Below are positions 1 to 50,096 of a stretch of DNA of 50,096 nucleotides, piece by piece. A model generated the notes under the pieces. That model was not told where the DNA came from and did not search any database. It saw nothing but the letters and a program-made list of their open reading frames with translations. The stretch covers positions 1 through 50,096 of IMG/VR virus record IMGVR_UViG_3300046738_000023. One strand, 5' to 3'. The stretch's first letter is position 1. Each line of letters starts with the position of its first letter. The DNA is from a virus. Its lineage: Duplodnaviria > Caudoviricetes. Made by a program: the position numbers and the translations under genes.

Positions 1-285
1 GCGCCCGCAGACCCCAAGGATACAATCCTGAAGGTGTTTCTCGAGAAGTCCGAGACCGTGCGCAATGTGGACTGGTGGCACTTCGCCGCCACTGTCGACA
101 GCGGCAACCCCCGCGCGGCCATGTACCCGCGTAACCCTTCGGTGGTCCACCTGGAGATCCCGCTCGAGCAGCAGGAGCTCCCGCCGCAAAGCAAGAACCT
201 GAGCTTCGAGGTCAACTCCGTCGGGCGCATCGGCGGCGTCGCATTCGAGTACCCCCTGGGCGCCGTGTACATGGATGGGATCTAA
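1..285 (+). CDS. Major capsid protein, C-terminal part (DUF2184-type, HK97 fold); continues from 49304..50096
   Basis: Frame open from base 1 (APADPKDTILKVFLEK...RIGGVAFEYPLGAVYMDGI*); the GGV..YP...Y.DGI ending is typical of DUF2184 capsids. Confidence 0.9.
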   Translation, partial: APADPKDTILKVFLEKSETVRNVDWWHFAATVDSGNPRAAMYPRNPSVVHLEIPLEQQELPPQSKNLSFEVNSVGRIGGVAFEYPLGAVYMDGI

Positions 286-287
286 CT

Positions 288-665
288 ATGTCCAAGCGCG
301 TATTCACCATCCGGAACAGGACCGCGCACGTCAAGCATCTCGGCCTCACGGGCGGGGAACTCATCACGCTACCGCCCACGATGGAGGGCGCCTCCGGCGT
401 GACCGTGACCCTGGACGAGGCCGACGCAAACGGCATCAAGCGCTTGGCTGCCGCGCTCAAGACGCCGACTGTAAAGGGCTGGCTCGACCGAAAGGAAATC
501 GAGGTCCGGGAAGGTTCCAGCGGCGAACCAGGTTCGGCAGCGGGCGCGCCCACCGAGCCCACTGCGCCCACTGAGCCCCCCGCCCCCAGCGAGCCCACCG
601 CGTCGTCACGTCGAGGCGGTGAGCACCATTTCCCGAGCGTACCCAGATCTCGAGACAAGGGATAA
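288..665 (+). CDS. Hypothetical head-associated protein with Pro-rich tail
   Basis: Directly after the capsid gene; APTEPTAPTEPPAPSEPTA repeat. Confidence 0.65.
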   Translation: MSKRVFTIRNRTAHVKHLGLTGGELITLPPTMEGASGVTVTLDEADANGIKRLAAALKTPTVKGWLDRKEIEVREGSSGEPGSAAGAPTEPTAPTEPPAPSEPTASSRRGGEHHFPSVPRSRDKG

Positions 666-671
666 GGGGCT

Positions 672-959
672 GTGGTGACTGTCGAGCAGATCAAAGCGGA
701 GTTTCCCGAGTTCGCCAACACCAGCGACGCGCTCGTGTCCGCCAAGCTCTCCGACGCGTACGGGCAACTGTACGCGGGCACGTGGGGAACCGCCTACGAC
801 CAGGCCGTGAAGTACCAGGCATGTCACCTGCTCGCGTGTTCGCCCAACGGCGAGTTCGCCCGCCTGGACCCGAGGAAAGAACCCGACGGCGCCACCACCC
901 TGTACGAGCGCCGCTTCAACGAGCTACAGCACTCCATCGTTGCGGCCATGGTCGTGTGA
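672..959 (+). CDS. Head-to-tail adaptor (DUF4054-like)
   Basis: N-terminal TVEQIKAEFPEF, ACHLL and TLYERRF motifs; synteny. Confidence 0.8.
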   Translation: MVTVEQIKAEFPEFANTSDALVSAKLSDAYGQLYAGTWGTAYDQAVKYQACHLLACSPNGEFARLDPRKEPDGATTLYERRFNELQHSIVAAMVV

Positions 960-1468
960 TGAGCGGCGCGACCCTCAAAGTCACCGACAAGGACGCGGGC
1001 TGGGACGCCCTCAAGGAGCGCGTGCTGAAGCTGTCGACGGGCGGCGCGTTCACGCTCGTGGGCGTGCAGGGGCAGCAAGCCGCGGCCGCGCACCACAAAG
1101 CCGCCCGCATGACGGTGGCCGACCTTGCGGTGGTGCACGAGTTCGGTGCTGTGATCAGGACGCGTCACGGTAGCGAGATCGTGATTCCACAGCGCAGCTT
1201 CATTCGCGCCACCATCGACGAGTACGCCCCCAAGCTACAGCGCACCGCGTCAGCGCTGGGACAGGGCGTTCTGATGGGCAAGTTCATGACGCGCCAGGCG
1301 CTCGAGCTGCTCGGGCAGCAAGGCACGGGTCTCATCAAGCAGCGGATCGCCGACCGGATCGCACCGCGCAACGCGGACTCGACGATCGCGCGCAAGAAGT
1401 CGAGCACGCCGCTCGTCGACACCGGGCAACTGCGCGGCTCCATCACCCACCGCGTCGAGGGCGGCTGA
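959..1468 (+). CDS. Neck / virion morphogenesis protein
   Basis: ATG overlaps the upstream stop; VHEFG..IPQRSFIR and KKSSTPLVDTGQLRGSI motifs. Confidence 0.8.
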   Translation: MSGATLKVTDKDAGWDALKERVLKLSTGGAFTLVGVQGQQAAAAHHKAARMTVADLAVVHEFGAVIRTRHGSEIVIPQRSFIRATIDEYAPKLQRTASALGQGVLMGKFMTRQALELLGQQGTGLIKQRIADRIAPRNADSTIARKKSSTPLVDTGQLRGSITHRVEGG

Positions 1469-2031
1469 TGGATTGGCAGCTCCTTCACGACGGGCTCAGG
1501 GCATGGTTCGCTGACGTCAGCGGCGTGGCCATCAATGACATCGCGTGGGCGGGCGAGCCGGTGGGCATGCGCAACTACCCCATGGCCGAGCTCACGCTCC
1601 TTGGGCAATCAGCCGAGCCCGGCACCGACGAGGTGCGCCGCACCGTCGCGGGCGCGGACCTCGCGGTCGAGGTGGTCGGCAATCGCCGCATGACGCTCAA
1701 CTGCAAGATCATCTCGCGCGATCAGCGCCCGGCCTACCGTGCCTATGCGCTGCTCGAGCTCGTGCGGGGGCGGCTGTATTTCCCGTCGTCGCAAGCGACA
1801 TTCCGGGGGCTCGGGGTGGGGCTGCGCGAGAGCGTTGCACTCGTGGACCTCGGCCGCACCTACGACCAACGCGAGGAGTCGGTGGCGTCGCTGGATGTAG
1901 CGTTCAACTGGGTGAGCGCCCAGGTCGATGTTCCCGTCGGGACCATCGAGAGCGTCGTGTGGGGGGGCACCGTGAAGCGAGACCCCGAGGATCTCGACCC
2001 CATCATCGTCGCCGACCATGCCATTCCCTAG
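1468..2031 (+). CDS. Tail terminator / neck protein
   Basis: Size and position immediately before the sheath gene. Confidence 0.65.
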   Translation: MDWQLLHDGLRAWFADVSGVAINDIAWAGEPVGMRNYPMAELTLLGQSAEPGTDEVRRTVAGADLAVEVVGNRRMTLNCKIISRDQRPAYRAYALLELVRGRLYFPSSQATFRGLGVGLRESVALVDLGRTYDQREESVASLDVAFNWVSAQVDVPVGTIESVVWGGTVKRDPEDLDPIIVADHAIP

Positions 2032-2043
2032 GAGGCGTACGCC

Positions 2044-3363
2044 ATGAGCAGCGTGTCGGAAGTCGTCAACGTAACGATCGAGATCAAGGATGCCGCCGTC
2101 TCGCAGGAAGGCTTCGGCACTCCGCTCATCGCGGGCTATCACACGTACTGGCCCGAACTGGTGCGGACCTTCTCGGACGCCGACGAGATGACGCTCGCGC
2201 CGATGAATATGCCGACCACCCATCCGATCTACCGCACGGCGCTGGCGCTCAAGTCCCAGAAGCCGTGTCCGCCGCAGTACAAGGTCGGCAAGTGCACGGG
2301 CGTCACCACGCAGATCGTCAGCCTCACCCCGAGCGCGCCGACTGCGGGCGAGGTCTTCAAGCTCGACGTCGACGGCGTGGCGGTGAGCGTCACCGCGGGC
2401 GCGACGCCCACCCTGGTCGAGATCACCGCCGCATTGGCTGCGGGCATCGACGACGTGCCGGGCCTGACCGCGGCCGATGGCCCAACCGCTGTCACTGTGA
2501 CGAGCGACGTGCCGGGCGTCGTCCATCGCTACGAGAACCTCTCGCCGAACCTCGCCATTGAGGACACGACCGCCGACTCGGCGACGGGCATCGCGACCGA
2601 TCTTGCCGCCATCCGCGGCTATGACGCCGACTGGTACGGCCTGCTCCTGGACGGCAGCAGCGAGGCAGTCATCCTCGCCGCCGCCGCATGGGCCGAGGCG
2701 CAGCGCGTGATCCTGTTCGTCAATCCCAGCGACTCGGAGATCAAGAGCGGCTCGGTCACCGATGACGTCGGCAGCGCCCTGCAAACCGCTGGCTATAGCC
2801 GGACGGTGGTGCTCTACCACAACAAGCCTGCTCAGTGCGCCGCGGCCGCATGGGCGGGGCGCATGCTGCCCAAGGCGCCGGGCTCTGCGACGTGGGCCAA
2901 CAAGAGCCTCGCGGGCGCGGATAAGTCGCCGCTCAGCGACACCGATCGCGGCGTTCTCAAGGAGAAGAACGTCAACTACTACGTCGACGTCAAGGGGATT
3001 GGCTTCACGCTTGACGGGCGCGCGGCGAGCGGGCGTTACATCGACATCACGCACGGCATCGATTGGTTCGACGCGCGCACCAGCGAGCGCATCGTGGCGC
3101 TGCTCGCCAACAACGACAAGGTGGCCTACACCGACAAGGGCATCGAACTCGTCCGCGCCCAAGTGCTCGGGCAGATCCTCGAGGGCATTAGCGCGACGCT
3201 GATCGACGGCGACTCGCCTTACTCGGTGACCGTGCCGAAGGTCGCCGAGATCAACCCCAACGATCGCACCGCGCGCGTCCTGCCCGACGTGAAATTCAGC
3301 TTCGTGCTGCAGGGCGCGGTGCACAAGGTGCTCATCAACGGCACCGTCCGCACGGCTCTGTAG
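2044..3363 (+). CDS. Tail sheath protein (DUF3383 family)
   Basis: GGAGG SD; GFGTPLI, PGSATWANKSLAG, GRYIDITHGIDW and YTDKGI motifs. Confidence 0.9.
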   Translation: MSSVSEVVNVTIEIKDAAVSQEGFGTPLIAGYHTYWPELVRTFSDADEMTLAPMNMPTTHPIYRTALALKSQKPCPPQYKVGKCTGVTTQIVSLTPSAPTAGEVFKLDVDGVAVSVTAGATPTLVEITAALAAGIDDVPGLTAADGPTAVTVTSDVPGVVHRYENLSPNLAIEDTTADSATGIATDLAAIRGYDADWYGLLLDGSSEAVILAAAAWAEAQRVILFVNPSDSEIKSGSVTDDVGSALQTAGYSRTVVLYHNKPAQCAAAAWAGRMLPKAPGSATWANKSLAGADKSPLSDTDRGVLKEKNVNYYVDVKGIGFTLDGRAASGRYIDITHGIDWFDARTSERIVALLANNDKVAYTDKGIELVRAQVLGQILEGISATLIDGDSPYSVTVPKVAEINPNDRTARVLPDVKFSFVLQGAVHKVLINGTVRTAL

Positions 3364-3374
3364 GGGAGGTTGCT

Positions 3375-3812
3375 ATGGGATTCAAGGACTGGAATATCAA
3401 CGACCTCGCCATCAGCCTCAACGCGATCCCGCTCGACGAGGGCGGCTACGCCGATGATGAGGTCTTCAGCCTCGAGTGGGACGATGCCCAGTTTCTCGAC
3501 TTCACCGGCGCCGATGGCGAGGTCTCGCGGTACGCCACCAACAATTTCAAAGCGTTCGTGACGCTGCGCTACGCCAACACGGCCAGCGCCAACGATCGCC
3601 TGAGTTCCATGCTGCAGACTGATCTCAGCTTGCCCAACGGCGCCGGGGCCGGCGTGTTCAACGCACGCGACAAAGAGGGTCGCTTATTGGTGCTCTCGGA
3701 GCGCGCATGGATCACCGGCTTTCCGGCGTACAAAGCCGGCAAGGCCGTGCAGGTCCTTGAATGGAAGATTCGCCTCGCCGACGCGCGCGGCAGCTTCTTC
3801 GGCGGGCGGTAG
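3375..3812 (+). CDS. Tail tube protein (DUF3277-like)
   Basis: GGAGG SD; 145 aa after the sheath; GADGE motif; C-terminal EW.I. Confidence 0.85.
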   Translation: MGFKDWNINDLAISLNAIPLDEGGYADDEVFSLEWDDAQFLDFTGADGEVSRYATNNFKAFVTLRYANTASANDRLSSMLQTDLSLPNGAGAGVFNARDKEGRLLVLSERAWITGFPAYKAGKAVQVLEWKIRLADARGSFFGGR

Positions 3813-3816
3813 CCTC

Positions 3817-4344
3817 ATGGCGATCGAAGCCCGCGACAGGCGCATCGGCGAGCACACCTACCGCGTCACGCAGTTCGGCGCCAAGCAGGGGCGGGGGCTG
3901 CTCGTCCGCCTGCTCAAGTTGGCCGGGCCGAGTCTCGGCGCCACGCTCAGCAGCCTCGCGCAAGGCAAACACACGGAGGTCGAGGCGGCCCTCGCGGCGG
4001 GGTTGAGCCAGGGCATCTTCGAGCTGGCCGAACGCCTGAACGAGGCTGAGGTGGGCGCGGTGCTCGACGACTTCGCCAAGCAGACCGTCGTCGTGATGGG
4101 CGATCGGGAGCCACGTTTGTCGGACATGTTCGACGCGCACTTCGCCGGCAGGTACGACGAGATGCTGCTCTGGGCGAGGTTCTGCCTGGAGGTGAACTAC
4201 GCCAGTTTTTTCGGCGGATCGAGCGGCGGCCCCGGCCTGTTCGGGCGGATCCAGAACGCGCTGTCAGCATCGCCGTCCCCGAATGCGTCGACTGGGACAT
4301 CCACCGCGTCGCCACAAGCACGAGGTACCGTTCCAGCCTCGTAG
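3817..4344 (+). CDS. Tail assembly chaperone (G-like)
   Basis: Between tube and tape measure; FDAHFAG..LEVNYASFF; slippery site at 4206-4212. Confidence 0.8.
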   Translation: MAIEARDRRIGEHTYRVTQFGAKQGRGLLVRLLKLAGPSLGATLSSLAQGKHTEVEAALAAGLSQGIFELAERLNEAEVGAVLDDFAKQTVVVMGDREPRLSDMFDAHFAGRYDEMLLWARFCLEVNYASFFGGSSGGPGLFGRIQNALSASPSPNASTGTSTASPQARGTVPAS

Positions 4345-4445
4345 AAATCCAAACCGCCTGGTCGATCGACGACCTGTATGAGGCCCACGAGGTGCTGGAC
4401 ATGTATGACGAGCTCGAGCACCTGGCCGCCCGGAGTCGGTCATGA
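4206..4445 (+). CDS. -1 frameshift extension of the tail chaperone (GT-like)
   Basis: T TTT TTC heptamer; -1 frame open to TGA 4443-4445, encoding VDWDIHRV...WSIDDLYEAHEVLD. Confidence 0.75.
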   Translation, partial: FFRRIERRPRPVRADPERAVSIAVPECVDWDIHRVATSTRYRSSLVEIQTAWSIDDLYEAHEVLDMYDELEHLAARSRS

Positions 4446-6229
4446 CGGTGCTGCGCGAGATCGTCGCGCGCCTGGGCTTCGAGGTCGACAAGACCGGGTT
4501 TCAGGCCGCCGAGCGCGGGATCGCTCAGGTGCAAACGCAGCTGGCCGCGACAAGCAAGCGGCTTGGCGTCGTCGGCGCGGCGGCAACCTCTGCGGGCGGT
4601 CGCATGCGCGATACGGGCGGGAAGTTTGTCGCGACGGGCAAAGCTGCGGCCGGCGCCCGGGCGGGCATGGCGGTCGCTACGAGCGGGGCCTCTGCGTTCG
4701 GCGGTGCACTCGGCAAGCTGGTTGCAGCCGCCGGAATCGGGCAGGTGCTCCGAACGGTCGTCCAGCTTGCTTCCGACGCCAACGAGACGGGCAACGTTCT
4801 TGAGCAGGTGTTCGGGGCGCAGGGTGGGGCGCAGGTCAAGAGCTGGTCGGAGACGGCATCGTCAGCGCTTGGGCGGTCGCGCTTTCAGCTCCAGGAGTTT
4901 GCCGGCGGGCTTGGCGCGATACTCGACCCGATGGTGCAGAACAGAGCCAAGGCGCAGGCGATGAGCACGACGCTGTCCACGCTCGCGGTGGACCTCGGGA
5001 GCTTCTTCAACGCGACCGATGAAGACGCGCTCGCCGCGCTGCGGTCGGGGATTTCTGGCGAGTCCGAGCCGCTCAAGCGCTTCGGCATCGTGATGCAGGA
5101 CGCCACGCTCCAGGAGTACGCCCATACGCAGGGCATCAACAAGAAGCTCACCGCGATGAACGTCGCTGAGAAAACCGAGCTCCGGTACCAATTCATCCTC
5201 GCGCGCACCAAGTCCGCGCAGGGCGACGCGGCCCGCACCGCGGGCGGCTTTGCCAACTCGAGCAAGGCGCTCAAGGGGTCCCTGCGCGATCTCGGCACCG
5301 AGATGGGTGTTGCGGTCATGCCCACGCTCGAGCGCATGGTGGCGGGCGCATCCAAAGCGGTGGCGCTGTTCAAGGAGTGGACGAAGGGCACGAGCGTGCT
5401 CCAGAGCGCCATGGTGGTGCTCGGCGCCGCTGCGGTCGCGCTCGGGGCGAGCATGCTCGCCCCGTTCGTTGTGCCGGCGGCCGCGGCGATCGCGCTGATT
5501 TTCATCATCGACGAGCTCTGGAACATGTTCAGGGGCGGCAAGAGTGTCATCGGCGACTACATCGAAGCCGTCGGTGGCCTCGGCACTGTCGACGAAATCG
5601 TCCGCAATCACGCAGCAGGCGTCGACATCCTGGCCGAATCGTGGCGCAACCTGTGGACCGATGCGGACCCATCACGCTTGCAAGATCAGATCGGTTGGTT
5701 CGGCGAGCTCGAGCTTGTCGGCGAGCGCTTGTACAACCTCTACGCCCGCCTCGGGACCGCGATCGCCGACTTCTTCTCCCAGCTGCCCGGCATCGGTGGC
5801 GCCGCGCATGGCCAGCAGCGGGTGCTGTCCTCAAGCGAGCGCACTGTCGGTCGAGGTGTCGGAGCGGGGCTCATGACTCCCAAGCAGGCTCGGGAGCAGG
5901 GGCTCAAAGAGAAGGCCGCCGACATCACCGCAGAACGCAACGCGACGAAGGCTGGGCGTGCGCTTGGGCGAGGCTACGGCGCGCCGGTTGAAGAGATCCA
6001 GTCCGGTCGAGCGACCCCCTCTGCTATTGGGGCCTCGCCAATGGTGAGCGCCCCAACGCCAGCGCCCAGCGCCACCACTCCGCCAGTGGTCGTGCAGTCG
6101 GGCAACACCAACGTCACGGTCAACGTGAGTGGCGGCAATCCCGCCGAGGTTCGCCGCGCCGTGCTCGATGCCCTGGCAGCCGAGCGTCGCAAGAGCAACG
6201 CCGCGCTGGCGCGCCCAGGGAGCGGCTGA
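4442..6229 (+). CDS. Tape measure protein
   Basis: Ala/Gly-rich 595 aa; LREIVARLGFEVD start; SGISGESEPLKRFGI motif; hydrophobic segments. Confidence 0.9.
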   Translation: MTVLREIVARLGFEVDKTGFQAAERGIAQVQTQLAATSKRLGVVGAAATSAGGRMRDTGGKFVATGKAAAGARAGMAVATSGASAFGGALGKLVAAAGIGQVLRTVVQLASDANETGNVLEQVFGAQGGAQVKSWSETASSALGRSRFQLQEFAGGLGAILDPMVQNRAKAQAMSTTLSTLAVDLGSFFNATDEDALAALRSGISGESEPLKRFGIVMQDATLQEYAHTQGINKKLTAMNVAEKTELRYQFILARTKSAQGDAARTAGGFANSSKALKGSLRDLGTEMGVAVMPTLERMVAGASKAVALFKEWTKGTSVLQSAMVVLGAAAVALGASMLAPFVVPAAAAIALIFIIDELWNMFRGGKSVIGDYIEAVGGLGTVDEIVRNHAAGVDILAESWRNLWTDADPSRLQDQIGWFGELELVGERLYNLYARLGTAIADFFSQLPGIGGAAHGQQRVLSSSERTVGRGVGAGLMTPKQAREQGLKEKAADITAERNATKAGRALGRGYGAPVEEIQSGRATPSAIGASPMVSAPTPAPSATTPPVVVQSGNTNVTVNVSGGNPAEVRRAVLDALAAERRKSNAALARPGSG

Positions 6230-6230
6230 A

Positions 6231-6989
6231 GTGGCGATCCGGCACGTCGAGATCGGCGACATCTGGATCGATGTCTCGGTCCGGGAGGGGCACGCCCTCA
6301 CCGCCGAGGTGACCGAGCATCCCGTGGAAACCGGCGTGGACGTGGCCGATCACATCCGGCCCATGCCCGCCACGATTGACATCGAGGGCGTGGTCACCAA
6401 TCACCCCGTCGAGCTTCCCAAGTCGCACGCCGGGACAACGCTCGTCAGTCCGAGCCCTATCGAGATCGAGGGCGAGCCGTCGCTTGGCGCGATCGGGCTC
6501 GTGCCGGGCGCTGCCCAAGCGGCCGCGGTGCTCGGCGCGATCAAGATCGACGTGCGCAGTAAACGCGTGTTCTCGGCCAGCGTGCTGCACTTCACCGAGC
6601 CGTTCGATCGGGTCACCGCCGTGCATGCCGCGCTCGTATCGATATTCGAGCGCCGCGCTCTGGTCACTGTCGTCACCGGCCTTGCGACCTATCAGAACGT
6701 GGCGCTCACCGGCCTGCACATCGAGCGCACGGGCGAAGCGGGCAAGGGGCGCCTGAACTTCGCGGCCTCCGGGCGGGTGCTGCGCGTCGTCAGCAGCCAG
6801 ACGGCCAAGCTCCCCGATCCGGTGGACGCGCGCGCCAAGCCACGCAAATCGCGCGGCAAGCAGTCCACCCAGCCGGTCGCGCCGCCGCCGGCTGGACTGG
6901 TCGCGCCCGGCGACGTCGAAAAGCAGAGCCTGCTCGAGAAGCTCTCGACGCTCACGAGGGACGACATCAAGAAGCTACTTGGGTTCTGA
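6231..6989 (+). CDS. Baseplate / tube-initiator (Dit-like) protein
   Basis: VTEHPVETGVDVADH motif; follows tape measure; GTG start chosen. Confidence 0.75.
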   Translation: MAIRHVEIGDIWIDVSVREGHALTAEVTEHPVETGVDVADHIRPMPATIDIEGVVTNHPVELPKSHAGTTLVSPSPIEIEGEPSLGAIGLVPGAAQAAAVLGAIKIDVRSKRVFSASVLHFTEPFDRVTAVHAALVSIFERRALVTVVTGLATYQNVALTGLHIERTGEAGKGRLNFAASGRVLRVVSSQTAKLPDPVDARAKPRKSRGKQSTQPVAPPPAGLVAPGDVEKQSLLEKLSTLTRDDIKKLLGF

Positions 6990-6991
6990 CG

Positions 6992-7312
6992 ATGGGCATA
7001 CGACTCATTCCAGTTGAGAGTTACCCCGACGCGACGCAGCAGTCGGAACTCGACGGCGTCACCTACACCTTTCGGTTCCGGTGGAACGCGCGGGGCGCCT
7101 GCTGGCACATGGATCTCTCCACGCTCGACGGGACGCCGATCGCGATGGGCGTGCGCCTGGTGACGCGCTTCCCGTTGCTGCGCCGCAACCTGCACCCCGA
7201 GCGACCGCCGGGCGAGCTGTATTTACTCGACGGCCAGGCGCGCGACGGCAACGCGACATACATGGAGTTCGGGTGGCGGTACTGTCTGCACTATATCGAG
7301 GCGCTGTCGTGA
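6992..7312 (+). CDS. Baseplate plug-family protein
   Basis: LDGVTYTFRFRWN...W.MD motif; synteny. Confidence 0.7.
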   Translation: MGIRLIPVESYPDATQQSELDGVTYTFRFRWNARGACWHMDLSTLDGTPIAMGVRLVTRFPLLRRNLHPERPPGELYLLDGQARDGNATYMEFGWRYCLHYIEALS

Positions 7313-8139
7313 CGACGCTCTTTGGTCGCAAGGTGCGCGTCCAGGTTGACGAGTACGTGATCAGCGAGCTCGATGTGGCCTTTGAAATCGTCAAGTCGCT
7401 GTCCCCGCAGACGCCCAACAGCGCCGAGATCCGCGTCTGGAACCTCAACGCCGACCACCGCAAGCGCTTGCAGGAGCTCGAGAAGGTGTTCGTCTCGCTC
7501 GAGGCGGGCTACGTCGACGGCACCTCGCTGCTCTTTCGTGGTGACTTGCGTGACGTGCTGAGCACGCGCGACGGCGCCGACTGGATCACCACGATCACCA
7601 GCGACAGCGGCCGGCGCGCCCGCAAGCGCCGTATCCTCAAAAGCTTTGCACCGGGCGCGACGGTGCAGGAGGTGCTCACCGCGGCCGCCAAGGCCATGGG
7701 CGTGCGCCTCGGCAATACCGCCGCCAAGACCGTCGGCGCCAAGATCCAGGGCACGCAGAGCTCGAGCTTTTTCAACGGCTATGCGCTGGCCGGCGCGATC
7801 GAGCGGGAGCTCGACCGCCTCGCGCGCAGCTGCGGCTTGGAGTGGAGCATCCAGGACGATGAGCTGCAGTTTCTTGAGCAGGGCAAGCCGCTCCAGGAGC
7901 TCGGCATCGAGCTCACCCCGGACACGGGACTCATCGACTCGCCCGAGCCCGGCAACAAAGGGATCACCGAGGCGCGCTGCCTGATGATTCCGGACCTCTT
8001 CCCCGGCCGGCGCATTCAGATCACGAGCGAGCACGTTACCGGAATCTATCGCGCCGAGACCACCAAGCACGTGGGCGACACCGCCGGGCGCGACTGGTAC
8101 GTCGATCTCGAGCTGCGCGATGAGGAACGCAAGCGATGA
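7309..8139 (+). CDS. Baseplate hub protein
   Basis: PNSAEIRVWNL, LEAGY, WSIQD, TGLIDSPE and H.GDT.G.DWY motifs. Confidence 0.8.
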   Translation: MTTLFGRKVRVQVDEYVISELDVAFEIVKSLSPQTPNSAEIRVWNLNADHRKRLQELEKVFVSLEAGYVDGTSLLFRGDLRDVLSTRDGADWITTITSDSGRRARKRRILKSFAPGATVQEVLTAAAKAMGVRLGNTAAKTVGAKIQGTQSSSFFNGYALAGAIERELDRLARSCGLEWSIQDDELQFLEQGKPLQELGIELTPDTGLIDSPEPGNKGITEARCLMIPDLFPGRRIQITSEHVTGIYRAETTKHVGDTAGRDWYVDLELRDEERKR

Positions 8140-8819
8140 GCGTCACACCCTCGGACCTGGACATTCAGCGCGCGGCGATGGAGGCCGCGCTGGCCGACGT
8201 CCACACCGCCATGCCGGCCGAGGTGCTGCGCGTGCATGCCGGCGAGCACGGGCGACAGTTTGTCGACGTGCAGCCCAGTCTCCAGCGACGCGCCCCAAAC
8301 GAGGATGGCGCCATGATCGACGAGACCCTGCCGGTGATCCCCATGGTCCCGGTCGGGTACACGCAGGGCGGCGGGTTCTTTGTTTCTGTGCCACTCGCAC
8401 CCGGCGACTTCGTGCTGCTGGTGTTCGCCGAGCGGTCGCTAGACCAGTGGCTTCAGACCGCGCGCAAAGGCAGCCAGCGGGCTATCACGCCCGGGGACAT
8501 AGGGACGCACGCCCTCGAGGGCGCCGTGGCCCTGCCGTGCGGACCAGCGCCCCGCTCGGCGCTGCTGCAAGGCGTGCACGCGCAGAACCTCGTGATCGGT
8601 GTCGCCGGCGCCACCACCGCCGCTCAGATCCACGTCACCCCGGCGGGGCAGGTGCTGATCGGCGGCCAGCTCGCAGTTCACCCGATGGTGCTCGGCGACA
8701 TGCTCAAGACCTGGTTGTCCGCGCTTACCGTACCCACCGCCATGGGCCCGTCGGGCACCCCGATCAACGCCCCCGGGCTCGACTCGATCCTGTCGAGCAA
8801 GCACAAGCTGAACGGGTAG
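8136..8819 (+). CDS. Baseplate central spike (Gp138-like)
   Basis: VHTAMPAEV, VDVQP and PGDFVLLVFAERSLD OB-fold motifs. Confidence 0.85.
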   Translation: MSVTPSDLDIQRAAMEAALADVHTAMPAEVLRVHAGEHGRQFVDVQPSLQRRAPNEDGAMIDETLPVIPMVPVGYTQGGGFFVSVPLAPGDFVLLVFAERSLDQWLQTARKGSQRAITPGDIGTHALEGAVALPCGPAPRSALLQGVHAQNLVIGVAGATTAAQIHVTPAGQVLIGGQLAVHPMVLGDMLKTWLSALTVPTAMGPSGTPINAPGLDSILSSKHKLNG

Positions 8820-8827
8820 GCGCGGGC

Positions 8828-9277
8828 ATGGCGCTCAACAAGGCCGCGCTCAAAACCGCTCTAGAAACCGCGGCGAGCTCGCCGGCCGCCACGGTCGCGC
8901 TGTGCGCCAAAGCGTGGGCGGATGCCATCGGCGCCTATGCCGCCGGGCTCACGCCCCCTCAGGTGAAACCGGCCACGCTCGTCGCAGCCAAGGCGGCGCT
9001 ACAGACGGCGCTGACGAGCGCCTTCGGCACCACCGGCGCAGCGCCCGCCATGGAGACGGCATTCACCACGTTCGGGGGCGCGCTGGGCGAGGGCATGGCA
9101 CCCGCGTTCATCGCCACGCCCCCGAGCGCCGCGGTCGGCTTTGCCACGCTATTCACGCCGCCGTTTCCGAAGACGCACTCGGACGCCGCCCAGGCCATGG
9201 CCGATGCGATCCACGCCTGGATGACCACCGGGACGGCTGTGCCCGGGACGGGCGGCGCGGCCGTGCCCTGGGCCTAG
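8828..9277 (+). CDS. Hypothetical virion protein (Ala-rich)
   Basis: Follows the spike; MALNKAALK...ADAIHAW pattern. Confidence 0.65.
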   Translation: MALNKAALKTALETAASSPAATVALCAKAWADAIGAYAAGLTPPQVKPATLVAAKAALQTALTSAFGTTGAAPAMETAFTTFGGALGEGMAPAFIATPPSAAVGFATLFTPPFPKTHSDAAQAMADAIHAWMTTGTAVPGTGGAAVPWA

Positions 9278-9281
9278 CGCA

Positions 9282-9320
9282 GGCGCTTGACCCGGTGCTT
9301 GACCCGGCGCTTGACCCGGC
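9282..9320 (+). repeat. Three tandem 12-bp repeats GG(C/T)GCTTGACCC
   Basis: Seen directly; TTGACC at 9287, 9299 and 9311. Confidence 0.9.
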
Positions 9321-9345
9321 AGAAGTCCCCGCATACCAGCGGCTC
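9311..9345 (+). promoter_or_regulatory. Putative late promoter TTGACC-N17-TACCAG, leaderless
   Basis: Shares the 17-mer CCCCGCATACCAGCGGC with 47582-47598; GTG start 6 nt after the -10. Confidence 0.65.
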
Positions 9346-9723
9346 GTGTCGGACCTGGCGCTCGACCCTGCGACTGGTGACCTGGACTTGCAGGGTGGCG
9401 CCGCTCGCCTGTGCGAAGGCGCCGAAGCAGTGGCGCAGCTCTGGGCGTTTCACATCACGATGTTTCGCGGCGAGTGGTTCAACGATCGCTCGCTTGGCAT
9501 CGACTACCAGCACGACATCCTCGAGAAGGGCGTCAGCCCGGCCGTGGTGCGCGCGATCTTCGCGACGGCGACGCGCGCGGTGCCGGGTGTTGCGGACGTG
9601 CGTGATCTGCGGCTTGCCCTAGACCGCACGACCCGCACGTTGACCGTCACGGCCGAGGCGCTGCTCAGCACCGGGCAAGACGCGTCGCTTGGACTGTCCG
9701 AGACGATCGGGGGCTCGTCATGA
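9346..9723 (+). CDS. Baseplate wedge / sheath initiator (gp25-like, DUF2634-like)
   Basis: DLALDP.TGDL and FRGEWF.D.SLGIDY motifs. Confidence 0.8.
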   Translation: MSDLALDPATGDLDLQGGAARLCEGAEAVAQLWAFHITMFRGEWFNDRSLGIDYQHDILEKGVSPAVVRAIFATATRAVPGVADVRDLRLALDRTTRTLTVTAEALLSTGQDASLGLSETIGGSS

Positions 9724-10916
9724 GCTTCGGCCTCACCCCGGAGGGCTTTGTTCCCAAGAGCCTCGAGGATGTGCTCGCCGACGTGGTGACTCGCCAGCGG
9801 GCAGATCTCGGGCCCGACATTGACACGAGTCCATTCAGCGTGATTGGCCAGCTCAACGGAATCTTCGCAAGCAAGTGCGTCGAGCTCTGGGAGACCGGCC
9901 AAGAACTCTACGATGCGCTTGACCCCGACATGGCCAGCGGCGTGCAGCAGGATGCGCTCTACAGCCTCACCAACACCCTGCGGCGCGGCGCAAAGAAGAG
10001 CACGGTCACCGCCACCGTCAACCTCTCGGCGGCCACCACCATCGCCGCCGGCGCGGCGGTCGCGAGCGTGCAGGGCAACTCCGTCGCGCGGTTCGTCAAC
10101 GTCGAGCCCATGCTCAACGCGGGCGGCGCCCCCGCGGATGTTGAAGTGCTGTTTGAGTCCCAAGAGTTCGGCCCGGTCGTCGCGAACGCGACCACGCTCA
10201 ACGTCATCGAGACGTTCATTGCTGGCTGGAACTCCATCACCAACCCGGACGACGCGGCGCTTGGTTCGTTCGTGGAGACCGACGCCGCCTACCGAATCCG
10301 GCGCCTCAATGAACTCGCCGCACCGGGAGGCGGCACCGTGAGCGGCATCCGCGCAGACCTGTCGCGGGTGCCCGATGTGCTGGCCGTCGCCGTGCTCGAA
10401 AATGTGACCGACGTAACGACCAGCGATGGCCTACCGCCGCACTCGATCGAAGCGATCGTGCGGGGCGGCGACGCGCAGGCGATCGGCGAGAGCATCGCGG
10501 TGAACAAAGTCGGCGGCATCCAGACGCACGGCACCGAGCCACCCGTCATGGTGATCGACGACCAGGGCACGACCTACCCGATCTACTTCAGCCGCCCCGA
10601 CGAGGTTGCGGTGTTTCTCGCCATCGAGGTGGTGACCGGTCCCGAGTACGTGGGCGCCGAAGCGCTTGCGCTCGCACTTCAAGCAGCCACCACCGACAAG
10701 CTCAACCCTGCCTATCTGGATGTTGGCACCAGCGTCTATTCAGGCCGAATGGTGTGCGTCGCGCTCGAGGTGCCAGGCGTGCTCAACGCGCGCGTCGGGC
10801 TGTCGCTCACCGCCATCACCGATCCCGACGCGGGCCTGTCGTCGATTCCGATCGCGAGCCGGCAGTTGGCGACCATCCTGCCAGACGACATTGCGGTGAC
10901 GGAGGTTGCGTCGTGA
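9720..10916 (+). CDS. Baseplate J/gp47 family protein
   Basis: FGLTPEGF, ETDAAYRIRR and GLPPHSIEAIVRGG motifs. Confidence 0.9.
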   Translation: MSFGLTPEGFVPKSLEDVLADVVTRQRADLGPDIDTSPFSVIGQLNGIFASKCVELWETGQELYDALDPDMASGVQQDALYSLTNTLRRGAKKSTVTATVNLSAATTIAAGAAVASVQGNSVARFVNVEPMLNAGGAPADVEVLFESQEFGPVVANATTLNVIETFIAGWNSITNPDDAALGSFVETDAAYRIRRLNELAAPGGGTVSGIRADLSRVPDVLAVAVLENVTDVTTSDGLPPHSIEAIVRGGDAQAIGESIAVNKVGGIQTHGTEPPVMVIDDQGTTYPIYFSRPDEVAVFLAIEVVTGPEYVGAEALALALQAATTDKLNPAYLDVGTSVYSGRMVCVALEVPGVLNARVGLSLTAITDPDAGLSSIPIASRQLATILPDDIAVTEVAS

Positions 10917-11545
10917 ACCTGATCTTGACGCACGAGGCCGATGCCGTAGCGCTTCTCACCGATCGCTACCGCCAGCCAAGGATCTCAGCCCTGCTCGCTG
11001 CGTGGACGGCCGAGGTGCAGGCGCTCGAGCTGGCCTTCTGGGACTTGCTCACCAAGCGCTCGCCCGCCACTGCCGAGGGCGCTGTGCTCGACCTGCTCGG
11101 CAAAGTCGTGGGCCAGCCGCGAGATGGCCGCACCGACGAGCAATATCGGCTGTGGATTGCCGCGCGCGTTCTGGTCAATCAGAGCTCGGGCCTGGCGGGG
11201 CAGCTGATCGCACTCGCCGCCAAGCTATGCCAGGTCCCGATCCGCATTGAGGACCACTACCCGGCGGCATTCACGCTGCACGCGATGGGGCCGATCATCG
11301 GTGCCGACGGCGTGGAGATCGCGAAGCTGATCGTGTTGGCCAAGGCCGCCGGCGTCCAAGCGTTCTTCCACTGGTACGATACTTCGAGAACGTTTCGTTT
11401 CTCGGTCAGCGGCGATTCGCTCTTTGATAGCGACCGCGGGTTTGGCCGCGGTCGGCTCTCTGCGATCAGCGACGGCCGCGCCATGGGCTTCTTACCGGTC
11501 GTGCCGCTGTCGAGTGGCGCCGGAAGCATCGTGGTGGTGCTCTAA
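10913..11545 (+). CDS. Baseplate wedge protein (DUF2612-like)
   Basis: TAEGAVLDLLGKVVGQPR..DEQYR motif. Confidence 0.8.
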   Translation: MNLILTHEADAVALLTDRYRQPRISALLAAWTAEVQALELAFWDLLTKRSPATAEGAVLDLLGKVVGQPRDGRTDEQYRLWIAARVLVNQSSGLAGQLIALAAKLCQVPIRIEDHYPAAFTLHAMGPIIGADGVEIAKLIVLAKAAGVQAFFHWYDTSRTFRFSVSGDSLFDSDRGFGRGRLSAISDGRAMGFLPVVPLSSGAGSIVVVL

Positions 11546-12768
11546 TGGAGCTGAAGCTTCCCGAGTGGGCCAGCACGCCGCCAGCCGGGTATCCCGGGGC
11601 GATCGAACCTCCGGCGGCGAAGGCCGCGGCCGGTTGGGCCAACGGCGAGGAGCCGCCGGCCGGCACATTCAACTGGGTCTTCCAAGCGATCGCGGACGTC
11701 AGCAACGAAATCGCAAACGCGATCACGGGGGCGGGCTTTGCCCTTCTGCAGGCTGACAAGTCGCAGCTCGGCGCCGCGCTCCTACGCCAAGGCGTGAAGA
11801 CTGCATTCGCCGGTCTATCCCTCGCCGCCGCAACGGGAGCCGGCGTGCAGCTGAACGGGATAGCGCTTCGACCGCGACGGAGCAGCGGGGGGACGCCGTC
11901 GGCCAGGACATCAGTGGTAGTCGTCGTCGGCGCCAGCGGCAAGATATGGACTTCGACCAGCTCCGGCGCATTCGTTGATCGCTCCGCGAACGTAGCCGCG
12001 GGTTTCACGGGCGTTTTCAACGACGTCGTTTACGACGCTGGGTTACAGCTTTTCATCGCGGTTGGGGCTACAGGTGAAATTCAAACCAGCACGCACGGTG
12101 ACGTCTGGACGCGCGCTCGCACCGGCGGCAATGCGCTCTTGGCGATCGCCACTGACGGCGCCGGGCATTGCGTCGCTGTCGGTGTCGATAATCTGATTCT
12201 ATCCTCTAGCAACGGTACCACCTGGACAACTCGTACGAGTCCGTTCGCGTTCACTCCAGACGTTCAGGACGTGGCCTTCGGTGCTGGCGCCGTTTGCGTG
12301 ATCTCTGACGGCACAGATCCCACCGGCGTCGGCTCGGAGATCGGCACCTCTTTGGATAACGGTGCGACATGGACCGTCTCGTACCATCCCGGAGTAGCAG
12401 GCACCCGTCCGGCTATCGGATACCATCCGACGATCGGGTTTGTAGCCGTCTACAACATATTAGCGGCTGCGAGTTCTGATGGTGTTACTTGGGCTAGCGT
12501 CAACACGTTGCTAATGTCGGAGTTTACTGGCAACCAACTAGTCGTCGGCCCGTATTGCTATGCCATCGCGGCCAGCGTCGGCTCTGGTGGTTCTGAAATT
12601 TGCGCCTACCACGTTGCCAAGGACGCCGTCGTCGCTTCGGAAGCGCCGGGGTGGATGATGGGCTTTGCCACCAACGAAATCCTCAGGCGCTTGGTAATCC
12701 TTGGCGATCAACTATGGGGTTTGGGCGGCGCCGTCGGGGACAAGGTTTTTCGCGGAGGAGTCCTATGA
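11545..12768 (+). CDS. Tail fibre / receptor-binding protein with BNR-like propeller repeats
   Basis: N-terminal GW..GEEPPAGTFNW attachment motif; S.DG.TW-type repeats (STHGDVW, SSNGTTW, SLDNGATW, SSDGVTW). Confidence 0.8.
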   Translation: MELKLPEWASTPPAGYPGAIEPPAAKAAAGWANGEEPPAGTFNWVFQAIADVSNEIANAITGAGFALLQADKSQLGAALLRQGVKTAFAGLSLAAATGAGVQLNGIALRPRRSSGGTPSARTSVVVVVGASGKIWTSTSSGAFVDRSANVAAGFTGVFNDVVYDAGLQLFIAVGATGEIQTSTHGDVWTRARTGGNALLAIATDGAGHCVAVGVDNLILSSSNGTTWTTRTSPFAFTPDVQDVAFGAGAVCVISDGTDPTGVGSEIGTSLDNGATWTVSYHPGVAGTRPAIGYHPTIGFVAVYNILAAASSDGVTWASVNTLLMSEFTGNQLVVGPYCYAIAASVGSGGSEICAYHVAKDAVVASEAPGWMMGFATNEILRRLVILGDQLWGLGGAVGDKVFRGGVL

Positions 12769-12863
12769 CCAAGCCGCCACGAGCCACGCTTCTGGTGCGA
12801 CACCGAGGCCGCGGCCACCGCATTGCTAAGCCGGCTGATCCGAGACGGGGCGTGACGTCATGA
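12765..12863 (+). CDS. Short basic peptide (32 aa)
   Basis: ATGA overlaps at both ends; GGAG SD. Confidence 0.35.
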   Translation: MTKPPRATLLVRHRGRGHRIAKPADPRRGVTS

Positions 12864-14416
12864 CCGTGAACTACACAGATCCGGTGAATGGCCCCATCGC
12901 GCTCAAGTCGCGCGTCGAGGCGGACGAGCACGTCATAGCCCGCGACATCGCGAAGTTGCCTGGCACAGTTGAGGCCGACATCGGCGAAAGCCGGGGGTTC
13001 CTTGCGACGCTCGCGGGTGCGGTCGCGGTCGACATTTTGAAGGTCGCACTCCAGACCGGCAACGCCGTCATAGGCCGACTCGCCGCGAACATCGGCGTCA
13101 ACATCGGCACGGTCGACGTCGCTTCGATGCCCCCGTTGCCCGCCGGCACGAACACGATCGGGACCGTCGGCCTTGCGACGTTACCTGCCGGAACCAACAA
13201 CATCGGCGACGTTGATGTGTTGACGCTACCTCCGCTACCCGCCGGTACTAACACGATCGGCAAGCTAGCCGGTCCGAATGCAGGAGTGAACATCGGTCAG
13301 GTCGATCTCGCTACGACTCCAACGGCAAATCTCGCGACGATCGCAAGCGATACGACGTTCCTCCGGAGCTACAACCCGGTGTTGCCGCCGCTCCCAGCAG
13401 GCACCAACAACATCGGTGACGTGGACGTTCTCACAATGCCGCCGCTACCGGCTGGTACCAATGCGATCGGCAAGCTTGCCGGCCCAAATACCGGAGTCAA
13501 CATCGGCCAAGTTGATCTCGCAACGACGCCAACGGCGAACCTTGCAACGATCGCAAGCGATACGACTTTCCTCCGGACGTACAATCCCGTCCTTCCCCCA
13601 CTCCCAGCCGGTACCAACAACATCGGCGACGTGGACGTGATGACTCTGCCGCCCCTGGTTGCGAGCACGGCGGCGATCGGCAAGCTCGCCCCGAACGCTG
13701 GCGTTGTTATCGGATCGGTAGATCTCGCCGCTACGCCTACGGCGAACCTCGCAACAATCGCCGCCGATACGACGTTCCTTCGCAGCTACAATCCCGTCTT
13801 GCAACCACTGCCGGCCGGTACGAACAACATCGGTGACGTCGATGTTCTGACGCTGCCACCACTGCCAGCCGGTCTCAACGCGATCGGTAAACTGGCGACA
13901 AACAATGGCGTCAACATCGGCACGGTCGATGTCTCAAGTGTAAGTGGCACAGTCTCCGCGAACGTCACCGGCACAGTGTCTTTGGCCCCCGGCACCTGGA
14001 ACATCGGCGACGTGGACGTTCTGACTCTGCCGCCGCTACCCGCTGGCACCAACACGATCGGCAAGCTAGCAGCGAACGTCGGCGTCAATATCGGCACGGT
14101 CGACGTCAACGGGACCATAAGCATTGGGGCGCTGGAGTTGGTCGGGGCGACGGCTTTGACGCCAGTCGTCATTGTGGCCGCTATCTCCTCGGTCACGCTC
14201 GCCGCCGCGAATGCCAATCGCGTCGGATGTATTATCTTCAACAACAGCACGGCGAGGCTCTACGTCAGGATGGAGGCGGGGGCGACGACGACAAACTGGT
14301 GCTTCATCATCGAGGCAGGCGGGTACTGGGAGATGCCGCGCCGCTACCACGTCGGGATAATCACCGGCGTCTGGGCGAGCGCCACCGGCGACGCGCACGT
14401 GACGGAGACCGTGTAG
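12860..14416 (+). CDS. Repeat-rich fibre-like structural protein
   Basis: Repeated LPPLPAGTNNIGDVDV and GVNIG.VD units; globular C-terminus. Confidence 0.75.
   Translation: MTVNYTDPVNGPIALKSRVEADEHVIARDIAKLPGTVEADIGESRGFLATLAGAVAVDILKVALQTGNAVIGRLAANIGVNIGTVDVASMPPLPAGTNTIGTVGLATLPAGTNNIGDVDVLTLPPLPAGTNTIGKLAGPNAGVNIGQVDLATTPTANLATIASDTTFLRSYNPVLPPLPAGTNNIGDVDVLTMPPLPAGTNAIGKLAGPNTGVNIGQVDLATTPTANLATIASDTTFLRTYNPVLPPLPAGTNNIGDVDVMTLPPLVASTAAIGKLAPNAGVVIGSVDLAATPTANLATIAADTTFLRSYNPVLQPLPAGTNNIGDVDVLTLPPLPAGLNAIGKLATNNGVNIGTVDVSSVSGTVSANVTGTVSLAPGTWNIGDVDVLTLPPLPAGTNTIGKLAANVGVNIGTVDVNGTISIGALELVGATALTPVVIVAAISSVTLAAANANRVGCIIFNNSTARLYVRMEAGATTTNWCFIIEAGGYWEMPRRYHVGIITGVWASATGDAHVTETV
13180..13930 (+). 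repeat. About 210-bp (70-aa) tandem intragenic repeats, three copies plus partial units
   Basis: TCGCAAGCGA at 13341 and 13551; amino-acid units nearly identical; boundaries approximate. Confidence 0.85.
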
Positions 14417-14418
14417 CC

Positions 14419-15066
14419 ATGCCACTCGTCAATCCAGTCATCAGTCGTGCAGTGCCGATCAAAGTCGGCGGTGCGCCGAGCGCTGGCGCAGGCTTCCTCG
14501 CAAGCGCGTTCGATCACATCCACGCGCTCACCGAGACTTCGGGACCAAGCAACCTCGCATTGGGAGATATCTTCGATGATGACATGGTACGTCGCGTCAA
14601 CGCGCTGTTGGTTGGGCGAATGCTGCGGGCCAATAACACGAACGGAACCGCCGCCACATCGCTCACTACGCCTACCGACATTTCCTCGTCCTTGAATTTC
14701 GCGATTCCGCCGAGCGCTTCGCCCGCGGTTTTCTATGCTCTCTGGGTGCTGTTCTACCTCACCGCCGCGGCTGGTACCGGTCTGATGTTAAGCTGCAACA
14801 TCACGGGCGCGAGTTCCGCTAACGACAGGTTCGGCGTGCTAATGGCCACCGGCGCCGCAACGATGCATTCCGCGTATGCGACGATCTTCGACGCATTGCT
14901 TGGAAATCCGACGGTCGGCCCTGGCAGTACGGGTCGAGTCGCGTTGATGTTCTTGCGCACGAGTGGAGCGGGAGTCGGAACGATCTCGCCGCGATTCGCA
15001 TCGGGTGTCGCTGGCTCAAGTGTCTCCATCGCCGCGCAGTCGTTCGGCATCCTACTGCAACAGTGA
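14419..15066 (+). CDS. Putative minor tail fibre protein
   Basis: ASAFDHIH fibre-like motif; beta-rich C-terminus; position. Confidence 0.6.
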   Translation: MPLVNPVISRAVPIKVGGAPSAGAGFLASAFDHIHALTETSGPSNLALGDIFDDDMVRRVNALLVGRMLRANNTNGTAATSLTTPTDISSSLNFAIPPSASPAVFYALWVLFYLTAAAGTGLMLSCNITGASSANDRFGVLMATGAATMHSAYATIFDALLGNPTVGPGSTGRVALMFLRTSGAGVGTISPRFASGVAGSSVSIAAQSFGILLQQ

Positions 15067-15086
15067 CTCACGTGGAGAGAACTGCC

Positions 15087-15959
15087 ATGCGTATCCATAT
15101 CCCTGTCATTGTAGCGTGTGCGGCTCTTGCGGGCTGCGCGCACGGCGCGCACGGCACCCCGGCGGCTCGGCCACACAACACGCCGAGGCCAGGGCCGCAC
15201 TCCGGCATTCTCTGGACCGACGACGTGCAGAATAGCTGCGGCGAGGCGCCCTACGGCTTCAGCCAGATCCAGCTGGAGCGTCCCATCGGCGATTCGGTTT
15301 CGGGCAATGACGAAGTCGATCTCTACCGCGTCGAAGATCCACTCGGCGGGTCGGGCTTCGCGCTCAAGCACGTCGCAACCTTCGACAACAACGGAGGCTC
15401 ACGCTCCCAGGCTGGCATCTACAGCTTTGCGAACGCGACCTTCGACCAGCTCGTTCGGAGCGCCACGGGCATCTACATCGCCGCCGAGTGGTATTTTCCC
15501 GAGCGCATCACGGCTAAGTCGGGTCTCGAGAGCAATCCCTGGGTGAACCTGTGGGACTTCCATTCGGTCGGCTCTGGCAGCCGATGGGACACGCAGCCCG
15601 GGCTGATGCTCGCCGAGGATGGCTCGATGCGCATCAAGTGGACTTGGCGCGAGGTCAACCAGGACACCGAATGGAGCAGCATCACGCTCCCGGTGGGCGA
15701 GTGGTTCGACATCGAGATGCACTATGTATGGGGCTCGGAATCGACGGGCTGTGCTGGGGGCACGACCGTGTCGCTCTGGGTCAACGGAGAGCTCGCGCTC
15801 GAGCAGCGCGGCGTGACCACGCGCGGCAACGGGCACGACAGCGTCGAGACGTACATGAAATTTTACGGCAGCGCGAACAACGGCACCACGTGGGAGCCCA
15901 CCCCCTCGGTCAAGTACATGCGCAACGTGCGCATGTCCGACCATCGCATCTGGCGCTGA
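15087..15959 (+). CDS. Lipoprotein with polysaccharide-lyase-like beta-jelly-roll domain
   Basis: GGAGAG SD; lipobox LAGC; EWYFP, NLWDFH, PVGEWFDIEMH and SLWVNG motifs. Confidence 0.65.
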   Translation: MRIHIPVIVACAALAGCAHGAHGTPAARPHNTPRPGPHSGILWTDDVQNSCGEAPYGFSQIQLERPIGDSVSGNDEVDLYRVEDPLGGSGFALKHVATFDNNGGSRSQAGIYSFANATFDQLVRSATGIYIAAEWYFPERITAKSGLESNPWVNLWDFHSVGSGSRWDTQPGLMLAEDGSMRIKWTWREVNQDTEWSSITLPVGEWFDIEMHYVWGSESTGCAGGTTVSLWVNGELALEQRGVTTRGNGHDSVETYMKFYGSANNGTTWEPTPSVKYMRNVRMSDHRIWR

Positions 15960-15963
15960 GCTC

Positions 15964-16248
15964 GTGAACGACGACGCATGGACAGACGCACGCGAGTCGG
16001 TGGCGCAGGCCCGTGCCGATTGCCTCGTGGCGATCGCTAACCACTACTGCCACCCGGTACAAGCCTCAAGCCCGGAGGTGCTGCAGGCCGTGGCCGTGGC
16101 GATCCGCGCCGGCTTCGATCTCGGTGTTGCATACACGCACCACAAGAGCACGATCCCGTCGCCACCGCCGCCGAGCGACGCGCACGCCGACGCGCACGCC
16201 GAGGCGATCACCGAGGAGCTGCTGCGGGGGCTACGCGGGCGGGGCTAG
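15964..16248 (+). CDS. Hypothetical protein
   Basis: ORF continues the late operon. Confidence 0.5.
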   Translation: MNDDAWTDARESVAQARADCLVAIANHYCHPVQASSPEVLQAVAVAIRAGFDLGVAYTHHKSTIPSPPPPSDAHADAHAEAITEELLRGLRGRG

Positions 16249-16493
16249 GCTGTCCGGAGCGCGACCTGAACTTCGTGCTCGAGGTCGGGCAGCAGCTTGG
16301 CGAGCTCCTCGAGGCAGCCACGCTTGGCATGGCCGAGGGACTCCGCCCTGCCTACCATCGTGCCGTCGAGCAGATTGATGACCCATTGGTGCGGGTATGC
16401 CTCAAGCCGGGCGATCGTCATGCCGCGGAAGCGCAGGTCCGCGCAGTACGATTTCATGCCGGTGTCGCGCCAGGGGATCATTACTTCGGCCAA
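16245..16493 (-). CDS. Hypothetical protein (start uncertain)
   Basis: Plausible codon usage; convergent with the late operon. Confidence 0.5.
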   Translation of the reverse strand: MAEVMIPWRDTGMKSYCADLRFRGMTIARLEAYPHQWVINLLDGTMVGRAESLGHAKRGCLEELAKLLPDLEHEVQVALRTA

Positions 16494-16954
16494 GCCGCGA
16501 CAACAGCCGATGCGAGATCAAACGCGGCCAGCAGGTACAGCACCATCGCGGCTGCCGTCGTGACGCGCAGGCGCCATTTGCCCGTATCCCCAACCATGCC
16601 CGGCGTCGTCGACAGTGCGAGCTCACCGGTGAGGCCCAAGCGCCGCTCCACGGCCTGGAAGTGATTGCGCGCAGCTTGGTAGTGCCGATGGGTTTGCCGC
16701 ACCACGTGCGCCCCGAGCAGGCTCGCGGCCGTCCCCACGAGATAAGCGAACGCCACGGGTACATCCTGCTTCCCAAAGCCGGCCAGTGCGGCAAGGAGGG
16801 ACACGTTCAGCCCGATGTAAAAAACCTGCCGCTGCGTGCCGAGCGACGTGTTGAGGTGGTACTCGCGCATGGCGGCGTCGTAGAGCTTCCACAGCTCCTC
16901 GCGGTCGGGGGGCTCACCGTTGGCGCGGGGCAGTCGCTCGACGGGGCGGACCAT
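16481..16954 (-). CDS. Membrane protein resembling the RipA/Rip1-type small pore-forming family
   Basis: LWKLY..E...R..FY..LN..LL pattern, 2 TM segments, amphipathic helix ending ERRLG, third TM. Confidence 0.55.
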   Translation of the reverse strand: MVRPVERLPRANGEPPDREELWKLYDAAMREYHLNTSLGTQRQVFYIGLNVSLLAALAGFGKQDVPVAFAYLVGTAASLLGAHVVRQTHRHYQAARNHFQAVERRLGLTGELALSTTPGMVGDTGKWRLRVTTAAAMVLYLLAAFDLASAVVAAWPK

Positions 16955-16958
16955 GGCA

Positions 16959-17237
16959 ATGGCCTACCTCAAACCGCGCCCCCCACGCAACTACTCCGCC
17001 GGGACTGGCGCGCAACTGGGCTCGCCCCCGCCCGACAACCCCGCCATGCACTGGCACCACCTCGGCCCCGGCCACGGCGTACTCGAGATCGACTACGGGC
17101 CTACAAGCGAGGTGGCAAAAGGGGAACCGGAGCTCGAGCTAGTCGTGTACTGGGGCGGCGGCGAGCCTACCCGGGCGGTGTGGCTCTGGAGCCAGTCGGG
17201 AGCGATCGCGGCGTGGGCGGTGGTGGGGGAGGCGTGA
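16959..17237 (+). CDS. Hypothetical protein
   Basis: Fills the gap between two minus-strand genes. Confidence 0.45.
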   Translation: MAYLKPRPPRNYSAGTGAQLGSPPPDNPAMHWHHLGPGHGVLEIDYGPTSEVAKGEPELELVVYWGGGEPTRAVWLWSQSGAIAAWAVVGEA

Positions 17238-17240
17238 GGG

Positions 17241-17384
17241 CTACTGCTTCGGAGGTGGCGGGGGTGGCTGCTTCGGGGGCGGCGGCTCTGGCCTTGGAAG
17301 CTGCGGCCGAGTTCCGGGATAGCTGTCGCCCCCGTCGCGGCGGATGTGAACCGGCTCGGTGTCGGGCTTGGGCTGCTCGGTCAT
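17241..17384 (-). CDS. Small proline-rich peptide (47 aa)
   Basis: ATG overlaps the stop of the SLATT-like gene; ends PPPPKQPPPPPPKQ. Confidence 0.5.
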   Translation of the reverse strand: MTEQPKPDTEPVHIRRDGGDSYPGTRPQLPRPEPPPPKQPPPPPPKQ

Positions 17385-17860
17385 GGCGCCGGCAGTGGTA
17401 GCCCAAGAGCGCGGTAGGTGTCTTGCTCGGCGCGAAGGGCCAGCTTGGCGTCCCATCGAATCTGCGGCGCGTCGAACTCGTGATCGGCTCGGATCTCGGC
17501 CGCGAGCCGGCGCACGTCAACGCTGCCTGGGTCAGTCTCGACGTCGAGCCACAACCCATCCCATGCGTTGCTGCGACGCAGCCAGTGCCGCGTCGCCGAT
17601 CTCAAGGCCGGCACGGCGTCGGCGTAGCGGAAGGCGATCAGCGCCGCACCCGCTAGGCCCGCTACTGCACCCAACGTCGTCGTCGCCCACCCCGGAGCGA
17701 GCGTCACGGCAAAGGCGCCGACCGCCCCGGTGCCGCACAAGAGGCCGATGAACTGCAGCCCGCGCGCGCGCCATTGGTATCGATCTTCGAGGTCGCTGAA
17801 GTATCGAATGTTCGCCTTGGCGTCGATCCGCTTCTGGTAGATGGCGGTCCTGATGTCCAT
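17381..17860 (-). CDS. SLATT-like two-TM protein
   Basis: N..YF..L...Y helix, two TM segments, then W..LW helical tail. Confidence 0.55.
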   Translation of the reverse strand: MDIRTAIYQKRIDAKANIRYFSDLEDRYQWRARGLQFIGLLCGTGAVGAFAVTLAPGWATTTLGAVAGLAGAALIAFRYADAVPALRSATRHWLRRSNAWDGLWLDVETDPGSVDVRRLAAEIRADHEFDAPQIRWDAKLALRAEQDTYRALGLPLPAP

Positions 17861-17906
17861 GGGGGCGAGGGTACCAGCGTGGCCGCCGGGAGGCATCGCC
17901 CGCCGC

Positions 17907-18110
17907 CTACCGTCTCGCGTCGAGCCACTCGTTGACTCGGTGCGCCACGTCCACGGGGACATCGGCACCGTCCTCGGGCACGTGGCACGGCCACTGCCGG
18001 CTCCACAGGAGCATGCCGTTGCGGACCACCTTGAGGCGGCCATCGGCGACCAGGGCGACGTATGCCCTGCAGTCCCGGCCGAGCAGCTTGAACGGGGTCT
18101 TGGGCGGCAT
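17907..18110 (-). CDS. Hypothetical protein
   Basis: Short ORF co-oriented with the island. Confidence 0.4.
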   Translation of the reverse strand: MPPKTPFKLLGRDCRAYVALVADGRLKVVRNGMLLWSRQWPCHVPEDGADVPVDVAHRVNEWLDARR

Positions 18111-18178
18111 GAGGGCTGCGCAGCGGGGGTCAGCGGCATGGGGCATGGGGGCGGGGGCCGGGGCGATGCCTAACGCAT

Positions 18179-19399
18179 TTAGCTACCGACGGGTGCCACC
18201 GGGTCCGTTGTCACTATCGCGTCCCAGGCCAGCGCCGCCCCCAACGGGCGCAAGTCCAATCGTGCGCGATCGACACTCTCACCTGGCTTCAGCCAGTTCA
18301 TGCGGCGTGCGCGTAGGACGAACTCGGCGATCTCAGGACGAGCCTCGCCCATGCCGTCTTGAGCCGCGAAGATGATTCGCTTTTCTCCAACTGCCGTGGT
18401 CAAGACAGCCAGCCAGTACTCCGCGCCTTCGGTCTCCCCCCTACGCGCCTCGTCCAGGGCCTTCGTCAAACCAGGCGCCAAGATGTCGTCGACGTCTTCA
18501 TGTCGCATGCCTTCGCCGGGGCTAACCGTCCACGTGCAGGTACCGTCGCTCGACAGCTGCACTTCAACCAGATCAAGACGGACGCGTTCGCTTGGCAGCA
18601 GCGCCAACTCTGCGATGGCGACGGTGTGTTCGGCAAGCTTGGAACCCTCACCGTCTCCCCACTCGTCGCCATCGTGCAAGAGACGAGTCTGGCCATTGGG
18701 CAGGATCAATACAGCGGCCGCGACCAACAGCGTCCCCGGCCCGCTTCGTGCCTGTTCAAGCATCGGCTCTTCGAGCATGGAACCCATGCTGTCATGCCAT
18801 CGCTTTCGCTCCAGTTCCGTCATTTCGACGATCGGTTTGTTCTTCCAGTTGGAGCTTGGTTGCTGCTTCTGCTTACTAGGCTTGGAACGCGAGGCGGACT
18901 TCGATCGCTTCTTCTGCGGGGCACTCAAGTCGATCTCGAGCACCGACCAGATCGATTCTATTTCGCACCCGCCGTTCTCGCCGTCGTGCTCGAACTGCTC
19001 GATCCTGGCGTTGCCGTCATAGTACTGGAGATCGCGCAGCCGCTCGCACACGCGTTCAACCACCTCCGCCAACGGCTTCGCGTCGATCGGCTTCTTCTTC
19101 GAGAACGAGAGCGGGAAGTTGATGAAATCAAGATCGATGTCATTGGCCGCAACGTTTCCCGCCAGGACGACGTGCCCAGGGTCCGTGGCCAGTTGCTCTT
19201 TCAACTCCGCAACTCCTTCGGACCTCGTAAGTGAACGGCACCGCGGAGCATCTGGATCACCGGACATGAGAACCCAGACGAACCCGTAGGTCGTCCCGAG
19301 CGTCCACAGATCCAGTTCCTCGTCGAACGGCTCGACGTGCCATGTGTCGGGACTGCAATGAGGCTCGCGGGGGACGTTACAGAACGAGATGGTTTTCAT
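18179..19399 (-). CDS. Hypothetical acidic protein (moron-like) with a tandem duplicated C-terminal domain
   Basis: AGGAG SD; extended -10 TGcTACACT at 19431-19439; codon usage differs from core genes. Confidence 0.75.
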   Translation of the reverse strand: MKTISFCNVPREPHCSPDTWHVEPFDEELDLWTLGTTYGFVWVLMSGDPDAPRCRSLTRSEGVAELKEQLATDPGHVVLAGNVAANDIDLDFINFPLSFSKKKPIDAKPLAEVVERVCERLRDLQYYDGNARIEQFEHDGENGGCEIESIWSVLEIDLSAPQKKRSKSASRSKPSKQKQQPSSNWKNKPIVEMTELERKRWHDSMGSMLEEPMLEQARSGPGTLLVAAAVLILPNGQTRLLHDGDEWGDGEGSKLAEHTVAIAELALLPSERVRLDLVEVQLSSDGTCTWTVSPGEGMRHEDVDDILAPGLTKALDEARRGETEGAEYWLAVLTTAVGEKRIIFAAQDGMGEARPEIAEFVLRARRMNWLKPGESVDRARLDLRPLGAALAWDAIVTTDPVAPVGS

Positions 19400-19448
19400 G
19401 CTGGTACTCCTAACAACTTCAGAATCCGACAGTGTAGCAGGAGACTGG

Positions 19449-21344
19449 CTATGTGCGCCGACGCGGCGACCGCTTGACGGGGGCAGCTTCGCCGCTCGCC
19501 GAGCCGTTGGAACCGTTGATTACCGCCGCCAGTTCGCGTGCCTGCTGGACCTCGTGCGGACCGCCGGAGAGCACCTTCGCCGCGAGTGCGGGCGCCGGTT
19601 CGGCGAGCACCGCGAGGGCCAGCGGGCGGGGGTCGCATGCCTCGCCACGCGCAAAGGCTTCAAGGAACTCGCGTGCCAAACGCAGCGTTTCCGCCCGGAG
19701 TTGCCCACCGTTGCCTGCATGTTGCCTGTGGCCTTGTAAGTGCTCGAAATCGCTTGCTGAACTCATGCTTCCTAAGCCGTTGGTCGGAGGTTCGAATCCT
19801 CCCGGGAGCGCTAAGGATTTCAAGGAGTTAGCCGACGAACCCGCAGAAGCCGCAGGCAACTCCTGGGCAACTGTTTTTGGCGTTCGTAGGCCGTGGGTGG
19901 TGAGCCGTGCAGCCTCGAGGCGTGCTTCGGTCGTCAGACTCGCGTAGCGCTCCTGCGTCACCTTGATCGATGAGTGGCCGAGGAACTTGGACACCTCCTC
20001 GATGGTCCACTTGCGCCCCCACGTGCCGCTCAGCAGGTGAGTCGCCGCGGTGTCGCGCATGTCGTGGAAACGGACCCGCCTCGACATCCTGAGTCGGCGC
20101 CACCACCCGAGCCGATAGAACGTCTGTTCGGGGTGGTCGGCCCAGCCCCAGTCGTAGCCCTCTTTGTACCGGGCCGGCTCGTGCACGGGGATCACTCGTG
20201 CCCTGTCCTTTGCGCGGTAATCGGCGACTTGGCCGACCGTCAACGCGAGGCCGGCTGCCTTGGCTCGATCGACAACCTCCGCATTCGACACCTCATCGGC
20301 TTGCGTGCGAACGAATGCGCGTTTGGCTCCGGCGCGTGGCCCGGGGTGGGTCGCTGGGAACATGACGCCAAGCGTCGGCTTCCCGCGCAGCGCCCACCAC
20401 TTCCGCAGAAACATCTCGGCACGCGGGAGGAGCTCCTGCTGTCGGGCCTTGCCCGCCTTCGGTGTCCGCTCCCAGCTTTGCGCGATCCGCCACGTCTTGT
20501 TCCGCCAGTCGACGCGCTCCCAGTTCATGCCGGCGAGCTCACCTTCGCGCGGGCACTGATGCACCGCCATCACGAACGCCGCGCGCTTCTCGAACGGCAG
20601 GTGTGGGCAGCGCGCTAGCATTTCGATGTCGTACTCGTCCTCGTACGACGATTCTGAAGCTGCCAAGCACAGCACGCATGAGCACAGCTTTTCGACGTCG
20701 TCGCCAGACAGGTACGTCACCCCCTCGTCGATCGCATCGTGCGGTTTCGCAATGGAGAGCCCGTCTGTTGGGTTGGCCGTGAGGTGCTCTGGTATGCCGT
20801 AGCCGAAAATGAGTCGAGCGAGCGTGAGCGCATGGACCTGGGTCTGCCAACCGACGAGCTCGTCGAGTTCGATCGTTAAGCGTTGACCATCCCTGCGGAT
20901 GCTACGGGCCTTCCGAGTCACGCGCAGCGTCTTGAGCCACTTCTTGCACTCGGGCCCGTCAATCTGTTCGACGGGCCAGTCGGCGAAAGGCACGGTGCGC
21001 AGCACAATGGACTGCCATCGGTTGTTCGTTGTGCGCTCGCTCTTACGTCCACGGAAGTCGAGCATGTACGCGTCGCCAAGTTGCCGGAAGGTGATGCCAC
21101 CAACACGATCGCCACGAGTAATCAGCGCCGCGTTCTGAACTCGCTTGGCCTTCTCGAACGCTCCGCACGCACAGGTCTCAAAACCACGCTTGGCGAACCG
21201 CGCCTGAGCGGGCGCCGGGCAACTGCATGGATAGCGGCCGACCGTCTTGTACTTGCGCTTGCCGATCGGGATGCGGACGCGGAACTTGCCGTCCTCGAAC
21301 GAAATCGATCCCAGTCCGTAGGTGCTCTGCTTTGGTTTCGGCAT
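19449..21344 (-). CDS. int: Tyrosine integrase
   Basis: R.GEL, TPK, FHDMRDT, LGHSS and ERYA catalytic motifs. Confidence 0.92.
   Translation of the reverse strand: MPKPKQSTYGLGSISFEDGKFRVRIPIGKRKYKTVGRYPCSCPAPAQARFAKRGFETCACGAFEKAKRVQNAALITRGDRVGGITFRQLGDAYMLDFRGRKSERTTNNRWQSIVLRTVPFADWPVEQIDGPECKKWLKTLRVTRKARSIRRDGQRLTIELDELVGWQTQVHALTLARLIFGYGIPEHLTANPTDGLSIAKPHDAIDEGVTYLSGDDVEKLCSCVLCLAASESSYEDEYDIEMLARCPHLPFEKRAAFVMAVHQCPREGELAGMNWERVDWRNKTWRIAQSWERTPKAGKARQQELLPRAEMFLRKWWALRGKPTLGVMFPATHPGPRAGAKRAFVRTQADEVSNAEVVDRAKAAGLALTVGQVADYRAKDRARVIPVHEPARYKEGYDWGWADHPEQTFYRLGWWRRLRMSRRVRFHDMRDTAATHLLSGTWGRKWTIEEVSKFLGHSSIKVTQERYASLTTEARLEAARLTTHGLRTPKTVAQELPAASAGSSANSLKSLALPGGFEPPTNGLGSMSSASDFEHLQGHRQHAGNGGQLRAETLRLAREFLEAFARGEACDPRPLALAVLAEPAPALAAKVLSGGPHEVQQARELAAVINGSNGSASGEAAPVKRSPRRRT
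19767..19811 (+). other. attP core: 3' half of tRNA-Arg(CCT), inside int
   Basis: Anticodon loop TTCCTAA, T-arm GGAGG-TTCGAAT-CCTCC and acceptor 3' strand; no matching 5' half. Confidence 0.85.
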
Positions 21345-21348
21345 CTGG

Positions 21349-21594
21349 CTACTTCCGGTTCAGCGCGCGTCGCGCCGCCGCCATGTCGAGTTCAGTGGGC
21401 TTGTAACGCTCAGGGGCATTGAGTGCGGTCTCGTACGCCCGAGCAGCGGCAGAGCGCGAGCTCTTGGCGCCTTTCACGCGCCGTCCGCGCAGTTCTTTCA
21501 ATACCTGGGTGAGTAGCCCTTCGACGCGAGCGCGCCACGCTGCGTCTTGGGGATCGAGCGTTTCGTGGTCTCGGTCCTCCGCCGCTCCCATCAC
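21349..21594 (-). CDS. Small basic protein upstream of int (possible excisionase)
   Basis: Position and basic composition only. Confidence 0.5.
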   Translation of the reverse strand: MMGAAEDRDHETLDPQDAAWRARVEGLLTQVLKELRGRRVKGAKSSRSAAARAYETALNAPERYKPTELDMAAARRALNRK

Positions 21595-21719
21595 CGCGCC
21601 TCCCCCCAGTCGGTTGCGTCACTGGCCTTGCAGACCGTCCACAGGTAGACGCGGTGCGGTAGCCGCAGGGCGTGCGCCAGGTCCATTGCGCGCAGCCAGA
21701 ACCAAAGGCGCGGGGTCAT
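21591..21719 (-). CDS. Hypothetical protein
   Basis: Start/stop overlaps on both sides. Confidence 0.5.
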   Translation of the reverse strand: MTPRLWFWLRAMDLAHALRLPHRVYLWTVCKASDATDWGEAR

Positions 21720-21976
21720 GGGCGGGGCTCCCTGTCGCTCGGCTTCACCTTTGGGTAGGCGAGGGCCATCTCTTCGGCCGCGCGCCATTCGAGCGCCTGT
21801 GCAAGCTCTGAGCGGTCATTCGGCTCACCCAACTCGGCCAGCACCTTCGCAACTCGGCGCGCGTCGTCGCGCTCGCGTTGGAGTCGACCGAAGGTCCACC
21901 ACACGCGCGCATCCAAGCTCGGCACTTCGAGTTGCCAGAATTCCTCGTCGGTGTATCCGTCGCTCATGGTTTCCAC
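21716..21976 (-). CDS. Hypothetical protein
   Basis: Coupled ORF in the early-left operon; GAGG SD. Confidence 0.55.
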   Translation of the reverse strand: METMSDGYTDEEFWQLEVPSLDARVWWTFGRLQRERDDARRVAKVLAELGEPNDRSELAQALEWRAAEEMALAYPKVKPSDREPRP

Positions 21977-22236
21977 CTCTTGAGCAGATCAATCCCGGCT
22001 GCGGTGACTGCGAAGCAGAGACTCTCGGCCATCGGCAGAGGTGAACGGGACATCATCAGCCCCCGTTCGACGAGCCCCTGGATAGCGGCCCAACTTTCGT
22101 GACCAGGATCTGCGCAGTAGTAGTTGCGATAGAGCCTGCTTCTCGACGCCCATCCCGTCGCGTGGGCCATGATGTCGAGCTGGCGCAGCGTGACCATAAT
22201 GGGCTCGTCCAGCGTGAAGTCTTCGGCGGCGCTCAT
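21964..22236 (-). CDS. Hypothetical protein, winged-helix-like
   Basis: YRNYY and LVERGLM..F.VT..G pattern. Confidence 0.6.
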   Translation of the reverse strand: MSAAEDFTLDEPIMVTLRQLDIMAHATGWASRSRLYRNYYCADPGHESWAAIQGLVERGLMMSRSPLPMAESLCFAVTAAGIDLLKRWKP

Positions 22237-22415
22237 ACGTCGCACCCAGTGGAGTCGGTAAGCGGCTCGTCGTCTACGATGAGAATCCCCTCGCAGTAGA
22301 TGCAGATCAGAAAAGCGTGCTGCCATGCATCGACAATGAGGTCTTCGCGAGGTCGCCCCTCGGCCTGGGTGAACTCGTCTGGGGTGAAGTCCGGCCTGAA
22401 GATTCGTTCGCTCAT
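22233..22415 (-). CDS. Hypothetical protein
   Basis: Coupled ORF; CxxC. Confidence 0.5.
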   Translation of the reverse strand: MSERIFRPDFTPDEFTQAEGRPREDLIVDAWQHAFLICIYCEGILIVDDEPLTDSTGCDV

Positions 22416-22615
22416 ATCAACCCCCGTCGAATCTTCACGGCGATGGCCCCGGCTACCGAACTCACGTAGTAGTCGTCAGCAATCTGCGCGCACCGCTCGC
22501 GCTCCTCCCGGCGCACGTCGGCGATGAGCTGGGCGACGTCCTCCGGTCCGGGTATAGCGTCCAGCTCAATGGAAAGCCGTTCCACCCGCTCCAAGTCCTC
22601 CTTCGTGTAGGTCAT
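22412..22615 (-). CDS. Hypothetical protein
   Basis: AAGGAG SD; ERERCAQIA motif common in phage early genes. Confidence 0.6.
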   Translation of the reverse strand: MTYTKEDLERVERLSIELDAIPGPEDVAQLIADVRREERERCAQIADDYYVSSVAGAIAVKIRRGLI

Positions 22616-22797
22616 GGCGTCTCCTTCGGCTCGGGCGCTCCGAATGCGTAATCGTTCAATCTCCACTCGTGGCCGCAGCCCGTGCCCGCTGCGTCATCAA
22701 CGCAACGATGGGTGTGGTGCAACCGCGTGGCCCACTCCCCCTCATCAATGTGTTGCTTGTGACAGTCTGGGCAGAACATCTGCAGGCGCAGCGTCAT
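22612..22797 (-). CDS. Small Zn-binding protein
   Basis: CPDC...H.D...H.THRC...CGHEWR. Confidence 0.65.
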   Translation of the reverse strand: MTLRLQMFCPDCHKQHIDEGEWATRLHHTHRCVDDAAGTGCGHEWRLNDYAFGAPEPKETP

Positions 22798-23459
22798 GGC
22801 GCCACCTCGTCCTCGTCGTGGACTGGACACGGCGAGTCGCCAGCTTCCCATTGGCACTGGCATCCTGGCTCACGCTCCGCCGCGTACTCTTTGCGACGCT
22901 GGTAGCTGTCGTAGTCGTCCTGCTCGCTTCCGCACAGCTCGGCGGCCGGCGCGGGACTCGGCTCGCTCGGGGGTTCGGCGTCATCAAGAAGAACAGCCAG
23001 GATTTCGCGCGCAGCGGACTCCAGATCGTCAACGAGGAACCGGAGCGCGTCAGCCACGCCACGTTTCATGTCCGTGAGCCGCTCCTCCAGCAACTCGCCA
23101 CGCGCGTACGCGGTTTCGAGCAGCGCTTCGGCGTCCAGGTGCCGATCCGATGCCCCGTTCAGCTCACGGATCCTCGACACCAATAGCTCCACTGGCCCAA
23201 CTTCTACGCCGCCCTGGCCTTCGGGCCGATTGACGTAGCCCAGCACTTCGGCCACCTGGAGGTAGTCCGCCTCGGCCTTCTCGGCGCGCTCGCTTTGCGC
23301 TGCGAACTTGCCCGCGTTCTGGCTGTAGCGACGCCGCCAGTCGTCGCGTTCGTCCATGAGCTCCTGCAAGGCAGTGGCCACTATCGTCTCGATGGCGCCT
23401 TCCGTGTCGCACAGCAGCACGCGCGCCTGCTCGAGCGCTTGCTTCGATGGCTCGGTCAT
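22794..23459 (-). CDS. Hypothetical coiled-coil protein
   Basis: Coupled ORF; C-terminal CxC...CPVH. Confidence 0.6.
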   Translation of the reverse strand: MTEPSKQALEQARVLLCDTEGAIETIVATALQELMDERDDWRRRYSQNAGKFAAQSERAEKAEADYLQVAEVLGYVNRPEGQGGVEVGPVELLVSRIRELNGASDRHLDAEALLETAYARGELLEERLTDMKRGVADALRFLVDDLESAAREILAVLLDDAEPPSEPSPAPAAELCGSEQDDYDSYQRRKEYAAEREPGCQCQWEAGDSPCPVHDEDEVAP

Positions 23460-23650
23460 GGAGCCACCGCGACCCGCCAGTCAGGGCGGTTGGTGAGTGC
23501 CCGCAGCACCGCGCGATGCGCAGCGCTCGTGTAGTACCAGCCGCATGCGGTGCATTGCGCGTCGAGCGATAGCGGTTGCCGAACTTGCAGACGCACGCCG
23601 AGCTGGCGGCAGATCGGACAATGCTGCACGGGCAGGGTGTAGGCGCTCAC
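23456..23650 (-). CDS. Small Zn-ribbon protein
   Basis: CPIC...CTACG; GTGA overlap. Confidence 0.55.
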   Translation of the reverse strand: MSAYTLPVQHCPICRQLGVRLQVRQPLSLDAQCTACGWYYTSAAHRAVLRALTNRPDWRVAVAP

Positions 23651-24027
23651 GGGTCGAGCTCCCTGTCGGCGCGCTCGTGCTCGTACTCTTCGCGCTCCTC
23701 GCGGGTGTTGGCGCTTGGCTCGCCGGGCTTGGGGATGTGGCAGTCGCCGCAGTGGTCGCCGCCCACCTGGCCGCACTGCCAGCAGCGGGCGTCGCCGTGG
23801 CCGTCGTCGTCGAGCGTGGGGGGAGGTAGCGGTGCGGCCGGCAGCGGCTCGACCTGGTAGCGGCTGCAGGTCGAGCACCGCCACGCAATGCGCTCGACGA
23901 TGCCGTGCGGGTGCACCTCGAAGCCGTCGATGCGCTCGTGCTCGCCAGTGTACCCGCAGCCGGGGGCCGCGCACTTCATGCGGCGGTAGCGGTCGATCAC
24001 GGGGCGTGGCAGGTGTTCGGACGCCAT
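23647..24027 (-). CDS. Cys-rich Zn-binding protein
   Basis: Four Cys pairs. Confidence 0.6.
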   Translation of the reverse strand: MASEHLPRPVIDRYRRMKCAAPGCGYTGEHERIDGFEVHPHGIVERIAWRCSTCSRYQVEPLPAAPLPPPTLDDDGHGDARCWQCGQVGGDHCGDCHIPKPGEPSANTREEREEYEHERADRELDP

Positions 24028-24030
24028 TGC

Positions 24031-25368
24031 TCACCCCGCCTCGGCGCTGTCTGCGATCTTGTCGTCGGGCACCTTCGCAAGCGGCTTGAGCGGGGAGGGC
24101 GGCGCTGCGCCAACGACCGAGCCGTCTTCGATGAGCACGGTCACCTCTGAGCCCTTGCTGACGCGCTCGATCCAGACCTGCGCCTTGGCCGCGGCTGCGA
24201 GTTCGCCGACCAGCCGCAGCCCGTCCTCGTCGAGCAAGCTACCGTCGCGGATGAGTAGCACCCGCAGCTTGGGGTTCATCGCCAGGCCGATCGCCACCGA
24301 CGCGCGTAGCTGCTCGGCACTCGACGCCTGGTCGAAGGGCACGCCGCCGAAGGTCACGCGGTCGTCGCTCACCGACAGACCGGTGACGGGGAACGTCGCC
24401 TTTGCGATCGCGGCGCGCTTCTCCTCCTCGACGGCATCGATGGCGACTTTGAGCTCGGCGGCTTTGGCGCGCCCCTTGTCGATCCGCGCCTGCAGCGCGG
24501 CGCGCTCGGCGTTCGCGCGCACCCTGCGGTTGGTCTCCTCGGCTGCAGCCATCTGGGCGTGGATGGTGTCCATGTCGGGAACGGCGATGCGCAGCTGCTC
24601 GTGACTGTCTCGCGCTCGGGCGAGCTCTTGCTTGACGGTCGTGGCGCGCTCCTGCTGCTGCTCGACCTGCGATTGCAGGCGAGCAATTTCGGCGGTCAGT
24701 TTTGTGATGTCCGCGTCGCAAGCCTGAAGTTCGCGCTCCTTGCGCGCTACGAGTTGTCCAGCCGATGCGGCACTCTTTTCGGCGGCTTGTGCCGCTCTGA
24801 GGTCGTGCGACAGCGCGGTGATGGACACCTCCTCGGCCGGCGCATCGGCGTGCTGTTTCATCGGCGCGAGCTGCCCATCGAGCTGCTTGAGCCCGCGGTT
24901 GACGGCGGTGCGCTCGTCGAACACCTCCTTGCTACGCGCGTCGAAGTCGGCAAGGTCGAGCCCCACGAGCTTGCACAGCACGTCGAACTGCTCGGCGGTG
25001 TCGAGCCGGCTGAACGAAAGCGGGTCGAACGACAGCTGCCCGACCAGCTTGTCCAACATCGTTTGCGGGCTGCTGTAGATCGCACCGTCTTTGCTCTCGA
25101 CGCTGAGGTGCGTCTTGCCATCAGCGGTGAAAGAGCGACGCACGATGATGTCGCCGAGGTCGCAAACGATGTGCGCCTCCTCCTGGCCGTCGCGCACTGG
25201 CTTGGACGGCGCGGAGCGCTTGCCCCCGAGGGCCATCTCGATGCTGTCGAGCACTGAGCTCTTGCCCTGGCCGTTGCGTCCGCCGACCACGACAAGCTCG
25301 CCGGTCGGAGTGATCTGCACGACCTTCAAGCGCTTCACGTTCTCGGATTCGAGGCGAAGGATTCTCAT
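24031..25368 (-). CDS. SMC/RecN-like ATPase
   Basis: Walker A GRNGQGKS, long coiled coil, SSAEQ signature, IRDGSLLD. Confidence 0.85.
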   Translation of the reverse strand: MRILRLESENVKRLKVVQITPTGELVVVGGRNGQGKSSVLDSIEMALGGKRSAPSKPVRDGQEEAHIVCDLGDIIVRRSFTADGKTHLSVESKDGAIYSSPQTMLDKLVGQLSFDPLSFSRLDTAEQFDVLCKLVGLDLADFDARSKEVFDERTAVNRGLKQLDGQLAPMKQHADAPAEEVSITALSHDLRAAQAAEKSAASAGQLVARKERELQACDADITKLTAEIARLQSQVEQQQERATTVKQELARARDSHEQLRIAVPDMDTIHAQMAAAEETNRRVRANAERAALQARIDKGRAKAAELKVAIDAVEEEKRAAIAKATFPVTGLSVSDDRVTFGGVPFDQASSAEQLRASVAIGLAMNPKLRVLLIRDGSLLDEDGLRLVGELAAAAKAQVWIERVSKGSEVTVLIEDGSVVGAAPPSPLKPLAKVPDDKIADSAEAG

Positions 25369-26033
25369 GGCGTTGTCGTCTCCTGTTTGGGTTGCCGAGC
25401 GAGCCAGCTGTGGAAGTCGGCCCAGCGCTTCGCTTCCTCAAGGCGCGTCCACCGCAGCAGGTCGCCGATGGTGGGGCGACGCTCGAACACTTGCGGCAGC
25501 AGCACGTGGAAGAGCTCGCCAGCCGCTCGAGCGTCGGCCTCGGCGCTGTGGGCATTGTCGAGCCGCACCTCGTGGCGCTTGCACGACGCTTCGAGCTTGT
25601 GCCGCCCCGGCCCCTTGGCGAACTTGTCGACGACCGCCACGAGCACCATTGCGTCGAGCCACGGCCACGTCCAGTCGGCGAGCGCGGACGGTGGGCAGAA
25701 CCACTTATCGAACGGAGAATTATACGCGCCCGGCTGCGCGCAGCTGAGCAGCGTCTTGGTCATGGCCGACGCGAAGAACTCCTCGAGGCGCGGCTTGTCG
25801 GCGACGTCAATGTCCCGAATGCCGTGCACCGCGGTGGCCGCTTCGGGGATGGGCCGGCCCGGGTTGATCCGTGAGCCGTAGCCCGATCGGTACCGCCCAT
25901 GCTCGAACCGCGCGATGCCCACCTCGACGACCCGGTCGACGCCCGGCACCACCCCGGTGGTCTCGAAGTCGATGAAGACCAGCGGCACGGAGTCCCACGG
26001 CGCGTGGTACGGCACGGGCTGGCTCGCCATCAC
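25365..26033 (-). CDS. DEDDh 3'-5' exonuclease (DnaQ-like)
   Basis: IDFETTG, YN..FD and AHSAEADA motifs. Confidence 0.9.
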   Translation of the reverse strand: MMASQPVPYHAPWDSVPLVFIDFETTGVVPGVDRVVEVGIARFEHGRYRSGYGSRINPGRPIPEAATAVHGIRDIDVADKPRLEEFFASAMTKTLLSCAQPGAYNSPFDKWFCPPSALADWTWPWLDAMVLVAVVDKFAKGPGRHKLEASCKRHEVRLDNAHSAEADARAAGELFHVLLPQVFERRPTIGDLLRWTRLEEAKRWADFHSWLARQPKQETTTP

Positions 26034-26809
26034 GCAGCCTCGCCGCTTTCCGGCTCGTCAGCGAACTCCAGCTCGAGCTCCTCCTCGATGTCCCAGGTGA
26101 CAACGCTCTGCACGTAGCCGGGGAAATACCCGGCGGCCTCGCAGCTGCGCAGCCGCTCAAGCCAGAGCCGGATCGCCCGGTCGCCCATCTCGAGGCAGTT
26201 CTCCGTCATCTGGAACACCACCACCGGGTGCGGCGGCGCGGCCTCGACGGCGATCACGTAGCCGTCGCGCTTCGTCGGGACGCCCGCGGCAATGCACGCC
26301 TGCAGGTAGAACGCGAGCTGCCCGTGGTAGAGCATGCGCGTCGCGTGCCTCATGAACTGTTCGGGCTCGCTCGTCTGGCACGTCTTGAGGTCGGCGATCC
26401 AATCGGCGTGGCGCGCGTCGGGCGTGGCGCGAATGTGCTTGCCGTTCCAGTCCGTGCGCAGCGTCTGCTCGTACACGACACCCGGCGCGTAGAGCAGCTC
26501 CTTGGCGCGCTCGTCGCTCCACACCGCTTCGGCCATGCCCATGACCTTCTCGTACGCGGCGCCGGTGAGGATGTGCTTGCCCTGGTTGTCAGCCTCGAAC
26601 GCCTCCCACACCTTGCCGCTGCGCACCTTGCCCGGGAACGCCACCACCGGACCGGTGCCGAGCACAACCGCGTGCAGCGCCGAGCCGCGCTCCATGGCCT
26701 CGGTGGGCTGCGCGTCGTGGGTGCGTGCCTCCAAGTAATGCGCCGGCGACTTGGCGAACTTGCTGAGCTGGCTGTACCGCAGCGGGTGGTCGACGGTGAT
26801 CTCAAACAT
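26030..26809 (-). CDS. PD-(D/E)XK exonuclease, RecE/DUF3799-like
   Basis: SPAHY, GSALH, ATPD, DLKT and YHGQLAFY motifs; GGAGG SD. Confidence 0.85.
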   Translation of the reverse strand: MFEITVDHPLRYSQLSKFAKSPAHYLEARTHDAQPTEAMERGSALHAVVLGTGPVVAFPGKVRSGKVWEAFEADNQGKHILTGAAYEKVMGMAEAVWSDERAKELLYAPGVVYEQTLRTDWNGKHIRATPDARHADWIADLKTCQTSEPEQFMRHATRMLYHGQLAFYLQACIAAGVPTKRDGYVIAVEAAPPHPVVVFQMTENCLEMGDRAIRLWLERLRSCEAAGYFPGYVQSVVTWDIEEELELEFADEPESGEAA

Positions 26810-27275
26810 GGGCGTCCTCCTCGTCGGGTTCCGGTTCGTCGTCGTCGGGCGGTTCGTCGTCGTCGTCGTCGGGCGGTTCGAGGGCTTGCGGATCGGGCTC
26901 GAGCGTGGGCTCGGCCGGCGCGGCTTGCTTCCCATTGCCGTTGCGCCGCTTGGCCGCTGCCGGGATCTGCGGCCGCACCCGGATGCAGTCGTGCGTCTTG
27001 CCGCCCATCTCGGTGGTGGTGGGGTAGAGCGTGATCGCCTTACCGATCCACTTGGCCGTGTCGGTGCCGTACATGCCGGCGATGATCTTGCAGTTCGTTT
27101 TGTTGGCGGCGAAGCCCTTGTCCTTGCCCTCGAAGTACACGATCGGCTTTTTGGTTTTGCGGCCGCCCTCGCCGACGAGCTCGCCCGCAGTGACGCGTGC
27201 GATGATGACCGTGACGTCGCGCGGCAGGTCCCATGCCCCGATGTACTCGCGGTCGAACATAGCTCTGTAATCCAC
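26802..27275 (-). CDS. Putative ssDNA-binding / recombination partner with acidic tail
   Basis: NKTN..I...YG....WIGK.ITLY; Asp/Glu-rich C-terminus; adjacent to the exonuclease. Confidence 0.6.
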   Translation of the reverse strand: MDYRAMFDREYIGAWDLPRDVTVIIARVTAGELVGEGGRKTKKPIVYFEGKDKGFAANKTNCKIIAGMYGTDTAKWIGKAITLYPTTTEMGGKTHDCIRVRPQIPAAAKRRNGNGKQAAPAEPTLEPDPQALEPPDDDDDEPPDDDEPEPDEEDAHV

Positions 27276-27279
27276 GTGT

Positions 27280-27498
27280 CTACTCCCTTTCCTTGGCAAC
27301 GAGGTGCAGCGGCCGGCCCAGCCGGAACGCCGTGGGCGAAACGATCGAACGCGGCCAGCGCCGGTGCGTGCGTGCCGCGACCGACGCGCGGAGCTGGCAC
27401 TCGAGGCAGCCGCGCGAGGCGATGGCGCTGAGCACGGCGCGCAGCTCGCGGAGCTCGCCCGGGTACTCCTCGCGCTCGAGCTCGGCGGGATCGTTCAT
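27280..27498 (-). CDS. Hypothetical protein
   Basis: AAGGAG SD; coupled. Confidence 0.5.
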   Translation of the reverse strand: MNDPAELEREEYPGELRELRAVLSAIASRGCLECQLRASVAARTHRRWPRSIVSPTAFRLGRPLHLVAKERE

Positions 27499-27680
27499 GG
27501 GCCATTCTCCTTGCAGGCGGCGAGCTCAATCTCGAGCTCTTCGATCCGGCGGTCGCGCAGCGCGATCTCAGTCTCGAGCTGCTCGATCACCTGCTCGCAG
27601 TGCTCGTGCGGATCGGGCAGCTCGGGGCCGTCGCCCGGCGGCGTGCACTTCCACTGATCGTACGAGAGGCCAGCGATCAC
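27495..27680 (-). CDS. Hypothetical protein
   Basis: YD.WK..PP motif plus coiled coil. Confidence 0.55.
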   Translation of the reverse strand: MIAGLSYDQWKCTPPGDGPELPDPHEHCEQVIEQLETEIALRDRRIEELEIELAACKENGP

Positions 27681-27832
27681 GGCGCGGCCTCGTCGTCGGC
27701 CGGCGGCGTCGCGTGCCAGTAATCATAGGCGCCGCAGCGACGACACGGAATCAGATCGGCGACGCCGTCCTCGTCGGCTGAGCGCGGATCGGCGACGTGG
27801 CCGGTGTCGTTGCAGTTGGAGCAGCAAGTCAT
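27677..27832 (-). CDS. Small Zn-finger protein (51 aa, not in the ORF track)
   Basis: MTCCSNCNDTG...IPCRRCG; AGGAG SD; overlaps on both sides. Confidence 0.6.
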   Translation of the reverse strand: MTCCSNCNDTGHVADPRSADEDGVADLIPCRRCGAYDYWHATPPADDEAAP

Positions 27833-28092
27833 GCGCGGCTCCTGTGGCAGCCCGCGTGGTAGATGCGCCCGTCAGCGGTGCGTGCGATCCGCTCGCGCGC
27901 GTCGATCGGGAACGTGCATGCGGGGCAGCACGTTGCAGGGCGCGGTGGGGTGGCCTTGGCGGCGAAGGCTTCACGGACGGCCGTGTCGATGCGGGCCGAG
28001 CGAAGCGCGTAGTCGCGGGGCGGGAGGGTCGAGAAGCGGGGCTGTCCAGTCGACGCCCCAGTCAGCGAGAAACCGACGAGTCGCGATGCCAT
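27829..28092 (-). CDS. First gene of the leftward operon; Zn-binding C-terminus
   Basis: CPAC...YHAGC; leaderless promoter directly upstream. Confidence 0.6.
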   Translation of the reverse strand: MASRLVGFSLTGASTGQPRFSTLPPRDYALRSARIDTAVREAFAAKATPPRPATCCPACTFPIDARERIARTADGRIYHAGCHRSRA

Positions 28093-28167
28093 GAATCCAG
28101 CATGGCACGCCTAGAACTAGGCATCAAGCGCCCCCGCATGGTACGCCTAGTAAAAGTTTAGCTAAAC
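28093..28167 (-). promoter_or_regulatory. Leftward early promoter with operator-like palindrome
   Basis: TTGATG (28122-28127) N17 CATGCT (28099-28104), 6 nt, ATG; GCCTAG-AA-CTAGGC at 28109-28122; GCATGG(C/T)ACGCCTAG at 28100 and 28136. Confidence 0.7.
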
Positions 28168-28182
28168 ACGCTGAATTGCCAG

Positions 28183-28425
28183 TCATCCCGCGCGTTTGCA
28201 TACATTTCGCGCACGACGGGCTGACACGATGGTTTTCCGCTGGCTGCGCCTCGGGACCTGCCGTAAACACGCCACCAGACCGTCGAAGTCGTCGGCGTCT
28301 GGCACGTATCCCCGGGGCCATCGCCACGTCATCAGCGCCATGCGAAGCCACGGCACGAGGCCGCGACCAGCACGGGTTTTCAGGTACAACTCCGACGCTT
28401 TATGGGCTGTGTTGAGTTGCGTCAT
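28183..28425 (-). CDS. Small protein resembling the repressor C-terminal domain
   Basis: PRGYVPDADDFDGLVACL versus repressor PSDYEPNLQNYMVLHSFM; start uncertain (28425 or 28488). Confidence 0.5.
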   Translation of the reverse strand: MTQLNTAHKASELYLKTRAGRGLVPWLRMALMTWRWPRGYVPDADDFDGLVACLRQVPRRSQRKTIVSARRARNVCKRAG

Positions 28426-28533
28426 GGGCCGTTGTGCAAGGACGCTCACACAGAACCAGCCGCAGAACCAGCCGCTGTTTTCCGCCACTTGAGACGGGTT
28501 GTGCGGCGCTGTCGGGCCGTCGCGCGCAAGCTG

Positions 28534-29007
28534 CTAGCTGCGCCCACGCTTCTTACGCCTGAGCCCAGTCATGAAGCTGTGGAGCACCATGTAGTTCTGG
28601 AGATTCGGTTCGTAGTCGCTTGGCACTTTCAATGGGAACGTGCGGATGGTCTCTAGGCCCCCCTCGGGGAGCGCTTCGAGCTCCTCGGGATGCTCATCGA
28701 GCCACGCCTGGTACTGCTGGAATGCTGGATACGTGGCGACAGCGTCCGCGTCGTGCCCGTAGGCGATGAAGCCCGGATCAACAGAGAAGAAACTAGCCAG
28801 TTTCTCGATATTTTTGATCGAGATCACCTTGCCGAGTTCCCAGCGGCTGACGGTTCCCGAGTCCACTCCGAGCTTCTGGGCGAGGCTGGCTTGCGTGAGC
28901 TTCTTGCGGCCATCGCGCACCTTGTAGCGTTCGCGCAGGGCTTTGATGCGCTCGCCGCGAGGTACGTCTTCCTTCGCGAGTGTCATGGTGCGCCGATACT
29001 GCACCAT
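28534..29007 (-). CDS. cI: CI-like XRE HTH repressor (start may be 28986)
   Basis: LTQASLAQKLGVDSGTVSRWELG; divergent from a second HTH gene; no S24 peptidase domain. Confidence 0.85.
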   Translation of the reverse strand: MVQYRRTMTLAKEDVPRGERIKALRERYKVRDGRKKLTQASLAQKLGVDSGTVSRWELGKVISIKNIEKLASFFSVDPGFIAYGHDADAVATYPAFQQYQAWLDEHPEELEALPEGGLETIRTFPLKVPSDYEPNLQNYMVLHSFMTGLRRKKRGRS

Positions 29008-29033
29008 GTGCGTATAGCGCGCATGAGCACGCC

Positions 29034-29120
29034 ACGCCTAGTCCTTTGAAGAAGCCGCAGGAAGTCGCTTCGCGGCCGTCGCGCCTTGACAGCCTAGGCG
29101 CGACACACCTAGGCTTGACA
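29034..29120 (+). promoter_or_regulatory. Rightward promoter/operator region
   Basis: TTGACA (29086) N18 TAGGCT; inverted repeat AGCCTAGGCG-N5-CACCTAGGCT at 29091-29115; ACGCCTAG at 29034. Confidence 0.65.
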
Positions 29121-29130
29121 TGCGTACTCA

Positions 29131-29424
29131 ATGGACTCGATCCGAGCAAGGTTCAAGCATGTGCGACGACTTCGCGGACTCACGCAGCGCGAAGTCGCTA
29201 GCTCCTTCAACGTCGACACCGGGACCGTCTACCGCTGGGAGAGCGGTACGTCGCCACTGACGTTGCCCACCTTGGAAGCTGCTTCCGCTCTGTTCAGCGT
29301 GAACCGAGTGTGGCTCGTGTTCGGCGAGGGCGACGGCCCGCACTACCTCCCGAGTGACCCGCCGCCGGGTTCCATGGAGGACGACGAGCCGCCGGCGACC
29401 GACTCCGCTGAGGGCGCCGCATGA
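29131..29424 (+). CDS. cro: Cro-like XRE HTH regulator
   Basis: GLTQREVASSFNVDTGTVYRWESG. Confidence 0.8.
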   Translation: MDSIRARFKHVRRLRGLTQREVASSFNVDTGTVYRWESGTSPLTLPTLEAASALFSVNRVWLVFGEGDGPHYLPSDPPPGSMEDDEPPATDSAEGAA

Positions 29425-29497
29425 TCGGCTCCGCGCGCCAGCACCAGCTCGTCACCGCCGTCGGCCTCGAGCTCCGTCGTCATGAGCAGGAGGCTGC

Positions 29498-29884
29498 GTG
29501 ATCACTCCACCGCCACCGCGCTGCGTCGTGCTCGAGTCGCCGTACGGCAGTGAGCACCCTGCCATTATTGCTCACAACGCTCGCTATGCCGAGGCGGCCA
29601 TGGCCGACAGCCTGGCTCGTGGTGAGGCGCCGTTCCTTGGGCACCTGCTTTACACGCGCGTGCTCGACGACCGCAATCTCGCGCAGCGTGCTGCCGGCAT
29701 CGCAGCGCACCTCGCCTGGGTTGAGCTCGCAACCGCAATGGTCGTGTACGTCGACCTCGGAGTGACTCCGGGGATGGTGAAGGCCGTCGCGTTCGCAATG
29801 GCTAAGCACCTGCCGATCGAGCACCGCGCACTCGGCGGGGAATGGGCGCCGCAGTCCGAGGAGACACCCGACACGAAGCGCTGA
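29498..29884 (+). CDS. Nucleoside-deoxyribosyltransferase-like protein (DUF4406/DUF7768-like)
   Basis: ESPY.G, GEAP..HLLY..VLDD and VYVDLGVTPGM motifs. Confidence 0.7.
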   Translation: MITPPPPRCVVLESPYGSEHPAIIAHNARYAEAAMADSLARGEAPFLGHLLYTRVLDDRNLAQRAAGIAAHLAWVELATAMVVYVDLGVTPGMVKAVAFAMAKHLPIEHRALGGEWAPQSEETPDTKR

Positions 29885-29961
29885 GCGCGCACGCACAGAC
29901 ACCGATCACGGCGCGCAAGTTCTGGCGCCTGCCACCCGAACCCAGAAGGAGAGGAGCGCAG

Positions 29962-30399
29962 ATGCCAGAACAAGATATCGAAACGCGCGAGCTGCCGTGC
30001 GAGCTCAACCAGACAGAGCTGCTCGCCCGCGGCGACGCGATGGCGGACGCCGAGCTCGAGATCGAGCGGTACAAGCTCGAGCGCAGTGCCGTGGCCGACA
30101 AGATCAAGGCCAAGCGTGCAGAACGTCGCAAGCTCGCCGGCGTGGTCGACACGGGCGTTGAGCAGCGTGACGTGCGCTGCGTGTGGATCGAGGACTTCGC
30201 GCATAACTGCTACCGGCTGATCCGCCAGGACACCGGTGCCGAGGTCGACACGCGGGCCATGACTGCGCACGACAGGCAGGAGGGGCTGTTCAACGTTGAC
30301 GAGGACGCCGTCGAGCACGAGCCGAGGATGCGGCGGCATGTTGATCCGGATCCGGACGCGCCGGCTGCCGCGCACGCACGTCGAGGAATGGACGCGTAG
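29962..30399 (+). CDS. Hypothetical phage protein
   Basis: GAGGAG SD; R.DTG..V..R.MT..DRQ..LF ending. Confidence 0.7.
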   Translation: MPEQDIETRELPCELNQTELLARGDAMADAELEIERYKLERSAVADKIKAKRAERRKLAGVVDTGVEQRDVRCVWIEDFAHNCYRLIRQDTGAEVDTRAMTAHDRQEGLFNVDEDAVEHEPRMRRHVDPDPDAPAAAHARRGMDA

Positions 30400-30402
30400 G
30401 GC

Positions 30403-31578
30403 ATGAAGATCCCGCTCACGGACATTCGAGTTGGCCGTCGCCACCGCAAGGACATGGGCGATCTCGATGCCCTGCTCGAGTCCGTGCGCACGCTCGGCAT
30501 GCTGCAGCCGATCGGGATCACACCGGAGAAGCAACTGGTGTTCGGACAGCGCCGGTTGAAGGTTGCCAAGGCGCTGGGCTGGGAGACGATCGAGGCGCGC
30601 CTGGTGCGCGTCGACGCGCTTATTGCCGAGCGGGACGAGAACGAGATCCGCAAGGAGTTCGCGCCCAGCGAGCGCGTTTCGATCGTCGAGGCCATCCGCG
30701 AGCGCATCGGCAAGCGGCAGGGCCACCGGACGGATCGACTTCCGGATAAGTATCCGGAAGTTCCGCCCGGCACAGAGACCCGCGAGTTCGCCGCTGCGGG
30801 TGGCGGCTTTGAGAGCGACTTCACCTACCGCCAGGCCAAGGCTGTGGTGGAAGGCGGCGTGCCCGAGTTGGTGCGCGCCATGGACAAGGGGGTGCTGTCG
30901 ATCAGCGCTGCGGCCAAGTTGGCAGAGCGCCCCCAGGCCGACCAGCAGCGCGTCGCGACAGCCGTGCTGAGCGGCGAGGATGCCCGCAACGCCATGCGCG
31001 AGCTGCACCGCGACGAGCGGATCGCACGGCTCGCACAGATCGTGAAGGGCAACGCCGGTCTCAACGGCGGCGTCGGACTGCACCCGATCATCTACGCCGA
31101 CCCGCCGTGGCGCTACGAGCACGCTGAGTCGGCCACGCGCGAGATCGAGAACCAGTACCCGACGATGGAGCTCGACGAGATCTGCGCATTGCCAGTGGCG
31201 GAGGTGTGCACCGACGACGCGGTGCTGTTTCTGTGGGCGACGTCGCCCAAGCTCGCCGAGGCGCTGCGCGTCGTCGAAGCGTGGGGCTTCACGTACCGGA
31301 CGTGCATGGTTTGGGACAAGGAGCGCATAGGCATGGGCTACTACGCCCGCCAGCAGCACGAGCTCCTGCTGATCGCCACCAAGGGAGAGCCGCCTGCACC
31401 GCCGCCCGAGGCACGCCCGGCAAGCGTCATACGGGAGCCGCGCGGTGGGCACAGCCGCAAGCCCGAGTGTTTCTACGAGATCATCGAGCGGATGTACGGG
31501 CCGCTGGCCAAGCTCGAACTGTTCTGTCGTACGCCGCGTCCGGGCTGGAAGGTGTGGGGCAACCAAAGTGCTGCATGA
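30403..31578 (+). CDS. ParB-like domain fused to MT-A70 family N6-adenine methyltransferase
   Basis: GMLQPI..G.RRL ParB box; IYADPPW, LFLWAT, GMGYY.R.QHE, HSRKP and ELF.R motifs. Confidence 0.9.
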   Translation: MKIPLTDIRVGRRHRKDMGDLDALLESVRTLGMLQPIGITPEKQLVFGQRRLKVAKALGWETIEARLVRVDALIAERDENEIRKEFAPSERVSIVEAIRERIGKRQGHRTDRLPDKYPEVPPGTETREFAAAGGGFESDFTYRQAKAVVEGGVPELVRAMDKGVLSISAAAKLAERPQADQQRVATAVLSGEDARNAMRELHRDERIARLAQIVKGNAGLNGGVGLHPIIYADPPWRYEHAESATREIENQYPTMELDEICALPVAEVCTDDAVLFLWATSPKLAEALRVVEAWGFTYRTCMVWDKERIGMGYYARQQHELLLIATKGEPPAPPPEARPASVIREPRGGHSRKPECFYEIIERMYGPLAKLELFCRTPRPGWKVWGNQSAA

Positions 31579-32260
31579 CTTTGACGAATGCCTCGAGTTT
31601 TCTAGGTCCCCGCGTGTCCGCGCATTCATGGAGCGCGTCTACCGCGACTACTGGCCTGACCATCAAGGTGTGCTCTCAAACGATGTGCACAACGACGCCC
31701 AGCACGCGGGGGCGGACAGGCTGATCTACCTCTGGAGCGCGAAGCCGCTGTCCATCGAGGAGAAGATCCGCAGAGGGTTTTGGAGGGACGTGCTGCTCGA
31801 GTTCATATCGAACAGCGTCACAAAGGCGCCGGGGTGGGTCACGAAGAAGAACGGCAACGACTTCCTCGTGTATGCGCTGCCCGAGATGGGGCGGTACCGG
31901 ATGCTGCCGCAAGAGCCACTGTACCAGCTCTGGAGAAAGAGGGGCGCGCAGTGGACGAAGTGGGCCGAAACTGAGTACGGAGGTTTCAAGATCAGGGAGA
32001 GCGGGACCCGCGGATCGAACGGCGGCTACAAGTCGCAATCGGTTGCGGTGCCTGAGCACGTCATGGTCGCTGAGTTCGGCCGCGCGTGCCTGCGGACGAT
32101 CCTCCCGGCGCGCGCTGATGAAGTCGTCGACGCCTCCACAGTCGTTTCGAAAGCCAGTCGGGAGCCAGGGCCGGGGCTCGTGTCCCTCAGGCCGACAAGC
32201 CCGCAGCTCGAACTGCCCGGGATCAAAGACGCCCGCACGCGCCGTCGGGGGGTCGCTTGA
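31568..32260 (+). CDS. PD-(D/E)XK restriction-endonuclease-like protein
   Basis: Q..G.D...IEEK.R....D.LLE..S....PGW pattern; overlaps the methylase gene. Confidence 0.6.
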   Translation: MLHDFDECLEFSRSPRVRAFMERVYRDYWPDHQGVLSNDVHNDAQHAGADRLIYLWSAKPLSIEEKIRRGFWRDVLLEFISNSVTKAPGWVTKKNGNDFLVYALPEMGRYRMLPQEPLYQLWRKRGAQWTKWAETEYGGFKIRESGTRGSNGGYKSQSVAVPEHVMVAEFGRACLRTILPARADEVVDASTVVSKASREPGPGLVSLRPTSPQLELPGIKDARTRRRGVA

Positions 32261-33285
32261 TGACCTGGGTCCGCATCGACGACAAGGCCACGCAGCATCC
32301 GAAGCTTCTAAGAGCCGGAGCGGAGGGCGTGTGCCTGTGGCTTGCGGGGCTCTGCCACTGCAACTCGTTCGCCACCGACGGGGTGATTCAGAAGGCGTTC
32401 GTCGACGCGCTTTACCCGCTTCCGCGCGGGAGAGCGCGACGATTGGCGGCTCGACTCGTCGAGATTGGGCTCTGGAAGGACGCGGGAGCGAGCTTTGTTG
32501 TCCACGACTACGAGCGATATCAGGCCGAGGCAAGGAAGGAGGAAGCGGAGGCGAAAGCGGCCGAGTTCGAGGCGCGAAGGCGGCGCGACCGAGAGCGCAA
32601 AAGAGCCTCCCGCGCGGGAAAACAGGGTGATCACCCCTCCGATGTCCAGGCTTTGTCCGCGCGGACAAACCGGACATGTCCCACCGGACAAGTGCCGGGA
32701 CAGTCCGCGGACTGTCCAGGCTCTGTCCCTCGCGCGCGCGATCACGCGCCCGCGGGCGTCTCCCGTCCCGTCCCGTCCCGTCCCGATCTAGATCTGAGAG
32801 GGGGTGCTGAGCCCGGTGTCCTAGTTGCTGCGACCGATGGTGGGAGCAACAGCCACACCACCCCCCCCGATCTCGAAGCTTCACAAAAACTCACAATCGC
32901 CCAAGCCGAGCAGAGCCGTGAAGGCGATGGCGGAGCGCCACCTGCTTGGGTGCGTCTCTGGGAGATCTGGGAAGAGCTCGCCGGCGAAGGCGAGGGCAGT
33001 TGCGGCAGTCAGTGGCCTCACCGCGATCGGTTGAGCGTTGCTTATCGCTCGTGCTGCAAGCGCGACGCTGACGATCCGGAAGGCTTCTGGCGTCGCATGG
33101 TTGCCGCGTTCGTTGCGTGCAAGCGCGCGAGCAACGGCGGCCGCGTGAACCTGCAGTTCCTCTGCGCCGACTTCGCCGACTGGGCCGAACAGGTTTCACG
33201 TGGAACCTCGACGACGCCAAGCAACGGCTCGCTCGGCGCTGCCTACCTGCCGTTTCCCGAACTACCGCCGAGGCCAAAGTCATGA
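32260..33285 (+). CDS. Replication initiator / replisome organiser
   Basis: MTWVRIDD...HPK and HDY..YQ motifs; internal repeats; upstream of DnaB. Confidence 0.8.
   Translation: MTWVRIDDKATQHPKLLRAGAEGVCLWLAGLCHCNSFATDGVIQKAFVDALYPLPRGRARRLAARLVEIGLWKDAGASFVVHDYERYQAEARKEEAEAKAAEFEARRRRDRERKRASRAGKQGDHPSDVQALSARTNRTCPTGQVPGQSADCPGSVPRARDHAPAGVSRPVPSRPDLDLRGGAEPGVLVAATDGGSNSHTTPPDLEASQKLTIAQAEQSREGDGGAPPAWVRLWEIWEELAGEGEGSCGSQWPHRDRLSVAYRSCCKRDADDPEGFWRRMVAAFVACKRASNGGRVNLQFLCADFADWAEQVSRGTSTTPSNGSLGAAYLPFPELPPRPKS
32643..32785. other. Putative replication origin (GGACA/TGTCC iterons)
   Basis: Perfect palindromes at 32652-32669, 32672-32681 and 32698-32717; (TCCCG)n run from 32761. Confidence 0.65.
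33191..33208. promoter_or_regulatory. parS-like site AGGTTTCACGTGGAACCT
   Basis: Core matches the bacterial chromosomal parS GTTnCACGTGnAAC. Confidence 0.6.
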
Positions 33286-33527
33286 CTCGAGCCGAGCTCA
33301 CGGCCGCCGAGTTCGAGGCCAACGCGCACGAAGCGTTCATTGCGCTGCGCGAGCACCTCACCGCCGCCGAGTTCGAGTTCGTGCTGCGCGTGTTTCACGA
33401 ACACTATGAACGCGCGGCGCTGCTCGTCGCTTCGCGTCGCGGCGAATGGCTGTCGCACAAGCAGTTCGCGCTGTTCTTCCTGGACGTGGCCAAGCGGATC
33501 GATCGCGAGGGAGGCACGCCGTCATGA
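33282..33527 (+). CDS. Hypothetical protein
   Basis: ATGA overlaps on both sides. Confidence 0.55.
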   Translation: MTRAELTAAEFEANAHEAFIALREHLTAAEFEFVLRVFHEHYERAALLVASRRGEWLSHKQFALFFLDVAKRIDREGGTPS

Positions 33528-34951
33528 GCGACATGTCTCGCGGCCTGAACTTCCCGCACGACGACAACGCCGAGCGCGCAGTGCTTGGCTCCGTGCTGCT
33601 CGACGCACGCGAATGCTGGCCCGCAGCTTCCGAGCTCTTGCGCTCAAGTGACTTCTTCGCGACGCGTCACAGCGAGATCTGGCGCGCCATGTCAGCGCTC
33701 ATGCAGTCGGGCAGCGCGATCGATCTCGTGCTCTTGCAAGGCCAGCTCGTGACAGCCGGCAAGCTCGAGCTCGCCGGTGGCGATGAGTACTTGCTGTCGC
33801 TCACCGAGACGATCCCGACGACGCACAACACCACCCTCCTGGCCAAGCGCGTGCACGACTTGGCATTGATCCGCGAAGTCATGCGCGGCGCGCTCAGGCT
33901 CGCGGCAGAAGGGGGCGAGCCGATCGACGACGTTGCGGACTACCTCGACCGCGCGAGTACGGCGCTGAGTTCGATCACGGATCGCCGCGCTACCCAGCTC
34001 GACGTCACGTCGATCAGCGACGCGCTGCACAAGAGCTACAGCGATCTCACGCGCCGGCAGCTCGAGGGCCAATCGCTGCTCGGCCACTCGACGGGCCTGC
34101 GAGCGCTCGATCACGCGTGCAGCGGTTTTGTGCCGGGCGATCTGATTGTGATCGCGGGCCGCCCGGGCATGGGCAAAACTTCGCTGGCCAACGAGATCAA
34201 GCTCGGGATCGTGCGCAGCACCGGGCAGGCTGTGCTGTCGCTCGAACTGGAAATGAGCGGCGAGCAGCTCACGCACCGCGTGCTCGCGTCCGAAGGCGGC
34301 GTGAACCTGCGCCACATTCGCTCGGCGCAGTTGAGCAGCGACGAGCTGCGGCAGTTGGCGATCACCGCCGACGAGCTCTCGCGGCTGCCGTTGTTTTTCA
34401 TCGAGCGCCGGCTCACGCGCGTGTCTGAACTACGCGTCGCAGCGCGTCGCTTGCAGGCTGAGCGCGGCCAGCTCGGCGCGATCGTGTTCGACTACTTGCA
34501 GATCGGCCGCCCCGAGCGAAGCCATGCCCAGCGCGAGCGCGAGGTGGCGAGCATCAGCGCCGATCTGAAGTCGCTCGCCGGCGAATTCCGCTGCCCGGTG
34601 TTCGCGCTCAGTCAGCTCAACCGCAGCGTCGAGTCGCGCTCAGGCCACGAGCGTCGGCCACGGCTATCAGACTTGCGCGAGAGCGGCGCGATCGAGCAGG
34701 ACGCCGACACGGTGATCTTTGTGCACCGCGAGGAAGTCTACGACCCCAAGACGCCGCTGCAGGGTATCGCCGAGCTGATCATCGCCAAGCAGCGCAGCGG
34801 CCCGCTCGGCACCATCCAACTCTCCTGGCAGGGGGCGTTCACGCGCTTTGGCAACCTGGGGCCGCAGCACGATCACGAGCAGCAGGAGTCGTTCGGCTAC
34901 GACGAACCGCAGCAACCACCACACCGCAGCAACGGGAGAGCCCACCCATGA
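33524..34951 (+). CDS. dnaB: Replicative DNA helicase
   Basis: AERAVLG, GRPGMGKT, DYLQ, LSQLNR and LSDLRESGAIEQDAD motifs. Confidence 0.95.
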   Translation: MSDMSRGLNFPHDDNAERAVLGSVLLDARECWPAASELLRSSDFFATRHSEIWRAMSALMQSGSAIDLVLLQGQLVTAGKLELAGGDEYLLSLTETIPTTHNTTLLAKRVHDLALIREVMRGALRLAAEGGEPIDDVADYLDRASTALSSITDRRATQLDVTSISDALHKSYSDLTRRQLEGQSLLGHSTGLRALDHACSGFVPGDLIVIAGRPGMGKTSLANEIKLGIVRSTGQAVLSLELEMSGEQLTHRVLASEGGVNLRHIRSAQLSSDELRQLAITADELSRLPLFFIERRLTRVSELRVAARRLQAERGQLGAIVFDYLQIGRPERSHAQREREVASISADLKSLAGEFRCPVFALSQLNRSVESRSGHERRPRLSDLRESGAIEQDADTVIFVHREEVYDPKTPLQGIAELIIAKQRSGPLGTIQLSWQGAFTRFGNLGPQHDHEQQESFGYDEPQQPPHRSNGRAHP

Positions 34952-35274
34952 GCAAGAGTCGGCACGCGGAGTTCATCGAGCGCACAGGACAGCTGCCGCA
35001 GACGTGCATGCACGCGGTCATCGCCGAGCTCAGCGGCTCCGGGGAGGCTGCGCTCGCGGCGGAGCTGGAGTTGCTGCGGCAGCAGTGGTCGCGGGCCGTG
35101 CGGCGGCGCCTGAGCACGTGCCCGCCGGTGAGTGCACGCAAGCGCCTCGAGGACGCGCTCTTGCGTTGCGAGGCGGCGGTGTTCGCGGAGCACGCCGAGC
35201 AGTTGGCAATCGAGCGCGAAGGCGCTCACGCCGCGGTCGCAGCGCTCCGAACGGAGGGCGACAATGCCAGCTGA
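34948..35274 (+). CDS. Hypothetical protein
   Basis: Coupled ORF. Confidence 0.55.
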   Translation: MSKSRHAEFIERTGQLPQTCMHAVIAELSGSGEAALAAELELLRQQWSRAVRRRLSTCPPVSARKRLEDALLRCEAAVFAEHAEQLAIEREGAHAAVAALRTEGDNAS

Positions 35275-35419
35275 TCGCGAGTGGTGCCTGGACTGCACCG
35301 CCGACCTCGAGACTGACGGCGTCACGTGGCGTTGCAGGCCGTGCGGTCGTGGCGGGCGGTACATGATCGCGCCCAACGGCTGGCGCGTGCGGGTTGTCAC
35401 CAAGCAGGTGGCCGCATGA
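35264..35419 (+). CDS. Small Zn-ribbon protein
   Basis: CLDC...CRPCG; GGAGG SD. Confidence 0.5.
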   Translation: MPADREWCLDCTADLETDGVTWRCRPCGRGGRYMIAPNGWRVRVVTKQVAA

Positions 35420-36057
35420 GTGAGCCCGCCCGCGACCTCTTCGACGAGCCGCTCGAGCCCGCGGCCACCTGGCGCGCGCCACTGCTCGGCGAGTGCGTGC
35501 TCGGGATCGATCCGTCGCTCACCGGCTTTGCGATCTGCTACTCGGTGCCGGGCAAGGCGCTGATCGAGGGCAGGTGGGCAAGCAAGCCCTGCGACGGCGT
35601 GCGGCCCAGACTCGCCCGCTACGAGCAGCTCATTCGCGGCACGCTCGAGATCGTGCTCGCGCAGCAGCCGTCGCTGATTCTGATCGAGGCGTACGCGTAC
35701 GGCGCACGCGGCGGCATGCAGTTCGATCGCACCGAGCTCGGCGGCGTTCTTCGGCTCGAGCTCATCCGCCGCACCGAGGTCGAGGTGCCGATCATCGAGC
35801 CGACGCCGAGCACACTGAAGAAGTTCACGACAGGCAGTGGGCTCGCCACCAAAGACGCCATGGTGAGCACGCTCGCGAAGAAGCACCAGCGCGTGTTTCG
35901 CACCGACGACGCGGCCGACGCGTTCGCGTTGTGTCAGCTCGGCCTCGCGCTCACCGGGCAAGTACCCGCGCCGTCCACCAAGCCCGAGCGGCTGTACTTG
36001 GCGAAGCTGCGCAAGGACTTCGGCTTGGAGCGCGCGGCCTCGGGAGGTGCAAGGTGA
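35416..36057 (+). CDS. RuvC-like Holliday junction resolvase
   Basis: LGIDPSLTG, LIE.Y, LKKF.TGSG.A.K and DD.ADA motifs. Confidence 0.85.
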   Translation: MSEPARDLFDEPLEPAATWRAPLLGECVLGIDPSLTGFAICYSVPGKALIEGRWASKPCDGVRPRLARYEQLIRGTLEIVLAQQPSLILIEAYAYGARGGMQFDRTELGGVLRLELIRRTEVEVPIIEPTPSTLKKFTTGSGLATKDAMVSTLAKKHQRVFRTDDAADAFALCQLGLALTGQVPAPSTKPERLYLAKLRKDFGLERAASGGAR

Positions 36058-36314
36058 CCTGTCGCATGATCGATCTCGGCAACGGTGACTTCGCCATCGC
36101 TTGCAGCCGTGGCAGCCGTCGCTGCAAGGAGTGCGGCGCGCGAGCCAGCAAACAATGCGACTGGCATCTCAAGGGCGTCCTGGCCGGCAAGACATGTGAC
36201 GCCGATCTCTGCTTGAGGTGCGCGATCAAGGTGGGGCCTGACCGTGACTACTGCGGAGCGCATTGGCGAGCACATCAGGCGTGGAGCAAGTCGGCAACGG
36301 GAGGTGCGCGATGA
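36054..36314 (+). CDS. Cys-rich Zn-finger protein
   Basis: CKEC, CD and TCDA.LC..C...DYC..H. Confidence 0.65.
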   Translation: MTCRMIDLGNGDFAIACSRGSRRCKECGARASKQCDWHLKGVLAGKTCDADLCLRCAIKVGPDRDYCGAHWRAHQAWSKSATGGAR

Positions 36315-36769
36315 GCACGGGCACGTCTAAGTGGAACCACGGCGAGGCGTTCTGCCTCATGACCTACCGTACCAAGACGGGCAAGGCCGAGGAGGTGATC
36401 TGGAACTCTCGCGACGGCGTGACCCCGTTCATCATCTACTCGCTCGACGGGCAGCAGCTAGAGCATGTCGAGTGGCAGCGCGACCGCTGCGTGCCGACAT
36501 TCATCCCGCCCATTGGCTCCCGCGCGTTCATCACGCAGACCCGAGAAGGTGCGCGGGCAGCAGCAGAGCGCATCGTGTTGCGTAAGTGGGGCGATGCGGA
36601 CTGGGTTGCCGGGTACGGCTTCACGTCCCGCGAGCACGCTGTCGAGAGGCTCGCTCACACCCTCTACGGCGCCGGCGACCAACCGGCCATCATCGTCGTC
36701 GACGAAGCCTTCCAAGCCGAGTGTCGCAAGCGCTTCGACAACTCGCTCGAGGAGGCGCGCCATGGCTGA
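36311..36769 (+). CDS. Hypothetical phage protein
   Basis: EAFCLM.Y and IWNSRDGVTPF; GGAGG SD. Confidence 0.7.
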   Translation: MSTGTSKWNHGEAFCLMTYRTKTGKAEEVIWNSRDGVTPFIIYSLDGQQLEHVEWQRDRCVPTFIPPIGSRAFITQTREGARAAAERIVLRKWGDADWVAGYGFTSREHAVERLAHTLYGAGDQPAIIVVDEAFQAECRKRFDNSLEEARHG

Positions 36770-37106
36770 GCCCTGCCACAACACCCGTCCCGAAGAGCTC
36801 GAGACCGCGCACCTCGCGCTGAATGGCGCAGCGGCCGAGCCAGGGCACTCGCCGACCGAGGACAGGCTCATCGACGCGATAATCGCGTTGCTCGCGTACG
36901 TGGAGAAGCTGCCGCGACCGAAGCCACCGCCCGAAGACGACGGTGAAAGCCTGCTCACCGACCCGCGGGCAATCGCACGGCGTCACCACGTCGACGTCAC
37001 CTCGCTGCTCAAGAGCACTGAGCTGCTCGCTAGTACGGGCGTCCTTCTGAGCCCGAACGAGACGCTGTTCTTGGCCGACATTCTGCAACTGCTGGGGTTT
37101 GAATGA
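36762..37106 (+). CDS. Hypothetical protein
   Basis: GGAGG SD; coupled. Confidence 0.55.
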   Translation: MAEPCHNTRPEELETAHLALNGAAAEPGHSPTEDRLIDAIIALLAYVEKLPRPKPPPEDDGESLLTDPRAIARRHHVDVTSLLKSTELLASTGVLLSPNETLFLADILQLLGFE

Positions 37107-37330
37107 CCCGCTGCACCACCGCGCTGCTGCTGACCCTCGCACTCACGAGCTCGTGCGGGCACGCCCCGCCGCCGCCCGTCGACTGGCCCAAGGTGGTGCG
37201 TGCTGTCGCCGAGCTCCATGGCCTGGCGCAGCGTCATGGCCAGGCGATCGTCGTGTGCCTGGTGGGCGAGGCCCCGGACGCAGTGCTGCTGCAGGCGCCA
37301 AGCGGTGCGGAGACGGAGAATCCGCCATGA
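37103..37330 (+). CDS. Small putative lipoprotein
   Basis: Hydrophobic signal ending LTSSC, then Pro-rich segment. Confidence 0.45.
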   Translation: MTRCTTALLLTLALTSSCGHAPPPPVDWPKVVRAVAELHGLAQRHGQAIVVCLVGEAPDAVLLQAPSGAETENPP

Positions 37331-37728
37331 TCGACACCTGCGCGTATCGCGTGGTCACGTACAGCGAGCTTGGCGTGACCGAGTGGCAGCCGACTGTTGG
37401 GCTGCAGATCGGGCGCTTCGCCGTGCGCCAACTGCAACCAGGCGAGCTGCTGTGCGACGGACGGGACACGTTCAGGGTCGTAGCGCGGTTCATCGTCGAC
37501 CACGTCCCAAGTGGGCATGGACTCATCGGCACCATGCGCTTTGAGGACGCAGTCATGATCGCGGACGACGTGTCGCGCTTCGCTGTAGCCGATCCGGACG
37601 CCGGGCACATCGAGCAGGCTCTTGAGCAGATTGGACCGGAGCTGCTCGATTGGCTGCGCAGCTGCTCCAAGCGCGGCGAGTTCGGGCCGTTCCGGCAGTG
37701 GCAGGCAAAGCGTGCGGTGTCAGCATGA
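37327..37728 (+). CDS. Hypothetical protein
   Basis: GGAG SD; H.PSG motif. Confidence 0.6.
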   Translation: MIDTCAYRVVTYSELGVTEWQPTVGLQIGRFAVRQLQPGELLCDGRDTFRVVARFIVDHVPSGHGLIGTMRFEDAVMIADDVSRFAVADPDAGHIEQALEQIGPELLDWLRSCSKRGEFGPFRQWQAKRAVSA

Positions 37729-37857
37729 ACCGCTACCTCACAAGCTCTGTGGCGGGCGATCGCAGTAGCGCCTCGTCACGTAGCGCGGGCCGGCCAGCGA
37801 TAGAGCCGGCACTCATCACGGCGGACGTAATGCCCGCCCCGCGAAAGGAACCCAGCC

Positions 37858-37992
37858 ATGACCCCCGATCCCGAGTCGTCCGAACCGTCACCAGTGCCCG
37901 AGCCCGAGCCCGAGCCCGAGTCGCCAGTGCCCGACCCCGATCCCGACGAGCAAGAGAAAGCCGCGCTCGAGCGGCCGAGTTCGGAGCGCTGA
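37858..37992 (+). CDS. Acidic Pro-rich peptide (44 aa, not in the ORF track)
   Basis: AAAGGA SD; PEPEPEPE and PDPDPD repeats. Confidence 0.4.
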   Translation: MTPDPESSEPSPVPEPEPEPESPVPDPDPDEQEKAALERPSSER

Positions 37993-38040
37993 CTCTGCGA
38001 CCCCGCGCGGCATGCGGCAGTGGCGCCGCGCGGGGCGTTA

Positions 38041-38114
38041 TGCGGCTTCACCGGGACGGTGGGCGAGGTTTCATCGAGCCTACGCGACTGGGTTCGACTC
38101 CCAGAGCCGCAACC
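38041..38114 (+). tRNA. Non-canonical tRNA-like gene, anticodon CAT
   Basis: Acceptor TGCGGCT/AGCCGCA; D-arm CACC-GGGAC-GGTG; loop TTCATCGA; T-arm CTGGG-TTCGACT-CCCAG; ends ACC. Confidence 0.75.
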
Positions 38115-38200
38115 GAGCGCAGCGCCCCGGGGTGTGGTGCCGCAGGAGATCTGCGGCCGGGCTGTGCGATCCCCTTGAATCAGACCGGGGAGCTGCGCTC

Positions 38201-38398
38201 ATGAGCGACGATAAAGAGAGCGGGATACAGAGCTCGATCAGCGCACAGCTCTACAAGCTGCGCAGCGAGCAGCGAGCGCGTGTAGAGCGCCAGGTTCGGC
38301 GTCGCATGGTGATCGTGGCCTTGCTGATGGCGGCCATGCTGCTGCTGTTTTGCGTGGTGGTCGCGCTGCTGACGCATGCCCTCGAGGCGCCGCCATGA
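38201..38398 (+). CDS. Small single-TM protein
   Basis: GGGGAG SD; C-terminal hydrophobic helix. Confidence 0.55.
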   Translation: MSDDKESGIQSSISAQLYKLRSEQRARVERQVRRRMVIVALLMAAMLLLFCVVVALLTHALEAPP

Positions 38399-38799
38399 CG
38401 CCCGCCGAGCGCGACGAGAGCTTCGTGTGCCCCAAGTTGCACAGCACCATCAGCCGCGGCGACTGTGCTGCGCGCCACGTCCGTTACGCCAGCCGAGCGG
38501 CCTCTACCAACGGCGTCGCGGGGTGTTGCTGTAGCGTCTGCCCGATTGGCGCAGAGCACGCACGGGGCGTTCGCGCCCTGCACGTGCAGCTCGCGGTGAT
38601 CGTGCCCAAGCCGAGCCGGCGCAGCTACCGGCCGCATTTGTGCGTGGGGTGCGGGCTTCCCGTGCCGCAGCCGAGCGTCCCTCGGCGCGACCGAATGTGG
38701 GGGGCACAACTTCGCAATGTCTGTGGGCCTAGCTGCGCGAGTCTGGCGCGGAGCTTCGAGGGCCAAACGTTTGAACTGCAACTGCCCGAGTGGGCGTAG
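38395..38799 (+). CDS. Cys-rich hypothetical protein
   Basis: C..CPIG..H, CVGC and CGPSC motifs. Confidence 0.55.
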   Translation: MTPAERDESFVCPKLHSTISRGDCAARHVRYASRAASTNGVAGCCCSVCPIGAEHARGVRALHVQLAVIVPKPSRRSYRPHLCVGCGLPVPQPSVPRRDRMWGAQLRNVCGPSCASLARSFEGQTFELQLPEWA

Positions 38800-38812
38800 G
38801 GAGAGAGAACTC

Positions 38813-38986
38813 ATGAACGCAAGCATAGGCATCTGGATCGGGCTCGGACTGGCGACCGCGGCATGGATCGCCGCTGCAGTCTCGCCATCGAATGCGCGCA
38901 TCGTAGCGGGGTGGGTGTTTGCGATCATCGGCACAGTGCTGCTGGTCTTGGCTGCGGCCGGCGTCGCGGCGGTGTTGGTGAGATAG
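38813..38986 (+). CDS. Small two-TM protein
   Basis: Purine-rich SD; two hydrophobic helices. Confidence 0.5.
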   Translation: MNASIGIWIGLGLATAAWIAAAVSPSNARIVAGWVFAIIGTVLLVLAAAGVAAVLVR

Positions 38987-39187
38987 GTGGGCGCCGCTCA
39001 CCCAGCCCTGGAGTTCGCGCTCGGCTTCGCGGTGCTGAGCGGCGTGAGCATGCTCGCGGTGGTGGGGTTGCTGCTCGAGCTCGCGATCGGCACCGTGCGC
39101 TGGGCGCTTGGCGGGGTGCTGATCGACGAGCTCGCGGGCGCGGGCGAGGACGACGATCCGCTCAGCGGGGGCGCTCATGGGCTTTGA
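38987..39187 (+). CDS. Small membrane protein
   Basis: Hydrophobic N-terminal half. Confidence 0.4.
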   Translation: MGAAHPALEFALGFAVLSGVSMLAVVGLLLELAIGTVRWALGGVLIDELAGAGEDDDPLSGGAHGL

Positions 39188-39815
39188 CGCGCGCGGAAGC
39201 GACGAGTCGGAGCTGCGCGACTTCGTGCGTGAGGTGCTCCGGCTCGGCGCCCGAGGCCTCGACCAGGAGAGCTACCGAACGTTTGACAGTGCGCAGCGTG
39301 CACTGCGCCGGCCGTGGCGACTCAAGGGCCACGCTACGTCGCCGGCGCCCAGGAATGTCGAGCACTGGGTGGCTGAGCTCGGCAAGTTGCAGGTGGGGCA
39401 GCGCCGCGAGCTCAATACCGTGCCGGTGACTCGGCTCGACGCTGACTTGTTCGAGGTTGGCAGGTATCGGTGGGCCTACGCATGGACGACGAGTCCCGCG
39501 TGGCCGCTCGCCGAGGCGCCACCCGACGACTTCGAGAAGCTGAATACCGCGGCGACGCTCGCCCGAGTGTGTAGCGGCTACTACCCAACGATCGGCACGA
39601 CGGCGGATCTACGGGCAATCCAGGCCATGTTCAGACGCGGCATCGAGCGGGCAGCCAGTGAAGCTCTCGACGCCATCCGCAGCATCTACGAGCGAGACTA
39701 CGAGCCGGCCACCTTGGGGAGGGTGGATCGGGAGCGGGTCGAGCGCGTGCTCGACTTCATGACGCCGCACTTCGTGAACACACCAGCAGAGGAGGGCACG
39801 AGCGCATGCGAATGA
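39177..39815 (+). CDS. Hypothetical protein
   Basis: Long ORF with GC-rich third positions. Confidence 0.6.
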   Translation: MGFDARGSDESELRDFVREVLRLGARGLDQESYRTFDSAQRALRRPWRLKGHATSPAPRNVEHWVAELGKLQVGQRRELNTVPVTRLDADLFEVGRYRWAYAWTTSPAWPLAEAPPDDFEKLNTAATLARVCSGYYPTIGTTADLRAIQAMFRRGIERAASEALDAIRSIYERDYEPATLGRVDRERVERVLDFMTPHFVNTPAEEGTSACE

Positions 39816-40837
39816 AGGTCGGGTTCCGCGGGATACCACAAACCGTCACGGCGCCAGCCGCTCGGCCGGACACGCGCGATTCCGATCGCGACGAGCTCCT
39901 CACCCACGAGTGGTCGTGGCGCGACGACTGCATGGTGTACAGCCGTCGCTCGAGCGTGGTGCTCTACAACTATCGTGCCGAGCGCAAGACGGCGCTTGCG
40001 CGGCAGGTCGAGGCGGAGTTCGCGGGACTCACCGGGAACGCGCATATCTGGCCGCGCGTCGAGAACGCAGCGTGGTCCTATCTCAGGCGGCTGCGCGAAG
40101 AAGATCACCGCGACAGGCGCGCTCGACGAGTCGCTCGGCCGTGCAAGCGGTGTGGTGCGGTGTTCACGCCGATCTATCGCATCATCAGGCCGTTCTGCTC
40201 TCAGCGCTGCGCTAACAACGCGTATTACCACCGCCGCTACCGCGTGGACCCTGCGTACCGCGAGCGGCTCCTGCGCCAGTCCAAGCGCAGGTACGCGCGC
40301 ATCCGAGCCGACCCGGAGAAGTACGCGCAGAAGCTGGCGTACCACCGCGACTACTCCAAGCGTTCGGGCATGCGCAAGCGCCAGTATGAGGCCACCATGG
40401 CCGATCCGGGGAAGCGCGCGAAAAAGAACGGTGACCTGCGCGCTTGGCGAGCCAAGGCAAGCCAGGATTCGGAGTGGCGCCAGAAGCAGAGCGCGTATAA
40501 CCGCGAGCGCTACGCGCTCAAGAAGGCCCTGGCGCCGACTGAGCCCAAGCGCCCACGCGCGTGGAGGCCGTCACCGTTGCGAGCTGAGCTCGCCAGTGCC
40601 TACGGTAGTTGGGCGGTGCTGCGGGAGGTCGCCGCGCGCGGCAAGGCTCGGTACGCGCTCTGCCGTTGCGCGTGTGGTCGCGAGGCCGAGGTCAAGATTG
40701 CGAGCTTGCGGCAGGGCGTGAGCTCGCGCTGCAACTCGTGCGCGTCCAAGCTGCGCTCTGCGGCTCGCTGGGCAGCAGTCGCCCGGAGCCGGGCCAAGAA
40801 GACGGCCGAGCGGGAATGTGCGGAGGCTGCCGAATGA
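39812..40837 (+). CDS. Arg-rich protein with Zn-finger modules
   Basis: CKRCG...FCSQRC; C-terminal G.W.V...CRC.CG...L..G.S..C..C module of the kind found on HNH/AP2 proteins. Confidence 0.65.
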   Translation: MKVGFRGIPQTVTAPAARPDTRDSDRDELLTHEWSWRDDCMVYSRRSSVVLYNYRAERKTALARQVEAEFAGLTGNAHIWPRVENAAWSYLRRLREEDHRDRRARRVARPCKRCGAVFTPIYRIIRPFCSQRCANNAYYHRRYRVDPAYRERLLRQSKRRYARIRADPEKYAQKLAYHRDYSKRSGMRKRQYEATMADPGKRAKKNGDLRAWRAKASQDSEWRQKQSAYNRERYALKKALAPTEPKRPRAWRPSPLRAELASAYGSWAVLREVAARGKARYALCRCACGREAEVKIASLRQGVSSRCNSCASKLRSAARWAAVARSRAKKTAERECAEAAE

Positions 40838-41463
40838 CGCTGCCGCTCCGAAAGCTGATCGAAGTCGCCATGCCACTCGAGGCGATCAACCGCGAGGCTG
40901 CGCGCGAGAAGTCCATTCGGCATGGGCACCCGTCGACGCTGCATCTGTGGTGGGCGCGTCGTCCGCTAGCAGCTTGCCGCGCCGTGATCTTCGCCCAGTA
41001 CGTCGACGACCCATCGAGCTACATCGACGACGAAGGCGAGGCCGACCGCGAACGCCAGCGCCTGCTCAACCTGATCGAGCGCCTGGTGCCTTGGGAAGCC
41101 TCGACCGACATGGCCGTGATCAGCTCCGCGCGACTCGAGATCGCGCGGAGCTGGGAGCGCAGTCACGGTGGCCCGCCATTGGGCACGGCGCCCACACCCG
41201 AAGAGGTCGACGCGTACCTCGGCGATCACGTGGCCGCGTTCTGCGATCCGTTCTGCGGCGGTGGCTCGCTGGTGCTTGAAGCGCGGCGCCTGGGGCTACG
41301 CGCGTTCGGTTCGGACAAGAACCCGGTGGCGGTGCTGATCACCAAGGCGCTCGTCGAGATCCCGCCGCGGTTCGCGAACATGCCGCCCGTTAACCCGCGG
41401 GACCGTGACCAGCTGGCGCCGGCTCGCAAGGCGCGAAGGCGTCCGGCAAGGGCGGCCTCGTGA
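40834..41463 (+). CDS. DUF1156 adenine-methylase N-terminal fragment (209 aa)
   Basis: KLIEVAMPLEAIN...HGHPSTLHLWWARRPLAACRA, DPFCGGGS and NPVAVLI motifs; no DPPY. Confidence 0.85.
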   Translation: MTLPLRKLIEVAMPLEAINREAAREKSIRHGHPSTLHLWWARRPLAACRAVIFAQYVDDPSSYIDDEGEADRERQRLLNLIERLVPWEASTDMAVISSARLEIARSWERSHGGPPLGTAPTPEEVDAYLGDHVAAFCDPFCGGGSLVLEARRLGLRAFGSDKNPVAVLITKALVEIPPRFANMPPVNPRDRDQLAPARKARRRPARAAS

Positions 41464-41957
41464 AGCACGCCGACCGCCAGCTCCATGCTTTCCTCGCCGC
41501 CTGCGGCTTGCGCTTCGAGGGTGTGCCGTATCCGTTCAAGAAGCCCGGCTGGGTTCGCCCCAAGCCGCCCGAACCCACCGAGGCCGAGCGCGTCGAGCTC
41601 GCCGCCCAGCACGTCGAACTCGAGCGGCAACTGTGGGAGCGGCCGTGGCCTGTCGTGCTGCCCGAGCCCACTGTCGACGAGCGCTGGGCCGAGCTCGTGG
41701 AGCGGCACGAGCATCAATCGCCGGCGACGAACGCGGCCGTGCTGCTGCGCCTGCGCCGCGACCTGGTGCGCTACGGCGTGCGACGGCTGCGCGCGGGTAC
41801 TGAGGCGTGGCACCAGCGCCCGCTCGAGCTGGTGCGGGCTGAGTCGGTGGCGGCGCTCGGGGCGCTCGGGCATGGGCGGTTTGCGCGGTGGCTCACGGCA
41901 CCGGTGAGGGCGCGGCGATCGAGGGCGGCTGCGGTGCAGATGGAGCTCGCGGTATGA
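41460..41957 (+). CDS. Hypothetical protein
   Basis: GTGA overlap with the upstream gene. Confidence 0.55.
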   Translation: MKHADRQLHAFLAACGLRFEGVPYPFKKPGWVRPKPPEPTEAERVELAAQHVELERQLWERPWPVVLPEPTVDERWAELVERHEHQSPATNAAVLLRLRRDLVRYGVRRLRAGTEAWHQRPLELVRAESVAALGALGHGRFARWLTAPVRARRSRAAAVQMELAV

Positions 41958-42114
41958 AGCGCGTTCTACACAGCCTCGACCCGCAACGCCCAGGCAGGGT
42001 GCACGCCGCCAACGAGCAAGGCGGCCTGCGCCTCGGGTGCGTCGAGGCCGAGGGACGCCGCGCCTTGCCCGCACCCGACGAGACGGCCACGCGCGCCGCG
42101 GACAAGGAGGATGT

Positions 42115-42516
42115 ATGCACCACAGCGACGAAGCCTCGCTGAGCGGATTGGCGATCGAGCCGGTGCCAGCGCAGCCCACGGTATGCCGGCTCTGCGGCGC
42201 GCATCTCGCACCGCTGCGCCGCTACGCCGGCCTCTGCCGCGCTTGCATCATGGCGTGGGCCAGGCCAGCGCAGCGGCCCACCTCGCGCGCGGTGCCGCTC
42301 TTTGTCGAACTCGGCAGGAGTTACCGACGGCGGCCCGACGGTCGCAAGGAGCGGTACGTGCAGATTCAATGCACCTGCGGCCGGCGTCGCACCCTGAAGC
42401 TCTCCACGTGGGAGCAGCACAAGCCACGGTGCTGCAACCGTTGCCGACTGCGCGACATCGACGCGCTGGGATTCAAGGCGGAGGGGGCGGTATGGCCGGA
42501 AGAAAACAACCGCTAA
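42115..42516 (+). CDS. Zn-binding protein upstream of terminase
   Basis: AAGGAGG SD; CRLC, CRAC, CTCG and CNRC. Confidence 0.6.
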   Translation: MHHSDEASLSGLAIEPVPAQPTVCRLCGAHLAPLRRYAGLCRACIMAWARPAQRPTSRAVPLFVELGRSYRRRPDGRKERYVQIQCTCGRRRTLKLSTWEQHKPRCCNRCRLRDIDALGFKAEGAVWPEENNR

Positions 42517-43019
42517 ACGCGAAGCGCAAGCGGTTCGTGCTCGAGTACCTCGTTGACATGAACGGCACCGCCGCCGCTGTGCGCGCTGGCTACAGCGTCA
42601 AGACCGCCAAGGAGAGCGCGTACCGGATACTCCGTAACCCGAGCGTCAAGAAGGAGCTGAGCAGGCAGATGGCTGCGCTCGCCGGGCGCCTCGAGATGCG
42701 CGCCGAAGACGTGGTGCGCGAGTACTGCAAAATCGCGCGGGCTAACATCACCGACTTTCTCAGCTTTGGCCCGGGCGGCGTGGACATGAAGGAGTCCGCT
42801 GAGCGCACGCCCGACCAGCTTGCGGCGATCGCCGAGGTCCGAATGGCGAGCACCGCCACGGGCAAGTCGGTGTCGCTCAAGCTTCACAACAAGACCGACG
42901 CGCTGCTCGCGCTCGGCAGGCACCTCGGCATGTTCATCGAGCGCCACGACGTGCGCGTCGACGGCAAGGCCGAGGTGCGGTTCTACCTCCCTGACAATGG
43001 CCGACGTCCCGGAACATAG
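42492..43019 (+). CDS. terS: Terminase small subunit
   Basis: RFVLEYLVDMNGTAAAVRAGYS and K..AL..LGRHLGMF motifs. Confidence 0.9.
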   Translation: MAGRKQPLNAKRKRFVLEYLVDMNGTAAAVRAGYSVKTAKESAYRILRNPSVKKELSRQMAALAGRLEMRAEDVVREYCKIARANITDFLSFGPGGVDMKESAERTPDQLAAIAEVRMASTATGKSVSLKLHNKTDALLALGRHLGMFIERHDVRVDGKAEVRFYLPDNGRRPGT

Positions 43020-44421
43020 CCCGCCGCTCGAGATCCGCCCCCAGGACGGATCGCAAGAGCGATTCTTGTCGAGCACCGCGGACATGGTGTTCTACGGCGG
43101 CGAGGCGGGCTCGGGCAAAACCAGCGGGCTTGCGCTCGAGTGCCTCCGCAACCATGACGTCAAGGGGTTTGCCGCGATCTGCTTTCGTCGCACGAGCAAC
43201 CAGCTCAGAGGGCCCCAGTCCCTGTGGGAGCTGATGCAGGAGTGGTACCCGGCGCTTGGGGCCGTACTGCGCGAAACCCCCAACCCCTCGGCGACGTTCC
43301 CGAGCGGTTGCACGGTGCAGCTCGATCACCTGCAGTACGACGCCGACAAGCTCAAGCATCAGGGCAAGGGCTACGGGCTCATCAACTTTGACGAGCTGCC
43401 GCACTTCCTCGAGAGCCAGTTCTGGTATCTCTTCAGCCGCAATCGCAGCACCAGCGGGGTTGCGCCCTACGTGCGTGCGACGATGAACCCCACCGCGGAC
43501 ACCTGGGTCAAGAAGATGATCGAGTGGTACCTCGACGAGCGCGGCGAGTTCATCCGGCCCGAGCGGTCGGGGGTGATCCGGTACTTCTACCGAGTGGACG
43601 ACGAGCTGGTATGGGGCGACTCCGCCGAGGACCTGCTCACGCGCTATCCGCATCTGACACACCCGCCCATCAGCTTTACCTTCATTCTGGGCTACCTCGC
43701 CGACAACAAGATCATGCTCGACAAGGACCCGGGCTACCGCGCGCGCCTCATGGCGTTGCCCAGGGTCGAGCGCGAACGGCTGCTTGGCCACGGCAAAGGA
43801 GGCAACTGGCTCATCCGGCCCGCCGCCGGGCTGTACTTTCGGCGCGGGTGGTTTCAGCTCGTGGAGGTAGCGCCCACCGACCTCGTCGCCATCGTCCGCG
43901 CGTGGGACAAGGCTGCTAGCCAGGTGACGCCCGAGCGCCCGGACCCGGACTGGACGCGCGGGGTCAAGATGGGGGTGACGCGCACGGGGCGCTTTGTGCT
44001 GCTGCACATGGAATCGCTGCGCGGCTCACCCCACCAGGTCGACCGCGCCATGCAGAATATCGCTGCCCAGGACGGCGCGCTCGTCAAGATCTGCATCTGG
44101 CAGGACCCGGGTGCGGCGGGCGTCCTGGACGTGGCCCACACCAAGAGCATCCTCGCCGGCTACCGGGTGGAGTCCGTGGTGGCGCGCCAGGACAAGGTGA
44201 CCTATGCGGGGCCGTTCTCCACCCAGGTCGAGGCCGGTAACGTAGACGTGGTGGCCGGCCCCTGGAACGAAGCGTTCTTTGCTGAGCTCGAAGGGTTTCC
44301 CGACGGCGCCCACGACGACATTGTGGACGCCTGCTCGCGGGCGTTTCTGGCTCTTCACAAACCGAGCGTCCTCGCATACCAGACCGCCATGGACGCGATC
44401 AAGGTGGAGCTCCTGTCATGA
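42997..44421 (+). CDS. terL: Terminase large subunit
   Basis: YGGEAGSGKT, FDEL, RATMNP, RAWD.A and FPDGAHDDIVDA motifs. Confidence 0.95.
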   Translation: MADVPEHSPPLEIRPQDGSQERFLSSTADMVFYGGEAGSGKTSGLALECLRNHDVKGFAAICFRRTSNQLRGPQSLWELMQEWYPALGAVLRETPNPSATFPSGCTVQLDHLQYDADKLKHQGKGYGLINFDELPHFLESQFWYLFSRNRSTSGVAPYVRATMNPTADTWVKKMIEWYLDERGEFIRPERSGVIRYFYRVDDELVWGDSAEDLLTRYPHLTHPPISFTFILGYLADNKIMLDKDPGYRARLMALPRVERERLLGHGKGGNWLIRPAAGLYFRRGWFQLVEVAPTDLVAIVRAWDKAASQVTPERPDPDWTRGVKMGVTRTGRFVLLHMESLRGSPHQVDRAMQNIAAQDGALVKICIWQDPGAAGVLDVAHTKSILAGYRVESVVARQDKVTYAGPFSTQVEAGNVDVVAGPWNEAFFAELEGFPDGAHDDIVDACSRAFLALHKPSVLAYQTAMDAIKVELLS

Positions 44422-46130
44422 GCGCCGCGCGGCAGGTGGTGCACCGCATCGACAGCTGGGTCAACGCGCTGACGGGTCTTGGCGGGTTACGCGACAAGCT
44501 CAGCTACACGCAAATCCTGCCCGGCATGCGCCTCACCGACGGCGCGCTCGAGGCGCTCTACGACACCGATGACATTGCCGCCAAGATCATCGACAAGCTC
44601 CCGCGCGACGCCACGCGCCGCGGCTTTACCCTGGAGTTTGAGGGCGACGGCGACGATGAGAGCGCCGCCGCCATGCGCGCGTTGGATGCCCAGCTCATGG
44701 ACATGGCCGTGCTGCCCACGCTGCGCGAAAGCTGGATCTGGGCACGGCTCTACGGCGCGGGCGCGGTGTATCTAGGCGCCGACGACGGCTTGCCGCCCGA
44801 GGAGGCGTTGGCCGAGGACCGGATCGCAGAGGTGCGGTTTCTCAATGTGCTGACTCGGCCGCAGCTCCAGGTCCGCAAGCGCTACGACGATGTCCACGGC
44901 GCCAAGTTCGGAGAGCCAGAGCTGTACGCCGTGCGCCGCGCCGACGGCAGGGGCGTCGATGGCAGGGGCGCTGGCGAGGTGCTCATCCATGAGTCGCGCC
45001 TGGTGGTGTTTCCCGGCGCCCTCACGTCGCGCAGCGGGACGCAGAGCACCGACGACTGGGACAACTCGGTGCTGCAGCGCGTGCACGATCGCCTCAAGCA
45101 AAGCGCCAGCAGTTGGCAGTCCGCCGCGCACCTCATGACTGACGCGAGCCAGGCCGTGCTGAAGATCGACCACCTGGTCGACATCATCGCTACCGGCGGC
45201 GAGTCCCAGCTCCGGACGCGCATGGAGATGATGGACATGGCCCGCTCGGTTTGCCGGGCCATTCTTGTGGACGCAGAGCACGAAGAGTTTACCCGCGTGG
45301 CCACGAGCTTTACCGGACTGCCCGAGATGCTCGACCGATTCATGATGCGAGATGCTGCGGCCGCGGAGATGCCGGTGGCGCTGCTCTACGGCCGCTCGGC
45401 TGCCGGGATGAACGCCACCGGAGAGAGCGACACCCGTGGCTGGTATGACGTGGTCGAGGACGCGCAAAATGACGTGTTGCGGCCGCGCCTGGAGCGTGTG
45501 GTGCGGGTCTTCATGCTCGCCAAGAACGGGCCGACGCACGGCCAAGAGCCGGAGAATTGGCGGCTCGTCTTCAATCCCCTTTGGCAGCCCACCGCCAAGG
45601 AGCAAGCCGAGACGCGCAAGCTCAATGGCGAGACCATCGCCGTCCTCGTCAACTCGCAGGTGATCTTCCCCGAGGAAGGCGCGTTGGCCCTTGCGCAGTC
45701 GGGCGATTTCTCCACTCTTGACGTCGAGGCGCGTAGGCAAGCGCTCGAGATCGACAGGGAGCGCGCCGCTGATCCGGAGGGCACTGATCCGGAGGGCACC
45801 AGGCTAGACCCGGCAGCTCCTGCCGGCGCCAGTCCCACCGACCCGAGCGTGCAGGACACCGCGCTCAACGGCGCGCAGGTGACCTCGATGCTCGAGATCG
45901 TTACGGCGGTTGCTTCAGGCCAGATCCCCCGCGCGACGGGCGTTCAGATGCTCACGCTCGCATTTCAGATGAGTGCTGCCGAGGCCGAGAAGCTGATGGG
46001 CGAGACGGGCGCTGGCTTCACCCCAGCGGCCAAGCCTACGCCGCCCCAGTTACCGCCACCGCCTGCATCGGGTGCGCCAGCGACTGACCCGGTGCCCGCG
46101 ACTGACCCCCAGCCGCCGCAGGACAAGTAA
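44418..46130 (+). CDS. Portal protein (DUF1073 family) with C-terminal extension
   Basis: WARLYG, IHESR, L.G.S..GMNATGESD..WYD and FNPLWQ motifs. Confidence 0.9.
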   Translation: MSAARQVVHRIDSWVNALTGLGGLRDKLSYTQILPGMRLTDGALEALYDTDDIAAKIIDKLPRDATRRGFTLEFEGDGDDESAAAMRALDAQLMDMAVLPTLRESWIWARLYGAGAVYLGADDGLPPEEALAEDRIAEVRFLNVLTRPQLQVRKRYDDVHGAKFGEPELYAVRRADGRGVDGRGAGEVLIHESRLVVFPGALTSRSGTQSTDDWDNSVLQRVHDRLKQSASSWQSAAHLMTDASQAVLKIDHLVDIIATGGESQLRTRMEMMDMARSVCRAILVDAEHEEFTRVATSFTGLPEMLDRFMMRDAAAAEMPVALLYGRSAAGMNATGESDTRGWYDVVEDAQNDVLRPRLERVVRVFMLAKNGPTHGQEPENWRLVFNPLWQPTAKEQAETRKLNGETIAVLVNSQVIFPEEGALALAQSGDFSTLDVEARRQALEIDRERAADPEGTDPEGTRLDPAAPAGASPTDPSVQDTALNGAQVTSMLEIVTAVASGQIPRATGVQMLTLAFQMSAAEAEKLMGETGAGFTPAAKPTPPQLPPPPASGAPATDPVPATDPQPPQDK

Positions 46131-47131
46131 TGCGCGCGCTCGAGTACGGAGCGCGGCAACTGGCACTAATGGGTCGCGGGCCCAAGCAGCGCCGCAAGCG
46201 TCCCGTGGTGCCCAAAGCACGGCCGGCGTCGGCGCCGCGCGTTGCGTACCTGCACGGGATCTTGCGAATGGTCGACGCGATGCATGCCCGCGTGCGGCGC
46301 GATCTTCTGCCGGCGTTGCGCCCCATCATCGCCGAGCACAACGCGCGCCGGCCTGACGCCATGCAGATGCGCATTGACGCCACCGGGAGCCGCACCGCCG
46401 AGGAGATCAAGCGCATTCGCGACGACCTCGAGCGCGAGATCCCCGAGCGCAGCATCGCGCTGCTGGCCGAGGCCAATGCCCTGCGCGTCGCCGAGCACAG
46501 CCGCAGAGAGCTCGACCGGCAGGTGCGCGCGGTCGTCAACATCGACGTGCACGCCGATCCGACAGTCCTTGCCGAGCACATCGAGGCATTCGTAGAGGAC
46601 AACGTCCGGCTGGTGAAGTCCCTGCTGACTGACGAGCTGGAGGATCTCAAAGGCATCGTTCTGCGCGGCGCGCGGGCCGGGCTCCGGTACGAGGAGATCG
46701 CCGAGGAGATCGCCGAAAAGTTCGGTGCCACCAAGCGCCGCGCCGCGCTGATCGCGAGCGACCAGGTCAGCTCGCTCAATGCCGAGCTCACCCGCATCCG
46801 GCAGCAGCAGGTGGGCATCGAGCAGTACACCTGGTCCACGGTCAAAGACCAGCGCGTGCGCAAGAGCCACCGCGTCATGGAGGGCAGCTCGCAGCGCTGG
46901 GACCACCCGCCCACCGTGGACGGCGTGCCCGCGCACCCTGGCCAGCCGATCAACTGCCGGTGCCAAGCGATCCCGGACGTCGACGCCGCGCTCCGCGAGG
47001 CAGGGCTACTCACCGGCACGACCGATCCCCCGCCCCCGCCAAGCACGCCACCACGCCGGCCATCGCTCGTGCCGCCCCCTGTCCCCGCCCAGCGCCGCAA
47101 GAAGCGCCGGGCGGTGACGAGCTCCGGGTGA
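46130..47131 (+). CDS. Head morphogenesis protein (Mu gpF / SPP1 gp7 family)
   Basis: RA.LIA.DQ, Y.W.T..D.RVR..H and PGQPINCRC motifs. Confidence 0.9.
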   Translation: MRALEYGARQLALMGRGPKQRRKRPVVPKARPASAPRVAYLHGILRMVDAMHARVRRDLLPALRPIIAEHNARRPDAMQMRIDATGSRTAEEIKRIRDDLEREIPERSIALLAEANALRVAEHSRRELDRQVRAVVNIDVHADPTVLAEHIEAFVEDNVRLVKSLLTDELEDLKGIVLRGARAGLRYEEIAEEIAEKFGATKRRAALIASDQVSSLNAELTRIRQQQVGIEQYTWSTVKDQRVRKSHRVMEGSSQRWDHPPTVDGVPAHPGQPINCRCQAIPDVDAALREAGLLTGTTDPPPPPSTPPRRPSLVPPPVPAQRRKKRRAVTSSG

Positions 47132-47306
47132 CGGGGCTCGCCCGAACTGGGATACCGCGGCGCGCGAGCACCGCTCGGATGCGCTTGCGAGCTAATCCGC
47201 GGACCTCTTCACCACGGATCACGCGAGCGACTGTTCTTGGATCCGAGCTCGACTCAACGGCGAGCTCGCGAAGTGTGCCTGCATCGAGGACCCATGGCGT
47301 TGTCAT
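47010..47306 (-). CDS. Small HTH protein antisense to the head operon
   Basis: LRELAVESSSDPRTVARVIRG; TTGAAT-N18-TACTTT-7 nt-ATG upstream. Confidence 0.6.
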   Translation of the reverse strand: MTTPWVLDAGTLRELAVESSSDPRTVARVIRGEEVRGLARKRIRAVLARRGIPVRASPVTRSSSPPGASCGAGRGQGAARAMAGVVACLAGAGDRSCR

Positions 47307-47350
47307 GGACCGCAAAGTAGCCGCGCGTCCTGCCTCGATTCAATGCGGTG

Positions 47351-47376
47351 GCGGTTAACTTTGCAAAGTTAACCGC
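47351..47376. repeat. Perfect 26-bp palindrome GCGGTTAACTTTGCAAAGTTAACCGC
   Basis: Seen directly. Confidence 0.9.
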
Positions 47377-47493
47377 TTGGCTATTGACTAGACGTAGCCG
47401 TGCCCAATGGTGCGCGCCGATGTCAAGCGACTACGCTCGATCGACACGCAAACTACTTGGGTGTCGTTGATCACCCACGTTCACCGGACCCAA

Positions 47494-47524
47494 ATAAACC
47501 CGAGTTTCCAGAACTCGGGTTTAT
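47494..47524. repeat. Inverted repeat ATAAACCCGAGTT-N5-AACTCGGGTTTAT (operator or terminator)
   Basis: 13-bp perfect arms. Confidence 0.85.
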
Positions 47525-47559
47525 CGGCCGCTCGGAAGGCGGCGGGCCGTGTGACGCGA

Positions 47560-47601
47560 CTAGGCTTGACACCCTGAAAAGCCCCGCATACCAGCGGCCG
47601 G
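47560..47601 (+). promoter_or_regulatory. Putative late promoter TTGACA-N17-TACCAG, leaderless
   Basis: Shares a 17-mer with 9327-9343 and CTAGGCTTGACA with 29109-29120; GTG 7 nt after the -10. Confidence 0.7.
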
Positions 47602-48801
47602 GTGCGCGTCAATCGGTACGACGTAGCTGAGATCGGCAGGCCCGTGCGGACCCCACAAGGGTTTTTGCGTGTGCCCGCTTTCCTCACCCGGGCCGGCGTC
47701 CTTGAGTACCGGCGCGCCGACGGGACCACCGTCCGCGAGCTGCGGCACCCGGACGAAGTGTTCCGGCCCGACTCGCTTGCTTCATTGTCGGCGGCGCCGC
47801 TCACCGATCTGCACCCCAAGGAGATGGTCAGCCCCAAGAACGTCCGCTCGCTGCGGGTGGGGCACGTCGGCGAGGCGGTGCGGCAGGACGGCCACCGCGT
47901 CGCGGCGAGCGTCACCGTCGAGGACGAGCAGACGATAGCGCTTGTCGAGCGCGGCGATCGACGCGAGATCAGCTGCGGCTATGCGTGCGCCGTTGACCCG
48001 ACACCGGGCCAATGGAACGGCGAGCACTACGACGCCGTGCAACGCGACATCGTCTACAACCACGCCGCGCTCGGGCCGCGCAACTGGGGCCGCGCCGGCA
48101 GCGAAGTCGCACTGCGTCTTGATTCGGGCGACGCGATGACCGCGTGCGCTTTCGGTGCACCGCCCGAGCGGCGGGACGACGGGCTGAGTGACCCGCCGGG
48201 AGGTGTCTCGACTATGACCACTATGAGCACGGAGCCGCAGTCAACGATTCGAGTCGATGGGCTCGACGTCCAGATGTCCAAGCAATGGGCGCAGGTCGTC
48301 GAGCTGGCGATCAGCAAGCGGGATGCTTCGCTGCTCGAGCGCACCAAAGAGCGCGACGCCGCGCAGGGCCGCCTCGATGCGCTCACCAAAGAGCACGACG
48401 AGCTCAAAAAGAAGCTCACGGCGGCCGAAGATCCGACGCGGCTGGACGCTGCGGTGTCCGCACGGGCCGCGCTGATCGAGCAAGCGCGCAAGGTGCTGCC
48501 CGTCGAGCACAAGTTCGATGGGCAAACCCCGCGCCAGGTGCACGAGGCCGTGCTCAAGAAGCTCGACGCCAAGCTCGACCTCGCGAGCAGGAGCGACGAG
48601 TACGTGGCAGCGCGCTTCGATCAGGTGGTAGAGAGCGCGCCCGCGCAACCGGTCGGGCGGAGCACGTCGCTAGACCGCTCACGGTCAGCCACCACGCAGT
48701 CAGCCCCCAGCACTCAACACGTCACCGCACGGCAGGATGCTGCCGCTGCCTATGTGCCCGAGTGGATGAAGCCGCTCGCGACGAGCAAGGACCGGCACTA
48801 A
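47602..48801 (+). CDS. Prohead protease/scaffold (DUF2213 family)
   Basis: TPQGFL, TDLHP, EISCGY and YNH.AL..GRAG..V.LRLD motifs; coiled-coil C-terminus. Confidence 0.88.
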   Translation: MRVNRYDVAEIGRPVRTPQGFLRVPAFLTRAGVLEYRRADGTTVRELRHPDEVFRPDSLASLSAAPLTDLHPKEMVSPKNVRSLRVGHVGEAVRQDGHRVAASVTVEDEQTIALVERGDRREISCGYACAVDPTPGQWNGEHYDAVQRDIVYNHAALGPRNWGRAGSEVALRLDSGDAMTACAFGAPPERRDDGLSDPPGGVSTMTTMSTEPQSTIRVDGLDVQMSKQWAQVVELAISKRDASLLERTKERDAAQGRLDALTKEHDELKKKLTAAEDPTRLDAAVSARAALIEQARKVLPVEHKFDGQTPRQVHEAVLKKLDAKLDLASRSDEYVAARFDQVVESAPAQPVGRSTSLDRSRSATTQSAPSTQHVTARQDAAAAYVPEWMKPLATSKDRH

Positions 48802-49286
48802 TGCAACTCTCCTACGATTACACGCAGCCGGTGGCGGTTCTCGGATTAGTCACCGAGGACTTCACCAAATACACCGACACCGTGATCCCACAGACCGCGG
48901 TCAAAGTTGGCAAGCTTCTCACCGCCGACAAGACCGCCGGCAAGGTTCGCAACGCAGCCAAGCTGCCTGCCGCCGCCGGGGACGTCATCAAGCCCGGTGC
49001 GATGGGCATCACGTTTCTCGACGCCACCCGCGAAGGCGGCAGTGACTTTCCGGCGTTGCGCCCGCTCGGCGTCATCCGGCGAGGCCGGCTCTGGGTTCTG
49101 GCAGAAAGCGCCGTCGCTCGCTGGACTCACCCGTTCGTGCGGTTCGCCGCCGGCGCGGGCGGTACGGAGCTAGGCAGCTTTCGTGGAGACGTGGACACGG
49201 CCTCTGCCGCGCAAGTCCCGCAAGCGATCTTCCTCACCGACGCCGCCGCCGGCGAGCTCGTCCTGGTCGAGATCGACCTGTTCTAG
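48801..49286 (+). CDS. Head decoration / cement protein
   Basis: Between protease and capsid genes; V.RRGR.WV motif. Confidence 0.75.
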   Translation: MQLSYDYTQPVAVLGLVTEDFTKYTDTVIPQTAVKVGKLLTADKTAGKVRNAAKLPAAAGDVIKPGAMGITFLDATREGGSDFPALRPLGVIRRGRLWVLAESAVARWTHPFVRFAAGAGGTELGSFRGDVDTASAAQVPQAIFLTDAAAGELVLVEIDLF

Positions 49287-49303
49287 GCGCGAAGGAGACC
49301 ACC

Positions 49304-50096
49304 ATGCTCGTGCAAAACCAAACACTGTCGCCCCTCAGCCGAGACCAGATCGCGGGCGAGCTCAGCCGGCTTTCGAGCGAGCGCCTCGACGCCGCCGAAG
49401 TCGACCGCATTTACAACGCGATGATCGTGCATCGCGCCGAGCTCTACGGCGCCGATCGTCTCGACGCCAACGAGACCATGATCCTGCAAAACCAGCTCGA
49501 GCAGATGCGCGCGCGCTCTGTTGACGTGCAGCGCCCCGAGTTCAAGGCGCGCAGGCTCGTGCCCGTCACGAGCGAGATCGACCCGGGCGCCGAGTCCTGG
49601 GCGTACTCGGTTTGGGATCGCGCCGGCATGGCCAAGATCGTCGCGAACTACGCCGATGACATTCCGAAGGTCGCGACGTTCGCCAGGAAGTACACCCACA
49701 CCATCGAGAGCATCGCGCTCGGGTATGAGTGGAGCTGGCTGGATCTCCTCCGCACGGCTCGCGCCGGTGTGCCGCTCCGGGCCCGCAAGGCCGACGCGGT
49801 GCGCACGGGCTTCGAGCAGAAGATCGAAGAGATCGCCGCCCTCGGCATCAAAGAAACGGGCGTCACCGGCCTGCTCAACAATACCAACGTACCGCAAATC
49901 AACGCGGCCCCGCCGGCCACAGGCACTTCGGCCGCATGGGCCGGTGGCGACAAGACGGCGTCCGAAGTCCTCGCCGACCTGCTCGCCATGGAGGACGCGG
50001 TGATCAGCACCACCAAGGGCGTGCTCAGCCCCGACACGCTGGTGCTGCCGCTGGCTCAGTATCGCTACATCAGCCGGACGCCGCTCTACACCGTCG
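49304..50096 (+). CDS. Major capsid protein, N-terminal part (DUF2184-type)
   Basis: AAGGAG SD; G.AKIVANYADDIP.V, G..GLLN..NV and PDTLVLP motifs; runs off the window end. Confidence 0.9.
   Translation, partial: MLVQNQTLSPLSRDQIAGELSRLSSERLDAAEVDRIYNAMIVHRAELYGADRLDANETMILQNQLEQMRARSVDVQRPEFKARRLVPVTSEIDPGAESWAYSVWDRAGMAKIVANYADDIPKVATFARKYTHTIESIALGYEWSWLDLLRTARAGVPLRARKADAVRTGFEQKIEEIAALGIKETGVTGLLNNTNVPQINAAPPATGTSAAWAGGDKTASEVLADLLAMEDAVISTTKGVLSPDTLVLPLAQYRYISRTPLYTV

Follow-up and report, generated by a model that had tools for sequence, protein, structure and literature searches.

Genome context of the element

The window, meaning the whole stretch of DNA analyzed here, is an IMG/VR record that corresponds to a complete phage genome (50,096 bp, 66% G+C, CheckV completeness of 100%). 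PHROG scans of its 61 GC3-supported ORFs point to a temperate, contractile-tailed (myovirus-like) phage, and baseplate, portal and head genes were found among the scanned ORFs in addition to the genes listed here together with the features around the element.

2044-3360: tail sheath gene (PHROG scan)
19452-21344, minus strand: tyrosine integrase, 631 aa (PHROG; Pfam PF00589)
near 28.5-29.4 kb: repressor pair (PHROG scan)
33446-34948: DnaB-like helicase (PHROG scan)
35326-36054: RuvC-like resolvase (PHROG scan)
37858-37992, plus strand: 44-aa Pro/Glu-rich ORF of uncertain gene status, upstream of the gap that holds the element
37997-38038, plus strand: GC-rich hairpin with an 11-bp perfect core and no U tract after it, between the 44-aa ORF and the element
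38041-38111, plus strand: tRNA-like body of the element
38115-38200, plus strand: long imperfect hairpin with a 3' arm that overlaps GGGGAG, the ribosome-binding site just ahead of the ATG at 38201
38201-38398, plus strand: 65-aa membrane-protein ORF, downstream of the element
42820-44418: large terminase (PHROG scan)

The element lies in a 208-nt gap (37993-38200) of a long plus-strand operon that leads from the replication/recombination genes to the packaging genes, and a location between these two modules is typical of phage tRNA genes. Folding of 37993-38201 revealed that the whole gap is structured, in the order hairpin, element, hairpin (z = -3.79). The element is non-coding, because the tblastn matches begin at residues 1 to 5 of the ORF started at 38201. 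A consensus scan found neither a sigma-70-like promoter nor a terminator in the gap, and the hairpin at 37997-38038 was not called a terminator. Separately, a repeat was observed at 37884-37948, inside the upstream 44-aa ORF.

A 4-kb query gave no DNA-level match among the cultured phages, and the large terminase is less than 47% identical to that of any cultured phage. No close relatives were recovered through the 134-aa upstream and 134-aa downstream neighbor proteins.

Anatomy and fold

The preliminary description had listed an acceptor, a short linker, a D arm, a bulged stem, an 8-nt loop, a variable region and a T arm, and this anatomy was confirmed in full by the sequence and by RNAfold. 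The parts, all on the plus strand, are as follows.

38041-38111: tRNA-like body, 71 nt, from the 5' strand to the 3' strand of the acceptor (sequence, RNAfold and covariance model)
38041-38047 / 38105-38111: acceptor stem TGCGGCT / AGCCGCA, 7 of 7 Watson-Crick pairs
38048-38062: single linker T38048, D arm, then G38062
38049-52 / 38058-61: D stem CACC/GGTG, 4 bp, with the 5-nt loop GGGAC
38063-38085: anticodon arm, 7-bp stem with bulged A38082 and 8-nt loop TTCATCGA (loop 38070-38077, CAT 38072-38074)
38086-38087: variable region GA, 2 nt (AA in the homologues)
38088-38104: T arm CTGGG / TTCGACT / CCCAG
38112-38115: discriminator A38112 followed by CCG (ACCA in all 15 homologous loci)

The pairs of the anticodon stem are, in order, G-C, C-G, G-C, the bulged A38082, A-U, G-C, G-C and U.G, and the 8-nt loop, written as RNA UUCAUCGA, sits under the U29.G38 closing pair. 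The minimum-energy structure from RNAfold is the described four-way junction (-35.9 kcal/mol, z = -3.38), and none of 200 shuffles was as stable; RNAfold also closes the D loop further, to 3 nt. Among the canonical tRNA traits, the 7-bp acceptor with its discriminator and the 5-bp T stem with a 7-nt loop of the TTCRA type are present, while the two linker bases (8 and 9) and the 7- to 11-nt D loop are absent in the window and in all five homologue variants. The canonical 5-bp anticodon stem and 7-nt loop with U33 and purine 37 are absent in the window but present at all 15 homologous loci. As for the claim that no CCA is encoded, it holds for the terminal A, which is missing, and not for the CC, which is encoded (A-CCG). 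In the presence of a CCA-adding enzyme, the lack of this A is no handicap.

The gene finders dealt poorly with this copy. With default settings, ARAGORN reported a tRNA-Ser(gga) at 38020-38111, borrowing the 3' arm of the upstream hairpin; when given the element alone, it reported nothing by default and a tRNA-Glu(ttc) with mismatches at relaxed thresholds or in mitochondrial mode. The identity that ARAGORN assigns to the window copy (Ser-GGA or Glu-UUC) is unstable. No tmRNA gene was found by ARAGORN -m, and the element has a full anticodon arm. Rfam gave no match on the element at gathering thresholds, and the matches below threshold, to tRNA-Sec (16.2 bits, cut-off 47) and mascRNA (16.9 bits), both span 38041-38111.

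A compact tRNA family in related phages

Starting from seven loci around relatives of the RuvC-like protein, we found the first homologues with ARAGORN, as a tRNA-Ile(tat) in L003 and a tRNA-Met(cat) in L007, i.e., in two of the six close RuvC-like relatives. Both lie about 2.5 to 3.3 kb downstream of the RuvC-like gene and measure 74 nt, with the anticodon at position 32. They can be aligned to the window element over its entire length. Motif scans of IMG/VR and the JGI metagenomes extended the family to 15 loci, which lie on 12 different contigs and comprise 5 different sequences, all from uncultivated soil or rhizosphere phages (G001, G002, G003, L010, L089 and others). One copy each is present in G001 (45.6 kb) and G002 (47.4 kb), two relatives with complete genomes. 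ARAGORN, proposed earlier as a check, labels the homologues tRNA-Met(cat) or tRNA-Ile(tat). Four variants carry the anticodon CAU and one carries UAU, the rest of the body being nearly identical, and the discriminator is A in all.

The 15 loci and the window share the 1-nt linker, the CACC/GGTG D stem with a GGGNN loop, the G-C and C-G pairs stacked outside the bulged base of the anticodon stem, the 2-nt variable region, the TTCGACT T loop, the discriminator A, and the acceptor top U1-A72, G2-C71, C3-G70 and G4-C69. The anticodon stem is not flawless throughout the family, with an A.C mismatch at its bottom in three variants and a U.U at its top in one. The Rfam tRNA models miss the homologues too (best match tRNA-Sec, 17.4 bits); therefore, the compact core is a family trait and not damage. 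The geometry that had been called non-canonical is real, but most of it, namely the reduced D arm, the bulged stem and the short variable region, characterizes the whole family; the 8-nt loop and the lack of the terminal A are the sole peculiarities of this copy.

Conservation ends at the borders of the element. Sequence identity is 53 to 57 of 75 positions inside the element versus 36 to 51 of 75 in the 75-nt flanks (shuffles: mean of 44, maximum of 52), and homology starts exactly at 38041, with unrelated sequence upstream. The element occupies the same genome region as in the relatives, whereas its order relative to the 65-aa gene differs, as the homologue of the 65-aa ORF in L003 sits upstream of that phage's tRNA. 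The distribution of the family is sporadic: it is absent within 6 kb of the resolvase gene in L002, L004, L005 and L006, and within 3 kb at 8 of the 10 loci that carry the Cys-rich 134-aa neighbor gene. The exact 24-nt T-arm/acceptor pattern had no match in IMG/VR. Across the genomes of 185,579 species, a motif combining the D arm and the T loop hit 73 stretches without any family member, most of them representing one conserved coding sequence of the Nonomuraea group.

Compensatory changes in the helices

A covariance model, R2, was built from the five other variants with the window left out. It matched 38041-38115 at 54.6 bits (E value of 7.7e-12, model positions 1 to 74), and the next best match in the window reached 15.8 bits. 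In the alignment of all six sequences, 23 pairs are defined and 95.7% of the cells are paired. At nine of these pairs, both bases differ between the window and its relatives, and all nine are still paired: three in the acceptor stem (5-67, 6-66 and 7-65), three in the anticodon stem (26-41, 27-40 and 29-38) and three in the T stem. The nine differences belong to a single split, between the window and one tight clade, and not to nine independent lineages. None of 500 shuffles reached this count, and slid controls gave 0 to 2. The T loop is invariant across the variants, and the D stem gives no covariation signal because it is identical in all six.

This bears out the view of the preliminary description that stems this intact are not what simple decay would leave, and the comparison of phage homologues, which it had proposed as a check, did reveal compensatory changes. 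To judge from the alignment, the compensation is evidence of past selection on the fold along this branch, not of selection today. Compared with the wider class of viral CAU tRNAs that share the acceptor top, the window pairs 6-67 and 7-66 look derived, and this suggests that at least part of the compensation may have occurred in the window's own lineage.

Rebuilt anticodon loop and 3' end

The enlarged loop UUCAUCGA together with the ACCG end occurs in the window only, and 15 of the 15 other loci have the family form, which is a 7-nt loop (CUCAUAC, UUCAUAC or UUUAUAC) with an encoded ACCA. MAFFT places CAU and the two U's before it in register, and one base is inserted after CAU. The positions that follow changed from A-C-C to C-G-A-G in the window, and the stem pairs below are compensated, leaving the helix from the junction to the loop still 7 bp long despite the rebuild. 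Position 37 is C in the window, in contrast to the A that follows the anticodon at all 15 homologous loci. RNAfold closes the window loop alone further, to 6 nt through U30-A37 (p = 0.92) and then through U31.G36 (p = 0.76) to a CAUC tetraloop; energy-based predictions of this kind are of limited value for the anticodon loops of modified tRNAs.

The sequence of the element was reproduced, in whole or in part and with 0 differences, in contigs of three other runs (X3, X4 and X5) that come from other soil or rhizosphere samples; therefore, it is not an assembly error. The four DNA runs covered contained identical sequence throughout and hence contributed no variants to the covariation analysis, and the sequencing runs listed for this DNA include no RNA run. 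Searching IMG/VR for the loop motif next to the T loop returned 30 stretches and no family member, with the best score (30.6 bits) at other tRNA-Met genes. A viral CAU tRNA outside the family, L154, also ends in ACCG. We also observed a weak tRNA-like match with a similar loop (25.5 bits) at L241, which lies inside an open reading frame.

Codon usage and frameshift screen

AUA ranks second from last among the sense codons of each of the three complete genomes (window, 23 of 14292 codons; G001, 19 of 13320; G002, 16 of 13772). Its usage per 1000 codons is 1.61 in the window versus 1.43 and 1.16 in the relatives with normal loops, which amounts to no difference. Because the rarity of AUA is alike in the window, G001 and G002, it does not separate a working copy from a dead one. 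It is plausible that the family serves the decoding of AUA and/or AUG, in which CAU would belong to a Met tRNA or a lysidine-modified Ile2 tRNA and UAU to a reader of AUA.

In the frameshift screen, 127 proteins of G001 and G002 were queried and none of the 80 matched proteins was split over two frames in the window; the result applies to genes with a G001/G002 homologue and to sites that are not programmed in all three phages alike. A first pass over all ORFs had flagged 11 pairs, and the repeat with GC3-supported genes flagged none; the one flagged pair that was inspected turned out to be an Arg-rich ORF in the wrong frame, aligned through similarity of the DNA.

Interpretation and alternative explanations

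Judged by its sequence, the element is a divergent copy of a compact phage tRNA family of the Met/Ile2 type, with the anticodon CAU and, in one variant, UAU. The reading that we prefer, in which we place about even confidence, is that of a structurally preserved tRNA(CAU) descendant that is folded and processed like a tRNA but impaired as a normal triplet decoder. The analysis shows the homology, the fold, the covariation, the traits of the family and the singular loop, and from these we infer transcription, processing and the loss of normal decoding. The element would be transcribed within the long rightward operon, and its RNA would be released by the tRNA-processing enzymes of the host: RNase P would generate the 5' end, and the 3' end would be trimmed and its CC extended to CCA. 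The four helices were maintained by compensatory change, but the 3' half of the anticodon loop was rebuilt. Decoding would be impaired because of the pyrimidine at 37 and the enlarged, self-pairing loop; modification of A37 matters for codons that start with A. Decoding may also be intact, as the rebuild kept the 7-bp helix, the U before the anticodon and CAU, which are features that a working decoder needs. Of the earlier proposal of a specialized Met/Ile tRNA, the ancestry stands, given homologues that are tRNA-Met(cat) or tRNA-Ile(tat) with 7-nt loops and CCA, whereas the missing purine at 37 argues against normal decoding.

A working specialized tRNA is a possibility that we regard as doubtful but real. 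It could be a Met/Ile-type tRNA that still reads AUG or AUA and, through its altered loop on the 3' side of the anticodon, is a poor substrate for the anticodon-loop nucleases of the host, or the enlarged loop could make it a +1 frameshift or quadruplet reader at AUG-containing sites. The retention of the fold, CAU, the preceding U, the discriminator A and G2-C71/C3-G70 speaks for it, as does the 7-bp helix to the loop that survived the rebuild, but the C at 37, where all 15 homologous loci have A, and the loop collapse to a tetraloop predicted by RNAfold speak against it. Precedents from known systems fit this possibility: in the portion of van den Berg et al. used here (PMC10264068), phage tRNAs carry loop mutations near nuclease cleavage sites, and the sources on enlarged loops, in the parts drawn upon, include both frameshifting by the extra-nucleotide loops of SufB2 and SufJ and triplet decoding by a yeast mitochondrial 8-nt loop. 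The odd loop, however, had no second occurrence in the family among the 30 viral stretches, and none of the 80 matched G001/G002 proteins was split over frames. Codon usage bears on both sides, in that AUA is the second-rarest codon and one homologue has a UAU anticodon, but AUA usage is the same as in the normal-loop relatives. We consider it quite unlikely that the element is a working phage tRNA in which a Pyl/mitochondrial-like core is combined with the 8-nt loop, be it as a nuclease-resistant Met/Ile tRNA by insertion next to 37 or as a +1 frameshifting or quadruplet-reading tRNA at AUG sites. Unlikely as well is a non-decoding, tRNA-shaped RNA kept for its fold, which would mark the polycistronic transcript for cutting by RNase P and 3'-end enzymes between the upstream genes and the 65-aa ORF or would act as a decoy or sink for a tRNA-binding host factor. 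In its favor, the element is embedded in an operon and has neither a promoter nor a terminator consensus; a strong hairpin precedes it, and the hairpin that follows masks the ribosome-binding site of the next gene. Its acceptor and T arm, on which RNase P and the CCA enzyme depend, are fully intact. A processing signal, however, has no need for an invariant D arm or a compensated anticodon stem, and a nuclease decoy should mimic a real anticodon loop, which the window loop does not. The flanking hairpins, judged from 12-nt flanks, are not shared with the homologous loci. Moreover, the element is absent at 4 of the 6 close RuvC-related loci and 8 of the 10 loci with the Cys-rich neighbor; since it is missing from most such loci, expression of the operon is independent of it.

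Two further explanations would change the identity of the locus. The default ARAGORN call would make it a 92-nt class II tRNA-Ser(GGA) with a long variable arm at 38020-38111, which is very improbable: its acceptor contains a G.A mismatch and takes as 5' strand the 3' arm of the 11-bp hairpin, ARAGORN switches to Glu(ttc) once that hairpin is removed, and both the start of homology (exactly at 38041) and the end-to-end alignment of R2 to 38041-38115 contradict these boundaries. Many integrases target the 3' ends of tRNA genes, and as this phage is temperate and encodes a tyrosine integrase, the element might be a piece or copy of a host tRNA gene retained as the attachment site (attP core). 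We see hardly any chance for this origin here, as the integrase gene is about 17 kb away, the element has a complete 5' acceptor strand and all four arms, and the motif scan over the genomes of 185,579 species was without a family member.

Phage tRNAs are now discussed as countermeasures to tRNA-cleaving defenses in addition to their role as codon supplements. The locus leads to a small soil-phage family of CAU/UAU tRNAs, the compact core of which escapes the Rfam tRNA models and is found by ARAGORN, and in which one member has a rebuilt anticodon loop with every helix kept by compensatory change. The loop and the missing A may reflect either a specialization or a first step of decay. If active, the element would be a rare natural tRNA with an 8-nt loop outside mitochondria and a test case for nuclease evasion or virus-directed frameshifting. 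If inactive, it would exemplify a tRNA gene dying from the loop outwards, and it would also illustrate how gene finders mis-assign relics, here to Ser-GGA or Glu-UUC instead of CAU.

Comparison with known systems

The mascRNA family (RF01684) resembles the element in the minihelix of acceptor and T arm, and only these parts align. The score of 16.9 bits is far from the gathering threshold of 42.5, the family is a vertebrate one, and the element has full D and anticodon arms.

The likeness to tRNAPyl and mitochondrial tRNAs that the preliminary description had noted fits the secondary-structure layout. In the part of PMC7609411 used here, tRNAPyl and mammalian mitochondrial tRNASer(UCN) have the same 1-nt linker between acceptor and D stem, the same 5-nt D loop, an anticodon stem that likewise exceeds 5 bp and a similarly very short variable region, and the M. 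alvus tRNAPyl has an unpaired base inside the anticodon stem, as in the window family. Unlike tRNAPyl, which is without both, the window family keeps the D-loop GG and the T-loop consensus; its anticodon is CAU/UAU and not CUA, and its stem is a bulged one of 7 bp and not one of 6 bp. No PylRS-like or other synthetase-like gene was found among the 61 ORFs scanned against PHROGs. The likeness is one of layout only, not of descent or function.

Enlarged anticodon loops have precedents. In SufB2 and SufJ, within the accounts used here, an extra anticodon-loop nucleotide leads to +1 frameshifting, and the portion of PMC7609411 on the yeast mitochondrial tRNAThr(UAG) describes an 8-nt loop that is compatible with triplet decoding. 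All three have one extra anticodon-loop nucleotide, as in the window. They are proven decoders, however, and either arose by mutation of Pro/Thr tRNAs or are mitochondrial, whereas the window copy has a pyrimidine at 37 and came without a frameshift-dependent gene in the screen. A different parallel comes from the study of van den Berg et al. (eLife 2023, PMC10264068) on phage tRNAs that evade the anticodon nucleases of the host through changes in the loop, located where these enzymes cut or close to it. In the cases taken from that study, as in the window, the differences from relatives are concentrated in the anticodon loop; those are substitutions within a 7-nt loop, whereas the window has an insertion and the loss of A37.

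The wider class of viral CAU tRNAs shares more of the body. Ninety-nine viral stretches carry the acceptor/T-loop pattern, and at 80 of them ARAGORN reported a tRNA-Met(cat) with a 7-nt loop (64 distinct sequences); the only loop of another size reported among the 99 is that of L125 (UUUCAUAA). These tRNAs (U1-G2-C3-G4 ... C-G-C-A72-A73) have the acceptor top, the T loop GGTTCGANTCC, CAU and the discriminator A in common with the window. The anticodon loop has 7 nt in every one of the 64, and most have normal D arms with the anticodon at position 33 to 37, whereas in the window family the D region is 2 nt shorter and the anticodon is at position 32, and the loop of the window copy has 8 nt. 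Anticodon stems of 4 bp are, according to the section of PMC13092985 used here, commonest in bacterial elongator tRNAMet(CAU). Two high-G+C viral CAU tRNAs, L171 and L188, combine an anticodon stem of 7 bp with a variable region of 2 nt and a D loop of 4 nt; as they show these compact features independently, the compact layout recurs among viral CAU tRNAs.

The UAU variant and possible AUA decoding

The complete genome of a relative, G001, carries its single copy of the tRNA family at positions 8960-9033 of locus L003, with the anticodon UAU, not CAU. The body is otherwise near-identical to that of the family, and each of the four changes falls within the anticodon arm. This variant suggests that the compact phage tRNA family decodes AUA.

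Unusual layouts in other viral CAU tRNAs

The compact layout also occurs independently elsewhere. Two high-G+C viral CAU tRNAs from IMG/VR contigs (L171, 629-701; L188) combine a 5-bp D stem and a 4-nt D loop with a 2-nt variable region, and their 7-bp anticodon stem is uninterrupted and closes on the anticodon loop UUCAUAC. Among the 99 candidate stretches listed and examined, only contig L125 showed a non-standard loop, in a viral CAU tRNA (1962-2038, minus strand) that ARAGORN labels tRNA-???(ca); this loop, UUUCAUAA, is 8 nt long, shrinking to 6 nt should a U-A pair close it.

In the scan of genome contigs, about 48 of the 73 matches to the D-arm/T-loop motif (L013-L085) fall within a single, strongly conserved coding sequence that Nonomuraea shares with related Streptosporangiaceae, and there the motif is a chance occurrence. 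Such matches in coding sequence are a trap for motif-based searches for tRNA-like elements in high-G+C genomes.

Neighborhood of the element and other features of the window

30403-31575: single 391-aa ORF, matching PHROGs for both a ParB-like nuclease and a DNA methyltransferase
37858-37992: 44-aa ORF, mostly Pro-Glu/Pro-Asp repeats, with the hexanucleotide repeat CCCGAG
38115-38200: long imperfect hairpin
38395-38799: 134-aa Cys-rich protein

The 3' arm of the hairpin covers the GGGGAG ribosome-binding site of a 65-aa membrane ORF (ATG at 38201), and the hairpin may control translation of that ORF. The 44-aa ORF is preceded by a plausible ribosome-binding site, AAAGGA; positions 37884-37948 within it were skipped as a repeat when contigs from other runs were compared with the window. 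The Cys-rich protein, conserved in all relatives with or without the tRNA, has 10 invariant cysteines, a GCCC motif among them, and an invariant C-terminal QLPEWA; it found no match in Pfam or PHROG.

The major head protein gene appears to be split across the two ends of the window, since the PHROG 264 profile matches the last ORF (49304-50095) over profile positions 22-226 and the first ORF (34-285) over positions 259-321. The divided match suggests that the "linear" record represents a genome, either circular or circularly permuted, that was opened inside the capsid gene.

Comparison with bacterial initiator tRNAs

Viral tRNA-Met(CAU) genes on the IMG/VR contigs L106-L199 form a large class of at least 64 distinct sequences that share U1-A72 atop G2-C71, C3-G70 and G4-C69, with discriminator A. 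This acceptor top is that of the bacterial initiator tRNA, except that position 1 is paired. Among the matches listed, 14 of the 64 distinct sequences share a further feature with bacterial initiator tRNAs: the base of their anticodon stem consists of three G-C pairs.
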